Source of the DNA: Candidatus Parcubacteria bacterium | Lineage (GTDB): Bacteria; Patescibacteriota; Minisyncoccia; Phycocordibacterales; CAIZLB01 | DNA: 64,000 nt | Reading direction: 5' to 3' | Assembly: GCA_043760135.1 (NCBI GenBank) | Contig: JAYUPL010000014.1 | Coordinates: 25,347 to 89,346, forward strand | In this document: positions 1 to 64,000 of the stretch, one piece after another | Numbering within the stretch: the stretch's first letter is position 1 | Layout: the number at the start of each line of letters is the position of its first letter | The notes under the pieces: generated by a model | The model's database searches: none | Told to the model about the DNA's origin: nothing | The model's input: only the letters and a program-made list of their open reading frames with translations | Position numbers and translations under genes: made by a program

Positions 1-358
1 GTCAAAAATGAAGTATCCAGAATTTTTATTACGTTCAGAACAATCAATCATGCTTGAGGAATTGAAAGCTGATGTTGCACAGAGTGGTCAATCATTTGGT
101 GAATATTTAAAAATGATAAATAAGACAGAAGATACAGTAAAAGAGGAGAGAAAAGAAATGGCTGATAAAAGAGTGAAAACTCAACTTGTACTTAGTAAAA
201 TTGCGAATGAGGAAAAGCTGAAGGCTGATCAAGTTCATGTAGACGAACAAGTTGTTGAGATATTAAGAACTCATGTAAACGCAGATAAGGACAATGTTCG
301 TATGTTTGTGGAGAGATTTGAACTTAACCAGCTTGTGTGGAAGCTGCTGGAAGCATAG
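1..358 (+). CDS. tig: trigger factor, C-terminal fragment (gene continues upstream of window)
   Basis: Frame is open back to position 1. C-terminal helical region resembles the trigger factor C-domain (EYLKM..., charged helical repeats). Confidence 0.5.
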   Translation, partial: SKMKYPEFLLRSEQSIMLEELKADVAQSGQSFGEYLKMINKTEDTVKEERKEMADKRVKTQLVLSKIANEEKLKADQVHVDEQVVEILRTHVNADKDNVRMFVERFELNQLVWKLLEA

Positions 359-398
359 CATCATAGGTAGGGGGGGGAGGCTATTGACAAACCATATT

Positions 399-436
399 AA
401 AAGTGCTATCATTATCAGGTAGCACTTTTAATATTG
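399..436 (+). terminator. hairpin aaaagtgcta-N11-tagcactttt followed by an AT-rich tail
   Basis: Perfect 10-bp inverted repeat right after the tig stop. The T-run is weak. Confidence 0.4.
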
Positions 437-502
437 AATAAATAAAACGATAACGAAAGTGCTTTCCTCTACCGCAAACCAACCTAAAACACTGAAAATA
501 CC

Positions 503-1420
503 ATGAAAACGCTAGTTATGCTTGCTGTGCTCCTTGGAGCGTTCTTAAATGTCTCCGTCAGGGCTAAAGCCGCCGAAATGCAACTTTGGATGTCTGTGTC
601 GCCTCCCAACCCAATCGTTGGGAAAATCGTAACAGTGTCCATCACGTCTTCTGGGGGTGATAATCCCCACCAATACGTTTGGAACTCCTCCAATCCGACT
701 GAGACCCCTCAGCTCTACAACTGGACGGCACCCTACCCATATGCAACAACGAAGACCATGAGCTTTGTTTACACCACCACCGGAGGGAAGTCGATTACGG
801 TCGCCGCCGCCAGTGGCAACCAGCAGATAGTTAGAACTCTCTATTTCAACGTTGTTGGAGGTAAGATGAGTCCTAATGGCGGCGATATATGGGTCTCAGC
901 CTCACCTCCTAATCCAATTGTTGGAGAAACCGTGACGGTCTCCGTCACATCTTCGTCGGGAGGTACCAAATCCACTAAAACCGCAACGTTTATTTACAAC
1001 GCTGCTGGAACTAAGTTTGTCAACGTTACCTCTCCTAGCGGGATTAGCAGAACCCTTTCCTTCGACGTTGTTGAAGGCAGGATCACTCTAATCACCCCTA
1101 ACGGCGGTGAAGTTTGGGAGGTCGGTAAGACTTACCAAATTCAGTGGATCACAGAAGGCAACGTCCCTTTCGTCCAGATTGGACTCTGGGATGATCGTTA
1201 CAACAGCGAAGTTGGTAGTAATGGCGAAGAATTGATCGCTTTTTCAACCACCAACACAGGTTGGTTCAACTATGAGGTTCCACCAGCTCGTGCTGACGGA
1301 ATCTCCGCTGGAAATCTTGGTGGTCAGAACTACAAAGTCTCTGTTCAGGGCTTCAATCCCTGCTTCGGTGGACTCTCGGCCGGGAAGTTCACAATAAAAC
1401 TCCCAGTTCTTCAGTTCTGA
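503..1420 (+). CDS. secreted repeat protein with two Ig-like SPPNPIVG..TVTVS.TSS repeats and a Kre9/KNH-like motif (ITLITPNGGEVWEVGKTYQIQW); GC-rich outlier
   Basis: Signal peptide MKTLVMLAVLLGAFLNVSVRAKA and internal protein repeats. Local GC is near 50% against a ~30% background. Confidence 0.6.
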   Translation: MKTLVMLAVLLGAFLNVSVRAKAAEMQLWMSVSPPNPIVGKIVTVSITSSGGDNPHQYVWNSSNPTETPQLYNWTAPYPYATTKTMSFVYTTTGGKSITVAAASGNQQIVRTLYFNVVGGKMSPNGGDIWVSASPPNPIVGETVTVSVTSSSGGTKSTKTATFIYNAAGTKFVNVTSPSGISRTLSFDVVEGRITLITPNGGEVWEVGKTYQIQWITEGNVPFVQIGLWDDRYNSEVGSNGEELIAFSTTNTGWFNYEVPPARADGISAGNLGGQNYKVSVQGFNPCFGGLSAGKFTIKLPVLQF

Positions 1421-1465
1421 AACCTCAACTCAAGGTAGGGCGACTACCTATAAAACTAAATTGTC

Positions 1466-1500
1466 GCCATCAGCTGTCACCTCGTGTGATGGCTTTTTCT
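1466..1500 (+). terminator. rho-independent terminator gccatca-N14-tgatggc + TTTTT
   Basis: 7-bp GC-containing stem followed by a T-run, 45 nt after the stop at 1420. Confidence 0.55.
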
Positions 1501-1687
1501 TATTCACCCCTATCTATCCTCGCACAACCGTGTTATACTCAAATCACAAGGGTATACCCACAGACTTTGAGAGAATACAGAGCCTGATTTATAACCAACT
1601 GCAGTGACTTTCAGTGGAATAAATCATACAGATTACAAAGTAGTGTTAGTCAGATTAATTTAAAATAAAAATACAAGAATAAACAAA

Positions 1688-2101
1688 ATGGAAGCAGTAA
1701 ACAATAAAAAATTATACGTAGGAAACCTATCATGGGGAATCAGTGATGATTCATTAAGAGCTGCTTTTGCAGAATTTGGTGAAGTTACATCAGCACAAGT
1801 TGCTATGGATAGAATGACAGGTAGATCAAGAGGATTCGCATTCGTTGAATTCGCAACTGATGAAGCTGCTGCAGCCGCAGTTGCAGCATTGGATGGTCGT
1901 GAATTAGACGGAAGAGAATTGAGAGTAAACATCGCTATGCCAAAAACAGAAGGAGGCTCATCAGCACCAAGAAGATCTTTTGGTGGAGATAGAGGTGGAC
2001 AAGGTGGTGGATACTCAAGAGGTGGAGACAGAGGAGGTGATAGAGGTGGATATTCTTCACCAAGAGGTGGACAAGGTGGTGGATACTCAAGAGGATACTA
2101 A
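1688..2101 (+). CDS. RRM-domain RNA-binding protein with C-terminal RGG/Gly-rich tail
   Basis: RNP-2 motif LYVGNL and RNP-1 motif RGFAFVEF. Tail has repeated GGDRGG/RGG units. Confidence 0.85.
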   Translation: MEAVNNKKLYVGNLSWGISDDSLRAAFAEFGEVTSAQVAMDRMTGRSRGFAFVEFATDEAAAAAVAALDGRELDGRELRVNIAMPKTEGGSSAPRRSFGGDRGGQGGGYSRGGDRGGDRGGYSSPRGGQGGGYSRGY

Positions 2102-2143
2102 TCTTTCGATAAAACCTTTGGTATTTTTTAAATAAAATAAATT

Positions 2144-2178
2144 AAAACTATGTGTTAATTCACATAGTTTTAATTTTT
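2144..2178 (+). terminator. hairpin aaaactatgtg-ttaatt-cacatagtttt + aattttt
   Basis: 11-bp perfect stem immediately after the RRM gene, followed by an A/T run. Confidence 0.5.
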
Positions 2179-2240
2179 AACTCCTCGGTTCGGAAATAAG
2201 TATTTGTATACTTATTTCTCTCACTCTACGTCGTTAATAA
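2177..2240 (+). repeat. conserved structured element, copy 1: TTAACTCCTCGGTTCGGAAA-[hairpin gaaataagtat/ttgt/atacttatttc]-TCTCTCACTCTACGTCGTTAATAA
   Basis: Flanks are identical to the reverse complement of 9658..9723. The central hairpin differs in sequence but keeps the same stem-loop geometry (compensatory changes). A hairpin plus T6 follows (2241..2275). Confidence 0.55.
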
Positions 2241-2280
2241 ACAAAAGACGCGACAAAATCGTGTTTTTTGTTTATTATAT

Positions 2281-3504
2281 ATGTATATGAAATTTTCTTA
2301 CATCGCAAAGAAAGCAGACGACTCTACGTATGAAAGTATTTTTGTTACAGAATCAAAAACAGATTTATTTAATAAAATAAAACAAAGTGGTGATGTTCTT
2401 GTTTCTTATAAAATAATAACAGATGACAAGTTTCAGGTTGCTTGGAATAAATTTCTGTCTTCATTTTCAAAAGTAAAAATGATAGATAAGATAGTGTTTG
2501 CTCGTAACTTAGCAAACATGCTTGAGGCTGGACTTTCTTTGACACGTTCTATTTCTGTGATGGAAAAACAGAGTAAAAATAAAAAACTAAAAAATATTTA
2601 TCATGAAATTAATCTTGACATATCAGCGGGTAAAACTTTTCATGATGCGTTAAATAAATGGAATACAGTATTTCCTCCAGTTTTTATTTCTATGGTGAAG
2701 GCTGGTGAGGAGTCTGGAAATCTAGCTGATTCTTTAAAGTCTGTTGGTACCCAAATGGAAGCAACATATAAGCTTCAAAAGAAAATTAAAGGAGCTATGA
2801 TGTATCCGTCCGTTATATTTGTTGTGATGATTTTGATTGCAATTATTATGATGGTGTTTGTTGTACCAAAATTGACCGCTACGTTTGCTGATGTAAAAGC
2901 TGAACTTCCAGGTTCAACAAAATTTGTTATTTTTGTGAGTGAGTTTTTAAGAAATCATTTTATATTACTACCTGTTGGTTTATTAATATTGATGACTGTA
3001 ATTTATCAAGTCCTTCACACAAAAGAAGGTAAGAATATTTTTGATAAGGTTATTATAAAACTACCTATCTTTGGAACTCTTATAAAAGAATCTAACTCTG
3101 CAAAAACTGCAAGAACGCTTTCATCACTGATAGGATCTGGAGTAGATTTGATTCAGTCAGTTGATATTACTTCCGAAGTTTTACAAAATAATTTATACAA
3201 AAAAGTTATGTTTGAAGTAAGAGAAAATGTAGAAAAAGGTAAGCCGATGTCGGACATATTCAGTCAACATGAAAATCTGTACCCTGTGTTTGTTTCAGAG
3301 ATGATAAATGTAGGTGAGGAAACTGGTAAGTTGTCGAGTATGCTCCAGGGGGTTGCTGGTTTTTATGAAAATGAGGTTGATCAAAAAACGAAAGATTTGT
3401 CTACAATTATAGAGCCTATTCTTATGGTATTTATAGGTGTTGCTGTTGGATTCTTTGCTATCTCTATGATTACTCCGATGTATAGTGTAATGAATAATAT
3501 ATAA
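2281..3504 (+). CDS. pilC: type IV pilus assembly / type II secretion platform protein PilC/GspF
   Basis: Polytopic membrane protein with two GspF-like repeats and GEESGNL/GEETGKL motifs. Confidence 0.85.
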   Translation: MYMKFSYIAKKADDSTYESIFVTESKTDLFNKIKQSGDVLVSYKIITDDKFQVAWNKFLSSFSKVKMIDKIVFARNLANMLEAGLSLTRSISVMEKQSKNKKLKNIYHEINLDISAGKTFHDALNKWNTVFPPVFISMVKAGEESGNLADSLKSVGTQMEATYKLQKKIKGAMMYPSVIFVVMILIAIIMMVFVVPKLTATFADVKAELPGSTKFVIFVSEFLRNHFILLPVGLLILMTVIYQVLHTKEGKNIFDKVIIKLPIFGTLIKESNSAKTARTLSSLIGSGVDLIQSVDITSEVLQNNLYKKVMFEVRENVEKGKPMSDIFSQHENLYPVFVSEMINVGEETGKLSSMLQGVAGFYENEVDQKTKDLSTIIEPILMVFIGVAVGFFAISMITPMYSVMNNI

Positions 3505-3507
3505 TAT

Positions 3508-3951
3508 ATGAAAAAAAATCTCATCACATACTGCAAGCAAAAAGGTTTTACATTCATAGAGATGATAATTTCTCTCGGTCTGGTTGCTATGATATCAAGT
3601 CTTATTTTAGTCTCGTTCAATTCTTTGAACAATAAACAGTCACTTGATAAACAGATGGACTTTATAAAATCAGCAATAGGAAAAACGAGAACCAATGCTA
3701 TTAATTCACTTAACGGTGCAGATCAAGTGTTTACCTTTGCTTCAACTTCTATCACATATAATAGTCAAACGATAGATCTAGATCCAAGCATCTTATTGTC
3801 ATCATACACAACCGGCAGTAAAAATATTACATTTTCAAGATTAACAGGTTATCCAAGTGCTACAGGAACTCTGATTTACGTACTTCAAAAAGGAAGCACT
3901 GTTATTGCAACCAGTAGTATTACAATAAATAATTTAGGAATTATAGAATAA
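3508..3951 (+). CDS. prepilin-type N-terminal methylation-domain protein (pilin/pseudopilin)
   Basis: N-terminus KGFTFIEMIISLGLVAMISSLILV (G-F-T-x-x-E prepilin motif followed by a hydrophobic helix). Confidence 0.7.
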   Translation: MKKNLITYCKQKGFTFIEMIISLGLVAMISSLILVSFNSLNNKQSLDKQMDFIKSAIGKTRTNAINSLNGADQVFTFASTSITYNSQTIDLDPSILLSSYTTGSKNITFSRLTGYPSATGTLIYVLQKGSTVIATSSITINNLGIIE

Positions 3952-4487
3952 TGAAATTAATAAAATTACAACAAGTCGTACAACAAGCGCACTTCTGTTT
4001 TGATAAATCAAAACAAGTCGTACAAAAAGGAATATCTTTAGTTGAGGTTATTATAGCTTCATCGATAATTAGTGTATCGATGATTTATATTTCTAATGTA
4101 TATGGAAATTTTTTAACTCTGTCTTTGGAAAATACTGACAAAGTGCAAGCAGTGTTCTTGTTAGACGAAGGGGTTGAAGCTGCAAAGACGATGAGAAACT
4201 ATGCATGGTCTTCTATTGCATCTTCAACTTCAGCTACGGATTATTATTTGGTGTGGCAGAGTGCTCGGTGGCAATCAACAACAACACCTGTGATTATTGA
4301 TAATAAGTTTATTAGAAAATTTACAGTTTCAGATGTATTTCGTGATGCTTCAACTTTGAACATTGTGACTAGTGGTGGAGTTCTGAATACAGACAGTAAG
4401 CTTGTAACTTTCGACGTATCTTGGAATTACAAAGGTGCAACATCAAGCAAGCAAATAAGTTTTTATATATTTAATCTATATGAATAA
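3951..4487 (+). CDS. prepilin-like minor pilin
   Basis: KGISLVEVIIASSIISVSMIYI N-terminal prepilin-like helix. Overlaps its neighbours by a few nt (operon). Confidence 0.55.
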   Translation: MKLIKLQQVVQQAHFCFDKSKQVVQKGISLVEVIIASSIISVSMIYISNVYGNFLTLSLENTDKVQAVFLLDEGVEAAKTMRNYAWSSIASSTSATDYYLVWQSARWQSTTTPVIIDNKFIRKFTVSDVFRDASTLNIVTSGGVLNTDSKLVTFDVSWNYKGATSSKQISFYIFNLYE

Positions 4488-5010
4488 AATAATTAACAAA
4501 AAAAAGAATAGCGGTTTTTCAATAATTGAAATAATTATTTATTTTTCAATACTCGCAATTATTTCTACTTTAGTAATTGGTAATATAATTTCACTTTTCA
4601 AAAACTATAATGTAGTAAGGGCTAATCAGGATATAGAATATAATGCCATTTCAATACTTGATAAGCTGACTCGAGATACTCGAGATGCTGCATTCATAAA
4701 TACATCAGACTCCTTATTTTCTGTGTCACAGGGTGCAATCTCTTTAAACATTGCAAGTTCGACTAATAGTACCGCTTCTAACACAGCTAAATTTTATCTA
4801 AACAATAATAAGATAAAATATAAAAAAGATGGTGTTGATTTTGGTAATCTTTCTACAAATGCAGTTACAGTTTCCAATTTTAAAATATATTATATAAATT
4901 CTTCCACCACTGAAGCTATAAAAGTAGAGCTGAATCTTGAAGTGACCCCTCACCTACATTCAGCAGTGATTTCTAAAAACTTTTACACTACTATACAACT
5001 TCGTGAATAA
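4480..5010 (+). CDS. prepilin-like minor pilin
   Basis: NSGFSIIEIIIYFSILAIISTLVIG prepilin-like N-terminus. Confidence 0.55.
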   Translation: MNKIINKKKNSGFSIIEIIIYFSILAIISTLVIGNIISLFKNYNVVRANQDIEYNAISILDKLTRDTRDAAFINTSDSLFSVSQGAISLNIASSTNSTASNTAKFYLNNNKIKYKKDGVDFGNLSTNAVTVSNFKIYYINSSTTEAIKVELNLEVTPHLHSAVISKNFYTTIQLRE

Positions 5011-5025
5011 TTAAGATATAATAAC

Positions 5026-6819
5026 TTGTATATGAGAAATAAGGGTACAAAAGAAAAAGGAGCAGCTATGATCATAGTTGTTTTATTTTTTATAATATTA
5101 TCGGCAACATTATTGATTGGAGTATCTACGCCTATATCAAATCAGATCAAGGGTACCAATGAATTTCTGATTTCCAAATCAAGCTACACTATTGCTGACA
5201 GTCAGGTGGAAAATTCACTTTATAGATTTAATAAGGGTAAAAATGACGCCCCAAGTGAATTATCATTATTGGATTCAACAGCTAACGCTGTCCTGACTGA
5301 GACGAGTGATGGAAGAAGTCTTGTGGTTCAAGGCAGTAAATCATTTTTTGATAGATATGTGAAAGCAATATTTCAGAAAGGTGAAGGTTATTCCTTTAAT
5401 TATGGAATCCAAGTGGGAAATGGTGGATTACAGATGACAGGTTCATCCTATGTGACAGGAAATGTATATTCGAATGGGGATATTTCAGGTTCTACTGGCG
5501 GTGGTGGTCCATACAAAAACTACATCACAGGAACTGCCATTGCTGCAACATTATCAAATCCAAATGTAAGTTTTAGTATATCAAGCTCAACGGCAGCTTA
5601 TCAGGCATATTCGATAGGTCAAACAGATACGAATCAGGATGTTTCTCAGTCTTTTGTTACAGCGACTACGACAGGTATTACTCAAATAACTTTTTTAATT
5701 AAAAAAACTGGAATACCTGCAAATGCTACTGTGAAGATCGTAAATAACAACTCAGGTGTACCCGGGTCTACTCTGATAACCTCAGGTACTTTAAATGCTT
5801 CATTGGTAACAACCTCTTTTGCTTATATTTCTGCATATATGTCTACTACTGTACCTTTGAGTGCTAATGCGACATATTGGATTGTTATTGATAATGGGTC
5901 AAATGATGCTTCAAATTACTACTCTGTGGCTGCATATGATGGGGTGTATTCGACCGGTACTACAAAACAAGGTAAATATGGTACATCTATGGTAAATCTT
6001 TCAACTACAACCCTAGATTTTGATCTTGGTATATTTGTAGGTGGTGATCCTGGAGTTATATTGAATGTAGGAGTTGGTACTTCGGGAACTGGTGATGCCT
6101 GGGCAAACACTGTGACAGGTAGTACTGTGGTGGGAACAGGTAGTTTGTTTTGTCAGATTGGTTCAGGTAACAATAAAGTCTGTGATACTTCAAAAATTGA
6201 CCCTGTAGCTGTTGCATATCCAATATCACAAGGAAATATTAATGATTGGAAAGATCAGGCTACGGCTGGAGGAGCAACAACAACCAATCTTTCAGTGCCC
6301 AGCTCGGGTACATCATCGCTCGGACCTATAAAAATTAATGGTAATTTGACAATAAGTAGTGCGGACTTGATTTTAACGGGACCTATTTATGTAACGGGAA
6401 ATGTTACGATTGATGGTGGTTCCGTAATATCTGCAGATCCTACATTGGCAGCTTTCAGTGCCTTGATTATTGCAGACGGGGTTATCAGTGTTACGGGTTC
6501 TGGAGGAATTAGCGGTTCTGGCACATATGGAAGTTATGTTATGCTAATTTCAGATAAGTCTTGTACTACAACGGCAAATTGTATTGCAAACCCGTCTATA
6601 ACTGTTGCAGGGTCGTCAGGTACTGTTGTTTTATATGCTATAAATGGTGGTGTTACACTATCTGGTTCTTCCAATGTAAAATCTATTGTTGCAAAACTTG
6701 TATACCTACAAGGTGGTGCTAATATAACTTATGAAACAGGTCTTGCTAACATGAGCTTTACCTCAGGCCCATCGGGGTCCTGGAACAGGAAATCTTGGAA
6801 AGAGGTATTGGGGTGGTGA
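5026..6819 (+). CDS. giant pilin-like protein (PilX-like hydrophobic N-terminus followed by a long Ser/Thr/Gly-rich beta-rich domain); putative pilus tip/adhesin
   Basis: N-terminus KGAAMIIVVLFFIILSATLLIGVSTPI. About 560 aa of low-complexity T/S/G-rich repeats. Last gene of the pilC-pilin operon. Confidence 0.5.
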   Translation: MYMRNKGTKEKGAAMIIVVLFFIILSATLLIGVSTPISNQIKGTNEFLISKSSYTIADSQVENSLYRFNKGKNDAPSELSLLDSTANAVLTETSDGRSLVVQGSKSFFDRYVKAIFQKGEGYSFNYGIQVGNGGLQMTGSSYVTGNVYSNGDISGSTGGGGPYKNYITGTAIAATLSNPNVSFSISSSTAAYQAYSIGQTDTNQDVSQSFVTATTTGITQITFLIKKTGIPANATVKIVNNNSGVPGSTLITSGTLNASLVTTSFAYISAYMSTTVPLSANATYWIVIDNGSNDASNYYSVAAYDGVYSTGTTKQGKYGTSMVNLSTTTLDFDLGIFVGGDPGVILNVGVGTSGTGDAWANTVTGSTVVGTGSLFCQIGSGNNKVCDTSKIDPVAVAYPISQGNINDWKDQATAGGATTTNLSVPSSGTSSLGPIKINGNLTISSADLILTGPIYVTGNVTIDGGSVISADPTLAAFSALIIADGVISVTGSGGISGSGTYGSYVMLISDKSCTTTANCIANPSITVAGSSGTVVLYAINGGVTLSGSSNVKSIVAKLVYLQGGANITYETGLANMSFTSGPSGSWNRKSWKEVLGW

Positions 6820-6841
6820 TAGAGTGTGATATAATATTTTA

Positions 6842-7651
6842 ATGATATCTAAAAAAACGATTGTAATTGCAAATCTCAAGGCATCCAATAGTGTATATAA
6901 AGAAGTTGAAAAAAAGATTACTCTTTTATGTAAAGTTTTAAGTAAAGATAAATCCAAAGTAGATTTGATTGTTGCTCCTGTATTTTTACATCTCTCTCGT
7001 CTTAAGACTTTTTTTAAAAAATCTGTATCTCTATCTGCTCAGGATGTATCTTTATTTGAAAATGGATCACATACAGGGGAAGTAACTGCAGGTTCCATAA
7101 AAGATGCTGGTATTGAGTATGTGATAATCGGTCACAGTGAAAAAAGAGAACAAGGTGATACTCAAGACATGGTGGTACAAAAAGTTCAAAATGCTATAAA
7201 AAATGATTTAAAGGTTGTCCTATGTATTGGTGAAAAAGATAGAGACGAAGGTGTAAAATATTTAAAGGTTATAGAAAATCAAATCACTTCAGTTTTTCAT
7301 ACTGTAGATAAAAAGAATCATGAAAATATTATCATAGCCTATGAACCTGTCTGGGCTATTAACAATAAAAATAATTTATCTATTGATGCTCATAGTTTGC
7401 ACTCTATGGTAATTTACATCAGAAAAATTTTACTTGAAAAATATGGTGAGGCAGTTTCTAAAAATATAAATATACTTTACGGTGGATCTCTTACTCCGGA
7501 GAATGCACAAGATATATTGTGGAATGGAGAAGTTCAAGGTTTACTTATTGGGCGTGCTTCATGGGAGGTTGATAGTCTCGTTAAAATTATAAAAAATATA
7601 ATCGTTAATCCGAAAAAAAGTCTACTAAAAGTTTATGGAAATAAAAAATAA
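6842..7651 (+). CDS. tpiA: triosephosphate isomerase
   Basis: Catalytic motifs IIGHSEKRE (His), AYEPVWAI (Glu) and YGGS. The usual GTG loop after AYEPVWAI is replaced by NNKNN. Confidence 0.85.
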   Translation: MISKKTIVIANLKASNSVYKEVEKKITLLCKVLSKDKSKVDLIVAPVFLHLSRLKTFFKKSVSLSAQDVSLFENGSHTGEVTAGSIKDAGIEYVIIGHSEKREQGDTQDMVVQKVQNAIKNDLKVVLCIGEKDRDEGVKYLKVIENQITSVFHTVDKKNHENIIIAYEPVWAINNKNNLSIDAHSLHSMVIYIRKILLEKYGEAVSKNINILYGGSLTPENAQDILWNGEVQGLLIGRASWEVDSLVKIIKNIIVNPKKSLLKVYGNKK

Positions 7652-8783
7652 AAAAGTATTACTACGTGCTGATTTCAATGTGCCTATAAAAGATAGTATT
7701 ATCAAGGATAATTACAGGATTGTATCAACTATTCCGACTTTAGAATTATTAAGAAATGCAGGAGCTAAAACAATTATTATTTCGCATATAGAAACTAAGG
7801 ATGCAGAAAAACCAACACTGAAACCTGTTTTTGATTATTTAAAAAATAATTATTCAGATTTAAATATTGAATTTATTGATAATGTTGAAATGCTAGAAGA
7901 TGCTTTAAATAATCTGGTTGATGGTGGATTTTTACTTTTAGAAAATATTAGAAATTTTGATGGAGAAAAAAATAATAGTACAGAACTTGCTGAAAATTTT
8001 AAAACATTAACAGAGGTGTACATCAATGATGCATTTGCAGTTTCGCATAGAGATCACATGTCTGTATCTGCGCTTCCTGCGTTGTACGATAAAGATCATA
8101 AAATGTTTGGATTACAGATGCAAAAAGAAATTAATAATTTATCAAAAATATTAATTCCAGAAAAACCTTCTGCTGTGATTTTGTCTGGTGCAAAATTTTC
8201 CACTAAGCTACCGTTGATTGAAAAATATTTACAAACTGCTGACAAGCTTTTGATTGGTGGTGCATTGTTTAACAACGTTTTAAGATCACTCGGACACAAT
8301 ATCGGAAAATCTTTGATAGATACTGAGGCTGATTTAACAACATTGGTTACAAGTGAGAATTTTATTAAAAAAGTTTATATACCGAAAACTGTTATTGTTA
8401 AAAATATAGATACAAATGAAGTTAGAAAATCTAGTGTACAGGATGTAAAAGAGAATGAGAGTATAATGGATGTGGACAGTATACAAAATTTTGTACAAAT
8501 CTTAAAAGATGAAAATTATAAAACCATAGTATGGAATGGGCCTCTTGGATATTATGAGGATGATCTGTTCAAAACAGGAACTTTGGAGTTGGCTAAAGGT
8601 TTAGTTGAATACGTGACTGTTCATGAAAACGCGCATCTATTTATAGGAGGAGGAGATACTGTGGGTGCAATACAAAGCATGCACATAGATAGTCAAAGGA
8701 TATTTATCTCAACCGGAGGTGGGGCAATGCTCGAGTTTTTGGAGAGGGATGGAAAATTACCTGGAGTTGTGAATGTTCAGTAG
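7635..8783 (+). CDS. pgk: phosphoglycerate kinase
   Basis: LRADFNVP, LLENIRNF and SHRDHMS motifs and a GGGDT-containing C-domain. 17-nt overlap with tpiA. Confidence 0.9.
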   Translation: MEIKNKKVLLRADFNVPIKDSIIKDNYRIVSTIPTLELLRNAGAKTIIISHIETKDAEKPTLKPVFDYLKNNYSDLNIEFIDNVEMLEDALNNLVDGGFLLLENIRNFDGEKNNSTELAENFKTLTEVYINDAFAVSHRDHMSVSALPALYDKDHKMFGLQMQKEINNLSKILIPEKPSAVILSGAKFSTKLPLIEKYLQTADKLLIGGALFNNVLRSLGHNIGKSLIDTEADLTTLVTSENFIKKVYIPKTVIVKNIDTNEVRKSSVQDVKENESIMDVDSIQNFVQILKDENYKTIVWNGPLGYYEDDLFKTGTLELAKGLVEYVTVHENAHLFIGGGDTVGAIQSMHIDSQRIFISTGGGAMLEFLERDGKLPGVVNVQ

Positions 8784-8840
8784 TTGTTGTATAAATACAT
8801 AATCTGAAAATGTATTTCAGACTGTACTACCCACAAAACC

Positions 8841-9272
8841 ATGAAAACCACACATTTGATTATTTTGTTCTTCGCGTTTTTTCTCTCTGCTTCGGCGCAG
8901 ACTGGTCCGAGTTATGGACTTCCGAAACTCAAAGAGGTTCAAGGTGCTCGGACGAGTGTTGACGGTCGTTGGATTAACTATGACGGTAGTCTGTACCATA
9001 TAATGGACACTTCCTTCAATAAGGATTCGGATGAACCAATTCTTTTTGTAAATAGTGATCCATACATTGTTGGGGCTCGGATCACTCTCAATGATGAGTT
9101 CGTGTACTACGGTCGAAACAATTACCAAAAGTTTCGGACCGCTTGGAAACCGATGGTGATACGTGGAGGTGAGATAAAACGTCCAACTGGAGCAGTCTTA
9201 GGATTTGCAGTTTTTATTGCTATTTTTATAACCTGCTTCGCAAGATCTACTGCCAAAAGGACAGCATGGTAG
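8841..9272 (+). CDS. hypothetical secreted protein with C-terminal TM anchor
   Basis: Signal peptide MKTTHLIILFFAFFLSASAQ, C-terminal hydrophobic segment, GC above background. Confidence 0.4.
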   Translation: MKTTHLIILFFAFFLSASAQTGPSYGLPKLKEVQGARTSVDGRWINYDGSLYHIMDTSFNKDSDEPILFVNSDPYIVGARITLNDEFVYYGRNNYQKFRTAWKPMVIRGGEIKRPTGAVLGFAVFIAIFITCFARSTAKRTAW

Positions 9273-9379
9273 GTGAATCTGTTTTTGTTTTCAAATCAAC
9301 CCTCGGGACTCTAAAAGTTCCAGGGTTTTCTTTTTATTTGATAAATTGCTGTTGGTGAGGTATACATAAAGTATCCGAA

Positions 9380-9601
9380 ATGGTTTCGGATCTTGAACCT
9401 TCGACCTATATGAGAACCATAAGCACCGTTTTCCTCGTTTTACTTACTGTCAAATTATTTTTCTCCTTCAGTGGTGTGCCGTTGTTTATTGTTATGATCG
9501 TTTCTGTATTTGCTGTTCCTTTCTTTATTATGGAGATACTCTACATCTCTCAAGATAGGGACAGTGACCTCGGATATATCAATCGATCTTCTAACTGGTA
9601 A
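9380..9601 (+). CDS. hypothetical small membrane protein
   Basis: Two predicted TM helices. No recognisable family. Confidence 0.3.
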   Translation: MVSDLEPSTYMRTISTVFLVLLTVKLFFSFSGVPLFIVMIVSVFAVPFFIMEILYISQDRDSDLGYINRSSNW

Positions 9602-9624
9602 CCTTGTGCAAACCCAAATCAAAA

Positions 9625-9657
9625 ATCCCCGGACTTTTACAGGACTGGGGATTCTCT
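9625..9657 (-). terminator. rho-independent terminator (minus-strand reading: ccccagtcctgtaaaagtccgggga + TTTTT)
   Basis: GC-rich stem followed by a T-run on the minus strand. It closes the structured region downstream of the DoxX-like gene. Confidence 0.55.
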
Positions 9658-9723
9658 TTATTAACGACGTAGAGTGAGAGAAACAAAAGTGATGACACTT
9701 TTGTTTCCGAACCGAGGAGTTAA
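9658..9723 (-). repeat. conserved structured element, copy 2 (inverted orientation): same flanks as copy 1, central hairpin gaaacaaaagtg/tcat/cacttttgtttc
   Basis: Reverse complement matches 2177..2240 in both flanks (about 20 + 24 nt identical). The hairpin sequence differs but is fully compensatory. Confidence 0.55.
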
Positions 9724-9819
9724 CGGTAAATACCTCGGAGCTTTGCTCCGGCACATGGACAAGCAAAGCTTGTTCGATGTGATACCTCGATGCTCTGCAT
9801 CGGGGAGGTATTCATTTAA

Positions 9820-10230
9820 TTAAAACTTTGGTAAATCAGCTGTTGAGTGTGCGACGATAATTTTATCTTTCGGGTGGTTTGTCACCAATGCCCATTTTCC
9901 ACCACCAACTGCAGCAAGGATTGCAGAACCGATAAGTAGTAGTATTGCATCTGTAGATTGACCATTTGTGTAATACACAGCACCAATCATTATGATGAGT
10001 GCACCAGCTGCGGCTAACTTGGTCCATATTCCAAAAATAAGACCAAGACCTGTTGCGAGCTCTCCAAGTGCCACTGCCCAGGCAAAGCCTGCAGATAATC
10101 CTGTTAACCCACCCAAGATATTTACCGCATGATTCATATCAGTAAGTTTGTTGTAACCTGCATATGCAAGCATTCCTCCAGCAACGAGGCGAATAATTAA
10201 TATTAGTATATTTTTTATATTTGTATTCAT
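9820..10230 (-). CDS. DoxX-family membrane protein
   Basis: About 135 aa with 4 TM helices. N-terminal LILIIRLVAGGMLAYAGYNKL resembles DoxX. Confidence 0.5.
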   Translation of the reverse strand: MNTNIKNILILIIRLVAGGMLAYAGYNKLTDMNHAVNILGGLTGLSAGFAWAVALGELATGLGLIFGIWTKLAAAGALIIMIGAVYYTNGQSTDAILLLIGSAILAAVGGGKWALVTNHPKDKIIVAHSTADLPKF

Positions 10231-10237
10231 GTACTAA

Positions 10238-10684
10238 TTATACCACCTCCTGTATTTCTTTTACCACCTCCTGCATCTCATTTTCTGTATAAGTATATTT
10301 TTCCTCTGCGAAATCATTATATCGAGGAATGATGTGTAGATGTGCGTGGAAAATTACCTGATGTGCTGTTGGTTCATTATTCATAACGATATTTATACCA
10401 TCAGCAGATAAAGCATTTTTCATAGCGATAGCTATTTTCTGAGCGGTGATATTCATACGGCACCATATTTCAACAGGTAAATCATATATATTCTCATGGT
10501 GATTTTTTGGGATAATCAACATATGACCTCGGGTATGTGGAAAGATATTAAGAAAAGCTAAGGTCTCATCATCTTCATGTACTTTAGTAGAAGGGTTTTC
10601 ATTTTTGATAATTTTACAAAATAGGCAATCTGCCACTATATTGTCTTCGTCATGTGTTGCTTTATTGTTGTCGTTTGGATTCAT
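10238..10684 (-). CDS. HIT-family (histidine triad) hydrolase
   Basis: CLFCKI near the N-terminus and the histidine triad HAHLHIIPR. Confidence 0.85.
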   Translation of the reverse strand: MNPNDNNKATHDEDNIVADCLFCKIIKNENPSTKVHEDDETLAFLNIFPHTRGHMLIIPKNHHENIYDLPVEIWCRMNITAQKIAIAMKNALSADGINIVMNNEPTAHQVIFHAHLHIIPRYNDFAEEKYTYTENEMQEVVKEIQEVV

Positions 10685-10707
10685 AAAACTATGATATCAT
10701 ATATCCC

Positions 10708-12486
10708 ATGTTTGAGACTATCGACCAAAGTTTTATAAAAAAAATCCTTAAAGATAGGGGTTTTAATAAGGGTGAGACAGAAGAATTTCTTAACCCTTTA
10801 TATATTGAAGAAAATGGCGGTATGTATGATGGCCGAAAAATGAAAGATATGGATAAGGCTATGCAGAGAATATGGACCGCAATAGATGCTGATGAAAAGA
10901 TTGCAATCTACTCTGACTACGATGCTGATGGGGTTCCAGGTGCTGTGGTTCTGTATTCATTTTTCAAGAAAATCAAATATCAAAATAATGTGGTTGTGAA
11001 AATTCCTCATCGTCATAAAGATGGGTTTGGTCTACATAAACATTTGATAGATGAATTGAAAGTTGATGGTGTAAAATTAATTATCACAATCGATCTAGGC
11101 AGTTCGAATGTTGAACAGGTTGACCATGCTAACTCTCTAGGTATCGATGTTATTATCACAGACCACCACGAGCCTCATGAAAAATTACCTCATGCTGTTG
11201 CAATTTTAAATCCAAAACAAGAAGGTTGTAAATATCCTGATAAGAATCTTTGTGGTTCTGGGGTGATTTTTAAGTTGGTTCATTTAATGATTATTGAAGC
11301 AAGAAAAAGAAAATATGATATTGCAGTTGGGTATGAAAAATGGCTATTGGACATGGTAGGTCTTGCTACCATATCGGACATGGTTCCTTTGACGGGAGAG
11401 AATAGAGTTTTTGCTCAGTATGGTTTGAAGGTTCTACAGAAGAATAAAAGAAAAGGAATCTATCATCTTTTAAGTAAGTTAAAAATAAATGAGAGATACC
11501 TCGACGAATCTGATATTGGATTCTCAGTTTCACCGTGCATCAATGCCGCATCTCGTATGAGTCACGCTATCGATGCTTTTAATTTATTGTCATCTGATGA
11601 TGAGGATACTTGTATCAAATCAGCCGATGCATTAATAAAGCTTAACAAGCTTAGGAAATCTTCTGCTGATAGTTTGATCGGAGATATCAAAAATAAAATC
11701 GATGTGAGTCAAGTTCGTGACATTATTGTGATTGGAGACGAAAATTGGTCACCCACTATCTTGGGTCCTGCCGCATCAAACTTGGTACGACAGTTTCAAC
11801 TCCCTGTTTTCATTTATGCATCCGCAGGAGAAGATGTGTTTCGTGGATCATGCAGGTCAATACCAGGAATATCAGTTGTTGACATCATGGGTCATGTTTC
11901 AGAAGATTTTTTTATAGAATCAGGCGGACATCACGCATCTGGTGGTTTTGCATTTGCCACAGAAAAGAGAGATTTATTTGAAGCCGAGATGAGGGAAGCT
12001 TTTAGAAAATATAAAGAGATACGTGACAGTGCAAAGGTGAACGAAGAGATTGTGGCTGATGAGATATCATACAAGATTACTCATAACAACGTTGATAATT
12101 TTTTAATTAAGCATCTTGCCCAGATGAAACCTTTCGGGATGAAAAATCAAAGTCCGTTATTTTGTATCAAACAGGTGTCTTTTCGTACTATAAAATATTT
12201 TGGTAAACAGAAAGAACACATCGAATTTGTTGTTGAACAGTTCTTAAATGATAAACAACAGATGGAAACAGTCACACCTGAGTTGTTTCAGGACACATAC
12301 AAGTATTCTTCAAACTATAGTAAGAAAGATGTTGTAAAATACATAAGCTTCTTTGCTGATAATTTATTGCAGGATATCAAAGCAAACATCGAGTACGACA
12401 TATATGGTCGTGTTGAGGAGAGTAATTTTTTGGGTAAAAAAGAGATTCGTGTTAAAGTTGAATACATACATGTTTCAGAAAAATAA
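10708..12486 (+). CDS. recJ: single-stranded-DNA-specific exonuclease RecJ
   Basis: DHH phosphoesterase motifs (DYDADGV, ITDHHEP) and a DHHA1-like C-terminal region. Confidence 0.85.
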   Translation: MFETIDQSFIKKILKDRGFNKGETEEFLNPLYIEENGGMYDGRKMKDMDKAMQRIWTAIDADEKIAIYSDYDADGVPGAVVLYSFFKKIKYQNNVVVKIPHRHKDGFGLHKHLIDELKVDGVKLIITIDLGSSNVEQVDHANSLGIDVIITDHHEPHEKLPHAVAILNPKQEGCKYPDKNLCGSGVIFKLVHLMIIEARKRKYDIAVGYEKWLLDMVGLATISDMVPLTGENRVFAQYGLKVLQKNKRKGIYHLLSKLKINERYLDESDIGFSVSPCINAASRMSHAIDAFNLLSSDDEDTCIKSADALIKLNKLRKSSADSLIGDIKNKIDVSQVRDIIVIGDENWSPTILGPAASNLVRQFQLPVFIYASAGEDVFRGSCRSIPGISVVDIMGHVSEDFFIESGGHHASGGFAFATEKRDLFEAEMREAFRKYKEIRDSAKVNEEIVADEISYKITHNNVDNFLIKHLAQMKPFGMKNQSPLFCIKQVSFRTIKYFGKQKEHIEFVVEQFLNDKQQMETVTPELFQDTYKYSSNYSKKDVVKYISFFADNLLQDIKANIEYDIYGRVEESNFLGKKEIRVKVEYIHVSEK

Positions 12487-12997
12487 TATTACAATTTATA
12501 CAGACGGTTCATCCCGTGGTAATCCTGGTCCCGGTGGCTTTGCCTCTATTGTTGTTATAAACGATGAGAAAGTGATAGAACTGGGTGGGCACGACAAACA
12601 TACTACCAACAATAAGATGGAGCTTAAAGGTGTAATCGAAGGATTAAAAGTTTCACTGAATAACATTGATGAGAACATTAAGAATGTAAACGTTTATTCT
12701 GATTCAAAGTACGTACTACAAGGTATAACCACTTGGATTCATAACTGGAAGAAGAACAATTGGCGAACTGCAGCTAAAAAGGAAGTATTGAATCAAGAAC
12801 TGTGGATGGAATTGGATAAGGTGGTTGAAACAGTTTCACAAAAGAAAGTGAAAATAGAATGGCATTATGTAAAAGGACATGCTGACAATCCATATAACAA
12901 CAGGGCAGATATCATTGCAACAACTTCAGCTGATATAGGTGAAACTAAAATTATGTTTGATGGCGATTTTCAGAAGTGGCACGAAAGATTTGATTAA
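12470..12997 (+). CDS. rnhA: ribonuclease HI
   Basis: TDGSSRGNPGPGGFAS, YSDSKYV and HYVKGHADNPYNNRADIIA motifs. The internal ATG at 12470 is the likely start (the track ORF at 12353 is an upstream extension). 17-nt overlap with recJ. Confidence 0.85.
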   Translation: MFQKNNITIYTDGSSRGNPGPGGFASIVVINDEKVIELGGHDKHTTNNKMELKGVIEGLKVSLNNIDENIKNVNVYSDSKYVLQGITTWIHNWKKNNWRTAAKKEVLNQELWMELDKVVETVSQKKVKIEWHYVKGHADNPYNNRADIIATTSADIGETKIMFDGDFQKWHERFD

Positions 12998-13050
12998 AAC
13001 TTTAGAACTTCTTTACTAAAACTTTAACCTCACTGTGTAACAATGGTGGG

Positions 13051-14406
13051 GTGAAGTTTTATATATTTTTTACACTAGTGGCAATAGCAGGGTTTATGAC
13101 TTTTAGAAGTTACAATGTCTTTGATGAAAGGCAGGGGTTTTTGGATGAAAAATTCTCAGAGGAGAAGATACAAAAATTTGAGACTGTTCTTCGGATAAAA
13201 AGTGAGATAACGATCTCAAACTTTAAGATGACTTTTATCGGAGAGGGTAAAGATTTTAGATACAGAATTACGAGTTCGGAAATGTCTGGTATAAAATTTG
13301 GAGACTGTCTTAAAGTTAAGGGAACTATCTTGAGACCAGAGATAAAAGATTCAGGGGAGACTTTGTACAATTTTCCGTATACAGAATATCTGGCTAAAGA
13401 TGGGGTGTATCTTTTGTATCGGGTAAACCAAGCTGAGAAAATTTTAGAATGTACACCTCTGAGTTTTTATGAAAAAGTTAAATTATTTTTTCTCACTAAA
13501 AAGATACAAATTACAAAAATATTTTTAGAAAAATATGACCAACCATATGCGGGGTTAGTTGTCGGAGTTTTGATTGCTGGGAAGGGACTCATGAGTCCAC
13601 AGACTTTGGAGACGTTTAAAAAAGTTTCTCTATCTCATGTGATCGTACTCTCGGGTTCAAATGTGTCGATCATAATTTTTTGTATCAAATATATTTTCGA
13701 TTTAATTTTTTCTCGAGTTAAAGAAAGTTTGCTGGTAGAAATTATTAAAAAGATTTTGACTCTACTGTCGGTGACAAGTTTTGTATTACTCACTGGCGGG
13801 GGTGCTCCAATCAACAGAGCATTCATCTCTAGTTTTTGTGCACTCGTAATTTTTAAGAAAGGGACTGATCAAGTCTATGCATTAACTATTGTAGTTTTGA
13901 TTATGACAATCGTCAATCCATTTGGAAGTATTTATGATCCATCATTTCATTTAACTTGTTGTGCAACATACGGGCTGATTTTATTTTCAAAATATTTTGA
14001 CAAGGCTATAATTTTTTCTTGGTTAAACTTTATACCAAATTTTTTGAGAGAAATTATTTCTGTAACTTTAGCAACTCAGGTTTTTGTTTTCCCCTGCATC
14101 ATTTTTATGAGTGGATCTTTTTCTACAGTTTTTCTTTTGTCGAATGTTTTAGTTTTGCCGCTGATTCCATTTATCATGTTGTTGGGATTTTTAAGTTTGT
14201 TTCCGGTAGTTGGAGGGGCGTGCATTTTGATAAATAATATAATTTTGAAAACCGTATTTTTCTTGGTGAAGTTTTTGTCTGAGATTCCTCATTCATATAT
14301 TTTGTTTGATAAAAAAACTAGTATTGGGATACTAGTAATTTATTCAATATTTGTTCTGTTTTTATTTTGGAAAATTAGAAGCGACCTTCAACCACCCCAA
14401 AGTTAA
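13051..14406 (+). CDS. comEC: ComEC/Rec2-like competence membrane protein (N-terminal and polytopic channel domains only)
   Basis: Competence-domain signature SLSHVIVLSGSNVSII and multiple TM helices. There is no MBL domain in this ORF. Confidence 0.65.
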   Translation: MKFYIFFTLVAIAGFMTFRSYNVFDERQGFLDEKFSEEKIQKFETVLRIKSEITISNFKMTFIGEGKDFRYRITSSEMSGIKFGDCLKVKGTILRPEIKDSGETLYNFPYTEYLAKDGVYLLYRVNQAEKILECTPLSFYEKVKLFFLTKKIQITKIFLEKYDQPYAGLVVGVLIAGKGLMSPQTLETFKKVSLSHVIVLSGSNVSIIIFCIKYIFDLIFSRVKESLLVEIIKKILTLLSVTSFVLLTGGGAPINRAFISSFCALVIFKKGTDQVYALTIVVLIMTIVNPFGSIYDPSFHLTCCATYGLILFSKYFDKAIIFSWLNFIPNFLREIISVTLATQVFVFPCIIFMSGSFSTVFLLSNVLVLPLIPFIMLLGFLSLFPVVGGACILINNIILKTVFFLVKFLSEIPHSYILFDKKTSIGILVIYSIFVLFLFWKIRSDLQPPQS

Positions 14407-14962
14407 CATTTTCAAAGAAGGCCTCAACATATTTCTTTTTCTCTGATGGTGGGACGTCAAGCATAAATGAGTGCTCCCACATATCAAGTGTAAGGATAGG
14501 CTTTAACCCAGTCAGATGCCCCTCATGTTGCTCACCAACCCAAGTATTTATCAAGTTGCCTGTAGTTTCATCTTTGTATAGAAATGCCCAACCAATGCCT
14601 CGTGTCATAGCAACGGTTTTAAACTCTGATAACCATTGCTCATATGATCCCCAAACCTCTTCTATTTTTTTATACAGGTTAGATTCTGGGTTTGCAGCTA
14701 CGGCTCCACCTTCAAATTGAGCAAAATAATACTCATGGTTTCTCATTCCTCCAAATTCAAACCCTAATCTTCTTTTTAACTCACCTATTGTATACATGTT
14801 TGTTTCAGTATCTTTAGATAATTCTGCTATTTTCTCAAGGATAAGATTGGTATGTTTAACATATCCAGTATAAAGCTTTAGATGTTCTTCTACAGTTTTA
14901 GCTGATATTCCTTTGAGTTCTCCAATATTGAATTGTTTTTTTATGTATGTATTGTATGTCAT
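14375..14962 (-). CDS. sodA: Fe/Mn superoxide dismutase
   Basis: LDMWEHSFMLD and the typical N/C-domain histidines. 195 aa. Confidence 0.9.
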   Translation of the reverse strand: MTYNTYIKKQFNIGELKGISAKTVEEHLKLYTGYVKHTNLILEKIAELSKDTETNMYTIGELKRRLGFEFGGMRNHEYYFAQFEGGAVAANPESNLYKKIEEVWGSYEQWLSEFKTVAMTRGIGWAFLYKDETTGNLINTWVGEQHEGHLTGLKPILTLDMWEHSFMLDVPPSEKKKYVEAFFENVNFGVVEGRF

Positions 14963-15015
14963 ATCTTTATTATTTCTTTTGTTTTTCTTTATATAGTATA
15001 TGCTTTAATCATTAG

Positions 15016-15933
15016 ATGAAAGATATATACTATAAATATAACATATTTTACCTGATTTTAGGGTTGCTGATTATTCTCAATATTTGCCTCGGTATTTTCA
15101 TATATATGAATAGAGGATGTAATGTTCATCGTAATATGGTCGCTTTTTTAAATATTGGACAGGGTGACGCAACATATATAGAGAATAAGTCGGGACAGAG
15201 TATTTTGATAGATACAGGTAATAAAGATTCTGGTGTATTAAAACAGATTCAACGAGTTACATCATGTTATAAGGTTCATATAAATAGTCTTATTCTTACT
15301 CATGCTGACCAAGATCATATTGGTGAGGCAGCTAACCTTGTTCAAAAAAGCTATGTTGATCGAGTGGTACATAATGGTTTTTTGGACATGGATCAACAAC
15401 AAGAAAATCAGAGTGAAAATGACCTTGAAAAAATTATTAAGATAAAACGAATACCAACTCAAGATATGGTTAAAGATCAAAATTTTAATTTCAAAAACTT
15501 TGATCTGGTTTTTCTCTATCCAACTACTACCCCATATATGGACAAAAAAGGAAAAAGTAAAAGTGTTGATGATAACGATTATTCGATTGTATTAAAATTA
15601 ACTCATGCTGACTACATCTTCATGCTTATGGGTGATGCACCAATAAAGGTGGAAAAAGAAATAATTAATTTTAATTGTGTTAAAAAAGCTACGAGCACTT
15701 GTCCTCTTTTGAAATCAAACGTGCTTAAGCTTGGACATCATGGTTCTAAAAATTCGTCAGGTATAGATTTTCTAAAAAAGGTTGATGCTAAAGACTATAT
15801 TGTTTCGGCAGGTCTTAATAATAAATATCACCATCCTAACGAAGAGACTATATATAGAGTATACCTCAACAAAAAAGACTCCCGAGTAAGGGAGACTTCT
15901 GTAGAGGGGAATATTGTGTATATCTTGAATTAG
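15016..15933 (+). CDS. metallo-beta-lactamase fold protein, ComEC C-terminal-domain-like
   Basis: HADQDHIG and LKLGHHGSKNSS motifs typical of the ComEC/Rec2 MBL domain. N-terminal TM helix. Confidence 0.65.
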   Translation: MKDIYYKYNIFYLILGLLIILNICLGIFIYMNRGCNVHRNMVAFLNIGQGDATYIENKSGQSILIDTGNKDSGVLKQIQRVTSCYKVHINSLILTHADQDHIGEAANLVQKSYVDRVVHNGFLDMDQQQENQSENDLEKIIKIKRIPTQDMVKDQNFNFKNFDLVFLYPTTTPYMDKKGKSKSVDDNDYSIVLKLTHADYIFMLMGDAPIKVEKEIINFNCVKKATSTCPLLKSNVLKLGHHGSKNSSGIDFLKKVDAKDYIVSAGLNNKYHHPNEETIYRVYLNKKDSRVRETSVEGNIVYILN

Positions 15934-16172
15934 ATAATACCTGCTTTTCTAAGAGTTTGAAAAGCACCATTTTTATTGATAGTTTTGATAGCTCTGGTTG
16001 AAACTGTTACAGAGACTGTTTGGTTTATTTCAGGAACGAAGATTTTTTTCTTTTGTAGGTTTATATATCTTCTTCTTTTTCCGGTAGGGTTAAATTGAGT
16101 AGCACGAGTTCTGTTAGAATACCCGCCTCCGTTTATTGATCCTCTTCCTGTTATTTCGCAAATTTTAGCCAT
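15930..16172 (-). CDS. rpmB: 50S ribosomal protein L28
   Basis: MAKICEITGRG...RRRYINLQKKKIFVPE...VSTRAIKTINKNG matches L28. The track ORF has a spurious N-terminal extension. Confidence 0.85.
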   Translation of the reverse strand: MAKICEITGRGSINGGGYSNRTRATQFNPTGKRRRYINLQKKKIFVPEINQTVSVTVSTRAIKTINKNGAFQTLRKAGII

Positions 16173-16239
16173 GACAAGTATACTATCACAAAGGTTTGAT
16201 TGTGGCAATATATATAGTTTGTATGGTATATTTAATTTT

Positions 16240-16743
16240 ATGCTTAAAATAAAGGACGAAAAGAAAATAAAAATAGCTAAAATTCCAGTACCAGAGACGT
16301 TTGAAGAAAAGGTTTCCAAAAGCATAGGGTCAATTTGGTCACTCTATATTCATACAGCTATATTTGTCCTTTCATTTTTACTTATAATTTTAGGGGTTTC
16401 TACAGAAGAAGTGTTACTAACACTAACAACATTGGTATCTTTGGAAGCAATCTACCTCTCTATTTTCATACAAATGGCGGTAAACAAGAACACCGAATCT
16501 CTTGAAGAAGTTGAGGAAGACCTGGATGAGATCCAAGAAGATATTGATGAGATTCAGGAGGGTGTTGAGAGTATTGAGGAGGACATCGATGAGATCCAAG
16601 AGGATGTTGAAGAGATTGAGGAGGATGTGGATGAGATAGAAGAAGGTGATAATAAAAGAGACAAAGCAGTAAATGACAAGTTCACAAAAATTGATAATCA
16701 ATTAAACTTAATATTAGCTGAATTAAAAAACTTACAAAAATAA
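16240..16743 (+). CDS. membrane protein with C-terminal acidic tandem repeats
   Basis: Two TM helices followed by a repeated E-E-D-[ILV]-D-E-I-Q-E 9-aa unit. Start chosen at the internal ATG to avoid overlap with rpmB. Confidence 0.45.
   Translation: MLKIKDEKKIKIAKIPVPETFEEKVSKSIGSIWSLYIHTAIFVLSFLLIILGVSTEEVLLTLTTLVSLEAIYLSIFIQMAVNKNTESLEEVEEDLDEIQEDIDEIQEGVESIEEDIDEIQEDVEEIEEDVDEIEEGDNKRDKAVNDKFTKIDNQLNLILAELKNLQK
16507..16650 (+). repeat. about 5 tandem 27-bp coding repeats (acidic 9-aa units)
   Basis: Repeating units gaggaagacctggatgagatccaagaa / gatattgatgagattcaggag, and so on. Confidence 0.6.
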
Positions 16744-16744
16744 T

Positions 16745-17332
16745 ATGACAATAATCGCAATACTTATATTAATACTCTCAATTGTAGCTCACGAAGTTGC
16801 TCATGGATTGGCCGCATTGTGGCAAGGTGATAGAACGGCACGAGATGCGGGAAGGCTAACATTAAACCCGATACCACATATAGATATGGTTGGATCAATA
16901 ATATTGCCAGTATTTATGTACATAATAGGAATGCCATTTCTTTTTGGATATGCAAAACCAGTTCCGATCAATCCATATAACTTTAGAAATATAAAATACG
17001 GAGAAGCATTAGTTGCTTTTGCTGGACCATTGGTAAACATTATATTTGTGGCAATATTTACAGTATTACTTCACACAGTTCCAATGAGTCCTGTGTACAC
17101 TGGTGTAGCTCAAATGATTATTTTAATAAACATTGTTCTAGCTTTGTTTAACTTGATGCCAGTTCCACCACTAGATGGTTCAAAAATATTGTTTGCATTT
17201 ATTCCACAAAGATTTTACAGGTTCCGTAAATCACTAGAGGGTAAAAGTTTCTTGTTTTGGTTTATTATCATCATCTTGATTTGGCAAGTATTTCAGCCTT
17301 TGGTTGCTTGGATTTTTGAGAAGTTGGTGTAG
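16745..17332 (+). CDS. small site-2-protease (M50)-like membrane metalloprotease
   Basis: HEVAHG inside TM1 and NLMPVPPLDGSKIL (LDG motif). Confidence 0.6.
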   Translation: MTIIAILILILSIVAHEVAHGLAALWQGDRTARDAGRLTLNPIPHIDMVGSIILPVFMYIIGMPFLFGYAKPVPINPYNFRNIKYGEALVAFAGPLVNIIFVAIFTVLLHTVPMSPVYTGVAQMIILINIVLALFNLMPVPPLDGSKILFAFIPQRFYRFRKSLEGKSFLFWFIIIILIWQVFQPLVAWIFEKLV

Positions 17333-17369
17333 GTAAAGTCAATATTGCAGAATTCGTACAAATGCTATA

Positions 17370-18554
17370 ATGACCTCCATGAAAGATAAACAAGTAAAAG
17401 CCATCATCGATGCTGAAACCAAAAGGCAGAAAAAAGTTATAAATCTGATTCCATCTGAGAACTTTACATCCGTTGATGTGATGTCTGCGGTAGGATCTGT
17501 TTTTGATAATAAATATGCAGAAGGGTATGTATTTGCTCGATACTATGGAGGAAATGAAGAAGTGGATAAGATAGAAACATTGTGTAAAGAAAGAGCATTA
17601 AAACTTTTCGGGCTTAAAGAAAAAGAATGGCATGTAAATTGTCAGGCGCACTCAGGTTCACCTGCAAACATGGCAGTGTATCTCGCTAATGTTCCAGTCG
17701 GTACAGGGAAAATTATGGGAATGAGTTTAACTTCAGGTGGGCATCTCACTCATGGACAAAAAGTTTCTGCTACAGGAAAATTTTGGACACCGGTAAACTT
17801 TGAAGTTGATAAAGATACAGAAGTTATTGATTATGATGCTGTTATGAAACTCGCACAAAAAGAAAAGCCAACTATTATCGTTGCTGGATTTACTGCGTAC
17901 CCGAGAGTTGTTGATTTTAAAAAGTTTAGAGAGATAGCAGATAGTTGTGGGGCACTTCTTATGGTTGATATGTCACACCTTGCAGGATTAGTTGCAGGTA
18001 AAGCATATCCATCACCATTTCCATATGCTGATGTGGTAACTACTACAACTCATAAAACATTGAGAGGTCCAAGAGGTGCATTAATTTTCTCAAGAAAAGA
18101 TGAAAGGGGAATAGATAAAAAAATAGACAAGGCAGTGTTTCCAGGACTTCAAGGTGGACCACACATGTCACATGTTGCTGGTATTGCCGTTGCATTAGGT
18201 GAAGCAAACACTCCCGCATTTAAAGCGTATGCAAAACAAGTTATTAAAAATGCAAAAGCTTTTGCAAAAGAAATGAAAAAACTTGGTTGGAGAGTTGTGT
18301 CAGGTGGAACAGATTCTCATTTACTACTTATCGACACATGGGCAAATGGTGTTACAGGAAAGATTGCTGAAGCAGCACTTGAAAAAGCGGGAATTATTTG
18401 TAATAAAAATACGATACCAGGTGAGACAAGATCTCCATTTGATCCATCGGGTATACGCGTTGGAACTCCAGCGATGACAACGAGAGGGTATAAGGAAAAT
18501 GATTTTGTGAAGGTGGCACAGAAGATTGATAAGGTATTGAGGGCGGTGAAGTAA
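17370..18554 (+). CDS. glyA: serine hydroxymethyltransferase
   Basis: SGGHLTHGQ and VVTTTTHKTLRGPRG (PLP-Lys region). Confidence 0.9.
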   Translation: MTSMKDKQVKAIIDAETKRQKKVINLIPSENFTSVDVMSAVGSVFDNKYAEGYVFARYYGGNEEVDKIETLCKERALKLFGLKEKEWHVNCQAHSGSPANMAVYLANVPVGTGKIMGMSLTSGGHLTHGQKVSATGKFWTPVNFEVDKDTEVIDYDAVMKLAQKEKPTIIVAGFTAYPRVVDFKKFREIADSCGALLMVDMSHLAGLVAGKAYPSPFPYADVVTTTTHKTLRGPRGALIFSRKDERGIDKKIDKAVFPGLQGGPHMSHVAGIAVALGEANTPAFKAYAKQVIKNAKAFAKEMKKLGWRVVSGGTDSHLLLIDTWANGVTGKIAEAALEKAGIICNKNTIPGETRSPFDPSGIRVGTPAMTTRGYKENDFVKVAQKIDKVLRAVK

Positions 18555-18555
18555 A

Positions 18556-18640
18556 TTTGAGGTCACAATTTGTGACCTCAAATTTGGTACAAGAAAATTC
18601 CCCAAGGACCGAGATGGTCCGAGGGGAATGTTTTTTGTTT
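18556..18640. terminator. two hairpins (aaatttgaggtcacaa/ttgtgacctcaaattt and ccccaaggacc/ggtccgagggg + T6) between convergent genes
   Basis: Perfect 16-bp palindrome plus a GC stem followed by TTTTTTG. Confidence 0.6.
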
Positions 18641-19547
18641 ATTCTACAGGCCACTCGCCATCGAAGTTTGGAAGCACTACTTTATCGATATAATCTTTAA
18701 AGAGGCTACTTTCAGGATTAATGCCTAAGAGTAGTTCATTGTAGAGATGACTAAAGAATCCTTTGTGTCCGAAAAATTCTCTAGCCGCTGTCCTGGTGTA
18801 CTTATAGTGACTCAACGCACCTACCCAGGAATTTAAAGTACTGAGTATGTGGAAACACTTAAAGTCTTCGGCATTTTCCCAATGACAATCTTCCGTGACG
18901 ATGCTCAGATGGGTATAGTCTAATCTCCCAGGCCGAATGATTCTTTGTCCAAAATGTGTCCATCGGCACAAGTTTTCATTAGTGATGTGGGCGGCGAATA
19001 ATGGACTCCATGCCTCGTGGTCTTCATCAGACAGAAAATCTGTAAGTCTTCCTGCATAATCATTGGGTGATGCAAGACCACACTTAATAAAAATCCAGAT
19101 TAACATCTTACGTAGGAATTCTTGTTCATCTCTGTATAAATCCAGACTAAAGCCGTACATTTCAGATGAATAACCGGAGGCATTTGGTACTTGAGACCAG
19201 ATAAGATCTATATCATTCCCTAACTTTTTGTATGAAGGTACATCTGATTTGCCGTATTTTTTATAAATAATGTTTTGTTTCCGACGCAATTCTTCAACGC
19301 GTTTGGTTCGGTTTGGAACCAAAACAGTAATATAGTGAATCAGCGATTCCAAAAGGGTAACATACAGATCATAATCACTGTTTTCTTTACGTTTTGCGTC
19401 GATATCACTGTTTCTGTTTTTATTCAGTACAATCCAAGGATAAAGTTGGCTAAAATCTCTCCAATCATTGCTCAGTTTTTGGATGAGCGCGTTGAGCAAG
19501 GGAAGGAATGCGGGGAATGCCACGAAGTTTTCTGGAAACATTTTCAT
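18639..19547 (-). CDS. hypothetical protein (302 aa), GC-elevated
   Basis: Long ORF with GC near 42% and no recognisable motif. Confidence 0.4.
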   Translation of the reverse strand: MKMFPENFVAFPAFLPLLNALIQKLSNDWRDFSQLYPWIVLNKNRNSDIDAKRKENSDYDLYVTLLESLIHYITVLVPNRTKRVEELRRKQNIIYKKYGKSDVPSYKKLGNDIDLIWSQVPNASGYSSEMYGFSLDLYRDEQEFLRKMLIWIFIKCGLASPNDYAGRLTDFLSDEDHEAWSPLFAAHITNENLCRWTHFGQRIIRPGRLDYTHLSIVTEDCHWENAEDFKCFHILSTLNSWVGALSHYKYTRTAAREFFGHKGFFSHLYNELLLGINPESSLFKDYIDKVVLPNFDGEWPVE

Positions 19548-19669
19548 TTTTGTATTTGGTTTAAGTTTCTTTGGTTTCTACTTTAGTAACCTTGCAATCA
19601 GTATACATCCATGTCATAATAATATATACCATTCGCCGAAACGCGAATAATATTGTAATATATAGATAT

Positions 19670-20465
19670 ATGACAAATTCTCACCTAAATATAGACCAAA
19701 TCTGTGAAGTTTTAGACATCAAAACGACCACAAAGCGCATACTTTTGCTGTTGAATAGAGAAGAATAATCTCTCAGTTTCCGATATTTCCTCAGAGCTAA
19801 AAATCCCAAAATCCTCAATATATGACTCATTAAACGAGCTTATCGAAAAAAGTATCGTAATTGAATACATGGAAGGACGCTCAAAAACCTTCGGTATCTC
19901 AGACCTATCCCAACTTGAGTCTGTATATAAGAAGAAAATAGATAGTTTAGAATCGGCACATAAATCATTCATTTCATATATTCAAGAAAATTTACATAAA
20001 GAAGATAAAAAAGTTGGATTATCCCGTCCAAGAATAAAGTTTTATTATGGCGTAGAAGGTATGAGACAAGCTTTCAGAGATACTCCTTGGGTAGCAGAAC
20101 ATAAAGACACCTATCTGATGTGGCCAATGGTTGAAATGGTAAATTTGTTAGGTGAAGATTTTTTGATCCACCATGGAACCTCAAGATTTAATCATGATGT
20201 TTTAATGCAAGTTGTGCAGAAGCATAGTGATAAGGAAAAAGTTCCGGAATCATTCAAATGGAAAAATCATGACATTGAGCAAAAATTAACACAGATTCGA
20301 TTTGCTCCTAAAAATATGGATTGGTCTATTAGTTATTGGATATATGGAGATCAGGTTTTATTTGCAGGGTCAGGATATGAAAAATATGCGTTTGTGGTAT
20401 ATAGTCGAGAATTTGCCCAGTTGATGAAGTTGATGTGGCAGCAAGTGTGGAGTGTTTCGGAATAA
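19670..20465 (+). pseudogene. TrmB-family wHTH transcriptional regulator interrupted by a frameshift near 19755-19768
   Basis: The N-terminal helix ICEVLDIKTTTKRILLLLNRE (ORF 19571..19768) and the continuation NLSVSDISSELKIPKSSIYDSLNELIEKSIV (upstream extension of ORF 19869..20465) lie in different frames. Joined, they form a canonical TrmB wHTH. Confidence 0.45.
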
Positions 20466-20477
20466 GTTTTGAAAAAA

Positions 20478-20969
20478 CTAAATCCACTTTCTCACTTTAT
20501 TTTTGTATTCAGTAAAAATATTTCCAAACTTAGATTGTAAAAACTTTTCTTCTTTTCGTATTAAAAAATAATCTAAACATATTCCTATAAAAATAGTATC
20601 TATAAAAATCCATAGACTGTTAAACAGTAAGGCGATTCCTACATTGATTAATATAACAGCAAGATAAATAGGGTTTCTTGAATATTTATAAATTCCTGTA
20701 TCGATAATATCTGTAACAATATTATTTGGTCCAGCTTTTATTTTATATTTTTTAAATTCTATTTTTGATGAAAATATAATTGACCAGCTAAGTGATAAAA
20801 TTAATATACCGAGAATAAAGTTAAATCTGAAATGTAAATCTGTAGAATAAAAATATTCTAATATTGAAGCAACAACCAAGTTTGAATATAAAATGAAATC
20901 AGATGTTTGGAAGAAATTTTTATGCATGATTGTATTATATAATATTTTAGATTTTCTATTTGACACCAC
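20478..20969 (-). CDS. isoprenylcysteine carboxyl methyltransferase (ICMT)/PEMT-family membrane methyltransferase
   Basis: RNPIYLAVILINVG motif and a polytopic membrane protein. Confidence 0.6.
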   Translation of the reverse strand: MVSNRKSKILYNTIMHKNFFQTSDFILYSNLVVASILEYFYSTDLHFRFNFILGILILSLSWSIIFSSKIEFKKYKIKAGPNNIVTDIIDTGIYKYSRNPIYLAVILINVGIALLFNSLWIFIDTIFIGICLDYFLIRKEEKFLQSKFGNIFTEYKNKVRKWI

Positions 20970-21037
20970 CTAAAAAAAGTATATTGTATAAAAAGATTTG
21001 GACAGGTAAAGTGCCTTTTCCCCAAGTCAAAATTTGC

Positions 21038-21589
21038 AATATGAAAACATGTGGATGGATAATTGCTACGGTTGTGGAAGTTACATCAAGAGAAATAAAG
21101 TTTCGTGTGGACGAATCAGAAATTTTCAAAAATTTACCTAAATTTGCTGACTTACTCGGACAAACTCTTGCGATTTCGAAGAAGGATAAGTTTTGGAAGT
21201 CTGAGATTTGTAAGGGGCGCAGGCACCCTATTACCTTCAACAGGACCGAGAAAGAAATCATTTTTTCTGAAAAGTCTGAACATGTATTACTTATTTCTTG
21301 TAATGATACAGCCCCAGTAAGGCTAATAGGCACTGGTTCCAAAGAGGGGTTGTATAGATTACTTGGAAGAAGTTATGTCCCAGCTGAAATGATATACCGG
21401 GTAAATATTCCTTTACTGGAAGGTTTTGTGAAGGGTACACTGAGTGAAATTGTTCATAAATTAAGGTGTTTTCATTCCGGTGACCCTGAGGTATATCTCA
21501 CTCATGAAAAAACAACCTGGTTTATTTTAGCTCCAGACGGAGGTCTTAAAGACACTACGATGCCTCTACTGACACAAAAGGTGAGGTAA
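21038..21589 (+). CDS. hypothetical protein
   Basis: Longer of two overlapping ORFs. Start set at an internal ATG to clear the divergent methyltransferase gene. Confidence 0.3.
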   Translation, partial: NMKTCGWIIATVVEVTSREIKFRVDESEIFKNLPKFADLLGQTLAISKKDKFWKSEICKGRRHPITFNRTEKEIIFSEKSEHVLLISCNDTAPVRLIGTGSKEGLYRLLGRSYVPAEMIYRVNIPLLEGFVKGTLSEIVHKLRCFHSGDPEVYLTHEKTTWFILAPDGGLKDTTMPLLTQKVR

Positions 21590-21699
21590 GATCCTTCAAT
21601 TTCAATGATTTCTGCAATACTTTCGAGTAGTGCAGGGATTTTTTAATAAAAAGGGTATGTTTCTTGCAAAAAACCCCAAAATATAGTACATTACTGCTC

Positions 21700-22119
21700 A
21701 TGCCTACATTAAATCAATTAGTAAAAAGAAATCGTTCAAAGGCAGTTAAAAAGAGTAAAGCTATTGCACTTACTCGTGGTTTTAACAGTATTTTAAACAA
21801 ACCTATCTTTTATACATCTCCTCAAAAAAGAGGTGTGTGTATTAAAGTTACAACAAAGACTCCGAAAAAACCTAACTCGGCTGTTCGTAAGATTGCTCGT
21901 GTGAGACTTACAAATGGTATCGAGGTTACAGCATATATCGGAGGTGAAGGACATAACTTACAAGAGCACTCAGTGGTACTACTACGTGGTGGTCGTGTAA
22001 AGGATGTTGGTATTAGATATACAGTGGTTCGCGGTAAGCTAGACTGTGCCGGCGTTGCAAAAAGACGTAAGGGCCGTTCTATGTATGGTAACAAGAGACC
22101 AAAAGCCACTACAAAATAA
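21700..22119 (+). CDS. rpsL: 30S ribosomal protein S12
   Basis: [11 protein letters not shown]...[10 protein letters not shown]...LRGGRVKD. Confidence 0.9.
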
Positions 22120-22259
22120 TTGGCAGCAAAATAATCTTTGAACGAGATCATTTCAAATCAAAAAAAATCCAGTTGGAGTACTCGTGCCGCGAGGAATAAA
22201 AACTTACAACAGCTGGTAAATTTATAAACATAAATTATTAAACAAATTAAAATAAAAAT

Positions 22260-22730
22260 ATGAGAAGAAAAGTAAAAAACCGAAACGTCGCTGGAGTTGA
22301 TCCACGCTTCGATTCACTAACATTAGGAAAATTTATTAACTATGTTATGTGGGACGGTAAAAAATCTACAGCAAGAACTGTCGTATATGACATGCTTGAA
22401 GTATTAAAAGAAAAAACTGGAAACGAAAATCCTATTGAGATTTTTGATACAGCGATTAAGAACGTATCTCCTCAAGTTGAAGTTCGATCAAGAAGAGTTG
22501 GTGGTGCAAACTATCAGGTTCCTTATGAGATCAGACAAGACAGAAGAACTTTCTTAGCTATGAACTGGATCATTGGTGCAGCTCGTAATAAAAAAGGAAA
22601 GCCTATGCACTTAAAATTGTCAGACGAGATATTGGCTGCAATGAAAGGTGAAGGTGAAGCTATGAAGAAAAGAGAGAATACACACAAGATGGCTGAGGCT
22701 AACAAAGCCTTCGCACACATGGCTTGGTAA
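22260..22730 (+). CDS. rpsG: 30S ribosomal protein S7
   Basis: MRRK...DPRFDS...FINYVMWDGKKSTA... conserved S7 signature. Confidence 0.9.
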   Translation: MRRKVKNRNVAGVDPRFDSLTLGKFINYVMWDGKKSTARTVVYDMLEVLKEKTGNENPIEIFDTAIKNVSPQVEVRSRRVGGANYQVPYEIRQDRRTFLAMNWIIGAARNKKGKPMHLKLSDEILAAMKGEGEAMKKRENTHKMAEANKAFAHMAW

Positions 22731-22732
22731 TC

Positions 22733-22800
22733 TCGTATTTTTATAGAGTGATGAAAGACTCCAGAGATGGAGTTTTTCTTTGTACCCCTTTATGGGGTGT
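22733..22800 (+). terminator. two successive hairpin terminators after rpsG (actcca-gaga-tggagt+TTTTC; acccc-tttta-tggggt+gtgtttt)
   Basis: Both stems are directly followed by T-runs. Confidence 0.55.
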
Positions 22801-22914
22801 GTTTTATAACTTTATAAAAAATACTGTAAAAATTTAAATTTTCTTGATCAGTATTTTATGTTGTTTTTGCTAACGTAAAACATTACAAAAACAGATATAC
22901 AAAAAATAAAAAGA

Positions 22915-23277
22915 TTGATTCTTGAGTACTATCTCCTCGAGTCTGGTGTTCTTATTGATAATCATGAAGAATTGTTGATTGTAATAGAGAGCCTCAAAGT
23001 TTACATTTCAAGACGAGCTTTAAAACATTTTGTTGAAAGAAGGAAAAGTAAGAATTTAAATATTGTAATGCTACACAAAGCAATTGATTTTATTAAACCG
23101 ACAATATTGTCATATGATGTTATTGAATATTTTGAACCTAATAAATATATCTATATAAAGCATTTTTACCGAATCAATATGCCCTCACTTAGGGTTGTGG
23201 CAGAGGTTATTGATAATCATCTGCAAATAAAATCAATTCATTACAGGATATATAAAAAGACCCAACCCGAAGGTTGA
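22915..23277 (+). CDS. hypothetical protein
   Basis: 120-aa ORF, first gene of the island that follows rpsG. Confidence 0.35.
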   Translation: MILEYYLLESGVLIDNHEELLIVIESLKVYISRRALKHFVERRKSKNLNIVMLHKAIDFIKPTILSYDVIEYFEPNKYIYIKHFYRINMPSLRVVAEVIDNHLQIKSIHYRIYKKTQPEG

Positions 23278-23436
23278 ATCTTTTTATCATAGTTGGGGTG
23301 TCGGCACTGCACCCATGAGTACTCTAGTTTTTACTAGTGCCCGCAGCGGCCATTTCTGTCGTCAAGCTATATGTTTAGAATTATATTCTTTTCAAATATT
23401 TTGTCAAATAATACTTATATATGCTATAAATGACAC

Positions 23437-24390
23437 ATGAAGATTTCGCAGGATAAACCCCTAGACCCCTCATACACCGTAATACTATTTTACAAATATA
23501 CTCCGATAAAAGAATTGGATCGTTGTTTGAATTGGCAAAGAGGGATATGTAGAAAATATAATCTCACAGGAAGAATCCGTTTGGCTTCAGAGGGAATAAA
23601 TGCAACATTAGAAGGTAAAAATGAAGACATTGAAAAATATATTAATGAAATAAAAACAGATTTAAAATATCATGACTTGCATGATGTGGAAATAAAAACA
23701 TCGGTTGGTAGTGGCTTTGCGTTTAATAATTTATCAGTAAAAATCGTAACTGAGATAGTAAAGCTTGGACTTGGAACAGAAGACATTGATCCAAATCAAT
23801 TAACTGGAGTTCATTTAAAACCTTCAGGGTTAAGAGAGTGGTATGAAAACAATGATGACTTTGTTGTTATTGATATGAGAAATGATTATGAGTTTAGAGT
23901 TGGACATTTTAAAAATTCTATCAATCCACCAATTACAAACTTTAGAGAGATTGCAGATGTGTTACCTGACATTGTAAAAGAAAATCCTGGCATAGAAAAC
24001 AAAAAAGTATTAACCGTATGTACGGGAGGGGTGCGTTGTGAAAAAGCATCAGGATATCTAATGAAGCAAGGGTTTAAAGATGTGTATCAACTGGATGGAG
24101 GAATGCATAAATATATGGAGGAGTTTCCAGGGAAAGATTTTCGTGGAGGATTGTTTACGTTTGATAATAGAGTAGTGATGGATTTTACAAAAGATAGAGA
24201 AGTTATTGGAGTGTGTGATATGTGTAATGAAAAGACAGAAAGATTTGATAATTGTATCAATGATGAATGTCATGTGCATATGATGGTGTGTCATGAATGT
24301 AGAGAGAAGAATAAGTTTATCTGGTGTTCAGATACATGTAGGGAGACCGGCAGAGTTGGGAAGGTGAGGTTTCGGGATATGGTGTTGTAA
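23437..24390 (+). CDS. trhO: rhodanese-domain tRNA U34 hydroxylase-like protein (TrhO/YceA family)
   Basis: ILFYKY N-terminus, rhodanese active-site loop CTGGVRCEKA, and a C-terminal Cys cluster. Confidence 0.7.
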   Translation: MKISQDKPLDPSYTVILFYKYTPIKELDRCLNWQRGICRKYNLTGRIRLASEGINATLEGKNEDIEKYINEIKTDLKYHDLHDVEIKTSVGSGFAFNNLSVKIVTEIVKLGLGTEDIDPNQLTGVHLKPSGLREWYENNDDFVVIDMRNDYEFRVGHFKNSINPPITNFREIADVLPDIVKENPGIENKKVLTVCTGGVRCEKASGYLMKQGFKDVYQLDGGMHKYMEEFPGKDFRGGLFTFDNRVVMDFTKDREVIGVCDMCNEKTERFDNCINDECHVHMMVCHECREKNKFIWCSDTCRETGRVGKVRFRDMVL

Positions 24391-24502
24391 GCTTTATATA
24401 TTCACGATATGTACCCTTTAAATCGTGAAAATATACGATTAAAGAGTACTTATTCACGGTTTAACTTGACTTTATAGTGAATAAAAGTATCATATTAGAT
24501 AT

Positions 24503-25384
24503 ATGATAATGTCTAATATATACAAAAAAATAGAAAATCTTCGTCAAAGGTACCAAAAAGCGTTACCAGGTAAGGAATCTTTGATAAAGATGATTGAAGA
24601 ATCAGAAGTTGCTGAACAGGTGTATAACTCAAATGCTATTGAAAACAGTACTCTTTCACTTGAAGAGACTGAAAAAATCATACTACAAATAGACCTAGAT
24701 AGATTCATATCCGAAAGAGAACTCTTCGAAGCTAAAAATCTAGCTCGAGTCGTTTCTTATATAAGCACGAAAGCAAAGGAAAAAGAGCTAGATCTTGATA
24801 TGATTTTACTTTTGCATAAAATGTTGATTTCAAATATTCAGGATGATATTGCGGGTAGGTTTAGAAAAAATGGTGAATGGGTTCGTGTTGGCAATCATAT
24901 CGCCCCAGACCCGCTTGAGGTCGTTTTAAGGCTTACTGACATGCTGGTTGAATATAACTCATACCCAAGTCATCCTATAACAAAAAGAGTTGCTTTAATG
25001 CATTTAATGTTCGAACACACTCACCCATTTTGTGATGGCAATGGTCGGATTGGCAGGATATTGAATAATTATGTACTTATACGAGAAGGTTTTGTTCCGA
25101 TCAATATAAAGTTCATAGACAGACAGTTGTATTATCAAGCATTTAAAGATTTTGATTTAAAAAATAGTATAGAAATAATGGAGGAAATTGTAGGCAAGGC
25201 GTTGTTAAATAGTTATCATAAAAGACTGGCATATCTTGAAGGGTTGAAAATTGTAACATTGGCAGAATATGCAAAGATGAAAAAGATGTCGCATCCAAAT
25301 CTTATAAATAAAGCCAATAGGCAGACGATAGAGGCGTTTTTGGATCAGGGGATTTGGAAGATTGGGGTGAGGGAGGGGGTGTAA
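24503..25384 (+). CDS. fic: Fic-family AMPylase, class II (N-terminal inhibitory helix)
   Basis: Fic motif HPFCDGNGRIGR. N-terminal SNAIEN matches the [ST]xxxE[GN] auto-inhibitory motif. Confidence 0.85.
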   Translation: MIMSNIYKKIENLRQRYQKALPGKESLIKMIEESEVAEQVYNSNAIENSTLSLEETEKIILQIDLDRFISERELFEAKNLARVVSYISTKAKEKELDLDMILLLHKMLISNIQDDIAGRFRKNGEWVRVGNHIAPDPLEVVLRLTDMLVEYNSYPSHPITKRVALMHLMFEHTHPFCDGNGRIGRILNNYVLIREGFVPINIKFIDRQLYYQAFKDFDLKNSIEIMEEIVGKALLNSYHKRLAYLEGLKIVTLAEYAKMKKMSHPNLINKANRQTIEAFLDQGIWKIGVREGV

Positions 25385-25387
25385 ACT

Positions 25388-26155
25388 TTACTTAATCGCA
25401 GTACTCCACACAAACAAAAAAATTTGCTTAAACATATTAGAAATAGTTGGAGATGAAATAGTCACTGCATAAATATTTCCATCTTTTAATGAAAATAATG
25501 CCACATGGTCTTCCATTGCAATCATTGTTGAATTAAATGGAAATTGATTTGGTAAAAATCTCACCTCTCTATATTCATCATTGGTATATGCTGGAAGATT
25601 GAGGTCTTTAACGAATTCTGGAGCAATCAGATGGGTAAATATTTTAAGTTTATTTTTACGATTAAGTACATTAGGTAGATATTTAGGAAAATTCTCTAAA
25701 AGTTCAGGGTGAGATACTGTATAAAGGTTTCTTTCTGTTTTTGTTTCTAAAATATCATAAAACCCATTAATAATATCTTTTATTGCATCCTTCCCTTCAT
25801 AAAATCTTACTTCTGGATGCAGGGTATTTTTTTGGAGTAGGGATTCAAGTTCGGGGAATATCTCTTTTATTATACTTGTTTTTGATTCAGCTTCTTTAAC
25901 TAATCGTCTAGGGTTTTCTGCATACCAGTAGGCAACCTGGTTTTTCTTAAATATGTTTACTAAATCACGCTTTTTTAATCTTTCCAGATCACAGTATACA
26001 GTGGTCCGGGGAAGGGTAAGATGTTTTGCAACCTGAAAAACAGTCTGATCTTTATTACTTAATAGGTAAAGATAGATTGAAGCCTCTCTGTCATTAAGGC
26101 CATATTCTATTAGATTTTGGGTTAAATTGTTTAGTGTCATAAAAGTGGACAACAT
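25388..26155 (-). CDS. TrmB-family transcriptional regulator
   Basis: N-terminal wHTH (EASIYLYLLSNKDQTVFQVAKHLTLPRTTVYCDLERLKKRDLV) plus a C-terminal TrmB-like domain. Confidence 0.7.
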   Translation of the reverse strand: MLSTFMTLNNLTQNLIEYGLNDREASIYLYLLSNKDQTVFQVAKHLTLPRTTVYCDLERLKKRDLVNIFKKNQVAYWYAENPRRLVKEAESKTSIIKEIFPELESLLQKNTLHPEVRFYEGKDAIKDIINGFYDILETKTERNLYTVSHPELLENFPKYLPNVLNRKNKLKIFTHLIAPEFVKDLNLPAYTNDEYREVRFLPNQFPFNSTMIAMEDHVALFSLKDGNIYAVTISSPTISNMFKQIFLFVWSTAIK

Positions 26156-26249
26156 TAGTATATATTATATTGCTTTACATGTAAAGGTTTTATGTATTTT
26201 ACTATAAGAACAGTCATATTTCATGACATTAATTGACATTTAATATATT

Positions 26250-26990
26250 ATGTTACTTGGAACTAGTTGTTCCAAAAGAACCCTAAAAATCAACAATATG
26301 ATCGGATTATCAAATAGTGTACGACTTGAGCAACGTGTATATTATCGTCAGTCTTTGTCCTTGGATTTGAGACTGGGTTGTGATCTCACAATAGAACAAC
26401 GAGTAGATCAAATCGATACAGGAAACTGGTACTATGCAAGTTTCATTGATTTTATTGATCGTGCTATAGGTCATCAGATTTTACCGTCTGCAACCTGTCT
26501 CAATTGTTATCATGAGCTTTCAATCGCTGAAATCGTTGTGGGCTTTAAAAGAGATAGGGATGATTTCACGACACAATGTCCAACATGTAAGAAAAGGTTT
26601 GAAGCAACAAACCTGCTTGATCGTCGGACAGGAAAGGAAACCCAGTTCTGGTGTGATGAACAAACACTTGCACGATTGTATAGCAAAGAGCATCTCGAAG
26701 TTGAGGAGTTTGAGGCTAAGCATCCAGAAATCTATTACTCTGCACTTTTTCACTTCGGTAGTTTATTGAATGCTTTTAGCAAAATTAAAATCAAGTATCA
26801 TAAAGAGAAGCTAAATTGGCCTGATAAGGCTAAACTTTTTCTGGGACAGATTCCTGATATTGATGTTGCGAAAGTGTTCGGTGTTAAAATCTCTGAGATT
26901 AGAAAAGCTCGCATCGAATTTGGTATCGATGCATTCCCAAGAAGTAAATCTATTATGCCTGCAAACTGGAAACCCTATAGAAACAACTAA
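26250..26990 (+). CDS. hypothetical zinc-ribbon protein with C-terminal HTH-like segment
   Basis: CLNCYHE...CPTCKK cysteines. C-terminal DVAKVFGVKISEIRKARIEFGI. GC elevated. Confidence 0.4.
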   Translation: MLLGTSCSKRTLKINNMIGLSNSVRLEQRVYYRQSLSLDLRLGCDLTIEQRVDQIDTGNWYYASFIDFIDRAIGHQILPSATCLNCYHELSIAEIVVGFKRDRDDFTTQCPTCKKRFEATNLLDRRTGKETQFWCDEQTLARLYSKEHLEVEEFEAKHPEIYYSALFHFGSLLNAFSKIKIKYHKEKLNWPDKAKLFLGQIPDIDVAKVFGVKISEIRKARIEFGIDAFPRSKSIMPANWKPYRNN

Positions 26991-26991
26991 C

Positions 26992-27246
26992 ATGCAACAC
27001 AACGGAGAAAATACAAAACTGGAAAAAGGAGATATATGTCGTTGGTTCAAAGGACATGGAACTATTACGTTTATCCGAGACTTAAAACATATGCGGATAC
27101 ACGAAGGTCAGGATGATAAATTCTGTGTCCAATCAATATCCTTCCTTCATTTTGCAGAAATGGTAAAAATGGTATCGGAAGCAACAGGTATGAAAGCGAG
27201 TATTCATGCAGACAACGAGCAGTTTGCGGATTACATATTCAGCTGA
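26992..27246 (+). CDS. hypothetical small protein
   Basis: 84-aa ORF taken from the internal ATG directly after the previous stop. Confidence 0.3.
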   Translation: MQHNGENTKLEKGDICRWFKGHGTITFIRDLKHMRIHEGQDDKFCVQSISFLHFAEMVKMVSEATGMKASIHADNEQFADYIFS

Positions 27247-27334
27247 CAGATTTGTTTATAATCATCAAACGCACGGACTCTTAATGGAGTACCGGCGTTT
27301 TTTTCTTGATTTGGATAATTTAAAAAGGACTAAA

Positions 27335-27387
27335 CCTATACTTAAGTACAGGAAAAAGGGTGGTTTTTCTATACTTGAGTATAGGAA
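27335..27387 (+). promoter_or_regulatory. two direct 20-bp repeats ctaTACTTAAGTAcaggaaa / ctaTACTTGAGTAtaggaaa, each with an internal palindrome, overlapping the promoter region of the Bro-N gene
   Basis: TACTTAAGTA is a perfect 10-bp palindrome. Repeats are spaced 33 bp apart (3 helical turns). A TATAAT lies at 27409..27414. Confidence 0.4.
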
Positions 27388-27425
27388 ATTTAGAATTTGA
27401 CACCAATGATATAATTAAATAATCA

Positions 27426-28250
27426 ATGAATAAAAAAGCTGATAACAAAAAAATAACTATCTTTGAGGATAAAGAAATACGTCGCGTGTGGCATGATGAG
27501 CGATGGTTTTTTGTTGTCGAAGATGTTATCAAAGCCCTTATTGACTCAAACGATGCTAAGCAGTATATACAGAAAATGAGAACACGTGATCTTGAATTAA
27601 ATCAAGGGTGGGTACAAATTGTACTGACCCTTGACGTGTCAACAAAAGGTGGTCTTCAGAAAATGATATGCTCTGACATGGAAGGTGTTTTTCGTATAAT
27701 CCAATCAGTATCATCCCCTAAAGCTGAACCATTCAAGCTCTGGCTAGCTCGAATAGGTAAAGAAAGACTGGAAGAAATAGCAAACCCTGAACTCGCTGTG
27801 GCTCGGGCTAAAGAACTATATGAGAAAAAAGGCTATGACAAGTCGTGGATAGATAAACGCATGCGAGGCATTGCAGTTCGTAACACTTTGACTGATGAAT
27901 GGAAAAACCGTGGAGCAAAAGGTTCTGATTATGCAATTCTGTCTGATGAGATATATAAAGCAACATTTGATAAAACTGCAAAAGAATACATGGATCATAA
28001 AAGCCTTGATAAAAAAGCGGGGGATAATCTTCGTGATCATATGGGTGATATCGAGCTTATCTTGACTATGCTTGGTGAAGCAACGACAACAGAGCTTTCG
28101 ACAACTAAAGATTCTCAGGGTATTGTTGCGCTTAAACAAGATGCTGAAACTGGTGGAGAAGTTGCTGGGCGGACACGGAAAGATATTGAGGAGAAGACGG
28201 GTAAGTTGTTGGTGTCGAAGAGGAATTTTAAGGATAGGAAACGGATTTAA
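27426..28250 (+). CDS. Bro-N domain protein (DinD-like, DNA-damage-inducible/phage-antirepressor family)
   Basis: ITIFEDKEIRRVWHDERWFFVVEDVIKAL and SSPKAEPFKLWLAR match the Bro-N domain. Confidence 0.75.
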   Translation: MNKKADNKKITIFEDKEIRRVWHDERWFFVVEDVIKALIDSNDAKQYIQKMRTRDLELNQGWVQIVLTLDVSTKGGLQKMICSDMEGVFRIIQSVSSPKAEPFKLWLARIGKERLEEIANPELAVARAKELYEKKGYDKSWIDKRMRGIAVRNTLTDEWKNRGAKGSDYAILSDEIYKATFDKTAKEYMDHKSLDKKAGDNLRDHMGDIELILTMLGEATTTELSTTKDSQGIVALKQDAETGGEVAGRTRKDIEEKTGKLLVSKRNFKDRKRI

Positions 28251-28530
28251 CTATTACATTTTTCGAACCATCGATGTATAATACATATGTGCTTGTTAAG
28301 CGAAAGCTTTATATCGGCTACTAAGCTGAAGGTAGGCATTGATAAAGATCTCGTTCTCGTAACGGGTTTTTATGTTATACGTTAGTCATTATAACTTTAT
28401 ATTTAGGGTTTGAATCAAGTAAACTTTATAAAGTTTGGTAAATATTAAGTCTGAGTATAAAGTTTGCTTACATCAAAGGGTTTTAAGGGTGCTTTGTAAA
28501 TATATAAAACTAGGCTACAATATTACCTAT

Positions 28531-29028
28531 ATGGAAGGATTACAAACATTAGAGGAAAATAAAATAAGTTCATTAGAAACACTTGCCACAGAGTATTCTG
28601 TCTTAGCTAAGTATTTAGAGTCAAGTGAAAAATTTTATAGTCACAATGGAATACCTTTACCTGAAGCATTGTATGACGAAGAAAATAAAGAGCTTGTTAT
28701 AGAAATGACTGTTCCTGAAACAGCTCAGGCTTGGGAAGGGTTTGCTCATGGTGGATATTTGGCCACTTTATTAGATACTGGTGCTGGTGTAGCAGGTTTT
28801 ATGGAAGCTATAAAAATGGGAAAAGGTATTGTAACAAAAGAAATAAATAATATAACTTACAAAGCGCCAATACCTGTTGGTTCGCTTATTAAAGTTCGAG
28901 GGAAAATTGTTTCAATAGAAGAAAATGTTGTCAATACTGAAGGATATATATCGTTAGTTATTGAAGGTAAAGAGCGAAGACCTTTTGTATATTGTACAGC
29001 AAAAATGGTTATTAAGGATATTGGTTAA
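28531..29028 (+). CDS. hotdog-fold acyl-CoA thioesterase (PaaI-like)
   Basis: AHGGYLATLLDTGAGVAGF motif. Start taken at the internal ATG. Confidence 0.6.
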   Translation: MEGLQTLEENKISSLETLATEYSVLAKYLESSEKFYSHNGIPLPEALYDEENKELVIEMTVPETAQAWEGFAHGGYLATLLDTGAGVAGFMEAIKMGKGIVTKEINNITYKAPIPVGSLIKVRGKIVSIEENVVNTEGYISLVIEGKERRPFVYCTAKMVIKDIG

Positions 29029-29098
29029 TATATAAAATGAACCCCACTCAGCTAATGCCTTGTGGGGTTATGTTTTGAACCAGAGTTTGTGACCCGGT

Positions 29099-29560
29099 TC
29101 ATTTCCTGATGACCGCTACGTTCCAGTAGTCGGGATACCAACCTTCATGCAGGTGTCTTTTTTGATAGTTGATTGCTGATCCGCGACGGCTGTATTCAAT
29201 TGAAACGACCCATTTATCAGTACTGAAATAATTCTCAAACATGCTACCGAAGAAGAAGAGAGCGTGACCATCCATGCATACAGGGGGAAGATGTTTGAGA
29301 CTTTCGTCAGCGGGATTTTTTGAAATATAATCAGACATGCAATGATTTAAGGGGATGTATTCTACCTGTTGTTGTAACAAGTTAAACATATCCCCAATAG
29401 TCATGTCCTTTGTTCCAATTTTGATTACTTCGATATGGCGAGGGTCAACCATTCCACAATTTTGAAAGTTTGTAATCGGTTCTTTGTATTTAAACCATTT
29501 ATGTTTCTGAATTTCTTCATATTCAGCTGAGGAACTGCAGTCTACTAATGTGTCAGTCAT
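29099..29560 (-). CDS. hypothetical protein
   Basis: 153-aa ORF, GC elevated. Confidence 0.4.
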   Translation of the reverse strand: MTDTLVDCSSSAEYEEIQKHKWFKYKEPITNFQNCGMVDPRHIEVIKIGTKDMTIGDMFNLLQQQVEYIPLNHCMSDYISKNPADESLKHLPPVCMDGHALFFFGSMFENYFSTDKWVVSIEYSRRGSAINYQKRHLHEGWYPDYWNVAVIRK

Positions 29561-29838
29561 ATTTTTGTTGAGTTAAATTTTCATCCACTACCCACACAGG
29601 TATAGGTAATTATTATTTAATTATAGCATATTTACCTATAAAAAGCAAGTTCATAATCGTTCATACCTCCCCGAGGTCGGGGTTCTTTTTCATCCCTAAA
29701 AGACACTCAAAACCCCCTAGAAATCCCCATCAATCCATGCTATAGTTCATGGACAAGTTTTGATTTTTTCGCACAAACTCGCGAGCATCAACACATTTAA
29801 CAAAAAATAAAACAAATATAAAAACAACACACAATTTT

Positions 29839-31983
29839 ATGCAACGTGATTATCCATTAGAAAAAACAAGAAACTTCGGTATTATCGCCCACATCGACGC
29901 CGGTAAAACAACAACATCAGAGCGTATCCTGTACTACACAGGTATGTCCCACAAGATCGGAGAGGTTCACGAAGGTGAAGCAGTAACTGACTGGATGGAG
30001 CAAGAGAAAGAAAGAGGTATTACGATCACTGCCGCTGCGATCACTTGTTTCTGGAATCCTTCTTACATGGGTACTGATAAGTCACAAATGCATAGATTTA
30101 ATATCATCGACACACCGGGTCACGTAGACTTTACGGTGGAGGTGGAGAGATCTCTAAAAGTTCTTGATGGTGCCGTTACTGTGTTTGACGGTGTTGCTGG
30201 AGTAGAGCCGCAATCAGAAACTGTATGGAGACAAGCTGATAAATATAACGTGCCTCGTATTTGTTTTATTAACAAACTAGATAGAACTGGTGGATCATTT
30301 GAAAAATCATTCAAATCAATCACAGAAAGACTTACTAAACATGCTGTTCGTATGCAAATCCCAATGGGAGAGGAAGAAAGAATGGTTGGTGTGATCGATC
30401 TTATGAAGATGAAATCATATACATTCGAAGGAGATATGGGAAGTAAGGTGATAGAAGCTGAAATCCCTGCTGAATACATGGCTGATGCTACAAAATTCAG
30501 AGCTGAGCTTGTTGAAGCTGCTGCATCACAAGATGATGATATGATGAACACATATCTTGAAGGTGGTGAATTTACTATTGAGCAATTAAAAGCTGCTATT
30601 AGAAAAGGAACATTGGCTAACAAACTTTTCCCAGTATTTACAGGAACAGCTTTGAAAAATAAAGGAGTACAGCTTGTACTTGATGCTGTTGTAGAATACC
30701 TACCATCTCCACTTGATATTCCACCAGTAAAAGGACTTGATCCTGAAACTGGAGAAGAGATTGTAAGAGAGGCTTCTGATACAGAACCTTTTGCTGCTCT
30801 TGCCTTCAAACTACAAACTGATCCATTCGTAGGACAACTTACATTCTTTAGAGTGTACTCAGGAACTATTGAAGCTGGTTCATATATCTATAACTCAACA
30901 ACTGGAAATAAAGAAAGACTAGGACGTATTGTTAGACTACAAGCAAATAAAAGAGAAGAGGTTACAAAAGTATATGCTGGAGAAATTGCTGCAGCTGTAG
31001 GTTTGAAAGAAGCTCTTACTTCACATACTTTCTGTGATGAAGCACATCCAATCGTACTTGACCCGATTACTTTTGCTGAGCCTGTTGTATCTCTATCAAT
31101 TGAACCAAAAACAAAAGCTGACCAAGAAAAAATGGGTCTCGCACTTAGAAAACTTGGTAATGAAGATCCAACTTTCCGTATTACTTCAAATGCAGAAACA
31201 GGTCAAACACTTATCGCTGGTATGGGTGAACTTCACTTAGAGATTATGATCGACCGTATGAAGAGAGAATTCAACGTTGAAGCAAATGTAGGTGCACCTC
31301 AAGTGGCATACAGAGAAACTATTACTGCCGAAGTAAAAGATGTTGATTATAAATACGCTAAGCAATCAGGAGGTAAGGGTCAATACGGACACGTACGTAT
31401 TACACTTAAACCACTTGAAGAATTACCAGAAGGAACTAAACTTGCTAAAAATGTTCACCGAGAGCCTGGATATGAGTTTATTGACTCTATCAAAGGAGGT
31501 ATTATTCCTGGAGAATTTATTCCTGCAGTACAAAAAGGTGTTCGTGAGGCTATGGAGCGTGGTATTGTTGCAGGGTTCCCACTTACTGGAGTGTCTTGTG
31601 AACTTACTTTCGGATCATCTCATGACGTGGACTCATCAGAAATCGCCTACAAGATTGCTGCATCACAGGCCTTCCAAGAAGGTGCAAGAAGAGCAAAACC
31701 AGTTATCATGGAACCTATCATGCGTATCGAGGTTGTTGTTCCTGAGAAATTCATGGGTGACGTTACAGGATCATTATCATCAAAAAGAGGACAGATCGAG
31801 GGTATGGAAGATCGAGGTTTAAACAAGGCTATCAAAGCTCTTGTGCCACTTTCAGAGCTATTTGGATACACTACACAACTACGTTCTATGACAGAAGGTC
31901 GTGGATCAAGTACTATGGAATTTGCTAAATATGAAGCGGTACCACCAAACGTAGAAAAACTAATAGTTGACGCGAGAAAATAA
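29839..31983 (+). CDS. fusA: elongation factor G
   Basis: GIIAHIDAGKTTT, DTPGHVDF and NKLDR GTPase motifs. 714 aa. Confidence 0.95.
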   Translation: MQRDYPLEKTRNFGIIAHIDAGKTTTSERILYYTGMSHKIGEVHEGEAVTDWMEQEKERGITITAAAITCFWNPSYMGTDKSQMHRFNIIDTPGHVDFTVEVERSLKVLDGAVTVFDGVAGVEPQSETVWRQADKYNVPRICFINKLDRTGGSFEKSFKSITERLTKHAVRMQIPMGEEERMVGVIDLMKMKSYTFEGDMGSKVIEAEIPAEYMADATKFRAELVEAAASQDDDMMNTYLEGGEFTIEQLKAAIRKGTLANKLFPVFTGTALKNKGVQLVLDAVVEYLPSPLDIPPVKGLDPETGEEIVREASDTEPFAALAFKLQTDPFVGQLTFFRVYSGTIEAGSYIYNSTTGNKERLGRIVRLQANKREEVTKVYAGEIAAAVGLKEALTSHTFCDEAHPIVLDPITFAEPVVSLSIEPKTKADQEKMGLALRKLGNEDPTFRITSNAETGQTLIAGMGELHLEIMIDRMKREFNVEANVGAPQVAYRETITAEVKDVDYKYAKQSGGKGQYGHVRITLKPLEELPEGTKLAKNVHREPGYEFIDSIKGGIIPGEFIPAVQKGVREAMERGIVAGFPLTGVSCELTFGSSHDVDSSEIAYKIAASQAFQEGARRAKPVIMEPIMRIEVVVPEKFMGDVTGSLSSKRGQIEGMEDRGLNKAIKALVPLSELFGYTTQLRSMTEGRGSSTMEFAKYEAVPPNVEKLIVDARK

Positions 31984-32005
31984 TTAATATACTATACAAA
32001 ACAAT

Positions 32006-32275
32006 ATGCCAATAACACAATCAGCCAAAAAAGCTCTTAGAGCAGGAGAAAAAAAGAAAGTTTTTAACTTGAGACGTAAGAAAAAAGTTGAAGATGCAGT
32101 TAAATCTGTTAAACGCCTTGTAAAAGAGGGTAAAACTAAAGAAGCTAATGCTTTATTGCCAGAAGCATACTCTGCGTTAGACAAAGCAGCTAAAGGTAAT
32201 ACTATCAAAGCCAATACAGCAGCGAGAAAGAAATCAAGACTTAATGCTATGGTGAAGAAGGCTACGCTGAAGTAA
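32006..32275 (+). CDS. rpsT: 30S ribosomal protein S20
   Basis: PITQSAKKALRA...Lys/Ala-rich basic 89-aa protein. Confidence 0.85.
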   Translation: MPITQSAKKALRAGEKKKVFNLRRKKKVEDAVKSVKRLVKEGKTKEANALLPEAYSALDKAAKGNTIKANTAARKKSRLNAMVKKATLK

Positions 32276-32297
32276 TATTCTAAACCTAAACAATAAA

Positions 32298-32331
32298 AAT
32301 ACACATCCTGGTTGGGGATGTGTATTTTTTT
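32298..32331. terminator. bidirectional rho-independent terminator acacatcc-tggtt-ggatgtgt flanked by A/T runs
   Basis: 8-bp stem with T7 on the plus strand and a T-run on the minus strand. Lies between the convergent rpsT and 32342 gene. Confidence 0.65.
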
Positions 32332-32341
32332 GAGAAGGTTT

Positions 32342-32938
32342 TTACTTCCCAACAAAGTTTCCCGCTGCTGTCATAATAGTATCCTTGATCTCAAGTGGTT
32401 TAGGGACATCATCAAATAAGAACCTTTGTGTAGCTCCAGCTGTCTGTATTTCCACATCTCCAAAGTTTAAGTATGACTGAACAAAACCATCAGTATGTAC
32501 CGAAGTATCTTCAATAGATGTTAAATGTAACTCAGAAACTTTTCTTCTAAAAAGTGCGAGTTGAGATATGTCCAATATTCTCTCGTCTGTAACTATCCAA
32601 CTATCAAGTGCGTACATTGTTAGTTTATAAAAAACATAAAACCATATTGTCATAAGATATATAACCCAGGTTAAAGTAAAGATTGAAGAAAGATTGTATT
32701 GTATAAGTATTTTCGCACCTAAAACTACAAGTAGAAGTGGTAGTATGCTTGCAAAAAGTCCAATTACAATGGTACTTAGAAGCACAAACCAATGACGTCT
32801 TGTAAAAACTAGTATTTTTTCATTTGGTTTTTTACCATCAAAATTCATCTCTGAGTGAGATAGAAAATCAAATAAATTTCTACTTTGTGTTTTTATTTCA
32901 ACATTAGCTATGTCGATAGTTTCTTTTATTATATTCAT
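32342..32938 (-). CDS. membrane protein with bacterial PH (bPH_2/YdbS-like) domain
   Basis: Two TM helices followed by a PH-like domain. Similar architecture to 50597..51205. Confidence 0.45.
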   Translation of the reverse strand: MNIIKETIDIANVEIKTQSRNLFDFLSHSEMNFDGKKPNEKILVFTRRHWFVLLSTIVIGLFASILPLLLVVLGAKILIQYNLSSIFTLTWVIYLMTIWFYVFYKLTMYALDSWIVTDERILDISQLALFRRKVSELHLTSIEDTSVHTDGFVQSYLNFGDVEIQTAGATQRFLFDDVPKPLEIKDTIMTAAGNFVGK

Positions 32939-32942
32939 AGTT

Positions 32943-33140
32943 TTATCTTATTGCTATAAGGAGCATTATACTTAATATGGTTAAAAAAACTGATCCAAAT
33001 ATCATTATAAAAGCAATCCGCCGAGGATATGTTCCAATTCCAAAACGTATTAAGTGATAGGAGAGAAGGAATATTCCGGTCCAGTAACCGAATAGAAATA
33101 ATCCGGTTATTATTGCAATAGAGTTGGATAGGGTGGGCAT
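32943..33140 (-). CDS. hypothetical small 2-TM membrane protein
   Basis: 65 aa, two hydrophobic helices, immediately upstream of the bPH protein. Confidence 0.35.
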   Translation of the reverse strand: MPTLSNSIAIITGLFLFGYWTGIFLLSYHLIRFGIGTYPRRIAFIMIFGSVFLTILSIMLLIAIR

Positions 33141-33246
33141 GTTTGGATTATATCATATTTGGAATAAAAATAGCCCTAAGCGTGTTTATTGACAACTCTA
33201 TATTTATTGATACTATTACCCTGTAAACCTTAAACCCCAAACTACC

Positions 33247-33843
33247 ATGGCCACAAAAGATATTGTCTGGATGTCTATTATCCTCCTTGTTATCATTATT
33301 ACTTCGGTTATTTCCTGGAAGGAAAAGAATAATGCTCGAAATTTTGTTTTGAACTCTAAAACCGCCCTGGAGGATTTACTTAACCAGGCAGAAGACTTAC
33401 TTGATAAAAATCCTGAAGTTGCACCTCCATTTTTCGATGATTTTCATGAGATGTGGTGCGATCTTATAAATTTATTCCAAGGTGTCGATGAGAACACCTT
33501 TGATATTTGTTGGGTCACGAAGCAGAAAGAGGTGTTGATATTTAAACACTCGATAACTGCCAAGGTCGTCGAAATCAAAGAAGACATTCAGATAGTAATC
33601 GACGCAAAGTTCCATGTGCCTTTGTTGTTAGAGCTACTGCCTCCATTGCTTTCAGAAGTTCGTAAAAAGATTTCTGAAGGAAAACTTTCCGAGGACAAAG
33701 CGAAGCCTTATCTTGATCGAGCACACGGTTGGTTTTCTGAAGCGTGTGCAGTGATGCGTCAAAGTCAGGATCATTCATTGATATGGGGTATGCTCAGAAG
33801 CGCAAACGAAGAACTTGGTTTGGCTGATTCTTTCGAGGTGTAA
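33247..33843 (+). CDS. hypothetical protein with N-terminal TM
   Basis: 198-aa ORF. Confidence 0.4.
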   Translation: MATKDIVWMSIILLVIIITSVISWKEKNNARNFVLNSKTALEDLLNQAEDLLDKNPEVAPPFFDDFHEMWCDLINLFQGVDENTFDICWVTKQKEVLIFKHSITAKVVEIKEDIQIVIDAKFHVPLLLELLPPLLSEVRKKISEGKLSEDKAKPYLDRAHGWFSEACAVMRQSQDHSLIWGMLRSANEELGLADSFEV

Positions 33844-33874
33844 ACCTTTTCAAAGCTCTCGATGATCCTAGTGG

Positions 33875-34408
33875 TTGTCGAGAGTAATTTTTTGTTATAC
33901 TAATATAATGAATAAAAAATTTGATACATTAAAAATAACCTTTGCTATTTTAGTGTCAATATATTTTTTCTACTATGCATCAACTTCAACTGAGTGGCAC
34001 TTTATTGATAGTATTAATCTTATCTTTCATGAAGCGGGACATACCCTTACTTTTTTCTTTGGACAATTTATTAGTATTGCTAGTGGATCTTTATTTCAAA
34101 TCTTGATTCCTGTTGTGTGTTGTTTGTATTTCTACAAAGAACAACAATATTATTCTACATCCTTACTATTATTTTGGGTTGGTCAAAATCTTATTAACGT
34201 ATCAGTGTACGTTGGAGATTCTATAAATATGCAGTTACCATTATTGGGAGGGGAAAGTGCAATTCATGATTGGAATTATTTATTATCAGAGATGGGTATT
34301 TTGAAATATGCACCTGGCGTGGCGGATATGATTTATTTAAGTGGAGTTTTGGTGATGGTGATGGGGTTGTATTATTCTATTACATTTTCAAAAAACTATA
34401 AAAAATAA
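33875..34408 (+). CDS. hypothetical membrane protein with HEXXH motif
   Basis: IFHEAGHTL at the edge of a TM helix. 4-5 TM helices. Confidence 0.4.
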   Translation: MSRVIFCYTNIMNKKFDTLKITFAILVSIYFFYYASTSTEWHFIDSINLIFHEAGHTLTFFFGQFISIASGSLFQILIPVVCCLYFYKEQQYYSTSLLLFWVGQNLINVSVYVGDSINMQLPLLGGESAIHDWNYLLSEMGILKYAPGVADMIYLSGVLVMVMGLYYSITFSKNYKK

Positions 34409-34428
34409 TTTTATATATAATACCCAAA

Positions 34429-35070
34429 CTATTTTCTAGATTCTTTAATCTTAAAAACAATGTTTTTAGCGTTGCTCAGTATTGAACTTGCGAATCGTGT
34501 CAAATCGGCTGGTCCGGAGTCAGAACTATTAAATCCTTTGTATGATCCATCCAACATATAAATAGTGCTATCAATACTACTATCGTTATTACGATCTCCG
34601 TTCTTTAATACCGGTCCAACATTTTTAAGTAAGGGGTATAACTCATTAACTTTTAATTTTAATTTGTTGGTTACTTCTGCTCTAATTGCTGGAGATGTGG
34701 CTCTATCTACTCTAAAACCAAATCCTTTAACTTCAGTTTCGAATTCGTCTATCATACCAAGAATTTTTTCAGAATCTGATTCAAAAGATTCTGTAGATTC
34801 ATTTACGGTACCAAGTTGGTTCTTTAATTCTATAATTCTATTTTGATCGTTTAATGCAGCTTCGCTATTAGAAATAGTTTTTTCAGTTGAAACGGGTATA
34901 TTATTACTTGTTTGATTTACCTCTTGTCTTGAACGTAATTCTTTTTCAACAGATTCCCTTATATCTGTTGGTAGAGAGTCAAGGAAGGCATTAATTTTAT
35001 CCAGCGAATCTTTTACTTTGGTTTCATGATCTGTGTTAACTTCAAATTGGTTTGGTTTTATGTCTTCCAT
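34429..35070 (-). CDS. hypothetical coiled-coil protein
   Basis: 213 aa, charged helical sequence. Confidence 0.4.
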   Translation of the reverse strand: MEDIKPNQFEVNTDHETKVKDSLDKINAFLDSLPTDIRESVEKELRSRQEVNQTSNNIPVSTEKTISNSEAALNDQNRIIELKNQLGTVNESTESFESDSEKILGMIDEFETEVKGFGFRVDRATSPAIRAEVTNKLKLKVNELYPLLKNVGPVLKNGDRNNDSSIDSTIYMLDGSYKGFNSSDSGPADLTRFASSILSNAKNIVFKIKESRK

Positions 35071-35130
35071 GAGTGATATTATATATTAATTAGAAATACT
35101 GCGCTATTACATAACCTTGTGATTATATAG

Positions 35131-35155
35131 AAAAACGCCCACATGGGCGTTTTTC
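35131..35155 (-). terminator. hairpin aaaaacgccc-acat-gggcgttttt downstream of the minus-strand tRNA
   Basis: Perfect 10-bp stem flanked by A/T runs. Confidence 0.55.
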
Positions 35156-35158
35156 TTA

Positions 35159-35230
35159 CTGTGCTCCTGTTAGGAATCGACCTCTACGAGGTCAGTATAC
35201 CTTTGTGGTTTTCTCGGACCAAAGGTCCTC
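35159..35230 (-). other. degenerate tRNA-like remnant sharing a 22-bp 3'-tRNA segment with tRNA-Arg
   Basis: ctgtgctcctgttaggaatcga (35159..35180) differs by 1 nt from 35301..35322 (T-loop, T-stem, acceptor 3' strand, 2-nt trailer). Upstream sequence cannot form a D-arm, anticodon arm or acceptor stem. Confidence 0.4.
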
Positions 35231-35302
35231 AAAAACATCACAAAGCTTTTCGATTCCTAAAAACCCTTCGGATTTTTTAACTCGAACATATCGTAACAAT
35301 CT

Positions 35303-35375
35303 GTGCTCCCGTTAGGAATCGAACCTAAATTTACAGTTCCGCAAACTATTGTCCTATCCATTGAACGACGAGAGC
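35303..35375 (-). tRNA. tRNA-Arg (anticodon GCG by manual folding)
   Basis: Acceptor gctctcg/cgggagc, D-arm gttc-aatggata-ggac, anticodon arm atagt-ttGCGga-actgt, T-arm ttagg-ttcgatt-cctaa. No encoded CCA. Confidence 0.65.
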
Positions 35376-35401
35376 ATTTAGACAATATACCTCAAATTGC
35401 T

Positions 35402-35884
35402 CTAAAAACCAAGATACTCTAACGCTTTTTGAAAGATTGACTCACTAATCCTTTCCTCAGGTAAGATTTTCACCAATTCCTCATGAATATCGTGGATTCT
35501 GTCATTTGTGGTATCTAAGGGTAAGGTTAAAACAAGCAGGGAATCCAATACACCATTGGTAGCAAACAATATTCTTGAATGTATGTGGTGCTCCCGATTA
35601 TCTTCTATCCAAAATGAGCGTATGTCAGTAAATGACCAAAATTCTTGATTTACCCGAACACCTTTAGTATTTATTTCAAAACGAAGGATACGAGGCTCTT
35701 GAAAAGCGTGTATCAACAGCACTCCTGTGGCAACCAAAACAAGAACTCCGAAAGTTATATTCGAAAACATGAAAGAAATCAAGGTTATAGTTATAGAGAT
35801 TATTGCTACTGACCATTTCCAATCCTTATCTTTTGGGAAATACAGGTGATTGTACTCTTCCCATACCATTGGTAGTTTACTCAT
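35402..35884 (-). CDS. hypothetical membrane protein
   Basis: 160 aa, two TM helices. Confidence 0.4.
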   Translation of the reverse strand: MSKLPMVWEEYNHLYFPKDKDWKWSVAIISITITLISFMFSNITFGVLVLVATGVLLIHAFQEPRILRFEINTKGVRVNQEFWSFTDIRSFWIEDNREHHIHSRILFATNGVLDSLLVLTLPLDTTNDRIHDIHEELVKILPEERISESIFQKALEYLGF

Positions 35885-35898
35885 GATATTATTATACT

Positions 35899-38800
35899 AT
35901 GTTTACATTTATAATTACAGTATTTATTATTTTATACCTATTCAAAATAAATTCTCGCATCACTGATCTAGAAAATAAATTTAAAAACCCAAATCTCAAT
36001 CAAAATCTCGCGCCTGTACCAGCACCAGTGATACCAAATATGGTTGCGCCTGTACCTCAGCATGAGATACAAATACCAGCACCTGTTGTATCTCATCAAG
36101 ATAACTTTGCAACAAATTTGGCAAAATTTGGTATTGCAATTCTTGTGCTCGGCGTATTGTTTTTCTTAAACTACCTTGATAAACAAGGATTAATTGGTCC
36201 TGTGTTTAAATACGTTGCTGGATTATCTTTCGGTACTGTACTTCTAGGTGTTGGAGAATACTTGAGAAGTAGAAGTAAGGCCTATGTAAATATTCTTCGT
36301 GGTGCTGCATTTGTTATTTTCTACCTTACTTTATTTATTGGATACTTTGTATTTAAAATAGTTGCCTTGCCATTAACGTTAGGTTTAATAATCGCAGTCT
36401 TGGCGGTATCAATTATTATTTCATTACGTGAAAATGATGAGTTACCATTTACTATTGGAGCGCTGGGAGCATATCTGGTTTCTTTTTTAGTTAATTTAAA
36501 TTTTGGAGGATTGAGTGAGGAAAATGTAATCGGAATCTTATCATATCTATGTATATTAAATATTGCAGTGTTGGTTGTTTCATTTAGAAAACAATGGATA
36601 AATGGTGCGGTGATTGGATTTATATTTACCTGGTGTATCTTTGGATCAACGTTATCAGCCGATATTGGTAAAGGGTTGTTATTTGCATTCTCTACAATAT
36701 ACGGACTTCAATATATGATCGTGTTCTTGCTGCAAGATTTTAAAAAGGATAAAATCACCCACAATACCGTATTTTTAACCGTTATGAATACAATTGTGTA
36801 TTTGATGGTATTTTACAAATTGGTAGATAAAACATTCTGGTTTGACTATGTTGGGTTTTTGGTAGCTCTACTTGGAATATTCCACTTTATGGTGTATATG
36901 ATGCTTCGGGTTGTGAATAAAACATCAGATGGTGTTATCACACTTACACACTTTGTTATTTCTATTTTACTTATTACTGTTGCAATACCATTACAATTTG
37001 ACGGACCTTTGGTAACAATGATCTGGTTCTTTGAAGGTGTGGTATTGTCATTCCTATCTGTATTGCCAGACTTTAAAAATAAACCCATTATGTATGTTCT
37101 TGGTTTTGGATCTATTATTGCTGGTATTGCTCATATGATTATGTTTGGTGATTACAAGACGGTGTTAGAAACAGGTCAGATACTATTAAATCAATCATAT
37201 ATTGTATGGTTTGGAGTATTTGCCTTGATCAATCTTGTTGCCTATATCTGGTACAACACAGTGCAAGATTCACAAGATGTAAAATTCAAAACCGATATTG
37301 CTAAAGCTGCCTTCGCTTTGATCTTGGTTGGACAGGTGCTATTTGTCGCATTGACTTCTTTTGAAATAAATAATTATGGAAGATATAGGATAGATGTTGT
37401 AAACAAAGAGATTAACCAACAAGTACAATTAGATAGAAAATTATCTCCAGATAATTATGGATATGATACTACAAAATATGAAACAGAATATGCAGAAATA
37501 TCTTCTATTGCAAAACAAACCACATTTATGCAAATAGTATTATTTATTCTTATGACAATAATATATTTTGTAATCGGTTTGGTGAAGAAAAACAAAGTTG
37601 TGAGAAATATGGGTATTGTAACTTTGGTGATTACATCGGTATTACTTGTTACTCTAACTTGGGAACTTGGAGCGGTATATAGAATTATCACATTTGTTGG
37701 TTTTGGTATCTTACTACTTATTGTTTCATATTTGTATATTTCTAAAAACAAGAGGATGGATATGCCACAGGCACTGATGTTGTTGTTGATGATCGGATTA
37801 TTTGCAACGACAGTTGATGCAAAAGTAATAGATATAAAAAATTGGACCTCGGTTGCAACTCTAGGTCACTCACAGATCTCCGTGGGCAGTAGTACTGCGA
37901 TCAATAATCAAAATCTCTATGTGTTGCCAATTAATAAAGATGTTATAAATTTATCAAAAAAAAATTATCTGAGTGATATACGTATAATAGATAAGGCTCA
38001 TAATGAAATACCGTATATCTTGGTAAAATCAAATCAAAACACTCAAGACCTAAGAGAAAATAAAACTGATGTAAAGATTTTGGAAAATGGTGTGAGTCGT
38101 GATGGAAAAAGAATGTTGGTTATAGATACAACAAGAGAGGGGGTATTATATAATAACCTATATCTATCTCGTGATTTTAAATCACAAAACTTTAGAAAGA
38201 AAGTAAAAGTATATATCTCAGATAGTTTTTTAACCGTTAACAGTACATCGTGGATAGAGTTTGAACAAAGAAATGTAATATATAATTATACTGATGTAAA
38301 TAATTTTATAGTTGAAAACTTAGATATAAATTTAGCTGGTGTATCTTCACGATATCTAAAAATAGAATTAGCTGATGATACAGAGTTTGATAAAAATATA
38401 AAAGTTAATAATCAAATCTCTATTATAGGGGCACAAGTTGAATATTTGAAAACAGAAGACAAAAATATTGGTTATAAAGTAAAAGATTATCTAGGTGGTA
38501 ACTTTATTTTTGATAATGTATCAATTTACAAAGATGTGAAAGTTTTGGATAAGACGGAAAAAGAAGACAGGTCAGAAATAATATATGAAGGTGATATAGA
38601 TGTTGTAGAGTTAACTATTCGAGTTGATGAAAGTGAAAAAAACTTTAATAGGAATGTGGTCATTCAAGGATCGAATGATGATATTAATTGGCCAACACTG
38701 GGAAACACTAATGTATACCGCATAGACTCACCAACGTATAAAGGTGAAAAACTGAACATTATAATACCTCCATCTACCTATAAAAAATTCAAAGTAATTA

Positions 38801-39168
38801 TTCAAAATAATAATAATAAATCACTCGATGTACTAAAAACTGGAAAAATAAAGTTGCAAAATACAGGTCTGTTATTTAAAACTGAGGGTGTACCGGTTAC
38901 AGATTTACAAATCATCGTTGGTAATAATACAGAAAATGCTCCTGTGTATGACATAAAAAGCATTATAGGGTTTTTCGAAGAAATAACTCCACAAATCATT
39001 CAGTATTCTGATTTGGTTAAAAACCCAGAATATGTGCCTACAAAATCAATAATTCCTTTTGGTGAGAGGAATAAAATCCTATTAAATATAGGACTATTGT
39101 TATTTATTGCAATCGTTGGTATATTTGGGTTTTTCTGGATGAAGAAAGATATCACACATCATGAGTAA
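35899..39168 (+). CDS. giant polytopic membrane protein (Pro-rich N-terminus, about 14 TM, large C-terminal extracytoplasmic domain, final TM anchor)
   Basis: 1089-aa ORF with a long run of TM helices followed by about 450 aa of Asn/Lys-rich globular sequence. Confidence 0.6.
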   Translation: MFTFIITVFIILYLFKINSRITDLENKFKNPNLNQNLAPVPAPVIPNMVAPVPQHEIQIPAPVVSHQDNFATNLAKFGIAILVLGVLFFLNYLDKQGLIGPVFKYVAGLSFGTVLLGVGEYLRSRSKAYVNILRGAAFVIFYLTLFIGYFVFKIVALPLTLGLIIAVLAVSIIISLRENDELPFTIGALGAYLVSFLVNLNFGGLSEENVIGILSYLCILNIAVLVVSFRKQWINGAVIGFIFTWCIFGSTLSADIGKGLLFAFSTIYGLQYMIVFLLQDFKKDKITHNTVFLTVMNTIVYLMVFYKLVDKTFWFDYVGFLVALLGIFHFMVYMMLRVVNKTSDGVITLTHFVISILLITVAIPLQFDGPLVTMIWFFEGVVLSFLSVLPDFKNKPIMYVLGFGSIIAGIAHMIMFGDYKTVLETGQILLNQSYIVWFGVFALINLVAYIWYNTVQDSQDVKFKTDIAKAAFALILVGQVLFVALTSFEINNYGRYRIDVVNKEINQQVQLDRKLSPDNYGYDTTKYETEYAEISSIAKQTTFMQIVLFILMTIIYFVIGLVKKNKVVRNMGIVTLVITSVLLVTLTWELGAVYRIITFVGFGILLLIVSYLYISKNKRMDMPQALMLLLMIGLFATTVDAKVIDIKNWTSVATLGHSQISVGSSTAINNQNLYVLPINKDVINLSKKNYLSDIRIIDKAHNEIPYILVKSNQNTQDLRENKTDVKILENGVSRDGKRMLVIDTTREGVLYNNLYLSRDFKSQNFRKKVKVYISDSFLTVNSTSWIEFEQRNVIYNYTDVNNFIVENLDINLAGVSSRYLKIELADDTEFDKNIKVNNQISIIGAQVEYLKTEDKNIGYKVKDYLGGNFIFDNVSIYKDVKVLDKTEKEDRSEIIYEGDIDVVELTIRVDESEKNFNRNVVIQGSNDDINWPTLGNTNVYRIDSPTYKGEKLNIIIPPSTYKKFKVIIQNNNNKSLDVLKTGKIKLQNTGLLFKTEGVPVTDLQIIVGNNTENAPVYDIKSIIGFFEEITPQIIQYSDLVKNPEYVPTKSIIPFGERNKILLNIGLLLFIAIVGIFGFFWMKKDITHHE

Positions 39169-40411
39169 CATAGACTACGACATAATCATAATAGGGGGCG
39201 GGGCATCAGGAATGATGGCCGCTTCTTCTGTTGGTAAGAATAAAAAGGTTTTATTGATAGAGAAGAATAACATCTTAGGAAAAAAACTTTTGATTACAGG
39301 TGGTGGACGCTGTAATCTAACAAATGAAGAATATGATTTACGAAAGCTTTTGAAAAATTATAAGAAGGCTGAGCAATTTTTATATTCTGCTTTCACTCAA
39401 TATGGGGTTAAGGATTCTTTAACATTTTTTAATACTCGAAGTATGCCAACTAAGGTAGAGAATGAAGGAAGGGTGTTTCCCGTATCTGATTCCGCACGTA
39501 GTGTTTATAATGTATTAGTTAAAGAAATTAAAAATAAAAATATAGAAGTACTTTCTGATGCTAAGGTGTTGGATGTTTTACATGACGCTAAACAAGTCAC
39601 CGGGGTAGAGGTTGAAGTAAATAAAAAGAAAATAATCTATACTGCAAAAAAATATGTACTTGCAACAGGTGGAACATCTCATCCAGAGACAGGGTCAACA
39701 GGAGATGCATATGATTGGTTAAAAAATATGGGACATACGGTTCACACACCAAAACCTTCACTCGTTCCAGTAAAGAGTAATGATGCCTGGCTTAAAAAGT
39801 TACAGGGTATTGTTTTACAAAACGTGAAGATACATATATTCGCTGACGGTGAAAAGAAGAATTCTAAAAAAGGTAGGATTTTATTTACTCATTTTGGAAT
39901 CTCCGGTCCAACTGTTTTAAATATGAGTAAGGAGATTAGTGATTATTTAAATCTAAACCAAAAAGTATATTTGAGTTTAGATTTATTGTCAGAATATGAT
40001 CATGGCACACTCAATAAAACATTGACTGATTTGTTTCAAAATAATTCCAAGAAGAAAATTTCAAATATTTTAGGTGAAGTGATTAACAAAAATTTGATTT
40101 CAATCATTTTACAAAATGGAAAGATAGATGAAAGTATAACAGGGAACGCTGTAACCAAAGAAATGAGAATGGTATTGATAGAAAATATTAAAGGTTTGAA
40201 AATAAATATTCACGGTTTGTTAGATGAAAGTGAGGCGGTGATCGCTGATGGTGGGGTGGATATAAAGGAAATAGATTTTAAAACAATGAAATCAAAGATT
40301 ATGGATAATCTTTGTATTATTGGAGATTTGTTAAATATTGATAGACCGTCAGGTGGGTATAGTTTGCAGCTGTGTTGGACGACAGGGTGTATTGCTGGGA
40401 GTGGTCAATAA
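39161..40411 (+). CDS. HI0933/BaiN-family FAD-dependent flavoprotein
   Basis: DIIIIGGGASGMMAA dinucleotide fold and the TGGGRCNLTN signature. 8-nt overlap with the preceding gene. Confidence 0.8.
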   Translation: MSNIDYDIIIIGGGASGMMAASSVGKNKKVLLIEKNNILGKKLLITGGGRCNLTNEEYDLRKLLKNYKKAEQFLYSAFTQYGVKDSLTFFNTRSMPTKVENEGRVFPVSDSARSVYNVLVKEIKNKNIEVLSDAKVLDVLHDAKQVTGVEVEVNKKKIIYTAKKYVLATGGTSHPETGSTGDAYDWLKNMGHTVHTPKPSLVPVKSNDAWLKKLQGIVLQNVKIHIFADGEKKNSKKGRILFTHFGISGPTVLNMSKEISDYLNLNQKVYLSLDLLSEYDHGTLNKTLTDLFQNNSKKKISNILGEVINKNLISIILQNGKIDESITGNAVTKEMRMVLIENIKGLKINIHGLLDESEAVIADGGVDIKEIDFKTMKSKIMDNLCIIGDLLNIDRPSGGYSLQLCWTTGCIAGSGQ

Positions 40412-40815
40412 AAAAATCCCGGAGTGCATACTGTGAGGTATGATCTGGGATTTTGGTGTGGTTGTGTTTTTAAATCGGAACATTAATCCTAATTTCACCT
40501 GTCTTGGTTTTTTGCTTTTTGCCTTTGATGTTTAGAATTGCTAGGGTTTTGTTGAAATGGTTTAATACCGATTGCGTAGGCTTTCTGGGTGGGGTGATTA
40601 TGAACTCGACAGTATTCTTGCGTAAAATGATTCTTGTTTTCATTGGGGTTAGGGTTTGACCTATAAAAATTACCACAGAATATGATGCTTGTAAACCGAC
40701 ACTTAGGAATATTGTAATAAACCAATATGTATAAACGTATAATTTAGTATAAACTTATTCTTGTTGAGGTTCGTGTCCAGGGTATTAGTTTTTGTGGTAG
40801 AATATTTTTAAACCT

Positions 40816-41652
40816 ATGTTCAAAAAAATATTTAAATTTCTCCTCAAAATCATGATCACTCTTATTGTTGTACTTATAATCTTTTTCGTCTCAATAAACA
40901 TTTTCATAAAACCAACAAACGATCGAAATTGGAATGATGATCAAAAAATTTTACCGTCGGCTACTATAAAAGGAAATATTGTAGAAATAAAAAATATTAG
41001 AGATTTTCGCTATGCATCAACAACTTCGTACACACAATACTATTACGATAAAGAATATGATCTTAGTAAGATTAAAAGAGTGTGGTATATTGTAGAACCT
41101 TTTTCAGGAATACCTGGATCTGCACATACATTTTTAAGTTTTGAATTTGAAGATAATATTTTTATATCTGTCTCTGTTGAAATTAGAAAAGAAAAAGGAG
41201 AATCATTTCATCCGGTAAAAGGTTTGTTGAATCAATATGAAATAATGTATGTTTGGGCAGATGAAAAGGATGTTGTTGATCTACGTATTAATCATAGAAA
41301 GGATCAGGTGTTTTTGTATCCGATGAAGGCTGGTCCTGAGAAAACTAAAGAATTATTTTTGAGTATTATTGATAGAACGAATAAGCTATATACCGAGCCA
41401 GAATTTTACAATACACTATTCAATACTTGCACGACAAATATTGTGAAGCATGTGAATTTGATAAGTCCAAAAACAATACCGGCTATAGATACAAGTATTT
41501 TGTTTCCTGAAAATTCTGATTTGTTGGCCTACAATCTAGGGCTAATCGATACTGATTTACCTGTGGACCAAATAAGGGAAAAATTCAACATAAACAAGAA
41601 AGGGGAGATGTATAAAGGGTCTGATGATTTCTCGGTGAAAATTAGAGAGTAA
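40816..41652 (+). CDS. hypothetical membrane-anchored protein (possibly DUF4105/Lnb-N-like)
   Basis: N-terminal TM. An extended -10 tgtggTAGAAT lies at about 40790. Confidence 0.4.
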   Translation: MFKKIFKFLLKIMITLIVVLIIFFVSINIFIKPTNDRNWNDDQKILPSATIKGNIVEIKNIRDFRYASTTSYTQYYYDKEYDLSKIKRVWYIVEPFSGIPGSAHTFLSFEFEDNIFISVSVEIRKEKGESFHPVKGLLNQYEIMYVWADEKDVVDLRINHRKDQVFLYPMKAGPEKTKELFLSIIDRTNKLYTEPEFYNTLFNTCTTNIVKHVNLISPKTIPAIDTSILFPENSDLLAYNLGLIDTDLPVDQIREKFNINKKGEMYKGSDDFSVKIRE

Positions 41653-41669
41653 GATGTTATGATGTTTGT

Positions 41670-42254
41670 ATGGACATGCAAACAATAAAAATAATGATAT
41701 ATGTGGTTATTGGCGGTGCAATATTATTTACATTATTTAGAAAACTCGGCTCAATTAAAAGAAAATGTGCAGTGTGTGAAGCAGAAACTTCAGATTCCTA
41801 TGTAGATTCTTCAGGAAAAATGTTTAATTTATGTAGAACCCATTTAACTGACAGGTGGAAAACTGATGTGGTATCATCAAGTAATACAATGGTTGTAATA
41901 GAACCTGATCTCGAGGATAAAAATCATGCCAGGGGGTACATGTATGCTGACATTGCTCAACTAGGTTTATGGCAATATGGAAAACCTGCCCAGGAGAATA
42001 TATCTAAATATTTAGATCTTATAAAGGATAAATCCTGTGAAAAATGCGGTAATGCAGCCAGTGTGGCTTACCTTAAGAAAGAAGATTATGAGATACCTGT
42101 AATGGAAAAAATATCAGCTACTCCACAATATCTTTGTAAAAATTGTATGATAAAAAAAGTTGCGCCAATGATTGTTGGCTCACAGCACAGTTTTTATGAA
42201 GGGGTGTATGCACCTACGTCAGAGAATGGTGTTTATCATTCACAGGAGTTTTAA
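41670..42254 (+). CDS. hypothetical TM protein with two CxxC zinc-ribbon-like pairs
   Basis: CAVCEAE...CRTHL and CEKCGN...CKNC. A terminator hairpin aaaatcc-cactta-aggatttt follows. Confidence 0.4.
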   Translation: MDMQTIKIMIYVVIGGAILFTLFRKLGSIKRKCAVCEAETSDSYVDSSGKMFNLCRTHLTDRWKTDVVSSSNTMVVIEPDLEDKNHARGYMYADIAQLGLWQYGKPAQENISKYLDLIKDKSCEKCGNAASVAYLKKEDYEIPVMEKISATPQYLCKNCMIKKVAPMIVGSQHSFYEGVYAPTSENGVYHSQEF

Positions 42255-42862
42255 AATCTATACAAAATAAAATCCCACTTAAGGATTTTTTATTTTTAAT
42301 AGTCATGCGGTTTAACTATACATCTTCCGAAGGCTATTTTTATTTCGATCATAAGTCGATGCTTTTTGCCTCATTGATGTCTTCGTTAAACATTCGATTG
42401 TGTTTCCTGGTCAACTACGCCGAGGGGGATGGTATTGGATCTGTCCTTTATCCAAATTATTGTATCTGTATATATACTTATTTAACAAATTCATATATCT
42501 ACGTTATTGTTATAGTAATAATTAACAAATAATTTTTTCGATACTACAACATACTTATATATACGTAAGATGAAGTGCTATTTATTACAATAAATAGTAA
42601 AAGATGACTCGTCCTTTAGTTTAAGTTTAAAAATAAAGGTTTTGTAAGTTTTAAAAGACATAAACATATTTTAAAGACAGGTTGATTGGGGTTTGTTTAC
42701 TATTTCTTTCTGTTGAGAAGAAAGGGAGAAAGGAAAATTATCCCGAAAATTATATACAGCAAAGGTTTAGATTCTTGTCCTGACCGGGCAAAGACAGCGC
42801 CTAAAAAGGATAAATATAAACCATTCTTCCCAGGTGTCTTTCATAGCGGTATTGTAGCATTT

Positions 42863-43360
42863 TTACCTAAACTCAGGACTTATATAACTATAAGACAAAT
42901 TGTTGTATTCATCAGTTGGATACACACAGACACCCTGGTCGTGCCATAAGACAAATTCTTTAACTCCAGTATCAGGTGCAAAGCGGCTACATACAGTGCA
43001 AAGTGGTTCTCCTGATTTTGTTATATTATTTTCTTTATCAACTCTTGTAAAATATAAGGTTGAACCGTTTATCTTGTCTGGATTTCTTTTTGTGGCATCA
43101 AGTATTGCTCTCCATTCAGCATGCATGCAGCAAGTTTGATCATATCCAGGTTTTCCTTGTGTATTTTTTTCTTTGAGACAGTAGTTATGGTCCATGTTAT
43201 CGAGTGGGGGACCATTGTATCCTTCACCGATTATGTTCCCATCTTTGACTATGATACTTCCACACTTTGCTTTAAGACACAGAGCTTTTTGTGCAACTTT
43301 GGCTGCTTCATGCATCCAGTTGATTGCATTGGTTTCTTCTTGGTTTTGGAAGTATTTCAT
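42863..43360 (-). CDS. divergent cytidine/deoxycytidylate-deaminase-fold protein
   Basis: CMHAEWRAI (H-A-E zinc ligand) and PLCTVCSRF (CxxC). This is additional to the canonical ComEB at 57169. Confidence 0.55.
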   Translation of the reverse strand: MKYFQNQEETNAINWMHEAAKVAQKALCLKAKCGSIIVKDGNIIGEGYNGPPLDNMDHNYCLKEKNTQGKPGYDQTCCMHAEWRAILDATKRNPDKINGSTLYFTRVDKENNITKSGEPLCTVCSRFAPDTGVKEFVLWHDQGVCVYPTDEYNNLSYSYISPEFR

Positions 43361-43436
43361 ATTTTGATTTTAGCATAAAAATAAAACAGGTTAGAGAGTT
43401 GGAGGCTCTCTAACCTGAGTGAAGTGTTGGCAGCTG

Positions 43437-43973
43437 CTATTTTCCGATCAACTCATCAACAGCTACTTGGATTTTTTTGGTGATATAGATTGAAACGTTA
43501 GGATCACCATCGTTAGCATGTCCAGGACCTGGTAGGTTGAGGAATTTTTCGTAGCGCAGGTATCTTCCTTGATATGCCACCTCTCCACCGCACCGGTTGA
43601 TAATAGGTTGTCCGTATTCCGGATCATACACATCAGAAAATCCGAAGGCGGTCAGCAAATCTTCCAAAGAAAGCCAGATGGTTCCACTGCTGAAGGATTG
43701 GGTAGAATGATTGATTTTATAAGTTAAAAGCCAACCATCAGGTTCTCGGGCAAGTCCGGTGAGATCCTTTGTGATGGCGATTTCCACCGCACTTGAACCA
43801 AGGAGTAGTGTTTTCCGTACTGAGTTGGCGTCGTTGAACCCAATCCAATCGATTTTTGAGCCGTGGTGATGGAACCAGTCGGGAATACCCAACCCTCTTT
43901 GGAAGATCGGTTTAATTATTGGTGTTGTTTGTTTCATCAGTGTATCTTGTTGAAGTTTCTGTCTTTTGTACAA
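43437..43973 (-). CDS. hypothetical protein, GC-rich outlier
   Basis: 178 aa with GC near 45-47%. Directly upstream of the divergent deaminase on the same strand. Confidence 0.4.
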   Translation of the reverse strand: MYKRQKLQQDTLMKQTTPIIKPIFQRGLGIPDWFHHHGSKIDWIGFNDANSVRKTLLLGSSAVEIAITKDLTGLAREPDGWLLTYKINHSTQSFSSGTIWLSLEDLLTAFGFSDVYDPEYGQPIINRCGGEVAYQGRYLRYEKFLNLPGPGHANDGDPNVSIYITKKIQVAVDELIGK

Positions 43974-44103
43974 TATATGAAAATTTGGTAGGTGTAAATA
44001 GGGATGATTGGGTCCTTATATTATGACCTTTGTGGTTACAGGACCAGTATATCTTTCGAATCTCACCCGCAAGCCGAACTGTCGGCTTGCTCTCCATCTA
44101 ATG

Positions 44104-44136
44104 AAAAACAGATGTCTTTAAAAGACATCTGTTTTT
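44104..44136. terminator. palindromic hairpin aaaaacagatgtctttt/aaaagacatctgttttt
   Basis: 15-bp perfect palindrome with A/T runs, adjacent to the 3' end of tRNA-Ser. Confidence 0.55.
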
Positions 44137-44141
44137 CCTAG

Positions 44142-44228
44142 CGGAGGAGGTGAGATTCGAACTCACGGGACCCGTTAGAGCCCTCTTGTTTTCAAGACAA
44201 GCGCATTCGACCTCTCTGCCACTCCTCC
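44142..44228 (-). tRNA. tRNA-Ser (anticodon TGA), class II with long variable arm
   Basis: Reverse complement ggaggag-tg-gcagagaggtcgaatgcgc-ttgtc-ttTGAaa-acaag-agggctctaacgggtccc-gtgag-ttcgaat-ctcac-ctcctcc-g closely matches bacterial tRNA-Ser(UGA). Confidence 0.8.
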
Positions 44229-44272
44229 AAGTGTGTACGTCGATATACCTTTATGATATTATCAGATTATCT

Positions 44273-44722
44273 ATGAAATATCTAGGGCTAGACTATGGTC
44301 AAAAAAAGATTGGTATTGCGATAAGTGATGATAGGGCATCACTGGCTTTTCCAAGGGATATCATCATTAATGATATAAAGCATATAGAGTACATCCAACA
44401 TCTCTGTGATCAGGAGGAAATCAAGGATATTGTTATTGGGAAATCAGTCGATTATGACAAAAGGGATAATTCTGTTGAAAAACATATAACAGCATTTATC
44501 AAAATTTTAAATGCAGATAAAAAATACATTATTCACCGCATTGATGAGCGTATGACCACCTCTCTCGTAAATGCAGAAACTCGATTTCATTTTCAAAAAA
44601 AACAAACTTCAAAGACATTTTCCAAAAATGCTAAAACAGTTCGCGAAAGTACAAAAAATGATGACTCTAAAGTTGCTGCATTGATTCTTCAAAATTTTCT
44701 CGATTCGAAGTCGAAAGTGTAG
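44273..44722 (+). CDS. ruvX: Holliday-junction-resolvase-like RNase YqgF/RuvX
   Basis: MKYLGLDYGQKKIGIAISD N-terminal signature. Start taken at the internal ATG, since the track ORF runs across the tRNA. Confidence 0.7.
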   Translation: MKYLGLDYGQKKIGIAISDDRASLAFPRDIIINDIKHIEYIQHLCDQEEIKDIVIGKSVDYDKRDNSVEKHITAFIKILNADKKYIIHRIDERMTTSLVNAETRFHFQKKQTSKTFSKNAKTVRESTKNDDSKVAALILQNFLDSKSKV

Positions 44723-44734
44723 TATAATCACTAC

Positions 44735-45058
44735 ATGATTACATTTGACGAATTTAAAAAACTTGAAATGAAGGTGGGACAGATATTGTCAGCTACGCCA
44801 GTAGAAGGATCTGAAAAACTATTAAAGCTAGAAGTTGATTTTGGAGAGGATAAAACCAGAACAGTGGTGTCTGGTATAGCGGGACATGTTGAATTGGAAA
44901 ATTTTATTGGTAGTCAAAAAGTTTTTGTTACAAACTTAGAGCCAAGAGCTATTATGGGCATAGAAAGTCAGGCTATGATTTTGGCAGGGAAGGATGGGCA
45001 AGGTTTGGCCCTGATAGAACCAACGAGAGATTTACCAATTGGCACATTACTATCATAA
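44735..45058 (+). CDS. tRNA-binding protein (CsaA/Trbp111-like, EMAP/Myf domain)
   Basis: FKKLEMKVGQILSATPVEGSEKLLKLEVDFGEDKTRTVVSGIA... OB-fold tRNA-binding signature. Confidence 0.8.
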   Translation: MITFDEFKKLEMKVGQILSATPVEGSEKLLKLEVDFGEDKTRTVVSGIAGHVELENFIGSQKVFVTNLEPRAIMGIESQAMILAGKDGQGLALIEPTRDLPIGTLLS

Positions 45059-45067
45059 TATCATTAT

Positions 45068-46072
45068 ATGAGTACTTTTTTTGATAAATTAAAAAAACAC
45101 CTTCCTGTTCCAAAAATGATTAGATTTGATCATGCTGGGATTGATATTGGTATTGATCATATTAGGCATATAAACTTTAAAAGTAAAAATGGAAAGTTGT
45201 CGGTTGATAAATATGGGGTAGAGACTTTAACTAAATCAGTAGATAAAAAAAGTTTATTATCAGAAAATGTTGGTGTTATTTTATCCCTAAAAAAAATTCA
45301 AAAAGAATTCAAATGCAAATATGTCGAAGTTTCTTTGCCTGAAGAGTTGGCGTATATCTATACTCAAGAAGTGGATGATGGTGAGGTTTCTGTAATCAAA
45401 GGACAGATAGAATTTAAAATTGAAGAAAATGTTCCACTAAAGGCTGACGAAGCTATATTTGATTTTGTAACTGTTTTAACATTAAAAAATAATAGAAAAT
45501 TAATATCAGTTTCAGTTGTTTCCAAAAAAGTCATAGAGGATTATACAGACACTTTTCAAAAATGTAACATGAAAGTTGTTTCATTTTTAATACAAAACCA
45601 AGCCTTGAGTAAATCCTTAATACAAACAAATGACAAAAACGCATATTGTATTGTGGCGATAGAAAAAAAATATATTGTTGTATCTATTGTTTCTTCTGGA
45701 ATTGTTTTATATACCTCTACTATTAACAAAACATTATTTGATGATAATCTAAATCTTGAAAGAAAGGAAATCCTAGAAGAGGTGATAAAAGATATATATA
45801 GAATAATTGTATTCTGGCTTTCCTATATAGAAAATAATGATACGTACGGATTAGAGAAGATAAAATCTATTATTGTTAGTTCCACACACTCTAATATAAT
45901 AGAGTCAGAGTTTATAAATATGATGATTAATAAACTGGCAATACAGATTGATAAGCCAAATGTATGGACAAATGCCTTTGATTTAAATAGGCAGATTCCG
46001 CCAATTAATAAAATTGATTCGTATCAATATGCTACAGCAATTGGCTTGGCATTACCAAGATTACTAAAATAA
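45068..46072 (+). CDS. pilM: PilM-like actin-fold pilus assembly protein
   Basis: N-terminus IRFDHAGIDIGIDHIRHINFK resembles PilM, which begins with a GIDIG nucleotide-binding loop. Followed by two bitopic proteins in PilN/PilO positions. Confidence 0.45.
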   Translation: MSTFFDKLKKHLPVPKMIRFDHAGIDIGIDHIRHINFKSKNGKLSVDKYGVETLTKSVDKKSLLSENVGVILSLKKIQKEFKCKYVEVSLPEELAYIYTQEVDDGEVSVIKGQIEFKIEENVPLKADEAIFDFVTVLTLKNNRKLISVSVVSKKVIEDYTDTFQKCNMKVVSFLIQNQALSKSLIQTNDKNAYCIVAIEKKYIVVSIVSSGIVLYTSTINKTLFDDNLNLERKEILEEVIKDIYRIIVFWLSYIENNDTYGLEKIKSIIVSSTHSNIIESEFINMMINKLAIQIDKPNVWTNAFDLNRQIPPINKIDSYQYATAIGLALPRLLK

Positions 46073-46077
46073 AAAAT

Positions 46078-46605
46078 ATGCTCTTCTTAATTACAAAAAA
46101 ACAAAAAGATAAAATACTTGACGAATATCACGGAAATCTAATATATATCTTTACTATAAGTTTGGTTGTTTTATTTGTAATATTTTTGATTTCACTTTTT
46201 CCATCTTATTTAACAATGAGAGTGGATAGACAAATACTTACAGATAAAATAGCTCCTCTGCAACTTCGGATAGATTATTATAAAGCAGAAAGTGAAAAGA
46301 ATAATACGGCAGGTATAAATGATGATATATCTATCCTAAGTTTAAATCCTAAAAAAGATACTGTTGCTATCTACAAAGAAATAAAAAATATTTATCAAGA
46401 GATTCCAAATCTTCAGATTACAAGTATAAGTGTAGATAGTTTGTCTAAAAAAGTTACCGTAATAGCAAATATTGATAATAAAAATACAGCCAACTTGCTG
46501 GTTGATAAATTAAATTCTACACGGTATAAAGGTGCTGATCTGCCATACTCAGTATTTAGTGAAAGTAAAAATTTTACATTTAGTCAAACATTAACTTATG
46601 AATAA
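46078..46605 (+). CDS. PilN-like bitopic membrane protein
   Basis: Single N-terminal TM after a short cytoplasmic segment. Position directly after the pilM-like gene. Confidence 0.35.
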   Translation: MLFLITKKQKDKILDEYHGNLIYIFTISLVVLFVIFLISLFPSYLTMRVDRQILTDKIAPLQLRIDYYKAESEKNNTAGINDDISILSLNPKKDTVAIYKEIKNIYQEIPNLQITSISVDSLSKKVTVIANIDNKNTANLLVDKLNSTRYKGADLPYSVFSESKNFTFSQTLTYE

Positions 46606-47170
46606 AATCAATTTAAATTTTAATAAAAAAGCTATAAGTATTATCATATTGGTAATAGTTATTTCGGTGTTTGTATATCCTGTGTACTTTGTAAATAGTA
46701 AAATTAGAAATTATAAGACAGAGGTGTTGGGGGATTATACAAAATTGGCTGAATTACAAAGTGAGAAAAATGTGCTTGATATGTACAATAAGATTTTACT
46801 AAAAGGATCTAAGGAATCGATACAGATTAAAAAACATATTTTATCGAGTAATAGAAAAGAGGTGTTGGGTTTGATAAATGAATTGGAGAATTATACAAAA
46901 AAAGTAGGATTAACGGAAAACGGTATATCACCAATACAGTCTGTTGCTACACGTGAAAATGCGGCATTAACAAAATATAAGGCTGCAGATTTGGTTATTG
47001 ATATGAAAGTTGTGGGTAGTGAAAAGAATATTGATAATTTTATAAATTTAATAAACAATATGCCGATGATTTCGTATATAGAAAAAGTGGACATTCGATT
47101 CGATGCTGTGAGTGGTAAAAATAATGCTACTATAATATTAGTAATGTATCAAAAAAATGAAGTTAAATAA
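46598..47170 (+). CDS. PilO-like bitopic membrane protein
   Basis: Single N-terminal TM followed by a coiled coil. 8-nt overlap with the previous gene. Confidence 0.35.
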   Translation: MNKINLNFNKKAISIIILVIVISVFVYPVYFVNSKIRNYKTEVLGDYTKLAELQSEKNVLDMYNKILLKGSKESIQIKKHILSSNRKEVLGLINELENYTKKVGLTENGISPIQSVATRENAALTKYKAADLVIDMKVVGSEKNIDNFINLINNMPMISYIEKVDIRFDAVSGKNNATIILVMYQKNEVK

Positions 47171-47534
47171 TAGTAAAAAACACAAAAAACAATTTAATCC
47201 AATATATCATTGGTACCTTCTACTTCTTGCTTTTTTTGTACTGACTTTGATTGTTATTTTATATAGTGTTTATAGTTTTTTCTACATTAAAAATGAAATA
47301 GTGTTGATCGACCTTGAGGCTCAAAATAGTGCCGAAAACTCAACTTCTACCGAGGTTTTGGAGAAATCCCGCACTAATTCTAAGTTTTTGAAAGATATTA
47401 ATAATCTAAACAAAACTTTGGAAGAATTTGATAAAAAGGAAATAGAGTACAACAGGCTTATTAAAACAGCTACAGTGACTACTGTTTTGGCTACAACTAC
47501 AGCGTCTACTACGGTTGCAACTTCAACGAACTAA
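47157..47534 (+). CDS. hypothetical bitopic membrane protein (fourth gene of the pilM-like operon)
   Basis: Single TM, C-terminal T/A-rich tail. Confidence 0.3.
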   Translation: MKLNNSKKHKKQFNPIYHWYLLLLAFFVLTLIVILYSVYSFFYIKNEIVLIDLEAQNSAENSTSTEVLEKSRTNSKFLKDINNLNKTLEEFDKKEIEYNRLIKTATVTTVLATTTASTTVATSTN

Positions 47535-47552
47535 TGTTATATATTATATACT

Positions 47553-47627
47553 GCTCTTGTAGTTCAATGGATAGAACTGCGGACTTCTAAGCCGTTAATG
47601 TTGGTTCGATTCCAACCGAGAGCACCA
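47553..47627 (+). tRNA. tRNA-Arg (anticodon TCT), CCA encoded
   Basis: gctcttg-ta-gttc-aatggata-gaac-t-gcgga-ctTCTaa-gccgt-taat-gttgg-ttcgatt-ccaac-cgagagc-a-cca. Confidence 0.8.
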
Positions 47628-47630
47628 CAG

Positions 47631-47659
47631 GCACTTCTATTTTGCCAAGGCAAAATATG
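47631..47659 (+). repeat. tRNA-trailer hairpin motif gcacttctattttgccaaggcaaaatatg (copy 1)
   Basis: 27 of 29 nt identical to the reverse complement of 50335..50363, which directly follows tRNA-Val. Confidence 0.5.
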
Positions 47660-47839
47660 TCGCACAAAAAAATATTCGCTCATGCGAAAAAGACCGGAAT
47701 AATCCCATCTCCTAGTGAGATGGGATTTTCCTCTGACTCAGACCTACTGGTCTTCTGTAAAGCCTTTTTCTTCTTCACTCGTGTTTAGTTAAGTGATAAA
47801 AACTTTTTGTGAATAAATGATTCTCCCTCTGTAATAAAA

Positions 47840-48577
47840 ATGCTACAATACACGTATATTATGTATATGCGTAAAACTTTATTGTCTTTGATATTGCTTC
47901 TTTCTATGGGTACAGTTAGTATTGTATTTGCTGATACAATGAATATTGTAAATACACAGGTGTATAAAGATATAAAACTAAAAGCTCCTATTTACAAACA
48001 ACAATATGCAAACAGTTGTGAAGCTGCTGCTTTGCGTATGGCATTGGCATTTAAAGGAGTTATGAAAAATGACGTGCAGATTTTGACAAAGTTTGGATAC
48101 AATCCAACCTACAAAGATTGGGCCAACAATATTTGGGACGATCCTCAAAAACAATATGTTGGGTTTGTCGATGTGACTGGTAGGATAAAAGGTGGATATG
48201 GAGTGTATGGTCTTCCGGTTGTAAAAGCTATTGAGTCCTTTAAGTTAAATGCTGAATATGCAACAAGTACAGCGATAACACCAACTTTTATTGCACAAGC
48301 TGTTGATAATAAAAACCCAGTTATGATCTGGGGATATACATCATTCACTGAGGCCCCTTATACATGGCAAACACCTGAAGGCAACACTGTTAAGGCCTTT
48401 AAGGGTGAGCATGTACGCTTAGTTGTAGGTTTTAAGGGAACTATTGAAAAGCCTGTAGGTTTTTACATACACGATTCAGTTACAGGAAAGGCTTTTGAAT
48501 ACTGGACAACTGAACAGTTGGTAACACATATGAATAAAGTTCCAGGAGTGACCGATCAAGCTGTTATTGTAAAATAG
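47840..48577 (+). CDS. secreted C39-like cysteine peptidase-domain protein (YvpB-like)
   Basis: Signal peptide and QQYANSCEAAALRMAL (Q...CxxxxLxMxL motif of the Peptidase_C39_2 family). Confidence 0.5.
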   Translation: MLQYTYIMYMRKTLLSLILLLSMGTVSIVFADTMNIVNTQVYKDIKLKAPIYKQQYANSCEAAALRMALAFKGVMKNDVQILTKFGYNPTYKDWANNIWDDPQKQYVGFVDVTGRIKGGYGVYGLPVVKAIESFKLNAEYATSTAITPTFIAQAVDNKNPVMIWGYTSFTEAPYTWQTPEGNTVKAFKGEHVRLVVGFKGTIEKPVGFYIHDSVTGKAFEYWTTEQLVTHMNKVPGVTDQAVIVK

Positions 48578-48602
48578 TTTTTTAAAAGGGTATACTAGGG
48601 TT

Positions 48603-49574
48603 ATGTTTTTAGAATTTATTGTGCTCGTGTTATCTTTGATGACAGGGTCAACAACAACCAATATACAAGTTAAACCCGAACCTGCTTCTGCTTCGGTGTT
48701 GTTTTTAGGTGATATGATGTTTGATAGGAGTGTGAGAGCAACTGCAAATAAGATTGGATATGAAAATATTTTTGGTCCAAGTACGACGACTATTGCTCAG
48801 TATGATGTAGCCGTTGCTAATCTTGAAGGACCGATAACTACATTTAAATCAAAAACCATATCATCAACAGGTTATCCTATATCAGGATTTCAATTTACAT
48901 TTGATAATGCAGTCGCTTCAGCTTTAAAAAAATCAGGTGTAGATATTGTAAGTCTTGCTAATAATCACACTGATAATTTTGGACAACAAGGCATAGATCA
49001 AACTCGATCAATATTATCTAAAAATAATGTTATGTATTTTGGTAGTCCTAAAAATAATCCTGCGTATACTGCCACATCTACTTGTGTTAATGATATTTGT
49101 ATTGGTGTGATAGGTTGGAATGAATTTGGATATGCTAATAATCAATTTATTATTGATAAAATAAAAGATATGAGATCTAAAGTTGACTACTTGGCTATAT
49201 ATCCACATTGGGGAATAGAGTATCAATTGACGCCAAGTAAGAATCAAATCAAGCTAGCGCACGAATGGATTGATGCAGGGGCTGATGTGATTATAGGTGC
49301 ACATCCACACGTGATCCAGTCTGTGGAACAATATAAGGATAAATATATCTTTTACTCATTAGGTAATTTTATCTTTGATCAATATTTTTCTTTCAATACA
49401 ACTCATGGTATTGGGGTTGAGGCAATTGTATATAAAGATAAAGTTGAATATAAGGTAATACCTTTTTCAAGTATTGGTCATAAGGTGAGTGTTCCGAGTG
49501 AGGCTAATAAAGATAAGTTGTTTAATATATTAAGGAAGGTGTCAGGAAGTATTATCGATAAAATGATTATCTGA
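48603..49574 (+). CDS. capA: CapA/PgsA-family metallophosphoesterase (poly-gamma-glutamate/capsule synthesis-like)
   Basis: LFLGDMMFDR, VANLEGPIT, LANNHTDNFG, HWGIEY and GAHPHVIQ motifs. Confidence 0.8.
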   Translation: MFLEFIVLVLSLMTGSTTTNIQVKPEPASASVLFLGDMMFDRSVRATANKIGYENIFGPSTTTIAQYDVAVANLEGPITTFKSKTISSTGYPISGFQFTFDNAVASALKKSGVDIVSLANNHTDNFGQQGIDQTRSILSKNNVMYFGSPKNNPAYTATSTCVNDICIGVIGWNEFGYANNQFIIDKIKDMRSKVDYLAIYPHWGIEYQLTPSKNQIKLAHEWIDAGADVIIGAHPHVIQSVEQYKDKYIFYSLGNFIFDQYFSFNTTHGIGVEAIVYKDKVEYKVIPFSSIGHKVSVPSEANKDKLFNILRKVSGSIIDKMII

Positions 49575-49663
49575 TATAGATAATTTTACAAAATTTGTTG
49601 ACTTAGATAAATAGTATATTCCAATTTTGTAAAAAGTTGCACTTGTGTAATTTGAGAATATAA

Positions 49664-50023
49664 TTGTCTGTAATGAATCCAAACATTAACAACCAAAAAG
49701 GAATAAAAGATGATATGTCAGTGAAGGAACTGGCTGTTTTGATGATGGAAGGTTTTGCCGTTGTTAATAAAAGGATAGATAAACTTGAGGGAAGACTCGA
49801 TAGTTTAGAAAATAGATTTGATCATTTAGAATCTTACATGAAAGAAGGTTTTGAGGCTATTGATCAACGTTTTGATGATTTGGAAAATAGGTTTGGAAGA
49901 TTTGAAACTCGCTTTAATAAATTTGAAAAAGAGGTAAGTAGGCACTTATCCATAATAGATAAAAATATGGTAAATCCATTTGAGTTTCAGGCACTGTCTT
50001 TGAAGGTTGAACAGCTGGGGTAG
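49664..50023 (+). CDS. hypothetical coiled-coil protein with RFD..LE..RF heptad-like repeats
   Basis: Repeated xRFDxLExRFxxxExRF units over 119 aa. Confidence 0.4.
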   Translation: MSVMNPNINNQKGIKDDMSVKELAVLMMEGFAVVNKRIDKLEGRLDSLENRFDHLESYMKEGFEAIDQRFDDLENRFGRFETRFNKFEKEVSRHLSIIDKNMVNPFEFQALSLKVEQLG

Positions 50024-50199
50024 GGTGCTATCATTATCTATGAATATCAAGATAAAACGATAGCAGATGTTGATAGGTTGGTGGGTGTATAAATAAGAAT
50101 CATACGTAAGGACCAGTATTTTTCTATCTCATTTCACCAAGGATCATTCGATAAAGAAAAATTTTTCACTTGTATTTTGGGTCCCTAACTCAAAGCTCA

Positions 50200-50284
50200 C
50201 TCACAGAACTGCCACAGGGCAGTTCCTATTGCTAAAACTCTTTCAAGTCCCTCACAAAATTGCCATCAGGCAATTTTTATCGCT
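50200..50284 (+). repeat. two 34-nt tandem hairpin units (ctcacaGaaCtgccaCAGggcaGttCCtatTgct / ctcacaAaaTtgccaTCAggcaAttTTtatCgct)
   Basis: The units are 51 nt apart. Stems differ by compensatory c-g to t-a changes. Confidence 0.45.
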
Positions 50285-50295
50285 TATATTGTGCA

Positions 50296-50333
50296 AAATA
50301 AATAGAGCCCTTAAAAAAGGACCCTATTTATTT
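50296..50333. terminator. long AT-rich palindrome aaataaatag-agcccttaaaaaaggacc-ctatttattt
   Basis: 10-bp perfect outer stem with an inner cctt/aagg stem. Confidence 0.4.
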
Positions 50334-50334
50334 C

Positions 50335-50363
50335 ACATTTTGCCTTGGCAAAATAGAAGTACA
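50335..50363 (-). repeat. tRNA-trailer hairpin motif (copy 2, follows tRNA-Val on the minus strand)
   Basis: Minus-strand reading gtacttctattttgccaaggcaaaatgtg. Confidence 0.5.
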
Positions 50364-50369
50364 CTTGTT

Positions 50370-50442
50370 GTGCGCGATGAGGGACTTGAACCCCCGACCT
50401 TCTCAGTGTAAATGAGTTGCTCTACCAACTGAGCTAATCGCG
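50370..50442 (-). tRNA. tRNA-Val (anticodon TAC)
   Basis: Reverse complement gcgcgat-ta-gctc-agttggta-gagc-a-actca-ttTACac-tgaga-aggtc-ggggg-ttcaagt-ccctc-atcgcgc-a. Classic D-arm. Confidence 0.8.
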
Positions 50443-50512
50443 CTCTCACGTAAAAATAATATATCATATTCCGATTTGATATACAAATACAACTATAGTA
50501 ATCTAATACTAT

Positions 50513-50595
50513 GCGCAGGTGGCGAAACGGTAGACGCACTACCTTGAGGTGGTAGCGCCCGCAAGGGTGTGGGAGTTCAAATCTCCCCCCGCGCA
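50513..50595 (+). tRNA. tRNA-Leu (anticodon GAG), class II
   Basis: gcgcagg-tg-gcgaaacggtagacgc-a-ctacc-ttGAGgt-ggtag-cgcccgcaagggtgt-gggag-ttcaaat-ctccc-cccgcgc-a. One A:C mismatch in the acceptor stem. Confidence 0.75.
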
Positions 50596-50596
50596 C

Positions 50597-51205
50597 ATGA
50601 AAAATGTAGAATTAATACAAGACAAAAAGTATACCCTTGGTAAAAGGGCTTTCTGGTTCTTATTTTTTAAACATGGTTACAAACCTTTTCTCGTTTTATT
50701 GGCTTGTGGAACTATTGTATATTTTATAAACACAGCCAACTTCGAAAGCTGGCTTTCTACTGTAGATACTATTATTACGGTCGGTCTTTTAAATCTTTGG
50801 ATTATATCTTTGATTCTATCTATATTATTTTTAATATTTGTTTCAACATTTGAACGATATATTCAGCATAAATTTTTATTAGGAGAGCATTCATTTCATG
50901 TTCGAAGGGGAATATTTATGGTGAAAGAAAAAGTTATTCCATATAGACATATTCAAAATGTAGACATTGATAGACCATATCACTACAGACTGCTTGGTTT
51001 ATCAAAGTTAAATATTACAACTGCCCGACTCGACAACTTTGAAGATGAGAAGACAAATCTTATCCCTTTGATCGACAAACACCTTGCTAAAAAGTTATCA
51101 GATTTTTTAATTAAACAAGGTGTTATGAGTCATAAAGGTTATGCTGTAACAGTAGATCAAACTCCAAACACTGCTGTTATTATTGAGGAAATAAATCAAG
51201 AATAA
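50597..51205 (+). CDS. membrane protein with bacterial PH (bPH_2/YdbS-like) domain
   Basis: Two TM helices followed by HVRRGIFMVKEKVIPYRHIQNVDIDRPYHYRLLGLSKL (PH-like). Start set after the tRNA. Confidence 0.5.
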   Translation: MKNVELIQDKKYTLGKRAFWFLFFKHGYKPFLVLLACGTIVYFINTANFESWLSTVDTIITVGLLNLWIISLILSILFLIFVSTFERYIQHKFLLGEHSFHVRRGIFMVKEKVIPYRHIQNVDIDRPYHYRLLGLSKLNITTARLDNFEDEKTNLIPLIDKHLAKKLSDFLIKQGVMSHKGYAVTVDQTPNTAVIIEEINQE

Positions 51206-51208
51206 TAT

Positions 51209-51775
51209 ATGTCATTATTTTTAGTCCAATTATCAATATATGTTACCAATACCTTTGCACCAGAGGTGTTGATATTATTTTGTGTTTTTATGTTAACTTT
51301 GTCAGTTTTATATTTTAATATTAAAGAAATAAAATATAAAGAAGTTCTCAGTGTAAATTGCCCTAACAATGTAAAAGGGGTAGTCATAGTTTCTACAGCA
51401 GTTTTTATTGCTACAATTTTAGCAACATCATTTAAATATATTTTTAAGATTGAAAGACCTGAAAATATGTTGGTCTTAGAATACGGGTATGGCTTTCCAT
51501 CAACTCATACTGCCTTAATTTTTGCACTCTGCTCAGCCTCTATATTTATATTGTTTAAATACTTTGAAAATAACAGCAGGAGATATTTAAATTATCTTCA
51601 CTCTGCTTTATTTATTTCTGTTGCACTACTTGTGGCATCTACTCGTCTAATATTACAGGTGCACAGACCAGTGGATGTGGTAGCGGGGGTTATAGTTGGT
51701 TTAGCATCTACTTACGCAGCGATTAAAATATATTATACTATAACTAAATATGTCGATTTTAAAATTTTTAAATAG
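51209..51775 (+). CDS. PAP2-family phosphatase (undecaprenyl/phosphatidic acid phosphatase-like)
   Basis: PAP2 motifs KIERPENM, PSTHT and TRLILQVHRPVDV. Confidence 0.7.
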   Translation: MSLFLVQLSIYVTNTFAPEVLILFCVFMLTLSVLYFNIKEIKYKEVLSVNCPNNVKGVVIVSTAVFIATILATSFKYIFKIERPENMLVLEYGYGFPSTHTALIFALCSASIFILFKYFENNSRRYLNYLHSALFISVALLVASTRLILQVHRPVDVVAGVIVGLASTYAAIKIYYTITKYVDFKIFK

Positions 51776-52103
51776 TATAAAATATGCGTGGTATGGAATA
51801 AAACAGGTCTTCTTGGAAGAACAGAATTTTCAAATACAATCATTCTGTGGGATTGTGGTTATATTGTTATCTATATTTAAATTTCATTTTAATTACATTG
51901 AACTGTGCTTAACATTTATTTGTATTGCACTGGTACTTGCAACAGAGATTGTAAATACGGCTATTGAAAACACGTGGGATCATTTAGAGCCAAATCATCA
52001 TCCTGTAGTAAAGGCAGTGAAAGATATGATGGCTGCAGCGGTTATGGTGGTTTCGGTTTTTTCTGCTATAGTGTGGTTATTACTCATTGTTAATCGTTAT
52101 TAA
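51750..52103 (+). CDS. dgkA: diacylglycerol kinase / undecaprenol kinase
   Basis: 117-aa 3-TM protein with ATEIVNTAIENTWD...VKDMMAAAV (DAGK_prokar). Confidence 0.75.
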   Translation: MSILKFLNSIKYAWYGIKQVFLEEQNFQIQSFCGIVVILLSIFKFHFNYIELCLTFICIALVLATEIVNTAIENTWDHLEPNHHPVVKAVKDMMAAAVMVVSVFSAIVWLLLIVNRY

Positions 52104-52962
52104 TTCTCTTATGGAAACTCTTTTATTAAAATCTAAACCTATCTTAGATTTTTTTCACCTACATCATAAGATGACTGGTATATCTATTAAAGCTCGCCTC
52201 GATATTTTTTTAATCGGTAGTGATTTATCATCTGGAATCTATGTAAACAAGAAAAAAGAATTAGCTGATACATTAGGAATCGAAACTGTTATTCATACAT
52301 ATCAAGACGATGCTGAGCAAGAGTTTTTAAAATCAGAAATAAAAAATATCTCAGATGATCCAAATGTGAATGGAATAATAATTCAACTTCCTATCCAGAA
52401 AGAATTAAACGTTCGTGAACTTTACAATCAAATTGATCCACAGAAAGATATTGAATCTTTGTCAGACACAAATGTTTCAAAAAGAGAGTATGGTGAGAAA
52501 ACATATTTACCAGCAACTGCTCGTGCGGTACAAAGTCTTTTTGATTTTTATCAAATAGAAATAGAAGGGCTCCACATTGTGATGATTGGTAATTCGGATA
52601 TTGTAGGAAAACCCATCGCAAACATGTGTCTCGAGAAAAAAGCCACAGTGACCATCTGTCACGAATTTACAAAAGACTTACAAGGTATAACCAAGACTGC
52701 TGACATTGTAATAGTGGCTATCGGGAAACCAAAGTTCATTGATCAATCATATTTCAGACATGATAATACGCAGATTGTGATCGATATTGGCATAACTGAT
52801 ATTGGACTCGATGAAAAAACAGGTAAAAGGAAGGTCTCAGGGGATGTGGATTTTGAAAATGTGAAAGATAAAGTTTTGGCAATAACCCCAGTTCCAGGCG
52901 GGGTTGGTCCTCTGACTGTTTTAAGCCTTATTGAAAATCTCCTCGAATCGGTGGTACAATAG
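52087..52962 (+). CDS. folD: bifunctional methylenetetrahydrofolate dehydrogenase/cyclohydrolase
   Basis: VGKPIANM, TICHEFTKDL and PVPGGVGPLTVLSLIENLL. Confidence 0.8.
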   Translation: MLIVINSLMETLLLKSKPILDFFHLHHKMTGISIKARLDIFLIGSDLSSGIYVNKKKELADTLGIETVIHTYQDDAEQEFLKSEIKNISDDPNVNGIIIQLPIQKELNVRELYNQIDPQKDIESLSDTNVSKREYGEKTYLPATARAVQSLFDFYQIEIEGLHIVMIGNSDIVGKPIANMCLEKKATVTICHEFTKDLQGITKTADIVIVAIGKPKFIDQSYFRHDNTQIVIDIGITDIGLDEKTGKRKVSGDVDFENVKDKVLAITPVPGGVGPLTVLSLIENLLESVVQ

Positions 52963-53839
52963 GTATATGAATAACATCCAACAAAACATTACAGAATTCG
53001 TTCAGGCGAATAACTTAAGAAGAAATTTAGCCACATTAATTTTGATTTTTATAGCCCTATTTTTAGTAGCTAAGACTGTGCTTACATACAAAGAAGCAGT
53101 TGGTTATGAAAACCCAAACAATATCAACTATATAAATGTAACTGGTAAGGCAGAAAAGTATATAGTTCCTGATACACTAACTTTTAATATTACAATCAAC
53201 GAGGAAGGTAAAAATATATCTGAAGTAACTACAAAAGCAAAAGCGAAAGCAGAAAAAGCTATAGCAATTCTTGTTGCAAATGGTGTAGAGAAAGAAAATA
53301 TAAAACTAGAAAATTACAATGTATCGGATAAATATGAAAATGTGTCACAGCCATGTGCATATCCAGATATTGCAACATCAATGAAAGTGAGTGTTGCATA
53401 CCCATGTCCATCAAATCCTAGAATTGTGGGGCAGATATTAAATCAAATTATGGTTGTAAAAATTCGTGATATAGAGAAAAATGCTGATAATGAGAAGAGA
53501 ACAAAGATTATAAGTGAATTATCGACAGAAAATATTAGAGCTGACGGCTTTAATTTCACAGTCTATGATATCGAGAGTGTTCAAAAGGAAATACGTGAGG
53601 AAGCTATAAAAAATGCTAAAGATGATGCCAAAAGATTAGCAAAAGCATTAGGTGTAAGGCTAGATGAATTATCATCATTCTCAGATAACGGTCAACCAGT
53701 CTATCCGATGTATGGAGGAACTGCATATGATAGTATGAGTGCAAAGGTTGAGAGGGCAGTAGCTCCGGTAGCTCCTGAACTTACTCCAGGTCAAGAGAAA
53801 ATCACATCAAATGTAACATTGACATACTCAATCAAATAG
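52931..53839 (+). CDS. SIMPL/DUF541-like membrane-anchored protein
   Basis: N-terminal TM followed by the two-lobed repeat architecture typical of DUF541 (YggE-like). Confidence 0.45.
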   Translation: MKISSNRWYNRYMNNIQQNITEFVQANNLRRNLATLILIFIALFLVAKTVLTYKEAVGYENPNNINYINVTGKAEKYIVPDTLTFNITINEEGKNISEVTTKAKAKAEKAIAILVANGVEKENIKLENYNVSDKYENVSQPCAYPDIATSMKVSVAYPCPSNPRIVGQILNQIMVVKIRDIEKNADNEKRTKIISELSTENIRADGFNFTVYDIESVQKEIREEAIKNAKDDAKRLAKALGVRLDELSSFSDNGQPVYPMYGGTAYDSMSAKVERAVAPVAPELTPGQEKITSNVTLTYSIK

Positions 53840-53931
53840 GCTACTATAATTACATGTTTAAGGCGCTCCCAAAAGAGCGTTTTAAATTTGAAAAAATTTC
53901 AAAAATAATTAAAATCTAATATAATAAAAAC

Positions 53932-54111
53932 ATGTCTATCATATCGTACATCAAAGAAGTTGCATCTGAAAGTAGAAATATAAAATGGCCTACTCGTAAA
54001 CAAGTGATCAGTTATACATTGATTGTTATTGTTCTTTCTCTTTTACTTGCAATATATGTTGGGGCACTAGACGCTGCGTTCGCAAGGCTATTATCAATAT
54101 TACTTAACTAA
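53932..54111 (+). CDS. secE: preprotein translocase subunit SecE (59 aa; not in the supplied ORF track)
   Basis: MSIISYIKEVASESRNIKWPTRKQVISYTLIVIVLSLLLAIYVGALDAAFARLLSILLN. KWPTRK followed by a single TM, directly upstream of nusG. Confidence 0.75.
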   Translation: MSIISYIKEVASESRNIKWPTRKQVISYTLIVIVLSLLLAIYVGALDAAFARLLSILLN

Positions 54112-54130
54112 TATAATCTTATAAAAATTT

Positions 54131-54673
54131 ATGGCAAAACAAATTGAAAAAGATCGAAACTGGTATGCGGTACAAACATATTCAGGATATGAAAATGCAG
54201 TTGTTCGTAATCTTAAACAACGTATTGAATCTCTTGGACTTGAAGATAAAATCTTTAATGTGCTTATCCCAACAAAAAAGGTGATCAAAATCAAATCTGG
54301 AAAGAGAATTGAGGAAGATGAAAAAATCTACCCAGGATACGTACTTGTAGAAATGATCGTGAATGATGAGACATGGTTCAACGTTCGTAATACTCCGAGA
54401 GTTACAGGGTTCGTAGGATCAGGAAATATTCCAGTTCCTGTGACAGATACTGAATTGGCTGACATATTTGCAAACATGAAGGGGGACAACCTGATACATA
54501 ACCTTGACGTACGTGTTGATGAATACGTTTCAATCGTAGATGGTCCATTTAAGGACTCAGAAGGTAAGGTTTCAAAGATTGATCAAGAAAAAGGGAAGCT
54601 CACTGTACTCGTTTCTATGTTCGATCGCGAGATTCCAGTGGAACTCGACTTCTTGCAAGTAAAGAAAAAATAG
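54131..54673 (+). CDS. nusG: transcription antiterminator NusG
   Basis: NGN domain WYAVQTYSGYEN and KOW motif GPFKDSEGKV. Confidence 0.9.
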   Translation: MAKQIEKDRNWYAVQTYSGYENAVVRNLKQRIESLGLEDKIFNVLIPTKKVIKIKSGKRIEEDEKIYPGYVLVEMIVNDETWFNVRNTPRVTGFVGSGNIPVPVTDTELADIFANMKGDNLIHNLDVRVDEYVSIVDGPFKDSEGKVSKIDQEKGKLTVLVSMFDREIPVELDFLQVKKK

Positions 54674-54709
54674 GTTATTATCAATCACACAAACAAAACT
54701 AATATATAT

Positions 54710-55135
54710 ATGGCAAAAAAAGTAGTAAAAATAATAAAATTACAGATCGCAGCTGCAAAAGCAACACCTGCACCACCTATTGGTACAGCCCTTGGGCCGG
54801 CCGGTGTTAACATTGCTGATTTCGTAAAGAGGTTCAACGATGCAACACAAGCTCTTGTGGGAAGTACTGTTCCTGTTGTGATCAATGTATATGACGATAG
54901 ATCTTTTGATTTTATCATGAAAACAGCTCCTGCAGCTGAGATGGTTAAAAAAGCTATTGGACTTGAAACAGGTTCAGGTACACCAAACTCTAAGAAAGCT
55001 GGTAAGATTACAAAGGCTCAAGTAGCTGAGATTGCTGCGAGAAAGATGGTGGACATGAATGCGTATAATCTAGAAGGGGCAATCAAAATGATTGAAGGTA
55101 CATGTCGATCTCTAGGGGTTGAGGTTGTAAACTAA
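54710..55135 (+). CDS. rplK: 50S ribosomal protein L11
   Basis: [35 protein letters not shown]. Confidence 0.9.
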
Positions 55136-55236
55136 AGAAAATAAAGAAGCATCACTGAGAGGTGATGTTTTTTTGTTGTTCTTATACTATAATAATAGTC
55201 AGAATTATAATTATAAATAAAATTTATACAATCTTA

Positions 55237-56268
55237 ATGTTTACAAAACATAATATTTTATCCATCTCAGTCCTTGCACTCTTCATTGTTTCTTCTTCAC
55301 TCAAAGCATCAACTTATGAGCTGGCTGAAAATTTATCAGGACCATCAACGTACACTTTAACTGCAGTCAAGTCGGGTACAGGAACAGGGTTGATTAACGG
55401 TATTGATGCAGCGACTACTACATTTATGTTCGGAGAAACTTTCACCCTGACAGCTACTGCAAACCCAGGTTCAACTTTCACCGGTTGGTCAGGAGATTGC
55501 ATTGGCACTGCCTCATGTCTTTTGGTTATGAGTGGGAATAAATCAATCACCACAACCTTTACGGCAAATAATGTTGTAACTCCTCCAGGTACAGCTGGCG
55601 GTGGAGGAGGTGCAAGTGGAGGTGGTAACACATCAGGTGGGGGCAGTAATACATCAGGTGCTACCAATACTGGCGGGTATACAAATCCCAACAATACAGG
55701 TCTTGGAATAAATACAAATCTGAATGTAACCCCAATTAAATACTCATTTGTTCAAACTCTGGGTGTGACACAGAAGAGTGATGATGTGATCAAACTTCAA
55801 CAACTCTTAAATGCAAACGGCTACACTGTTGCTTTCAGCGGTATTGGTTCAAGAGGTCAAGAATCAAACTACTTTGGTCCAGCTACTCGAGCTGCTTTGA
55901 TTAAATTCCAGACTGCAAAAAAAATCCCCACTACTGGCGTGCTCGACCTTGCAACTCGAACTGCGTTAAATGAATTTAATATGCCTATTACTCCAGAAGC
56001 TAATACACTAGTTAATGCAACAGGAGGGTATGCCTTTGTACGAAACTTAATGGTCAACTCTAGAGATTCTGATGTGATCAAATTACAACAAATTTTAAAT
56101 GCTAAAGGTTATATTATTGCAACAAGAGGGGCAGGTTCTCCTGGACTTGAATCAAACTACTTTGGACCAGCTACTCGCGCAGCGCTGGCTCGATTTCAGA
56201 GAGATAACGGCATTAGTCCAGCTGCTGGTTTCTTGGGAGTAATAACTCGAGCAAAACTAAGTAAGTAA
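55237..56268 (+). CDS. secreted protein with Gly-rich linker and two peptidoglycan-binding (PG_binding_1) repeats
   Basis: Signal peptide. DDVIKLQQLLNANGY...NYFGPATRAAL is repeated twice. Start at the internal ATG. Confidence 0.65.
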   Translation: MFTKHNILSISVLALFIVSSSLKASTYELAENLSGPSTYTLTAVKSGTGTGLINGIDAATTTFMFGETFTLTATANPGSTFTGWSGDCIGTASCLLVMSGNKSITTTFTANNVVTPPGTAGGGGGASGGGNTSGGGSNTSGATNTGGYTNPNNTGLGINTNLNVTPIKYSFVQTLGVTQKSDDVIKLQQLLNANGYTVAFSGIGSRGQESNYFGPATRAALIKFQTAKKIPTTGVLDLATRTALNEFNMPITPEANTLVNATGGYAFVRNLMVNSRDSDVIKLQQILNAKGYIIATRGAGSPGLESNYFGPATRAALARFQRDNGISPAAGFLGVITRAKLSK

Positions 56269-56341
56269 TTATTCTTAAATTCAAAAAAAATAAATTATCT
56301 ATAACACAGGTGATTTATTTTTTTATGTTATTATATAAATT

Positions 56342-57118
56342 ATGAATATATACCTTATGTTAATTTCAATCCTAGAAGGTCTAACAGAATTTCTTCCTAT
56401 ATCTTCTACGGCCCATCTTATTATTTTCTCAAAGTTTACCAATGTTGATTTAACCGATATGTATATAAAGTTTTATTTACTCTTTATTCAGTTCGGAGCA
56501 TTGCTTGCAGGTGCTTCGGTTTTTGCTAAGAAAATTTTTACAGATAAAAAATTATTTACAAATATAATTGTAAGTTTTATTCCAAGTGCTATTGTTGGAT
56601 TTATTTTTTATAAAATGTTTAAGAAATTATTAGAAGGAAATATATTACTGATGGCTACTATGCTTATAGTGGGTGGTGTTATATTTATATATATAGAAAA
56701 AGTATTTCTAAAAAAGCAGGTAAACATACAGAAACAAAAAGATACACTGACCACGAAGGATGCTTTTGTTGTAGGACTTGCTCAAGCTGTTGCTATCATC
56801 CCTGGGGTTTCCAGATCGGGAGCTACTATTATCGCTGGTGTGTTTAGAAATATTAAAAAATCTGTGATCATTGAGTATACATTTATATTGGCATTACCAA
56901 CGCTAGGTGCTGCAGTACTATATGATGCATATAAGTCGAGAGAGATTTTTTCTATGATATATGGATATGGTGAATTGATAACAGGGTTTGTTTTGGCTTT
57001 TGTGTCTGGATATGCAACATTGTTTATTTTGAGAAAATATTTGACTCGGATATCTTTGACTTTCTTTGGGTGGTATAGGATTGTGTTGGCGATTCTGATA
57101 CTTTTGACATTGTATTAG
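56342..57118 (+). CDS. uppP: undecaprenyl-diphosphatase
   Basis: LEGLTEFLPISSTAHLII and GVSRSGATIIAG. Confidence 0.85.
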   Translation: MNIYLMLISILEGLTEFLPISSTAHLIIFSKFTNVDLTDMYIKFYLLFIQFGALLAGASVFAKKIFTDKKLFTNIIVSFIPSAIVGFIFYKMFKKLLEGNILLMATMLIVGGVIFIYIEKVFLKKQVNIQKQKDTLTTKDAFVVGLAQAVAIIPGVSRSGATIIAGVFRNIKKSVIIEYTFILALPTLGAAVLYDAYKSREIFSMIYGYGELITGFVLAFVSGYATLFILRKYLTRISLTFFGWYRIVLAILILLTLY

Positions 57119-57168
57119 AAAAAAAGTCAAGCAGTCATTAAAAATTCAAAAATGATACAATTACCAAA

Positions 57169-57687
57169 ATGGCTACTAAAAAAGTATCAACTATTCAAAT
57201 TAAAAAAGAACCCGTACAAGTTCTGAGACCATCTTGGGACGAATATTTTATGGAGCTTGTGGAAACAACAGGACATCGAGCAACTTGCAACAGAGGGAGA
57301 TCGGGATGTGTGATTGTAAAAGATAAAAGAATTTTAACTACAGGGTATGTAGGATCTCCTATGGGGGCGAAACATTGTGATGAAGTTGGACATGAGATGC
57401 ATAAAGTAACGCATGATGATGGTACAGAAACGATGCATTGCATCAGAACGATTCATGCAGAACAAAATGCATTGATACAAGCATCACGTGTTGGAGTATC
57501 ACTTCAAGGTTCAACTTTATATTGTACAATGACACCATGTTATACCTGTGCGAAGTTAATTATTAACGCCGGTATTATTCGTGTTGTTGCAAAGCAAGAT
57601 TATCAGTCAGCACTTCAAACAAAAAGAATTTTCAAAGAGACAAAGGTGAAGCTTGAGATACAAGATAAAAATATTACAAAATATTAA
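57169..57687 (+). CDS. comEB: dCMP deaminase (ComEB-type)
   Basis: HAEQNAL and PCYTCAKLI zinc-binding motifs. Confidence 0.8.
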   Translation: MATKKVSTIQIKKEPVQVLRPSWDEYFMELVETTGHRATCNRGRSGCVIVKDKRILTTGYVGSPMGAKHCDEVGHEMHKVTHDDGTETMHCIRTIHAEQNALIQASRVGVSLQGSTLYCTMTPCYTCAKLIINAGIIRVVAKQDYQSALQTKRIFKETKVKLEIQDKNITKY

Positions 57688-57698
57688 TTTTTAAATAT

Positions 57699-58124
57699 AT
57701 GCAATTAAAATTTAAAAAAATTCATCCTAATGCAAAAATACCAAGTTATGCTTATACAGGGGATGCAGGTTTGGATTTATATATTCCAGAAGATTTACTT
57801 TTTAAAAAAAAAGAAAGAAAATCGATTGCTCTTGGAATAGCTATTGAGATACCTGAGGGATATGTAGGAATATTGTTTGATAAAAGTGGATTGTCACACA
57901 AACATGGTTTAAAAAGTTATGGTGGTATTATCGATTCTGGATATAGAGGAGAGGTTCATGTAGGTATGATGAATTTGTCAGATAAGGATTATGAATTTAA
58001 GGCAGGAGATAAGATTATACAGATACTAATCATGCCGGTTCTTCAGGCTCAGGTTGTTGAGTGTGAACAATTGTCAGAATCAGATCGAGGTGAGGGGGCA
58101 TTTGGTAGTAGTGGAAATAAATAA
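57699..58124 (+). CDS. dut: dUTP diphosphatase
   Basis: AYTGDAGLDLY and IDSGYRGEV. Confidence 0.9.
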   Translation: MQLKFKKIHPNAKIPSYAYTGDAGLDLYIPEDLLFKKKERKSIALGIAIEIPEGYVGILFDKSGLSHKHGLKSYGGIIDSGYRGEVHVGMMNLSDKDYEFKAGDKIIQILIMPVLQAQVVECEQLSESDRGEGAFGSSGNK

Positions 58125-58139
58125 AAATAAAACATATAC

Positions 58140-58820
58140 ATGACAAAATCAATACACATTGCAATAGAAGGAACGGACTGTTCAGGAAAAGCCACTCAGA
58201 CACAAAAATTAAAAGAAAGATTTGTAGCTTCAGGTGCACCAACTGAAGTCTTTGCATTCCCAAGATACGGAGAGCCTGCATGTGTATTAGTTGAAAAATA
58301 TTTGCATGGAGAATATGGTACTGCTGTTGAAGTTGGCCCATTTGCAGGTTCGATGTTTTATGCAGCTGATAGATATGATGCCTCATTTGCTATTAGAAAA
58401 AATCTGGACGCAGGAACAAACGTTATTTGTGATAGATTTACATCTTCAAACATGGGGCATCAAGCAGGGAAGATTGATGATCTAACTGAACGAGATGCAT
58501 ATCTTGAATGGTTGGATAATCTAGAGTTTAAACTTTTAAATATTCCAAGACCAGATAAAATAGTTTTTTTGTATGTACACCCTGAGATCAGTCAAAAACT
58601 TATGGCAGAGCGTGCTGATAAAGATTATTTGAAAGGAAAGAAAAAAGATATTCATGAAGCAGACATGGATCACTTAATGAAGGCATCAAATGCGTTTTTA
58701 TATGTAGCGAAGAAATATAATTGGATTGTGATTGATTGTGCACCGGAGGGTGAGCTTTTGAGTATTGATACCATACATGAGATGGTGTGGAAAGGGGTGA
58801 ATTCAAGAATGCGTAGTTGA
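58140..58820 (+). CDS. tmk: thymidylate kinase
   Basis: P-loop IAIEGTDCSGKATQ, DRFTSSNMGHQ and lid region. Confidence 0.75.
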   Translation: MTKSIHIAIEGTDCSGKATQTQKLKERFVASGAPTEVFAFPRYGEPACVLVEKYLHGEYGTAVEVGPFAGSMFYAADRYDASFAIRKNLDAGTNVICDRFTSSNMGHQAGKIDDLTERDAYLEWLDNLEFKLLNIPRPDKIVFLYVHPEISQKLMAERADKDYLKGKKKDIHEADMDHLMKASNAFLYVAKKYNWIVIDCAPEGELLSIDTIHEMVWKGVNSRMRS

Positions 58821-58850
58821 CTAATTTTATAGAGGTGGTATTTTGAGAGA

Positions 58851-59384
58851 GTGAGCACTACAAAAAATACAATATTTGATATTTCAAGCCCAGACGTTGC
58901 TGTGCAAAAGACCGTTTTTGATCAGCTTGTTGGATTGGACTTTTTACAGGCTAATCCTATTCGTACTAAGGATCATGTATATACGATGAATAGTTTTTTA
59001 CACTACGGCCAAGGTCATCATTCTGTATTGAATGCCGCCAGTCAAGTTTTAAGTTCAACCAATCCGATTCATATAAGCTGTGGATTGTTTGCAGATTTCT
59101 TTGTGGAAATGGAAAATTCCGAACTTAAACACAAGCCCAATTCAGCGGCCGAGGCTGTTCGGGCTTTGAAAAGAGAAGTTCTAAGTTTGATCAGAATTGT
59201 TCATATCCATATCAAATCGGATTGCATTCACAATCTGACAAGAAGGATGGCATTGAATATATGGCATCAGAGCATCGATTATCGTAATCCAAATGAAAGG
59301 TGGTTGACGTTCGAGACTTTGGACATTGATTTGATCTCTAAGCAAATACTGCAGTACATACGGGAATCAGAAGTACCTGCCTAA
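58851..59384 (+). CDS. hypothetical protein (GC-elevated)
   Basis: 177-aa ORF followed by a strong terminator. Confidence 0.4.
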   Translation: MSTTKNTIFDISSPDVAVQKTVFDQLVGLDFLQANPIRTKDHVYTMNSFLHYGQGHHSVLNAASQVLSSTNPIHISCGLFADFFVEMENSELKHKPNSAAEAVRALKREVLSLIRIVHIHIKSDCIHNLTRRMALNIWHQSIDYRNPNERWLTFETLDIDLISKQILQYIRESEVPA

Positions 59385-59397
59385 TTTACATTTCACC

Positions 59398-59430
59398 AAA
59401 GCTGGTCCCACCCCGGGACCGGCTTTTTTT
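59398..59430 (+). terminator. rho-independent terminator ggtccc-acccc-gggacc + T8
   Basis: GC stem followed by tttttttt. Confidence 0.65.
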
Positions 59431-59450
59431 ACTACCCCAATTCTGATATA

Positions 59451-61199
59451 GTGAACTATATGTTACCCATCGCCTTGCAGATAAAAACCCACTGTATTTC
59501 ATTCCTTAAAACGAACGATATGACAGACGAAGATATACAAAAAATAAAATTTACAGTCGATATAAATAAAGATATTGATAGGGGGGATCTCTATACTAAC
59601 TTTGCTTTAGTGGCTTCAAAAACGTTCAATCAGAACCCTATTGTGATTGCTATCAATCTGGCAGAATATTTACATCAACAACTCGATAAAAATATTTTCA
59701 AAAAAGTAGAGGCGGCTGATTCTTATGTAAATTTTTATTTAGTTGATGATTTTCAAACATCGATAGGGAAAATAAACCATCCAGAATTTACTGGAAAAAA
59801 AATAGCTTACGAATATACTGATCCAAACCCAATGAAAGAATTTCATATTGGGCATCTTATGTCGAACACTATAGGAGAAGCCGTCTCTCGTCTAGGGGAA
59901 ATTGCCGGTGCGGAAATAAAAAGATATTCATATCAAGGAGACACAGGTCGTCACTTGGCAATTACTATGTGGGGACTTCGTTATATGAAAAATCCTTGGC
60001 CTGATGCGGAAGGTATGACTATAACTGATAAAGTAAAATTTTTAGGACAAGCCTATGTGATAGGAAATATAAAACTTGCTGAAGCAAAAGAGAAAGGTGA
60101 GGAAGAATACTCTCGTGTGATGACTGAGATAGAAATTATGAATCAAAAGATTTATGATCGGTCTGATGAAGATGTGAATACGTTATATGATCAAGGAAAA
60201 GAATGGTCTTTGCAAAAGTTTGAGCAATTGTATGAAGTGCTTGGAACAAAATTTGATCATTATTTTTTCGAAAGTCAGACAGCTCCTATTGGCCTAAAGA
60301 TTGTTACGGATAATCTTAATGCAACTTCAAGTATATTTACCAAAGGTGAAAATGATGCAATTATATTTGTAGGTGAAGCTTATGGTTTACATACTCGTGT
60401 GTTTATAAACGCCAAAGGAATTCCAACTTATGAAACAAAAGAGATGGGTCTGGCTCAGATGAAATATGATTTGTGGAACTTTGATCGGAGTATTGTCCTA
60501 ACTGCCAATGAGCAAAATGAAGTGTTTAAAGTAACAAATAAGACAATCACTCTTTTGATGCCGGAGATTGGTTCAAAGATGGAACATTTGGGACACGGTA
60601 TGATGAGTTTTGTTGGAGTGAAAATGAGTTCACGAACAGGAAAGATCTTAGCAGGAGATGAGTTGCTGGAAGATATGATGGCGAGCTCATATGAGAAAAT
60701 GGCAGAGCGTGATATGACAGAAGAAGAAAAACAAGATGTGTCAAAAGACATTGCAGTTGCAGCGATCAAGTTTTCTATACTCAAACAAAACTTTAGAAAA
60801 AACATTATTTTTGATAAAGAGAAAGCATTGTCATTGGAAGGAGATTCAGGTCCGTATATACAATATGCAATTGTGCGTATTAATTCTATTGAGAAAAAAA
60901 CAGAAGGATTGTCTGTTTCTGTCGTGAAAAATGAAATGTCTCCTGAGGCAGAAAATCTACGGCGAACATTGTGGAGATTTAATCATATGTGTTACAAAGC
61001 GATTGATGAATTTGCCCCACAATATATCGCACAGTATCTTATTGATCTGGCTTCAAGGTTCAATACTTTTTACAACAAGAATAAAATTATAGAGGATGAG
61101 AAGGTAAGTAAAGAATTATTGGATCTGTGTGTAAAAACTAGAGATATATTGACACAAGGGTTGACAACACTTGGGATACGGGTGGTTTCGAAGATGTAA
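59451..61199 (+). CDS. argS: arginine--tRNA ligase
   Basis: Class I HIGH motif (FHIGHLMSNTIGEA) and C-terminal DALR anticodon-binding region. Confidence 0.85.
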   Translation: MNYMLPIALQIKTHCISFLKTNDMTDEDIQKIKFTVDINKDIDRGDLYTNFALVASKTFNQNPIVIAINLAEYLHQQLDKNIFKKVEAADSYVNFYLVDDFQTSIGKINHPEFTGKKIAYEYTDPNPMKEFHIGHLMSNTIGEAVSRLGEIAGAEIKRYSYQGDTGRHLAITMWGLRYMKNPWPDAEGMTITDKVKFLGQAYVIGNIKLAEAKEKGEEEYSRVMTEIEIMNQKIYDRSDEDVNTLYDQGKEWSLQKFEQLYEVLGTKFDHYFFESQTAPIGLKIVTDNLNATSSIFTKGENDAIIFVGEAYGLHTRVFINAKGIPTYETKEMGLAQMKYDLWNFDRSIVLTANEQNEVFKVTNKTITLLMPEIGSKMEHLGHGMMSFVGVKMSSRTGKILAGDELLEDMMASSYEKMAERDMTEEEKQDVSKDIAVAAIKFSILKQNFRKNIIFDKEKALSLEGDSGPYIQYAIVRINSIEKKTEGLSVSVVKNEMSPEAENLRRTLWRFNHMCYKAIDEFAPQYIAQYLIDLASRFNTFYNKNKIIEDEKVSKELLDLCVKTRDILTQGLTTLGIRVVSKM

Positions 61200-61433
61200 A
61201 CGGACATAGAGTGTACGAGTGTCAATTTGCTTTTTTTAAATGCGGATGGTGATTAAGTAAATAATTTCACATAGTTTACTGTTTACTATAAACTATAAAC
61301 TATTATTAAAATCTATATAAACACTGTCCTCAAATTATGAAAAAATACCCTATTCGCTGTTTCTTAAAAAATCAGAGTAGTTCCCAAGATGTAGGTTTTG
61401 TGCTTAAATAGAACTGTCTAACATTTAAAAATT

Positions 61434-61832
61434 ATGAACATAGAAAAACATCTCCCGTATTGGCATAAAGGTAGGTATTATCCCAATCGCTTTGAAATAA
61501 AACCTGCACTTCATCTTGGGGGATGGCAACATCCTGATCAGCACGGCACCGTTTCAAGACCTAATGGTCATGAGATTATTCGCATACTAGAAGCTCGCTT
61601 CCTTCACCGTGTTATCGGTTTGGTAACTTTGATACATTATCAGAAATTCCCTAAAACACGTCCAGTCATTTTTCAAAATATTCACATGTGTGGCTGGCTT
61701 GATATAGTTCTTGGTTCACATAGTGACAGAATCTTTGTTCCAACCTTGACCCCTCAAAACAAGATTCATTGGATGGATCTCAACAGTGGATTCAATTGTT
61801 TGGACTTTATTCCACTTCGACGCGCTACTTGA
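61434..61832 (+). CDS. hypothetical protein (GC-rich outlier between argS and lysS)
   Basis: 132-aa ORF, GC near 45%. Confidence 0.4.
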   Translation: MNIEKHLPYWHKGRYYPNRFEIKPALHLGGWQHPDQHGTVSRPNGHEIIRILEARFLHRVIGLVTLIHYQKFPKTRPVIFQNIHMCGWLDIVLGSHSDRIFVPTLTPQNKIHWMDLNSGFNCLDFIPLRRAT

Positions 61833-61919
61833 TTGGTCTACTATTTTTTTCGCCTACCTAGGTCACTGTTGACCTTGGAGGCGATTATTTTTTTACTCAA
61901 TTTATGCTAAACTGCACTC

Positions 61920-63383
61920 ATGACATCAATCGAAGACATTCGCGACCAACGAGTAGAAAAGGTAAAACTTATACAAGACAAAGGACTAGAAGCTTTTCCG
62001 GTTAAATCAAATATAAACACAACCAATGCGGAATTTACAGATTCTTTTAAAGATCTTTTGGATTCTCAAAAAGAGATAATTACAGGAGGAAGAATTATTT
62101 CAGTTCGTGGACAAGGAAAACTTGGTTTTGTTGATCTTATTGACGGTACATCTGAGAAAGTACAATGTTTTCTATCTTTAGAAAATTTGGGTGAGGAATG
62201 TATTACAGATTTTTTTGAATTAATTGATACAGGGGATTTTATAGAATTCACTGGAAATGCTTATGTGACAAAAAGAGAAACGAATGCACTTTCAGTGACT
62301 GGGTGGAGATTGTTATCAAAGAGTTTGAGGCCGATTCCAGATTCATTTTATGGAATAGAAGATGAAGATGAGAGATACAGAAAGCGATATCTGGATTTTA
62401 TTTTAAATAAAGATAATCGAGATATGATGAAGAGACGAAGTATGTTCTGGAATACTATCCGTACATTTTTATTACAAAGAGATTATATTGAAGTAGAAAC
62501 TCCTGTACTGGAGAATACTACTGGCGGGGCAGATGCTCGACCTTTTACAACTCATCACAATGCGCTTGATATGGATGTGTATTTGAGAATATCAGCAGGT
62601 GAACTATGGCAGAAGAGATTATTGATTGCAGGACTTCCTAAAACTTTTGAAATAGGACGTATTTTTAGAAATGAAGGAATGTCTGCTGAACATGCGCAAG
62701 ACTATACTCAAGTAGAATTTTATGAGGCATACTCTGATTTTACAAAAGGTATGCAAATGACAAGAGAGTTATATATCAAGATTGGAAAAGAAGTTTACGG
62801 AAAAACAACTTTTGAAAATAAAGGACTTACATTTGATTTAAAAGATGAATGGTCAATATATGATTTCTCAAAAATTATTGAAGAAAAATATAATATCGAT
62901 ATTCACAATACAAATGTTGATGAAGTAGAAAAAGAATTAAAAAATAATGAAGTTGAGTATGATAAAAAAACTTTGTCTGTAGAAAGGGGAATAGACTTAT
63001 TGTGGAAGAAGGTGAGAAAAACTTTAGCTGGTCCTGGGTTCCTTGTTGGTATTCCGGTATACCTTGAGCCGTTAGCTAAGAAATCAAAAACAGATGAGAG
63101 AGTAGTAGAAAGATTCCAGGTTATACTAGCTGGATCTGAAGTTGGAAAAGGATTTTCAGAATTGAACGATCCGATCGATCAAAGAGAGAGATTTATGGCA
63201 CAACAAGCTTTGAGAGATGCTGGAGATGATGAGGCACAGATGGCTGATCTCGAATATGTGGAGGCGATGGAATACGGTATGCCACCAGCATTTGGTTTTG
63301 GTGTATCAGAAAGATTATTTTCATTTCTTGAGGGTAAATCAGTGAGAGAATGTCAGGCATTTCCATTGATGAGGAAGAGATAA
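61920..63383 (+). CDS. lysS: lysine--tRNA ligase (class II)
   Basis: N-terminal OB anticodon-binding domain, motif 2 FRNEGMSAEHAQDYTQVEFYEAY and motif 3 GFGVSERL. Confidence 0.85.
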   Translation: MTSIEDIRDQRVEKVKLIQDKGLEAFPVKSNINTTNAEFTDSFKDLLDSQKEIITGGRIISVRGQGKLGFVDLIDGTSEKVQCFLSLENLGEECITDFFELIDTGDFIEFTGNAYVTKRETNALSVTGWRLLSKSLRPIPDSFYGIEDEDERYRKRYLDFILNKDNRDMMKRRSMFWNTIRTFLLQRDYIEVETPVLENTTGGADARPFTTHHNALDMDVYLRISAGELWQKRLLIAGLPKTFEIGRIFRNEGMSAEHAQDYTQVEFYEAYSDFTKGMQMTRELYIKIGKEVYGKTTFENKGLTFDLKDEWSIYDFSKIIEEKYNIDIHNTNVDEVEKELKNNEVEYDKKTLSVERGIDLLWKKVRKTLAGPGFLVGIPVYLEPLAKKSKTDERVVERFQVILAGSEVGKGFSELNDPIDQRERFMAQQALRDAGDDEAQMADLEYVEAMEYGMPPAFGFGVSERLFSFLEGKSVRECQAFPLMRKR

Positions 63384-63443
63384 AGAAAAGATAAAGATGT
63401 TAAGACACAGCATGAGTTTTTTGTCTTTGATATTATATCCTTC

Positions 63444-64000
63444 ATGAAGCAAAACATAAAAATATTTGAAGACAATAACATACGAAGGGTGTATGATGAA
63501 AAATCAGAAAAGTGGTATTTTTCAGTAGTTGATATTATTGCAGTATTAGTTGATCAAAAAAATTTCAAACTTGCCCAAAATTATTGGAAAGTGCTTAAAA
63601 ATCGTTTAAATAAAGAAGAAAGTCAGTTGGTTACAATTTGTAACCAACTGAAAATGCAGTCTTCAGATGGTAAATATTATCTAACAGACACTATGGATGT
63701 AGAATCTCTACTTCGACTTGTTCAATCCGTTCCATCACCCAAAGCCGAGCCTATCAAACTTTGGCTCGCCAAGGTTGGATATGAACGGATGCAAGAAACT
63801 GTAGATCCAGAAAGATCCATAAATCGTGCCCGCAAAAATTGGAAAAATGCAGGCATGGATGAAAAATGGATACAGCAACGCATGTTTAGTCAAGAGACTC
63901 GAAACAAGCTTACTGACTATTGGTCAAATAATGAAGTTAAAGAAGGAAAGGAATACGCCATTTTAACAAATATCATTCACAAAGAATGGTCAGACTTGTC
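63444..64000 (+). CDS. Bro-N domain protein (DinD-like), second paralog; 3' end beyond window
   Basis: KIFEDNNIRRVYDEKSEKWYFSVVDIIAVL and SVPSPKAEPIKLWLAK parallel the protein at 27426..28250. Confidence 0.65.
   Translation, partial: MKQNIKIFEDNNIRRVYDEKSEKWYFSVVDIIAVLVDQKNFKLAQNYWKVLKNRLNKEESQLVTICNQLKMQSSDGKYYLTDTMDVESLLRLVQSVPSPKAEPIKLWLAKVGYERMQETVDPERSINRARKNWKNAGMDEKWIQQRMFSQETRNKLTDYWSNNEVKEGKEYAILTNIIHKEWSDL

Follow-up and report, generated by a model that had tools for sequence, protein, structure and literature searches.

Does the partial repeat of a tRNA-Arg gene, found a short distance downstream of the gene itself, record the passage of a mobile element, or does it belong to a structure of another kind? 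The question is raised by one locus of a Candidatus Parcubacteria contig, of which a stretch of 64,000 nucleotides was analysed (the whole of this stretch is called the window hereafter). An earlier note on this DNA had reported that the 3' end of the tRNA recurs downstream of the gene, and had read the arrangement as an att-like footprint. ARAGORN places a tRNA-Arg(gcg) on the minus strand at 35303..35375, and the Rfam tRNA model matches 35304-35375 with 57 bits. The repeated 22-mer, CTGTGCTCC[C/T]GTTAGGAATCGA, lies at 35301-35322 and again at 35159-35180, with an identity of 21/22 and a start-to-start spacing of 142. In 100 dinucleotide shuffles of the window, matches to this 22-mer with at most 3 mismatches amounted to 0.00, which shows that the duplication of the tRNA-Arg 3' end is genuine. 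Read on the tRNA strand, the repeat covers T55-A73 followed by CAG, that is, the last 19 nucleotides of the tRNA and 3 nucleotides of trailer; the description of the repeat as the tRNA 3' end is thus right, and only the trailer has to be lengthened, from the 2 nt first given to 3 nt beyond the discriminator. As the earlier note had said, the second copy is no tRNA itself: neither ARAGORN nor Rfam (E<=10) detects one at that place.

A third, partial T-loop string had also been pointed out at 35249..35260. It is indeed present, but its orientation had been missed. The plus-strand sequence ttcgattcctaa at 35249-35260 reads TTAGGAATCGAA on the tRNA strand, which is the reverse complement of tRNA T54-A65; it is complementary to 35312-35323 at 12/12 positions and to 35170-35180 at 11/11 positions. 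This inverted string pairs with the second 22-mer and thereby closes a structure: the 146-nt trailer that follows the tRNA folds with -47.4 kcal/mol (z = -4.3 compared to shuffles). The single terminator hairpin said to close the region was recovered at 35129-35156 as a perfect inverted repeat of 13 bp with a T run after it; a simple scan for the terminator consensus missed it only since the T run was counted as stem. The 142-bp insert holds no ORF, and no integrase or other mobile-element gene adjoins it. The features of the locus are listed below in the direction of the tRNA; P1, P2 and P3 are the helices of a three-way junction, and R1 is the covariance model described further on.

35304..35375, minus strand: tRNA-Arg(GCG) gene, base of the element (ARAGORN; Rfam tRNA 57 bits; CCA not encoded)
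35301..35323, minus strand: segment A, tRNA nt 54-73 plus trailer CAG, template for both arms (the 22-mer of the earlier note is 35301-35322)
35278..35300, minus strand: spacer including a degenerate A'acc at 35278-35288 (UGUUCGAGUUA), antisense to the acceptor 3' strand
35259..35277, minus strand: P0' hairpin, AAAAAUCC-GAA-GGGUUUUU, seen in loci L003 and L012 too
35249..35260, minus strand: antisense arm A'T (TTAGGAATCGAA), exact complement of tRNA nt 54-65; P1 5' strand
35199..35247, minus strand: P2, a long hairpin with a U.G / G.A / A.G internal motif (UGAG/CGAG), hypervariable among copies with its pairing kept
35194..35198, minus strand: junction J2/3, AUACU (family consensus NGUACU), placed by alignments and model match
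35179..35193, minus strand: P3, 6-bp hairpin GACCUC-GUA-GAGGUC with an invariant GUA loop; paired in 97.7% of cells, 5/6 pairs compensatory
35159..35180, minus strand: sense arm A'', tRNA nt 55-73 plus CAG, the second 22-mer; P1 3' strand
35170..35260, minus strand: core, the three-way junction P1-P2-P3 (R1 107.7 bits, E 2e-24)
35129..35156, minus strand: intrinsic terminator ending the transcription unit of tRNA and element, homologous to the terminator right after the tRNA in L005 and L197

The next-best match of R1 in the window reaches 14 bits, so that the window contains one full copy. The P0' hairpin occupies the spot at which other copies carry a hairpin named P0, namely the boundary between the acceptor and T-stem parts of the antisense arm. 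In the minimum-energy fold, 35278-35288 pairs weakly with 35162-35172; the corresponding arm is an exact complement in other family members and is degenerate in the window copy.

The 160-aa ORF located just upstream of the tRNA has homologues in Patescibacteria, and a profile of these was used to gather syntenic loci. It retrieved 17, from MAGs of Parcubacteria, Paceibacteria and Nomurabacteria; 15 of them share the tRNA-Arg(GCG). The comparison with relatives that the earlier note had called for revealed both empty and occupied sites at this tRNA. In L004 and L002 the tRNA runs directly into a terminator and the element is absent; in L005, L197, L006 and L191 the tRNA is followed by a terminator and then by a related structured element; L003 has the arrangement of the window, and L012 contains a tandem pair of elements with a copy of the tRNA end after each. 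In the alignment, the sequence past the second 22-mer of the window (AGTAAGAAAAACGCCC...) corresponds to the terminator that directly follows the tRNA (...GCACAG) in L005 and L197. The extra 142 bases of the window are therefore bounded by the repeat. This part of the att-like description holds, since the repeat delimits DNA that is missing from L005 and L197. Its attribution to an integrase-mediated insertion or excision of a phage or island does not: the insert is devoid of any ORF, has no integrase nearby and no carrier among the phage, plasmid and viral contigs searched, and forms a conserved, covarying structure.

In L012 the tRNA is followed by unit 1 (with core B) and its A'', then by terminator T2, by unit 2 (with core A) and its A'', and lastly by T1 and the remnant of a third unit; in both L197 and L005 it is followed by T1 and then by the third unit. 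On this basis the window can be reconstructed as a fusion at GGAATCGAAA, with the left context of unit 1 on one side and core A, A'' and T1 of what would be another unit on the other. A core about 96% identical to that of the window is found in a different context in L139. Recombination between the repeated arms can explain the empty, one-unit and two-unit states of the Arg locus, all of which are derivable in this way. The A'' of the window has an A at position 67, which is the state of the tRNA in sister lineages. The single mismatch between the two 22-mers thus reflects a change in the tRNA and not a decay of the copy. Small hairpin inserts were seen inside the copies of L191, and in L012, L141 and L185 the tandem units lie on the tRNA-proximal side.

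Seven syntenic copies align as a three-way junction made of P1 (GGAAUCG/CGAUUCC), a junction strand AAAR, P2, a junction strand NGUACU and P3 with its GUA loop. In these copies 91.6% of the cells are paired (34-57% with slid partners), and compensatory changes occur at 16 pairs. The covariance model R1 was built from the seven copies and was applied to the contigs (at least 120) that a stricter core-pattern scan of metagenomes had returned. It detected at least 136 copies on at least 100 metagenomic contigs, with 118 distinct cores among the matches listed. Over the at least 136 matches, 89.7% of the cells are paired (38-51% with slid partners) and 32/34 pairs show compensatory change, while the invariance of the junction motifs is partly a matter of ascertainment, because the metagenomic pattern fixes them. 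P2 is hypervariable even within a single contig, and the copies of one contig are strongly diverged.

The position of the copies relative to tRNA genes is nearly constant. Among the matches listed, 85 copies have a tRNA within 150 nt, and 83 of them lie downstream of this tRNA on the same strand with a median gap of 68 nt; the neighbour tRNAs span at least 26 anticodon species and at least 16 isotypes. We also counted from the side of the tRNAs. An antisense copy of their own nt 54-65 (at least 11/12) is present within 200 nt downstream for 75/143 tRNAs of the fetched loci that have enough flank, and for 0/143 in the upstream control; the former proportion is biased upward, as loci were picked for having at least one copy. 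In the window, 3/5 tRNAs carry such an antisense copy: the tRNA-Arg and the two tRNAs followed by the sister elements below.

44002..44090, minus strand: degenerate sister element behind tRNA-Ser(tga) 44141-44228, with an antisense arm at 44053-44068 that matches tRNA nt 54-65 at 12/12 positions
50176..50255, minus strand: sister element behind tRNA-Val(tac) 50370-50443, with an antisense arm at 50240-50255 that matches TTCAAGTCCCTC at 12/12 positions and is followed by a different hairpin core

The sister element of tRNA-Ser(tga) has kept P0 (44069-44090), has lost P2 and has an interrupted P3; R1 scores 12.9 bits at 44002-44066. Other cores, or no core at all, were also found between arms of the same kind in L149, L169, L094 and L162.

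We then asked whether the element is catalogued. Rfam 15 returned tRNAs only, at E<=10 for the locus and at E<=0.5-1 for nine other loci; the best non-tRNA match at the locus, antisense_SR1 with 27.9 bits (gathering score 45), is driven by the terminator. A loose core pattern gave 52 hits in viral contigs, which is about the number expected by chance, and R1 matched 0/52 of them. The tRNA 3' end was found in 0 contigs of IMG/VR. The search of phage and plasmid sequences suggested in the earlier note also came back empty, as blastn against 50,697 phage and 72,556 plasmid records gave no match to the element or to the tRNA end. Clustering of the 920 ORFs located within 3 kb of the matches listed revealed housekeeping synteny only; over the same distance around the at least 136 listed copies, families of recombinases, transposases or reverse transcriptases showed no enrichment. 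A full-text literature search found no description of such tRNA-linked elements; the nearest paper deals with group I introns at position 35/36 of Patescibacteria tRNAs (PMC13011429). The reading to which we give an even chance is that the second 22-mer is the 3' arm of an element of about 145 nt, made of nested hairpins and sitting on the 3' end of tRNA-Arg, and that this element belongs to a large and uncatalogued family of Patescibacteria.

To describe the relation between the element and its tRNA, we compared the arms of the copies with the neighbouring gene. The full order, from 5' to 3', is tRNA (nt 54-74 being segment A), spacer X, A'acc, P0, A'T, core and A''. X is often an intrinsic terminator. 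By Watson-Crick pairing, A'acc complements the acceptor 3' strand, the discriminator and part of the trailer. A'T complements the T-loop together with the 3' strand of the T-stem, and ends with ...TCGAA. The core consists of AAR, the long variable P2, NGUACUG and the 6-bp P3 with its GUA loop. A'' is a sense copy of nt 54-74 with trailer nucleotides (1-7, and more than 20 in L089), and is sometimes split at 59/60 by a hairpin P4. P0 exits the helix exactly at the boundary of acceptor and T-stem, where nt 8-48 exit a real tRNA. Both arms follow the T-loop variants of their neighbours, namely TTCGAATC in Ser and Tyr, TTCAAGTC in Val, TTCAAATC in Asp and Ser, TTCGAGTC in Leu and TTCGAGCC in Met. 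These data show that each arm is specific to its neighbour tRNA.

In 79 unique copies, A'T (at least 10/12) was detected 70 times, A'acc (at least 8/9) 45 times and A''acc 39 times. The acceptor arms are distributed as A'acc only in 31 copies, A''acc only in 25, both in 14 and neither in 9. Where the two arms disagree, the tRNA is matched by A' 104 times and by A'' 28 times. Opposite U71, A' has an A where tRNA-Glu has G2, and at the Arg(cct) loci it reads GCAGG and not GUGGG. A' is thus Watson-Crick at positions where the tRNA itself has G.U, which indicates that it complements the 3' strand; an origin from the tRNA 5' strands was rejected for this reason. As the arms run into the gene-specific trailer, they are templated on the gene or its precursor and not on the mature tRNA. 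At some loci, ORFs encoding RhuM, ASCH, DUF559 and transglutaminase-like proteins lie between the tRNA and the element. In L137, L133 and L083, a remnant of A stands between this cargo and X-A', and a cassette with cargo inside the unit was rejected for this reason: ordinary islands entered at the tRNA and displaced the unit as a whole, which is gene-less. Partial tRNA copies were observed at some loci (a 3' half in L071, a 5' half in L169).

Several observations bear on whether the element works as RNA or as DNA. Among the matches listed, the tRNA-sense strand is more stable than the antisense strand in 95/118 copies, with a mean difference of 2.3-2.8 kcal/mol (p ~1e-12), and the tandem G.A motif is retained in P2. 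This suggests that a single strand of defined polarity is under constraint. By another count the strand signal is absent, as P2 in the model alignment contains 61 G.U and 56 A.C. The share of G.U is 3-3.5% of the element pairs, compared to 11.5% in the neighbouring tRNAs; the hairpin loops are of the GTA/GAA type, not GNRA or UUCG, and GCGAAGC mini-hairpins occur. The low G.U share and the loop types fit DNA palindromes, and some copies contain long perfect palindromes that span the terminator. In copies bearing A'acc, the commonest architecture, a terminator was found between the tRNA and the element in 22/29 cases and after the element in 1/29. A terminator placed before the element, and rarely after it, is odd for an RNA gene. 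In the window, the interval between tRNA and element contains the weak P0' hairpin and no terminator, and the only strong terminator comes after A''. Since it lies between the tRNA and this terminator, the element of the window is expected to be transcribed as the trailer of pre-tRNA-Arg. In the full copy L085, the minimum-energy fold pairs the tRNA 3' third with A' through the terminator and the tRNA 5' acceptor strand with the distal A''.

We favour a cis-acting RNA, encoded in the tRNA 3' trailer, over a selfish or recombination module of folded single-stranded DNA. The RNA reading is a model whose chance of being right we place at, or somewhat below, one half; the DNA reading we consider rather unlikely. 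According to the RNA model, each pre-tRNA-Arg of the window would carry the element as its 3' trailer, and once its 3' end is processed, the antisense and sense arms would form P1 and expose the junction. Where other copies give read-through precursors, the antisense arm may capture the 3' third of its own tRNA, with A'' pairing to the 5' acceptor strand. The module would then act in cis and be linked to how its own tRNA is matured or surveyed. We know of no RNA function that requires both a sense and an antisense copy of the 3' third of a tRNA. The repeat is an arm of the element that pairs with the antisense arm; the direct repeat is therefore part of the design of the element and not an att scar.

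The DNA reading takes the same element to be non-autonomous, with the tRNA-sense strand folding as single-stranded DNA, for instance on the lagging-strand template. The A':A'' stem would rebuild the duplex of the tRNA 3' third, and a recombinase or HUH nuclease encoded in trans would insert the element at tRNA 3' ends. The nearest likenesses would be an integron attC site, the folded attP of CTX phage or an IS200/IS605-type end recognised through its hairpin. Direct and inverted target copies around a variable structured centre indeed recall the layout of integron cassettes, in which R' at attI is followed by R'' and then R' in the cassettes. The tRNA-proximal tandems (L012, L141, L185), the patchy presence among relatives, the near-perfect Watson-Crick helices with few G.U, the GTA/GAA-type loops and GCGAAGC mini-hairpins, and the hairpins that land within copies (L191) all speak for this reading, as do the terminator that separates tRNA and element in most type I copies, the inclusion in the arms of a trailer that does not look transcribed and the palindromes across the terminator. 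Against it stand the enzyme survey, in which the 3 kb around the at least 136 copies showed no enriched family of recombinases, transposases or reverse transcriptases, and the strong divergence of copies on one contig, which is not that of a recent burst. Moreover, cargo genes lie outside the unit, ahead of the A remnant; the structural variants of the Arg locus are all derivable by homologous deletion or duplication; and the conserved tandem G.A motif and junction purines indicate a specific fold rather than a mere palindrome. To our knowledge, no enzyme rewrites 20-nt arms for each target. The preferred RNA reading has to be weighed against three further explanations, all of them much less probable. 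The least improbable is a classical att footprint, in which a tyrosine integrase used an attB from the T-loop to the 3' end of tRNA-Arg and a later, nearly total deletion left attL and attR with 120 bp of junk. A direct repeat from the T-loop to just beyond the tRNA end is typical of such sites, as reportedly described by Williams (2002, NAR 30:866). Empty sites exist in relatives, and true small islands with RhuM, DUF559 and ASCH genes occur at tRNAs of the clade. We nevertheless judge this history very improbable: the 120 bp are a conserved covarying structure present at 136 loci or more behind at least 26 tRNA species, the insert also contains the same tRNA segment in inverted form, its surroundings lack an integrase, and both the element and the tRNA end are absent from the phage, plasmid and viral contigs searched.

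A decaying tandem duplicate of tRNA-Arg, whose 5' two-thirds would have mutated past recognition, is more improbable still. The 3' 22 nt nearly equal those of the tRNA, and L071 and L169 do contain partial tRNA copies; however, ARAGORN and Rfam find no trace of acceptor 5', D and anticodon arms upstream of the copy, the junction is conserved with compensatory changes, and the same core stands behind unrelated tRNAs. We give the lowest probability of all, close to nil, to a cis-regulatory leader, i.e. a riboswitch or a T-box-like, tRNA-sensing attenuator of the 213-aa ORF (34429-35070) with the terminator as expression platform. This idea draws on a structured RNA and a terminator 59 nt upstream of a same-strand gene, and on the tRNA-complementary sequence. 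Yet the downstream genes vary from locus to locus and are often on the opposite strand, the upstream tRNA being the constant partner; most copies have no terminator after the element, and neither a specifier, nor NCCA-binding logic, nor an Rfam T-box match was found.

We compared the element with known systems that combine repeats and structure, among them integron attC, CTX attP, IS200/IS605 ends, retrons and tRNA-like structures. By the tests of membership applied, the element could be assigned to none of them. With att sites in tRNA genes it shares a duplication from the T-loop to past the tRNA end, a repeat that bounds DNA missing in relatives and a tandem accretion by the tRNA. It differs from them in having no integrase, no internal cargo and no attP donor, and in having an inverted copy and a conserved covarying core that serves at least 26 tRNA species with arms rewritten each time. 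In integron attC and in the folded single-stranded attP of CTX phages (IMEX), inverted and direct copies of the target core likewise flank a variable structured centre, one strand folds, the stem rebuilds the target duplex and new units adjoin a fixed site. The arms of the element are however about 20 nt long and tRNA-specific (12-21-mers), in place of a fixed 7-nt core, a dif-like site or RYYYAAC/GTTRRRY. In contrast to integrons, the units are gene-less, the junction sequence is conserved and no IntI/Xer-type recombinase is enriched near the listed copies. The palindrome-associated transposable elements of the IS200/IS605 type (PATEs) and REP/BIME are, like the element, small, non-coding, hairpin-rich and intergenic just downstream of genes, with strand-specific folding and conserved loop and foot nucleotides. 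The copies of the element are not near-identical, unlike those of PATE, REP or MITE (118 distinct cores among at least 136), and their position at the tRNA 3' end and their neighbour-templated arms set them apart as well. Neither TnpA nor RAYT was found near the copies.

The full copies also resemble tRNA-like or top-half mimics (viral TLS, mascRNA, the tmRNA TLD, YrlA) in that their two arms stack an acceptor-like helix upon a T-stem-like one, P0 exits where nt 8-48 do and the 3' strand stops at least 1 nt beyond the discriminator. This geometry of 7 bp acceptor-like and 5 bp T-stem-like is seen in the 14 copies with both acceptor arms, and the helix often passes N73. The window copy has 5+4 weak pairs at the acceptor-like helix, and many copies lack one acceptor arm. 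Unlike in these mimics, a further helix and a three-way junction stand in place of the T-loop, and it is the element's own neighbour tRNA that is copied. Archaeal split and intron-containing tRNAs (the Nanoarchaeum halves, BHB introns in the T-loop) similarly present a spare tRNA 3' part after a tRNA-complementary sequence, and the minimum-energy fold of full copies places the element like a giant insert in the T-loop; here, however, the upstream tRNA is complete, a bulge-helix-bulge is absent and the host is a bacterium. The tRNA introns recorded in Patescibacteria are of group I, at position 35/36. Finally, retron ncRNAs, with a1/a2 around msr and msd, also have inverted repeats that close short conserved and long hypervariable hairpins. 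In the element the order of these hairpins on the folding strand is opposite, no reverse transcriptase is adjacent, Rfam gives no retron match and the arms are tRNA-derived.

We tentatively propose, with a likelihood that falls slightly short of even, a previously unrecognised class of Patescibacteria elements that are "written" from the neighbour tRNA: a three-way-junction module flanked by templated antisense and sense arms, acting either as RNA or as mobile DNA. If so, an uncatalogued structured module would be appended to a sizeable share of the tRNA genes of a bacterial radiation that ranks among the largest. As RNA, it would be a new tRNA-linked RNA, a programmable antisense or decoy acting on how its own tRNA is matured, surveyed or repaired, and would add a layer to tRNA biology in ultra-small bacteria with minimal RNA-processing machinery. 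As DNA, it would represent a novel type of mobile element, with arms templated afresh on each target in a manner that has no known precedent, about 20 nt of target being copied in both orientations outside known transposition or site-specific recombination. In practical terms, such loci will be mistaken for prophage att scars, and their repeated arms drive local rearrangements beside single-copy tRNA genes.

Some further candidates were considered for parts of the structure and rejected. A hammerhead has, in this order, CUGANGA, GAAA and a third junction strand of one nucleotide. The junction strands of the element are AAAR, NGUACU and none, CUG is followed by the P3 stem and not by ANGA, and Rfam gave no match, so that this reading was rejected. 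For twister, hatchet, pistol and HDV, the lengths and order of the junction strands are wrong and Rfam gave no matches. A box C/D or K-turn motif, suggested by CUGA and tandem G.A, was discarded as variable stem bases follow CUG and there is no 3-nt bulge. The antisense arm is not a primer-binding site, as it complements the gene trailer and not CCA. In core-2 and core-1, GAAAGUCCGG and GUACUGAACCCGGGUAGG resemble RNase P RNA, a likeness that no model match supports. Around the locus of the window, the neighbouring genes encode a DUF2339 protein and small membrane or unassigned proteins; the 213-aa ORF at 34429-35070 is on the same strand as the element and begins 59 nt beyond the terminator.

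Elements with an antisense arm that copies part of the neighbouring tRNA also lie behind two other tRNAs of the window; they are listed here with two short hairpin repeats:

44141-44228 (-), tRNA-Ser(tga)
44069-44090 (-), P0 hairpin of the tRNA-Ser(tga) sister element
44053-44068 (-), antisense arm of this element, matching 12/12 that tRNA's own nt 54-65
50370-50443 (-), tRNA-Val(tac)
50240-50255 (-), antisense arm behind tRNA-Val(tac), matching 12/12 the tRNA's TTCAAGTCCCTC
50176-50198 (-), 23-nt hairpin repeat GAGCTTTGAGTTAGGGACCCAAA, near tRNA-Val
47634-47656 (+) and 50337-50359 (-), 23-mer CTTCTATTTTGCCAAGGCAAAAT, a small hairpin, same sequence twice

The tRNA-Ser(tga) region (44002-44228, -) contains, behind the gene and in this order, a terminator, the P0 hairpin, the antisense copy and a degenerate core in which P2 is gone and P3 is interrupted. 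This element represents a decayed sister of the nested-hairpin element downstream of tRNA-Arg(GCG), here called the Arg element. In the tRNA-Val(tac) region (50176-50443, -), the antisense arm is located about 116 nt downstream of the gene, and its accompanying hairpin core differs from that of the Arg element. The arm logic is thus shared by more than one core family; further core types were met in L149, L169, L094 and L162, loci fetched from relatives or metagenomic contigs.

GAGCTTTGAGTTAGGGACCCAAA looks like a separate mini-insertion sequence; in relatives L191-L195 the Arg element has its antisense arm split by this repeat (about 1843). CTTCTATTTTGCCAAGGCAAAAT stands directly 3' of two different tRNA genes of the window, Arg(tct) and Val(tac). 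Ordinary small islands and partial tRNA copies were also observed at tRNA loci of the clade (L071, L083, L133, L137 and L169), the islands carrying RhuM, ASCH, DUF559, transglutaminase-like and pyrophosphatase-like ORFs. The copy comprises the 3' half, from the anticodon loop on, in L071, and the 5' half in L169. These loci suggest that the same tRNAs have undergone integration or rearrangement in separate events.

The bacterial CGN arginine tRNA usually carries the anticodon ACG, edited to ICG by TadA. In contrast, the anticodon is GCG in that of the window (35303-35375, -), in all syntenic relatives having the gene (15/15, L002-L018) and in many metagenomic loci, suggesting that the clade may read CGY without inosine. 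Its acceptor stem contains U5.G68 and C6-G67 in the window, and a C6.A67 mismatch (GCTCCCG / CAGGAGC) in L002, L003, L012, L139, L191 and L197. The A67 state is retained in the window's second 22-mer, the sense arm (35159-35180). The public gene call on L001 includes an almost certainly spurious 34-aa 'protein' at 3524-3628 (window about 35257-35361), which straddles the tRNA and the beginning of the Arg element.

Follow-up and report, generated by a model that had tools for sequence, protein, structure and literature searches.

Genomic islets associated with tRNA genes share a recognizable layout: the variable segment begins exactly at the 3' end of the tRNA gene, its cargo differs among syntenic relatives and is atypical in composition, and part of the tRNA 3' end recurs as a direct repeat. 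Zinc-dependent deaminases are known from several systems. The dCMP deaminases (ComEB, T4 Cd, and the enzymes of cyanophage S-TIM5 and S. mutans; PF00383) bind zinc through HAE and PCxxC and also have a GYNG-like motif; TadA and ADAT2 are tRNA adenosine deaminases, the substrate of TadA being tRNA-Arg(ACG); the anti-phage dCTP deaminases (NF041025; dCTPase in PADLOC) are described by long models of 437 and 630 positions; and the deaminases of polymorphic toxins (MafB19-deam, DddA, SsdA) sit at the C-terminus of large toxins that are secreted, next to an immunity gene. Here we describe a locus of a Candidatus Parcubacteria bacterium in which a deaminase gene lies close to a tRNA gene; all positions refer to the window, that is, the whole stretch of 64,000 nucleotides that was analysed.

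The locus comprises four elements, all of which an earlier note on this DNA had placed at or near the positions given here: a tRNA-Ser(UGA) gene (44141-44228, minus strand; ARAGORN and Rfam), a GC-rich gene encoding a 166-aa protein of an uncharacterised, CPR-only family (unk166, P0001; 43437-43937, minus strand), a gene encoding a 165-aa zinc deaminase of a Paceibacteria-wide family (P0003, PF00383; 42863-43360, minus strand), and a non-coding stretch of 608 bp (42255-42862) between the convergent unk194 and deaminase genes. We consider it likely that unk166 and the deaminase gene are unrelated and separately transcribed, a core deaminase gene beside an insertion slot at tRNA-Ser, and that their adjacency is an accident of insertion. 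Ancestrally, the deaminase gene of this lineage would have followed a co-oriented tRNA-Ser; the region immediately 3' of tRNA-Ser would serve as a recurrent insertion site, probably for tRNA-targeting integrative elements, which may have left partial tRNA copies behind. The slot in the source genome would then hold a single promoter-gene-terminator cassette encoding unk166, with the deaminase gene sitting just outside it.

The boundaries of the slot emerge from comparison with two syntenic relatives (L004 and L022), both of which keep the order pilM, RuvX, tRNA-Ser and, further on, deaminase. Positions 46249..44141 of the window match positions 1..2109 of L004 (BLASTN), a block whose limit coincides with the 3' terminus of tRNA-Ser; the corresponding block in L022 extends to 44053, and homology with both relatives resumes at 43376-43380, 16-20 nt before the ATG of the deaminase gene. 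Between these borders the three genomes carry three cargos: unk166 in the window, RhuM-like genes with small ORFs in one relative, and DoxX with an unknown ORF and ApbE in the other. Across loci, tRNA-Ser and the deaminase gene are 22 to 3196 nt apart, and what lies between them is unrelated from locus to locus. The slots of both syntenic relatives lack unk166, although their contigs are short and the gene could sit elsewhere in their genomes. Because differing cargos start at the exact 3' end of the tRNA gene, and one relative (L022) retains a significant partial copy of that end, the slot is a tRNA-linked insertion hot spot. The earlier suggestion of a tRNA-associated variable region is thus borne out, with the atypical composition of unk166 as further support, and in all these respects the slot resembles the islets described above. 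It differs from them in that no integrase or recombinase gene was found in the slot of the window, where the only ORF is that of the 166-aa protein, which matches no family; in the very small size of the insert (one gene, about 0.7 kb); and in the decay of the repeat in the window. The locus nevertheless illustrates cleanly how an insertion hot spot at a tRNA 3' end can exist in the reduced CPR genomes, indicating that even such genomes keep slots for the turnover of accessory genes.

The earlier note had unk166 abutting the 3' end of tRNA-Ser; in fact 203 nt of structured spacer (43938-44140; folding z = -7.4) separate that end from the ATG of the gene. Within it, a perfect hairpin of 17 bp lies between A and T runs (44103-44137, minus strand; inverted repeat I2), and its pairing is preserved in L022 via four double changes; this hairpin likely terminates transcription of the tRNA gene and could be active in both directions. 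A second hairpin (44069-44090), followed by the invariant motif GAGATTCGAAA, makes up a conserved element (44054-44095, minus strand) that is the only block inside the slot common to the window and L004 and is also conserved, with compensatory pairs, in L022. The element resembles a degenerate variable arm and T arm of tRNA-Ser, a likeness supported by 13 nt that match the T arm exactly in inverse orientation (I16), and may be the scar of a past integration. Positional alignment with L022 places a further candidate remnant at 44001-44048 (minus strand), where the window would carry, in decayed form, the sequence that in L022 is intact as a partial direct copy of the tRNA-Ser 3' end (score 34, against a null of 18.2 +/- 2.1 with a maximum of 27). 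In the window a direct repeat of the tRNA 3' end at the far boundary scored 17 against a null mean of 16.7, so that direct tRNA repeats flanking the insert are not significant there.

The unk166 gene had been listed as an ORF of 178 aa starting at TTG (43437-43973, minus strand); its real start is the ATG at 43937, because the recorded length of the protein (P0001) is 166 aa and the N-termini of its homologues align there. As the earlier note had observed, the gene is GC-rich, and its composition is atypical: its GC content is 44.8% and its GC3 43.4%, against 34.9 +/- 4.4% and 28.4 +/- 7.8% for 56 ORFs of the window (GC3 about 1.9 sd above the mean), and local 300-nt windows over the gene reach 46-47% GC. 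The encoded protein is rich in Gly, Pro, His and Asp, which could account for part of the elevated GC. Directly upstream, a consensus scan found a promoter-like site (TTTACA, 17 nt, TATTGT; 43970-43998, minus strand), a consensus match only, with 9/12 positions matching; downstream, a strong intrinsic terminator with a 12-bp stem, 6 GC pairs and a T run (43387-43417, minus strand; inverted repeat I17) is predicted to end the unk166 transcript before the deaminase gene. Given its high GC3 and its absence from the slot in the two syntenic relatives, unk166 was probably acquired horizontally; no donor is identifiable, since its nearest homologue is only about 46% identical.

A word-index protein search returned only two matches and made unk166 look like an orphan, a status overturned by an exhaustive HMM search that found 538 representatives (about 540 clusters), all of them in the CPR. 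The family is marked by the motifs PxWxHHHGxK, AFG and FLNxPGPGxxxDGDPNxSI; it has no match in Pfam, PADLOC, PHROGs or IMG/VR, and profile searches against solved structures gave none either. That the ORF might be spurious and overlie a structured RNA (tmRNA, RNase P) was rejected, as neither Rfam nor ARAGORN gave a match and the protein family is real, with conserved motifs and a confident model; a viral origin was rejected as well, the unk166 family having no match in IMG/VR and no significant viral fold match, and the deaminase family a single IMG/VR match. The AF2 model of unk166 is confident, but neither solved structures (PDB) nor predicted viral ones include a close fold. The predicted fold is a double beta4-alpha arrangement, weakly similar to Whirly and PUR proteins: the order of secondary structures resembles that of Whirly, PUR-alpha, MRP1-2 and SsgA, but scores are low, sequence identity is 5-13%, and the His and Asp motifs of the unk166 family have no counterpart in those folds. 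The conserved His and Asp cluster, together with this modelled fold, suggests a small protein that acts by itself and binds a metal or nucleic acid.

The second gene encodes, as the earlier note had recognized, a deaminase additional to the ComEB-like one at 57169-57687, which adjoins dut and tmk and to which it is 26% identical. The protein matches PF00383 (dCMP_cyt_deam_1) at 1e-12 (48.1 bits, cut-off 25), and fold matches give it the alpha/beta fold of deaminases. Along the sequence come GYN(G/A)PP, extra conserved cysteines, HAE and PxCxxC; in 59 homologues H80, E82 and C124 are invariant and C121 nearly so, and C28, C33, C61, C77 and C78 are likewise invariant, as are the arginines R84, R106 and R126. 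The best profile matches in the PDB are dCMP deaminases (6e-8 to 1e-6), and PHROG 174, a dCMP deaminase, matches at 6.5e-18. With the dCMP deaminases the protein shares the zinc-binding HAE and PxCxxC and the GYNG-like motif, and those enzymes carry Cys or His at the positions of its extra cysteines before HAE; it differs from them in reading HAEWRAI where they have HAExNAL, in a 12-residue insertion before PxCTVC, in the invariant R106 and R126, and in the lack of linkage to dut and tmk, there being no dTTP-synthesis gene (dut, tmk or thyA) beside it at this locus. No curated deaminase family is matched: the score is 26.2 bits for the ComEB equivalog (TIGR02571; cut-off 219.45), 19 bits for TadA (NF008113; cut-off 150) and 26.9 bits for the anti-phage dCTP deaminase (NF041025; cut-off 400).

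The protein is a cytosolic, zinc-dependent hydrolytic deaminase of the CDA superfamily, built like the dCMP deaminases. We infer that its substrate is a cytosine nucleotide or nucleoside and that it serves salvage or the sanitation of the pool, beside the canonical ComEB-dut-tmk route (57169-58820); a nucleotide substrate is a guess, because no curated family is matched and both HAEWRAI and the 12-residue insertion are atypical. An extended -10-like sequence, TGCTAAAAT, can be read 6 nt before the ATG (43367-43375, minus strand), and because no Shine-Dalgarno sequence is evident upstream, the mRNA may be leaderless.

The deaminase family is widely and strongly conserved, with 748 homologues (about 60-78% identical among the 120 matches listed) and 55-79% identity across hundreds of metagenomic loci; 213 metagenome loci stand against the single match in IMG/VR. 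In L004 and L022 the deaminase is 74-75% identical in amino acids, compared with 77-81% for RuvX and 80-91% for PilM, so that its divergence roughly equals that of the flanking core genes, and its composition (GC 37.8%, GC3 30.3%) is inside the range of the window. By these sequence comparisons, it is a vertically inherited, lineage-specific core gene of the Paceibacteria (CPR). The earlier note had contrasted its own reading with that of a housekeeping ComEB or TadA orthologue, conserved and native in composition; conservation and native composition are what we find, and orthology to ComEB or TadA is not. At 73 representative loci, SecA lies directly upstream of the deaminase gene in 25, two NUDIX clusters occur nearby in 8 each (the two may overlap) and Maf in 6; strict NUDIX boxes number 2.3 per 100 kb at deaminase loci and 0 in 170 kb of window and control loci, a setting that favours a role in nucleotide metabolism. 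Two widespread CPR-only protein families to which no function is assigned, the second deaminase and the 160-aa family, thus come to attention here, and the substrate of the former could bear on nucleotide salvage by these symbionts.

A different relation between the two genes had been proposed in the earlier note: that a tRNA-Ser island carries them as a two-gene module, which would be either a toxin/immunity pair or an anti-phage system that depletes nucleotides. Both genes are indeed adjacent, on the same strand and beside a tRNA, unk166 is atypical in composition, and the deaminase has weak local matches to anti-phage dCTP deaminase models and a match to PF14437 (MafB19-deam) of 32.8 bits, above the cut-off of 27; the module is nonetheless very improbable. 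Relatives of unk166 occur at 0/91 deaminase loci (580 kb) and the deaminase at 0/6 unk166-family loci, these six being six different contexts; the deaminase gene is kept in place in relatives that lack the supposed partner, and the 12-bp-stem terminator stands between the two genes, so that the claim of a deaminase belonging to the island and paired with unk166 fails. Nucleotide depletion fares no better: the match to the anti-phage model, far below its cut-off, covers only about 30 residues around HAE (76-105), PADLOC and PHROGs yield only generic deaminase matches, and the deaminase, while sharing the catalytic motif of the much longer anti-phage enzymes, differs from them in being a conserved core gene. 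Nor does the layout of polymorphic toxins apply, as the deaminase stands alone at 165 aa and is followed by no gene able to serve as immunity partner; the near absence of both families from IMG/VR argues in the same direction. A new defence or toxin module built on a deaminase would have been notable, and the evidence rules against it.

Alternatively, the deaminase could be an RNA-editing or RNA-modifying enzyme linked to tRNA-Ser, co-transcribed with it and acting on a base common to the Ser isoacceptors. Around 91 deaminase loci, tRNA-Ser accounts for 13 of 25 nearby tRNAs, all upstream and co-oriented (binomial p about 3e-5 with duplicates removed); five Ser anticodons are involved, no more than 22-97 nt separate the two genes in L015, L024 and L029, and the tRNA-adjacent deaminases are mutually only 55-77% identical, except for one close pair (L047/L049, 93%). 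The invariant R84, R106 and R126 could bind phosphates, and the family has the fold and catalytic motifs of TadA and ADAT2 as well as a recurrent link to tRNA genes. Such an enzyme is decidedly unlikely all the same, for tRNA-Ser is missing from the vicinity of about 80% of loci, SecA is found upstream more often, the profile is nearer to dCMP deaminases than to TadA, the tRNA-Ser of the window has no unusual encoded base, and ancestral synteny also explains the adjacency. The tRNA-Arg genes within the window are GCG and TCT, with no ACG. Editing of A34 to I34 in the odd tRNA-Ser(ACU) was judged unlikely, since invariant Arg residues are still encoded by AGA in the genomes concerned; neither this deaminase family nor a tRNA-Ser(ACU) of the CPR came up in the literature searched. 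A co-oriented tRNA-Ser as a recurrent neighbour of the deaminase was unexpected, and the link, stronger than chance, could reflect function rather than ancestry; the enrichment of tRNA-Ser directly upstream is a concrete, testable lead. We also regard as unlikely a broader version, in which the deaminase has a new substrate and its position beside tRNA-Ser is functional (for example, in editing or modifying tRNA-Ser, or in deaminating modified cytosine nucleotides scavenged by these symbionts), and the 166-aa protein stands for a fold family not described before, made up of CPR accessory proteins carried by tRNA-targeting elements. As for the slot itself, unk166 might be ancestral at its position and have been lost or replaced in the relatives, by differential loss and not recent insertion: the family is widespread in the CPR, no donor can be named at about 46% identity, and one family member (L104) lies a few kb from ComF-PilM, in surroundings much like those seen in the window. 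The GC3 of unk166, its self-contained promoter-gene-terminator cassette, the unrelated cargo in the slots of both syntenic relatives and the tRNA-derived scars weigh on the other side and make ancestral presence improbable; we thus retain insertion beside an unrelated core gene as the preferred reading.

On the far side of the deaminase gene, the long AT-rich non-coding gap pointed out in the earlier note is real as a gap, 608 bp without a convincing ORF, but is only mildly AT-rich (30.4% GC compared with 34.6% for the window). Pseudogene remnants, tandem repeats, non-coding RNAs (Rfam) and stable structure or unusual folding energy were looked for in this stretch and none was found. It is probably a remnant, possibly non-functional, at a rearrangement breakpoint: the stretch lies at a break in synteny where the relatives carry MarR-MsrB-fasciclin, and L004 shares no more of it than the 42 nt adjoining the stop codon of the deaminase gene (42821-42862).

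The locus is a core deaminase gene beside a tRNA-Ser insertion slot. The elements described in an earlier note are all confirmed: tRNA-Ser(UGA) (44141-44228, minus strand; ARAGORN and Rfam), a GC-rich gene and a second deaminase (42863-43360) downstream of it on the same strand, the latter matching PF00383 at 1e-12 and additional to a ComEB-like paralogue, and a non-coding gap of 608 bp (42255-42862; 30.4% GC) in which no credible ORF, Rfam match, tandem repeat, pseudogene trace or unusual folding energy was found. The GC-rich gene, first called as an ORF at 43437-43973 on the minus strand, had been described as encoding 178 aa and abutting the tRNA; its true start is the ATG at 43937, from which homologues align and with which the recorded length of the protein (P0001, 166 aa) agrees, and a structured spacer of 203 nt (43938-44140) lies between that ATG and the tRNA. 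In a window of 34.6% GC, whose proteins match metagenome-assembled genomes of Paceibacteria/Parcubacteria (CPR), the 166-aa gene has a GC content of 44.8% and a GC3 of 43.4%, against 34.9 ± 4.4% and 28.4 ± 7.8% for 56 window ORFs, and the deaminase is of ordinary composition by the same comparison (37.8% and 30.3%).

Two contigs, L004 (Parcubacteria GFS_1662) and L022, are syntenic with the window. Each has pilM, a gene for a tRNA-binding domain, ruvX and tRNA-Ser(UGA); identity to the window's proteins is 77-91%, and 74-75% for the deaminase. At the nucleotide level, L004 is homologous to the window from 46249 down to 44141, which is precisely the 3' end of the tRNA, and again from 43376, 16 nt upstream of the deaminase start codon; homology with L022 reaches 44053 and restarts at 43380. 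The interval between is 764 bp in the window, with the 166-aa gene, 2009 bp in L004, where small ORFs accompany a RhuM-family gene, and 2088 bp in L022, with DoxX, an uncharacterised ORF and ApbE. Because homology resumes at the deaminase and the contents of the interval differ, the deaminase is a fixed anchor and the post-tRNA interval a variable slot, occupied in the window strain by a single foreign-looking gene whose CPR family is uncharacterised. The tRNA-associated island proposed earlier therefore survives as a slot starting at the tRNA 3' end, with the deaminase outside it. Downstream of the deaminase, both relatives carry MarR-MsrB-fasciclin, whereas the window has the 608-bp stretch and then unrelated genes, so that synteny breaks a second time at this stretch. 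Only in the window's version is the deaminase followed by a gene (41670-42254, plus strand) for a 194-aa protein without a family match, which has several CxxC pairs and an N-terminal hydrophobic segment that may be a membrane anchor. In a further locus, L023 (deaminase 72% identical), the upstream region (900-3400) contains a 435-aa N6/N4 DNA methylase and small phage-like ORFs, again showing mobile DNA adjoining the deaminase gene.

The spacer after the tRNA is strongly folded (-56.5 kcal/mol, z = -7.4, for 43975-44140). Within it are a 17-bp hairpin, the likely terminator, and then another hairpin with GAGATTCGAAA after it. The two hairpins and the invariant motif are conserved after tRNA-Ser(UGA) in the window (44054-44140, minus strand), L022 (1913-2003) and L004 (2190-2262), and pairing is kept in both hairpins through seven double substitutions among the three sequences; they could represent a tRNA-derived scar, an att site or a small RNA. 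In L022, part of the tRNA-Ser 3' end is also repeated in direct orientation over 36 nt, 131-165 nt beyond the tRNA (score 34 versus a null of 18.2 ± 2.1, maximum 27), a probable trace of integration; at the aligned position the window retains only a degraded version of it. The slot contains no integrase.

The deaminase and the 166-aa gene had been read as a defence module or a toxin/immunity pair, but there is no partnership between them: an HMM search found no member of the 166-aa family in 91 deaminase loci (580 kb), and none of the six loci of the 166-aa family, each a different neighbourhood, contains a deaminase. A terminator (12-bp stem and T run) separates the two genes, and a promoter-like site lies upstream of the 166-aa gene. 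The deaminase scores 27 bits against a cut-off of 400 for the anti-phage dCTP deaminase model, over only 30 residues, and its PADLOC match is also local. The observation is real, but the data do not support a deaminase defence or toxin module; what merits follow-up is which substrate the deaminase acts on, how it is linked to tRNA-Ser genes and what the 166-aa family does.

The deaminase is a conserved, native gene. A protein search returned 748 homologues; the 120 matches listed share 60-78% identity with it and have lengths of about 160-170 aa, and their named sources are Paceibacterota, Parcubacteria or Ryanbacteria. The family is encoded in 213 metagenome loci versus a single IMG/VR contig. 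The window's deaminase shares 26% identity with the ComEB-like gene (57169-57687), which adjoins dut and tmk, and differs from it by a 12-residue insertion before PxCTVC in the pairwise alignment. The cut-off of no curated family compared is reached (ComEB, 26 bits versus 219; TadA, 19 versus 150; and the dCTP deaminase model), and the nearest solved proteins by profile are dCMP deaminases (6e-8 to 1e-6), followed by TadA (5e-5). This is a lineage-specific core deaminase, most like dCMP deaminases. Among 59 aligned members, H80, E82 and C124 are invariant and C121 nearly so, these four residues making up the catalytic zinc site; C28, C33, C61, C77, C78, R106, R126 and the HAEWRA motif are also invariant. 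The window encodes tRNA-Arg(GCG) (35303-35375), as do L020, L023 and L102, and the sequence examined from these genomes contains no tRNA-Arg(ACG), so that a TadA-type A34 deaminase would be unnecessary.

In 25 of 73 representative deaminase loci the gene immediately preceding the deaminase, in the same orientation, is SecA; NUDIX hydrolases form two clusters of neighbours (eight loci each), and Maf is a neighbour in six. The density of strict NUDIX boxes is 2.3 per 100 kb in deaminase loci, with none in 170 kb of window and control loci, and this neighbourhood mildly favours a role in nucleotide-pool metabolism. In many loci a SEC-C motif-like coding sequence stops a few nucleotides before the deaminase ATG.

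An unexpected 13 of the 25 tRNA genes in the 91 deaminase loci are tRNA-Ser (binomial p about 3e-5 once duplicates are removed), with anticodons UGA, CGA, GGA, GCU and ACU, all upstream of the deaminase and co-oriented with it at gaps of 22-3196 nt; the deaminases concerned are 55-77% identical to each other, except for one close pair (L047/L049, 93%). The large gaps are filled by unrelated genes, which fits an ancestral adjacency repeatedly split by insertions; a functional tie of the deaminase to tRNA-Ser could also account for the pattern. In five loci, from at least three distinct organisms, the upstream tRNA-Ser has a gene-encoded anticodon ACT (A34) in a two-codon box (L038 1767-1854, L044 715-804, L047 1165-1252, L049 2631-2718 and L071 78-164), and L047 has a normal tRNA-Ser(GCT) 1 kb further upstream. 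Editing of A34 to I34 in tRNA-Ser(ACU) by the deaminase was considered and is unlikely, because those genomes still use AGA for invariant Arg residues.

For the 166-aa family, an indexed search gave only two matches, and an exhaustive profile search 538 representatives (388 below 1e-10). The 508 clusters found by profile search of the indexed database are all unnamed or hypothetical and lack a Pfam match, those with named sources coming from diverse CPR lineages; a Pfam scan of 89 members likewise gave no credible match. The family conserves the motifs PxWxHHHGxK, AFG and FLNIPxPGTGHDGDPNxSI. The AF2 model is confident (pLDDT 90.5, pTM 0.86), with no sequence link from the family to any solved structure and no match among viral structures; as a tentative guess, it could be a small accessory protein that binds metal or nucleic acid. 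A tRNA-Arg lies nearby in two of the six other loci, one of them in a region with recombinases, Fic and primase.

Elsewhere in the window, an ORF-free stretch of 400 bp (40412-40815) between an HI0933-like gene and an Lnb-domain gene has raised GC (about 37%), a strong T-over-A skew and no Rfam match. The strongest compositional outlier is the gene at 503-1417 (plus strand; GC 49.7%, GC3 52.5%), which may be another acquired gene; its 305-aa product, with a hydrophobic N-terminus and internal repeats (SPPNPIVG...VTVS), is probably secreted.

Follow-up and report, generated by a model that had tools for sequence, protein, structure and literature searches.

The region at positions 50024-50369 of the window, by which we mean the whole 64,000-nucleotide stretch of Candidatus Parcubacteria DNA analysed here, lies against the 3' end of a tRNA-Val gene and raises the question of what two similar hairpins and a large palindrome represent in non-coding DNA. 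It contains a single direct-repeat family of two copies (50197-50233 and 50248-50284; 37 nt, 73% identity, spacing 51 nt), whose consensus, CTCACARAAYTGCCANNRGGCARTT, occurs twice in the 64 kb and in none of 100 shuffled sequences, even at 3 mismatches. Each copy holds a perfect hairpin, GAACTGCC-ACAG-GGCAGTTC at 50206-50225 in unit 1 and AAAATTGCC-ATCA-GGCAATTTT at 50256-50277 in unit 2, and between the two stems two base pairs are replaced on both sides in compensatory fashion (C-G to T-A and G-C to A-T). The fold of 50195-50290 has a z-score of -4.45. Nearer the tRNA gene are the palindrome, with inverted arms of 17 nt at 50296-50312 and 50317-50333 that are 88% complementary, and a trailer hairpin, ATTTTGCCTTGGCAAAAT, at 50337-50354. 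The sole open reading frame is a 60-codon frame that reads into the tRNA. These results bear out the first-pass annotation, which had described two hairpin units with compensatory stem substitutions, a 38-nt palindrome and a trailer hairpin beside tRNA-Val in non-coding DNA. Its suggestion that the units form a family of small structured repeats was right about the family, and the further copies, conservation in relatives and covariation that we checked for were all present, but it mistook the repeat unit, each hairpin unit being no more than the 3' module of a larger element.

This element, which we call X, is about 125 nt long (about 145 nt with full arms) and always lies tail-to-tail with a tRNA gene. 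Its 5' arm, a, is an antisense copy of tRNA nucleotides 76 to 54, that is, of the last 21-23 nt, and is followed by a scaffold consisting of hairpin P2 (loop YUACR, with an invariant UAC), the junction CAGTAYACC and hairpin P3. The 3' arm, a', repeats that tRNA segment in inverted orientation, with T-loop nucleotide 54 as its exact first position, and is interrupted at 65/66, the T-stem/acceptor junction, by hairpin P4. A short cargo, normally only a terminator but sometimes genes, separates a' from the intact tRNA gene, and X measures 125-190 bp in total. In nearly all copies a' reproduces 11-13 nt of the tRNA exactly, beginning at nucleotide 54. At 12 loci arm a matches the local tRNA over 16-27 nt, and the insertion is flanked there by a direct repeat of the tRNA 3' segment of that length (duplication 19-23 bp); these loci have both arms, from which a closed stem is predicted to form. 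We also considered the UAC loop of P2 as a mimic of the tRNA-Val anticodon and rejected the idea because the same loop is shared by copies behind Arg, Ser, Leu and His genes and has 3-5 nt, not 7 nt.

To follow the family beyond this locus, we used two covariance models, R1 and R2, built from 15 and 37 copies, respectively. Control and unrelated DNA scored at most 20.5 bits; two more distant loci without tRNA genes served as negative controls only. Three copies lie in the window, of which the tRNA-Val region scored 44.8 bits with R1 (50205-50287) and 45.7 bits with R2 (50115-50287). X occurs behind nine tRNA gene types, counted by anticodon, in about 17 Patescibacteria assemblies. Matches of at least 37 bits were found only behind tRNA genes (Val, Arg-tct, Arg-gcg, Ser-tga, Ser-gct, Leu-gag and His) or, within arrays, as outer copies, and in every case they were convergent with the tRNA gene; 13 of the 30 bystander (non-Val) tRNAs bear X. 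The element beside tRNA-Val is present in syntenic relatives. A pattern for the 3' module identified the element in 11 of 15 matches in the genome collection and 3 of 13 in the metagenomes, the rest being obvious chance matches.

The fold itself is strongly maintained. Across the 37 copies, 93.4% of cells are paired and double changes occur in 22 of 26 pairs, giving a covariation score of 0.618, as against 0.158 for shuffles (none of 500 reached the observed value) and at most 0.134 for slid registers. Stems P2-P4 comprise 645 Watson-Crick pairs among 667 stem cells, with 10 G.U pairs on one strand and 12 on the other, a low count that rests on 22 events; in the tRNA stems of these loci the counts are 255 Watson-Crick, 18 G.U and 2 A.C. 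The G.U fractions of X and the tRNAs differ (p = 1.5e-4), and strand asymmetry is evident in the tRNAs (p = 4e-4) but not in X (p = 0.83). Thus X lacks the restriction of G.U pairs to the transcribed strand that is generic to one-strand RNAs (10 versus 12), unlike the adjacent tRNAs (18 versus 2). Folding energy was tried as a guide to the strand and discarded: the tRNA-sense strand folds better in 35 of 37 copies, but shuffled X gives -26.1 kcal/mol on that strand versus -20.3 on the other, which shows base composition only, and z-scores slightly favor the other strand. Purines predominate in the unpaired segments of X, and the tRNA-sense strand contains more G than C. Searches with Rfam 15 at gathering and permissive thresholds returned tRNAs only in the window and 10 related loci, and at E up to 10 the best non-tRNA matches to X reached 15-28 bits against thresholds of 50-123. 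Full-text literature searches yielded no description of such tRNA-flank elements. X is a previously undescribed family of approximately 125-base folded DNA elements behind many Patescibacteria tRNA genes.

Table 1. Features of the window belonging to X, Y and the neighbouring tRNA genes (positions in the window)
Feature	Position	Strand	Sequence or evidence
Putative original tRNA-Arg(gcg) terminator	35134..35155	-	hairpin AAAAACGCCC-ACAT-GGGCGTTTTT directly outside the direct repeat
Intact X behind tRNA-Arg(gcg)	35160..35287	+	covariance models: 73 bits (R1), 92 bits (R2); match 35172-35287
Reduced X behind tRNA-Ser(tga)	44004..44100	+	37.3 bits (R1), 38.3 bits (R2); matches 44004/44023-44100
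Y module behind tRNA-Arg(tct)	47628..47667	+	CACAGGCACTTCTATTTTGCCAAGGCAAAATATGTCGCAC
X remnant, "A type"	50110..50168	+	P2 3' arm GGACC, junction AGTAT, P3 hairpin, TTTTTCA
CTTGTATTTTGGGTCCCTAAC: probably degenerate 5' arm and P2 5' half of a second X copy (low confidence)	50169..50189	+	read from sequence; compare GGACTTG-GTCC-TTAC
Unit 1	50190..50233	+	degenerate T-loop/T-stem copy (TCAAAGCTCACTCAC), P4 hairpin 50206-50225, TATTGC
Unit 2, intact X 3' module	50240..50283	+	CTTT, 50242-50254, P4 hairpin 50256-50277, TATCGC
Predicted tRNA-Val terminator ("38-nt palindrome")	50296..50333	-	fold energies and relatives
"Y" trailer module	50337..50360	-	24-nt exact repeat of 47633-47656(+)
tRNA-Val(tac), gene carrying the attached elements	50370..50443	-	ARAGORN; Rfam tRNA 70.4 bits

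Set against the complete anatomy, the tRNA-Val copy retains only one P3 and two 3' modules (Table 1). The A-type remnant is without the P2 loop and without the 5' arms of both the element and P2 and, within the R2 match, agrees base for base with copy A of a relative, L009 (GGACCGGTATTTTTCTATCTCATTTCGCCAAGGCTCATTCGATAAAGAAAAATTTTTCA). The P4 stem of unit 1, CTGCC/GGCAG, recurs in the outer partial copy of L017. In unit 2, 50242-50254 (TTCAAGTCCCTCA) is an exact inverted copy of tRNA-Val nucleotides 54-66 (13 nt, compared with 50378-50390), TATCGC at 50278-50283 is an acceptor-strand remnant, and the module can be aligned with its counterpart in 15 relatives. The fold of 50097-50240 is not significant (z -1.3/-1.5), which fits decay. 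Since the array lacks arm a and most of P2, it is probably inert. We put it at slightly better than even that the region holds the decayed remains of at least two X copies at the tRNA-Val 3' end, followed by a terminator and then by Y, with X being a small non-autonomous insertion element.

The palindrome is predicted to be the intrinsic terminator of tRNA-Val, as it places a stable hairpin and a T-run directly after the gene on the transcribed strand. Folded together with the trailer hairpin, it reaches -31.0 kcal/mol (z -6.8) on the tRNA strand versus -19.0 (z -3.7) on the plus strand, and two of its positions are G.U on the minus strand and A.C on the plus strand. The same hairpin is found at the same place, identical in L012 and near-identical in L020. 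Like other Rho-independent terminators, it has a G+C-cored hairpin preceded by an A-tract and followed by a T-tract, downstream of a tRNA gene, and it pairs better on the tRNA strand; nothing about it is unusual, and it forms an ordinary part of the finding. A simple terminator scanner missed it owing to its 20-pair A/T-rich stem. Y is a second small hairpin repeat of tRNA 3' trailers, located behind tRNA-Val and tRNA-Arg(tct); its 24-nt exact repeat (50337-50360 and 47633-47656) was produced by no shuffle, and relative to the empty site of L009 it is an insertion. The resemblance between the trailer hairpin and the unit stems, also pointed out by the first-pass annotation, is no sign of common descent, given that the trailer hairpin belongs to this different module.

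The other two copies in the window show what a better preserved X looks like. The one behind tRNA-Arg(gcg) has the complete anatomy: 21 of the 22 nucleotides of its 5' arm (35160-35181) recur as a direct repeat at 35302-35323, antisense to the 3' end of the tRNA, and P2, P3 and the inverted copy TTCGATTCCTAA come next, while P4 doubles as the terminator. The hairpin just outside the repeat is read as the retained terminator of this gene, apparently now parted from it by the insertion of X; an old terminator is likewise kept outside the repeat in L032, L039 and L017. The copy behind tRNA-Ser(tga) carries a 21-nt loop insertion in P2 and has no P3, and its inverted copy, TTCGAATCTCACC, which agrees with the tRNA end over 13 nt without a mismatch, precedes P4 and CTCC.

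Because the 213-aa protein flanking tRNA-Arg(gcg) has no homologue in the database, filled and empty sites were compared at tRNA-Arg(tct) and tRNA-Leu(gag) instead, where the flanks are conserved. At tRNA-Arg(tct), the site is empty in L009 and filled in L002 and L008 by a terminator, X and a tRNA-end repeat. Similarly, at tRNA-Leu(gag) the tRNA is abutted in three genomes by the start codon of the gene that follows, encoding a bPH_2-domain protein, and L025 has X and a 19-nt repeat where these three are empty. The tRNA-Val gene of L010 is without X. Cargo lies between a' and the next copy in L017 (two ORFs) and L009 (an RDD gene), and arrays of X are also found in L018, L022 and the window. 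Within one MAG, the copies behind tRNA-Val (L018) and tRNA-Leu (L024) are 89.5% identical, compared with 67-73% for tRNA-Val copies between genomes, which indicates spread within the genome and was counted for mobility.

No recombinase or transposase was found adjacent to any X or among the proteins scanned with Pfam (the cargo ORFs and ten window ORFs), nor was there any recombinase among the genes called at 20 loci; no intI integrase or attI was seen. The tRNA-Val pattern had no match in one scan of IMG/VR; the scaffold pattern gave one true match in the viral collection, which resembles host DNA between two tRNA-Ser genes, and a phage or plasmid origin was rejected. Neither pattern revealed an attP-bearing X in that collection, and no circular form, phage or plasmid copy, or identical copy pair was found that would prove recent movement. 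In L012, a reverse transcriptase-like fragment fused to X is the N-terminal half of the reverse transcriptase of a diversity-generating retroelement (DGR). A link between this enzyme and X was rejected, as it occurs in ordinary DGR cassettes without X.

How could such an element enter a tRNA gene and leave it intact? We postulate that X is a non-autonomous element mobilized by an enzyme encoded elsewhere. In its single-stranded form, a and a' would pair and rebuild a duplex copy of the target, which a recombinase would exchange with the tRNA gene, giving the order a, scaffold, a', cargo and functional target. Such a route is known for the phage CTXphi, in which two target-like sites in opposite orientation, about 90 bp apart, form a 150-nt hairpin, and a single exchanged strand pair leaves one functional and two non-functional sites (PMC3089051). 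X loci present a non-functional site, a spacer, a second non-functional site, the cargo and a functional target, an order which, judged from sequence, is the one that CTXphi leaves at dif, and the inverted target sites that allow folded-strand elements to form a hairpin are found at 12 X loci. By analogy with CTXphi and with integron attC sites, X possibly integrates as folded single-stranded DNA. The insertion model gives no account of how a' comes to match each new tRNA. A bolder suggestion, which we consider rather unlikely though worth stating, is that X belongs to a new class of elements that carry target choice in their own nucleic acid, the split a' (13 + 8 nt around P4) acting as a guide or mimic whose change retargets a programmable, protein-poor element, or else that X has been domesticated as a companion RNA, specific to its tRNA and present at a large fraction of Patescibacteria tRNA genes.

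Some observations admit a role for the host. At orthologous sites P1-P4 are preserved through compensatory changes even as the outer part of arm a decays, which could equally mean a host function, and the presence of X at about 40% of the tRNA genes of very small genomes would likewise suit a useful RNA. One rival explanation is that X is a functional non-coding RNA accompanying its tRNA, most plausibly by read-through in the tRNA sense, with a role in tRNA maturation, quality control or decoying, the window units being a dead gene copy. Read in that sense, X has the topology of a minihelix, with the 5' strand of the acceptor, a single hairpin standing in for the D and anticodon arms, the T-stem, a greatly expanded T-loop and the tRNA's own 3' strand, and it bears 13 + 8 nt antisense to the tRNA 3' end. 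Strong covariation, invariant loop and junction nucleotides, the long persistence of X at orthologous sites and the high share of tRNA genes that it occupies in reduced genomes all speak for an RNA, as do the G excess and purine-rich single strands on the tRNA-sense strand, common to many RNAs, and the closed acceptor-like stem of full-length copies; a' stays an exact local T-loop/T-stem copy even where arm a has decayed, and the arms of the tRNA-Leu copy in L036 are mutually complementary though 3 positions differ from the local tRNA. However, promoter space appears to be lacking, several copies starting 5 nt after another terminator; a terminator parts the tRNA from X and another often comes after X. 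Terminators follow X on both strands, and a promoter scan of the region was at chance level, Patescibacteria promoters being poorly defined. G.U pairs are few and evenly divided between the strands, which is not so in the adjacent tRNAs, the folding advantage of the tRNA-sense strand is wholly compositional, no Rfam family matches, and the empty and filled sites, arrays and flanking repeats are signatures of insertion. On balance we find the RNA explanation doubtful, at about the same level as the bolder suggestion above.

An account that we judge improbable holds that X is leftover att DNA (attL/attR with arm remnants) of integrase-carrying islands or prophages that integrated in the tRNA T-loop, with tRNA terminators added, comparable to cis-mobilizable remnants. 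The direct repeat of X extends from the T-loop as far as the tRNA 3' end, which is the classic block of identity of elements that integrate in tRNA genes; between X copies, or just outside them, lie accessory genes and remnants of DGRs, and a large serine recombinase gene abuts tRNA-Ser in L006. Yet independent deletions would not yield one and the same 125-nt unit, with three covarying hairpins, at nine tRNA types across about 17 assemblies. Double-stranded att recombination has no use for the inverted copy a', no X adjoins an integrase, and the sequence beside the T-loop copy is not conserved as a second core site would be. We give hardly any credence to a locus-specific reading, in which the two units would be an sRNA gene or tandem operators for the neighbouring genes, in line with the first-pass suggestion of an sRNA locus or protein-binding sites. 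Two similar hairpins in one intergenic region and weak, sub-threshold Rfam sRNA matches over the hairpin-terminator stretch could suggest it, but those matches are far below gathering scores (26 versus 64 bits), the window copy is without half of the element, and the occurrence of the same module behind tRNA genes in many genomes already contradicts it. An sRNA locus is further opposed by the apparent want of promoter space, the terminators on both sides and stems that are Watson-Crick on both strands, and protein-binding sites or operators do not fit because the stems keep their pairing while their sequence varies. Hammerhead and other ribozymes, group I introns, T-boxes, two-piece tmRNA, IS200/IS605 ends and a Cas1/casposase-type long target duplication were also rejected, as none suits the anatomy of X and, where an Rfam model exists, there was no match.

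Patescibacteria have tiny genomes and, to our knowledge, few recognised mobile elements. X represents a new piece of their genome biology, as it lies behind about four in ten of the sampled tRNA genes and varies between relatives. The X models account for many "conserved intergenic hairpins" beside Patescibacteria tRNA genes and mark sites where accessory genes, for instance DGR cassettes, accumulate. If folded-strand integration is true, X would extend the principle of CTXphi and integrons to tRNA genes and to cargo-less elements and would point to a further recombinase with a readable target code; as an RNA, X would instead be a partner molecule specific to its tRNA and without a known counterpart.

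Among known systems, MITEs and REP/REPIN sequences resemble X in being small, non-coding, multi-copy, hairpin-forming and non-autonomous and in lying at gene ends. The "terminal inverted repeats" of X, however, are target copies that vary with the tRNA rather than transposon ends, its duplication is 19-23 bp, not 2-10 bp, it stands strictly behind tRNA genes, and its fold is a multi-hairpin scaffold with conserved loops. tRNA islands and CIMEs share with X the T-loop insertion, the regenerated tRNA, the displaced 3' end as a direct repeat, seen in the window at 35160-35181 and 35302-35323, and tandem accretion. X differs from them in its 125-190 bp, its extra inverted target copy, its conserved covarying fold and the lack of an adjacent integrase that would mark such descent.

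Other parallels are with systems that recombine as folded strands. In integron attC sites, as in X, structure is conserved and stem sequence is not, extra-helical features lie in one arm, and sites form short arrays with genes between them (L009 and L017 for X); recombination as a folded single strand would also explain why X stems are Watson-Crick on both strands. X has no RYYYAAC/GTTRRRY core, its stem base being GGGACTTGAA/TTCAAGTCCC or the equivalent for each tRNA, its arms copy the tRNA gene, long direct repeats flank it, and no integron integrase or attI is seen at its loci. CTXphi and other Xer-exploiting elements likewise have inverted target copies 75-90 nt apart in a hairpin of about 150 nt, leave one functional target and two non-functional copies, and carry no recombinase. 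X differs in targeting a tRNA gene at its 3' end instead of dif; the enzyme is a postulate, the cargo is usually a terminator only and not a phage genome, the spacer is a conserved hairpin pair, the P4 hairpin is inserted in one arm, and family members exist for many different targets.

The feature at 50024-50369 is real, and its tRNA-Val copy is the relic of a tRNA-flanking folded element, here called X, which is no longer intact in this region. The window is AT-rich (G+C 34.6%), and its proteins point to a host within Patescibacteria, of the Paceibacteria/Nomurabacteria type. The two units described in the first-pass annotation form a true direct repeat (50197-50233 and 50248-50284; 73% identity, spacing 51 nt), each with a perfect hairpin of 8 or 9 bp and a 4-nt loop, and their stems differ by two double substitutions; the unit consensus occurs nowhere else in the 64-kb window and is absent from shuffles. 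The AT-rich palindrome (50296-50333) and the hairpin beside tRNA-Val (50337-50354) were also confirmed. The 38-nt palindrome is the terminator of tRNA-Val; it pairs perfectly on the tRNA strand only, with two G.U pairs, and identical or near-identical hairpins occur at two loci from other contigs (L012 and L020). The proposed family of structured repeats was correct in outline, since the element recurs in relatives, behind other tRNA genes, and covaries.

Homologues of the nearby PGA_cap (poly-gamma-glutamate capsule-synthesis) protein, at 60-73% identity, lie on contigs sharing the gene order Peptidase_C39 - PGA_cap - tRNA-Val - tRNA-Leu - bPH_2 - PAP2, and between PGA_cap and tRNA-Val these relatives carry X as a conserved non-coding element of ~125 nt. 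A search pattern from its last third, TTTCAARTCCCNCMC-N22-TATCRC, retrieved X from 11 species-representative genomes and three metagenome contigs, every one from Patescibacteria; the other matches, in unrelated organisms, were evident chance. X matched no Rfam family, even at E = 10, and no description of X-like elements was found in the searchable full-text literature; as far as Rfam 15 and that literature reach, the family is undescribed and unusual. The viral collection yielded no copy resembling a free element. At 10440-10960, one contig filed as viral (L043, IMG/VR contig IMGVR_UViG_3300000970_000154) has two tRNA-Ser genes with a canonical X in between; it may represent host DNA or the edge of a provirus.

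Read on the opposite strand from the tRNA, X begins with GGGACTTGA, whose pairing with TCAAGTCCC close to the end of X forms helix P1. Within P1 lies P2, a 5-6-bp hairpin with loop YUACR (UAC invariant), followed by the junction CAGTAYACC, the long hairpin P3 and CTTTTC; downstream of P1 come NCAC, the 9-bp hairpin P4 and TATCGC. RNAalifold recovered this fold. In a covariance-model alignment of 37 copies, 93.4% of cells were paired and 22 of the 26 pairs had changed on both sides; the covariation score was 0.618, versus 0.158 in shuffled sequences and no more than 0.134 in slid registers.

Both ends of X copy the adjacent tRNA gene. In unit 2, TTCAAGTCCCTCA (13 nt) is an exact inverted copy of the tRNA-Val T-loop and 3' T-stem. 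Covariance model matches in the fetched loci place X behind Arg(tct), Leu(gag), Ser(tga), Ser(gct) and His(gtg) tRNAs, convergent with the tRNA in all cases; intact copies lie 15-102 nt from the tRNA 3' end, and a rearranged copy in L022 lies 144 nt away. The 3' part of X, arm a', copies the local tRNA in every case, starting exactly at nucleotide 54 and running along the 3' T-stem strand, breaking for P4 at the T-stem/acceptor junction, and continuing through the acceptor 3' strand and discriminator. Arm a, at the 5' end, is the antisense version of these 21-23 nt and thereby repeats the tRNA end directly along the chromosome; at 12 loci it is complete (16-27 nt). Where both arms are present, they are predicted to close a 21-23-bp stem reproducing the 3'-end duplex of the tRNA gene, with P4 protruding. 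X accompanies 13 of the 30 bystander tRNAs in the fetched loci, and neither Patescibacteria loci without tRNA genes nor unrelated DNA gave a model match above 20.5 bits. Behind a tRNA-Leu in L036 (138-381), the arms are mutually complementary (GTGCGCGGGAGAGG / CCTCTCCCGCGCAC); they depart at three acceptor positions from the adjacent tRNA (GCCCAGG/CCTGGGC) and agree with the tRNA-Leu of another genome, L024.

Features of the window and of two compared loci, with coordinates
Feature	Position	Strand	Remark
X behind tRNA-Arg(gcg)	35160-35287 (model match 35172-35287)		best-preserved X of the window
Reduced X behind tRNA-Ser(tga)	44004-44100		covariance-model match
Coiled-coil ORF, 119 codons	49664-50023	+	left neighbour of the feature
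A-type X remnant	50110-50168		P2 3' arm, junction, P3; matches L009 A-type copy
Unit 1	50190-50233		mutated target copy and P4
Unit 2	50240-50283		intact X 3' module, final third of X
tRNA-Val(tac)	50370-50443	-	right neighbour of the feature
tRNA-Leu(gag)	50513-50596		beyond tRNA-Val
Module Y	47628-47667	+	
Module Y	50337-50360	-	
Module Y, L006	3521-3580		
Module Y, L028	965-1070		

At tRNA-Arg(gcg) (35134-35323), arm a at 35160-35181 and the tRNA end at 35302-35323 read TGTGCTCC(T/C)GTTAGGAATCGA and form a direct repeat with 21/22 matches. The former terminator of this tRNA lies cut off outside the repeat. In the tRNA-Ser(tga) copy, P3 is deleted and the P2 loop carries 21 inserted nt, with the inverted tRNA-end copy and P4 intact. 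The tRNA-Val array lacks arm a and most of P2, and its upstream part shows no significant fold; 50169-50189 looks like a degenerate 5' arm. Between PGA_cap and these remnants, 49580-50023 holds the coiled-coil gene with a promoter-like TTGACTTAG...GAATATAAT; its homologue lies upstream of Peptidase_C39_2 in L008, L009 and L010, so the window gene has relocated to the variable zone next to tRNA-Val.

X is an insertion. The flanks of tRNA-Arg(tct) are alignable across five genomes: the site is bare in L009 (...GAGAGCAC|CAAATATTCAC...), carries ~170 nt more in L002 and L008 (terminator, X and tRNA-end repeat), and in the window and L006 holds a different hairpin module of 40-60 nt, Y, instead. 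At tRNA-Leu(gag), the next gene's start codon abuts the tRNA in three genomes, and in L025 X is present together with a 19-nt repeat; the tRNA-Val of L010 lacks X. Immediately outside complete copies of arm a there is often an older terminator, as would be expected had X inserted between the tRNA and the terminator it originally used, bringing a new one. Copies also form arrays, with a partial X, a full X, two ORFs, another X and a tRNA in L017, two copies flanking an RDD-family gene in L009, and an additional 3' module in L018 and L022. Within one MAG, X-Val and X-Leu are 89.5% identical, above the 67-73% of X-Val between genomes, and therefore X has spread or been converted within a genome.

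Several neighbouring features were also observed. In the window (50513-50600), L008 and L028, the bPH_2 membrane-protein gene starts with an ATG immediately next to the tRNA-Leu(gag) 3' end. Diversity-generating retroelement (DGR) remnants lie beside X-Val in L012 (3270-3530), where an RT N-terminal fragment is fused to the 3' half of X, and in L006 (6058-7529), with PG_binding and Lcl_C genes; in intact DGR cassettes (L051-L053: Lcl_C target, bAvd, RT), gene calling splits the RT into two ORFs of ~170 and ~200-214 aa. The hairpin beside tRNA-Val is a copy of Y, with 24 nt identical to Y behind tRNA-Arg(tct). Y (CAC.AGGCACTTCTAT-hairpin-ATA.GTCGCAC) lies directly 3' of tRNA ends, is inserted relative to the empty L009 site, is tandem in L028, and closes with a repeat of GCAC from the tRNA end. 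Another motif, CTGACTCAGACCTA..GGTC.TC.GT.AAGCC, is conserved downstream of tRNA-Arg(tct) in several genomes (window 47733-47770; L006 ~3640-3680) and reappears in L025 (~2610-2650) after X behind tRNA-Leu. At L006 7895-7979, the tRNA-Leu(gag) position of relatives, ARAGORN reads anticodon tta ('Stop') and the D-arm is also altered; this tRNA could be a suppressor or a pseudogene.

On balance, we lean towards X being a non-autonomous insertion element acting at the DNA level. Its serious rival, which we consider unlikely, is a functional RNA linked to its tRNA. The tRNA-sense strand gives the better fold in 35 of 37 copies; the same gap of 5-6 kcal/mol persists in shuffled sequences because of the composition of X (C 25.5%, G 17.1%), and folding z-scores slightly prefer the opposite strand. 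Helices P2-P4 contain 645 Watson-Crick pairs and few G.U wobbles (10 on one strand, 12 on the other). In 23 tRNAs of these loci, the acceptor and T stems contain 255 Watson-Crick pairs, 18 G.U and 2 A.C, and these wobble differences are significant. Several copies start 5 nt past a terminator, and every copy has a further terminator after it; this appears to leave neither strand room for a promoter. With few events to count, these scarce, strand-symmetric wobbles and the apparent lack of promoter room would be easier to reconcile with pairing in DNA (single-stranded hairpins or cruciforms) than with an RNA made from one strand.

For such a DNA-level element, a folded-single-strand route is a tentative possibility that we regard overall as doubtful. 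The two inverted copies of the target on a circular single strand would pair as a duplex, which would exchange one strand with the chromosomal target, and replication would fix the product; such an exchange would leave the order a - scaffold - a' - cargo - intact target. Scans of cargo ORFs and window ORFs found no enzyme for X. Integron cassettes employ a trick related to the folded-strand entry of CTXphi. CTXphi enters dif through two dif-like sites in opposite orientation, ~90 bp apart, which form a 150-nt forked hairpin, and its integration leaves one functional and two non-functional sites (PMC3089051). The geometry of X is closely alike, but its target is a tRNA gene rather than dif, and its cargo is usually a terminator only.
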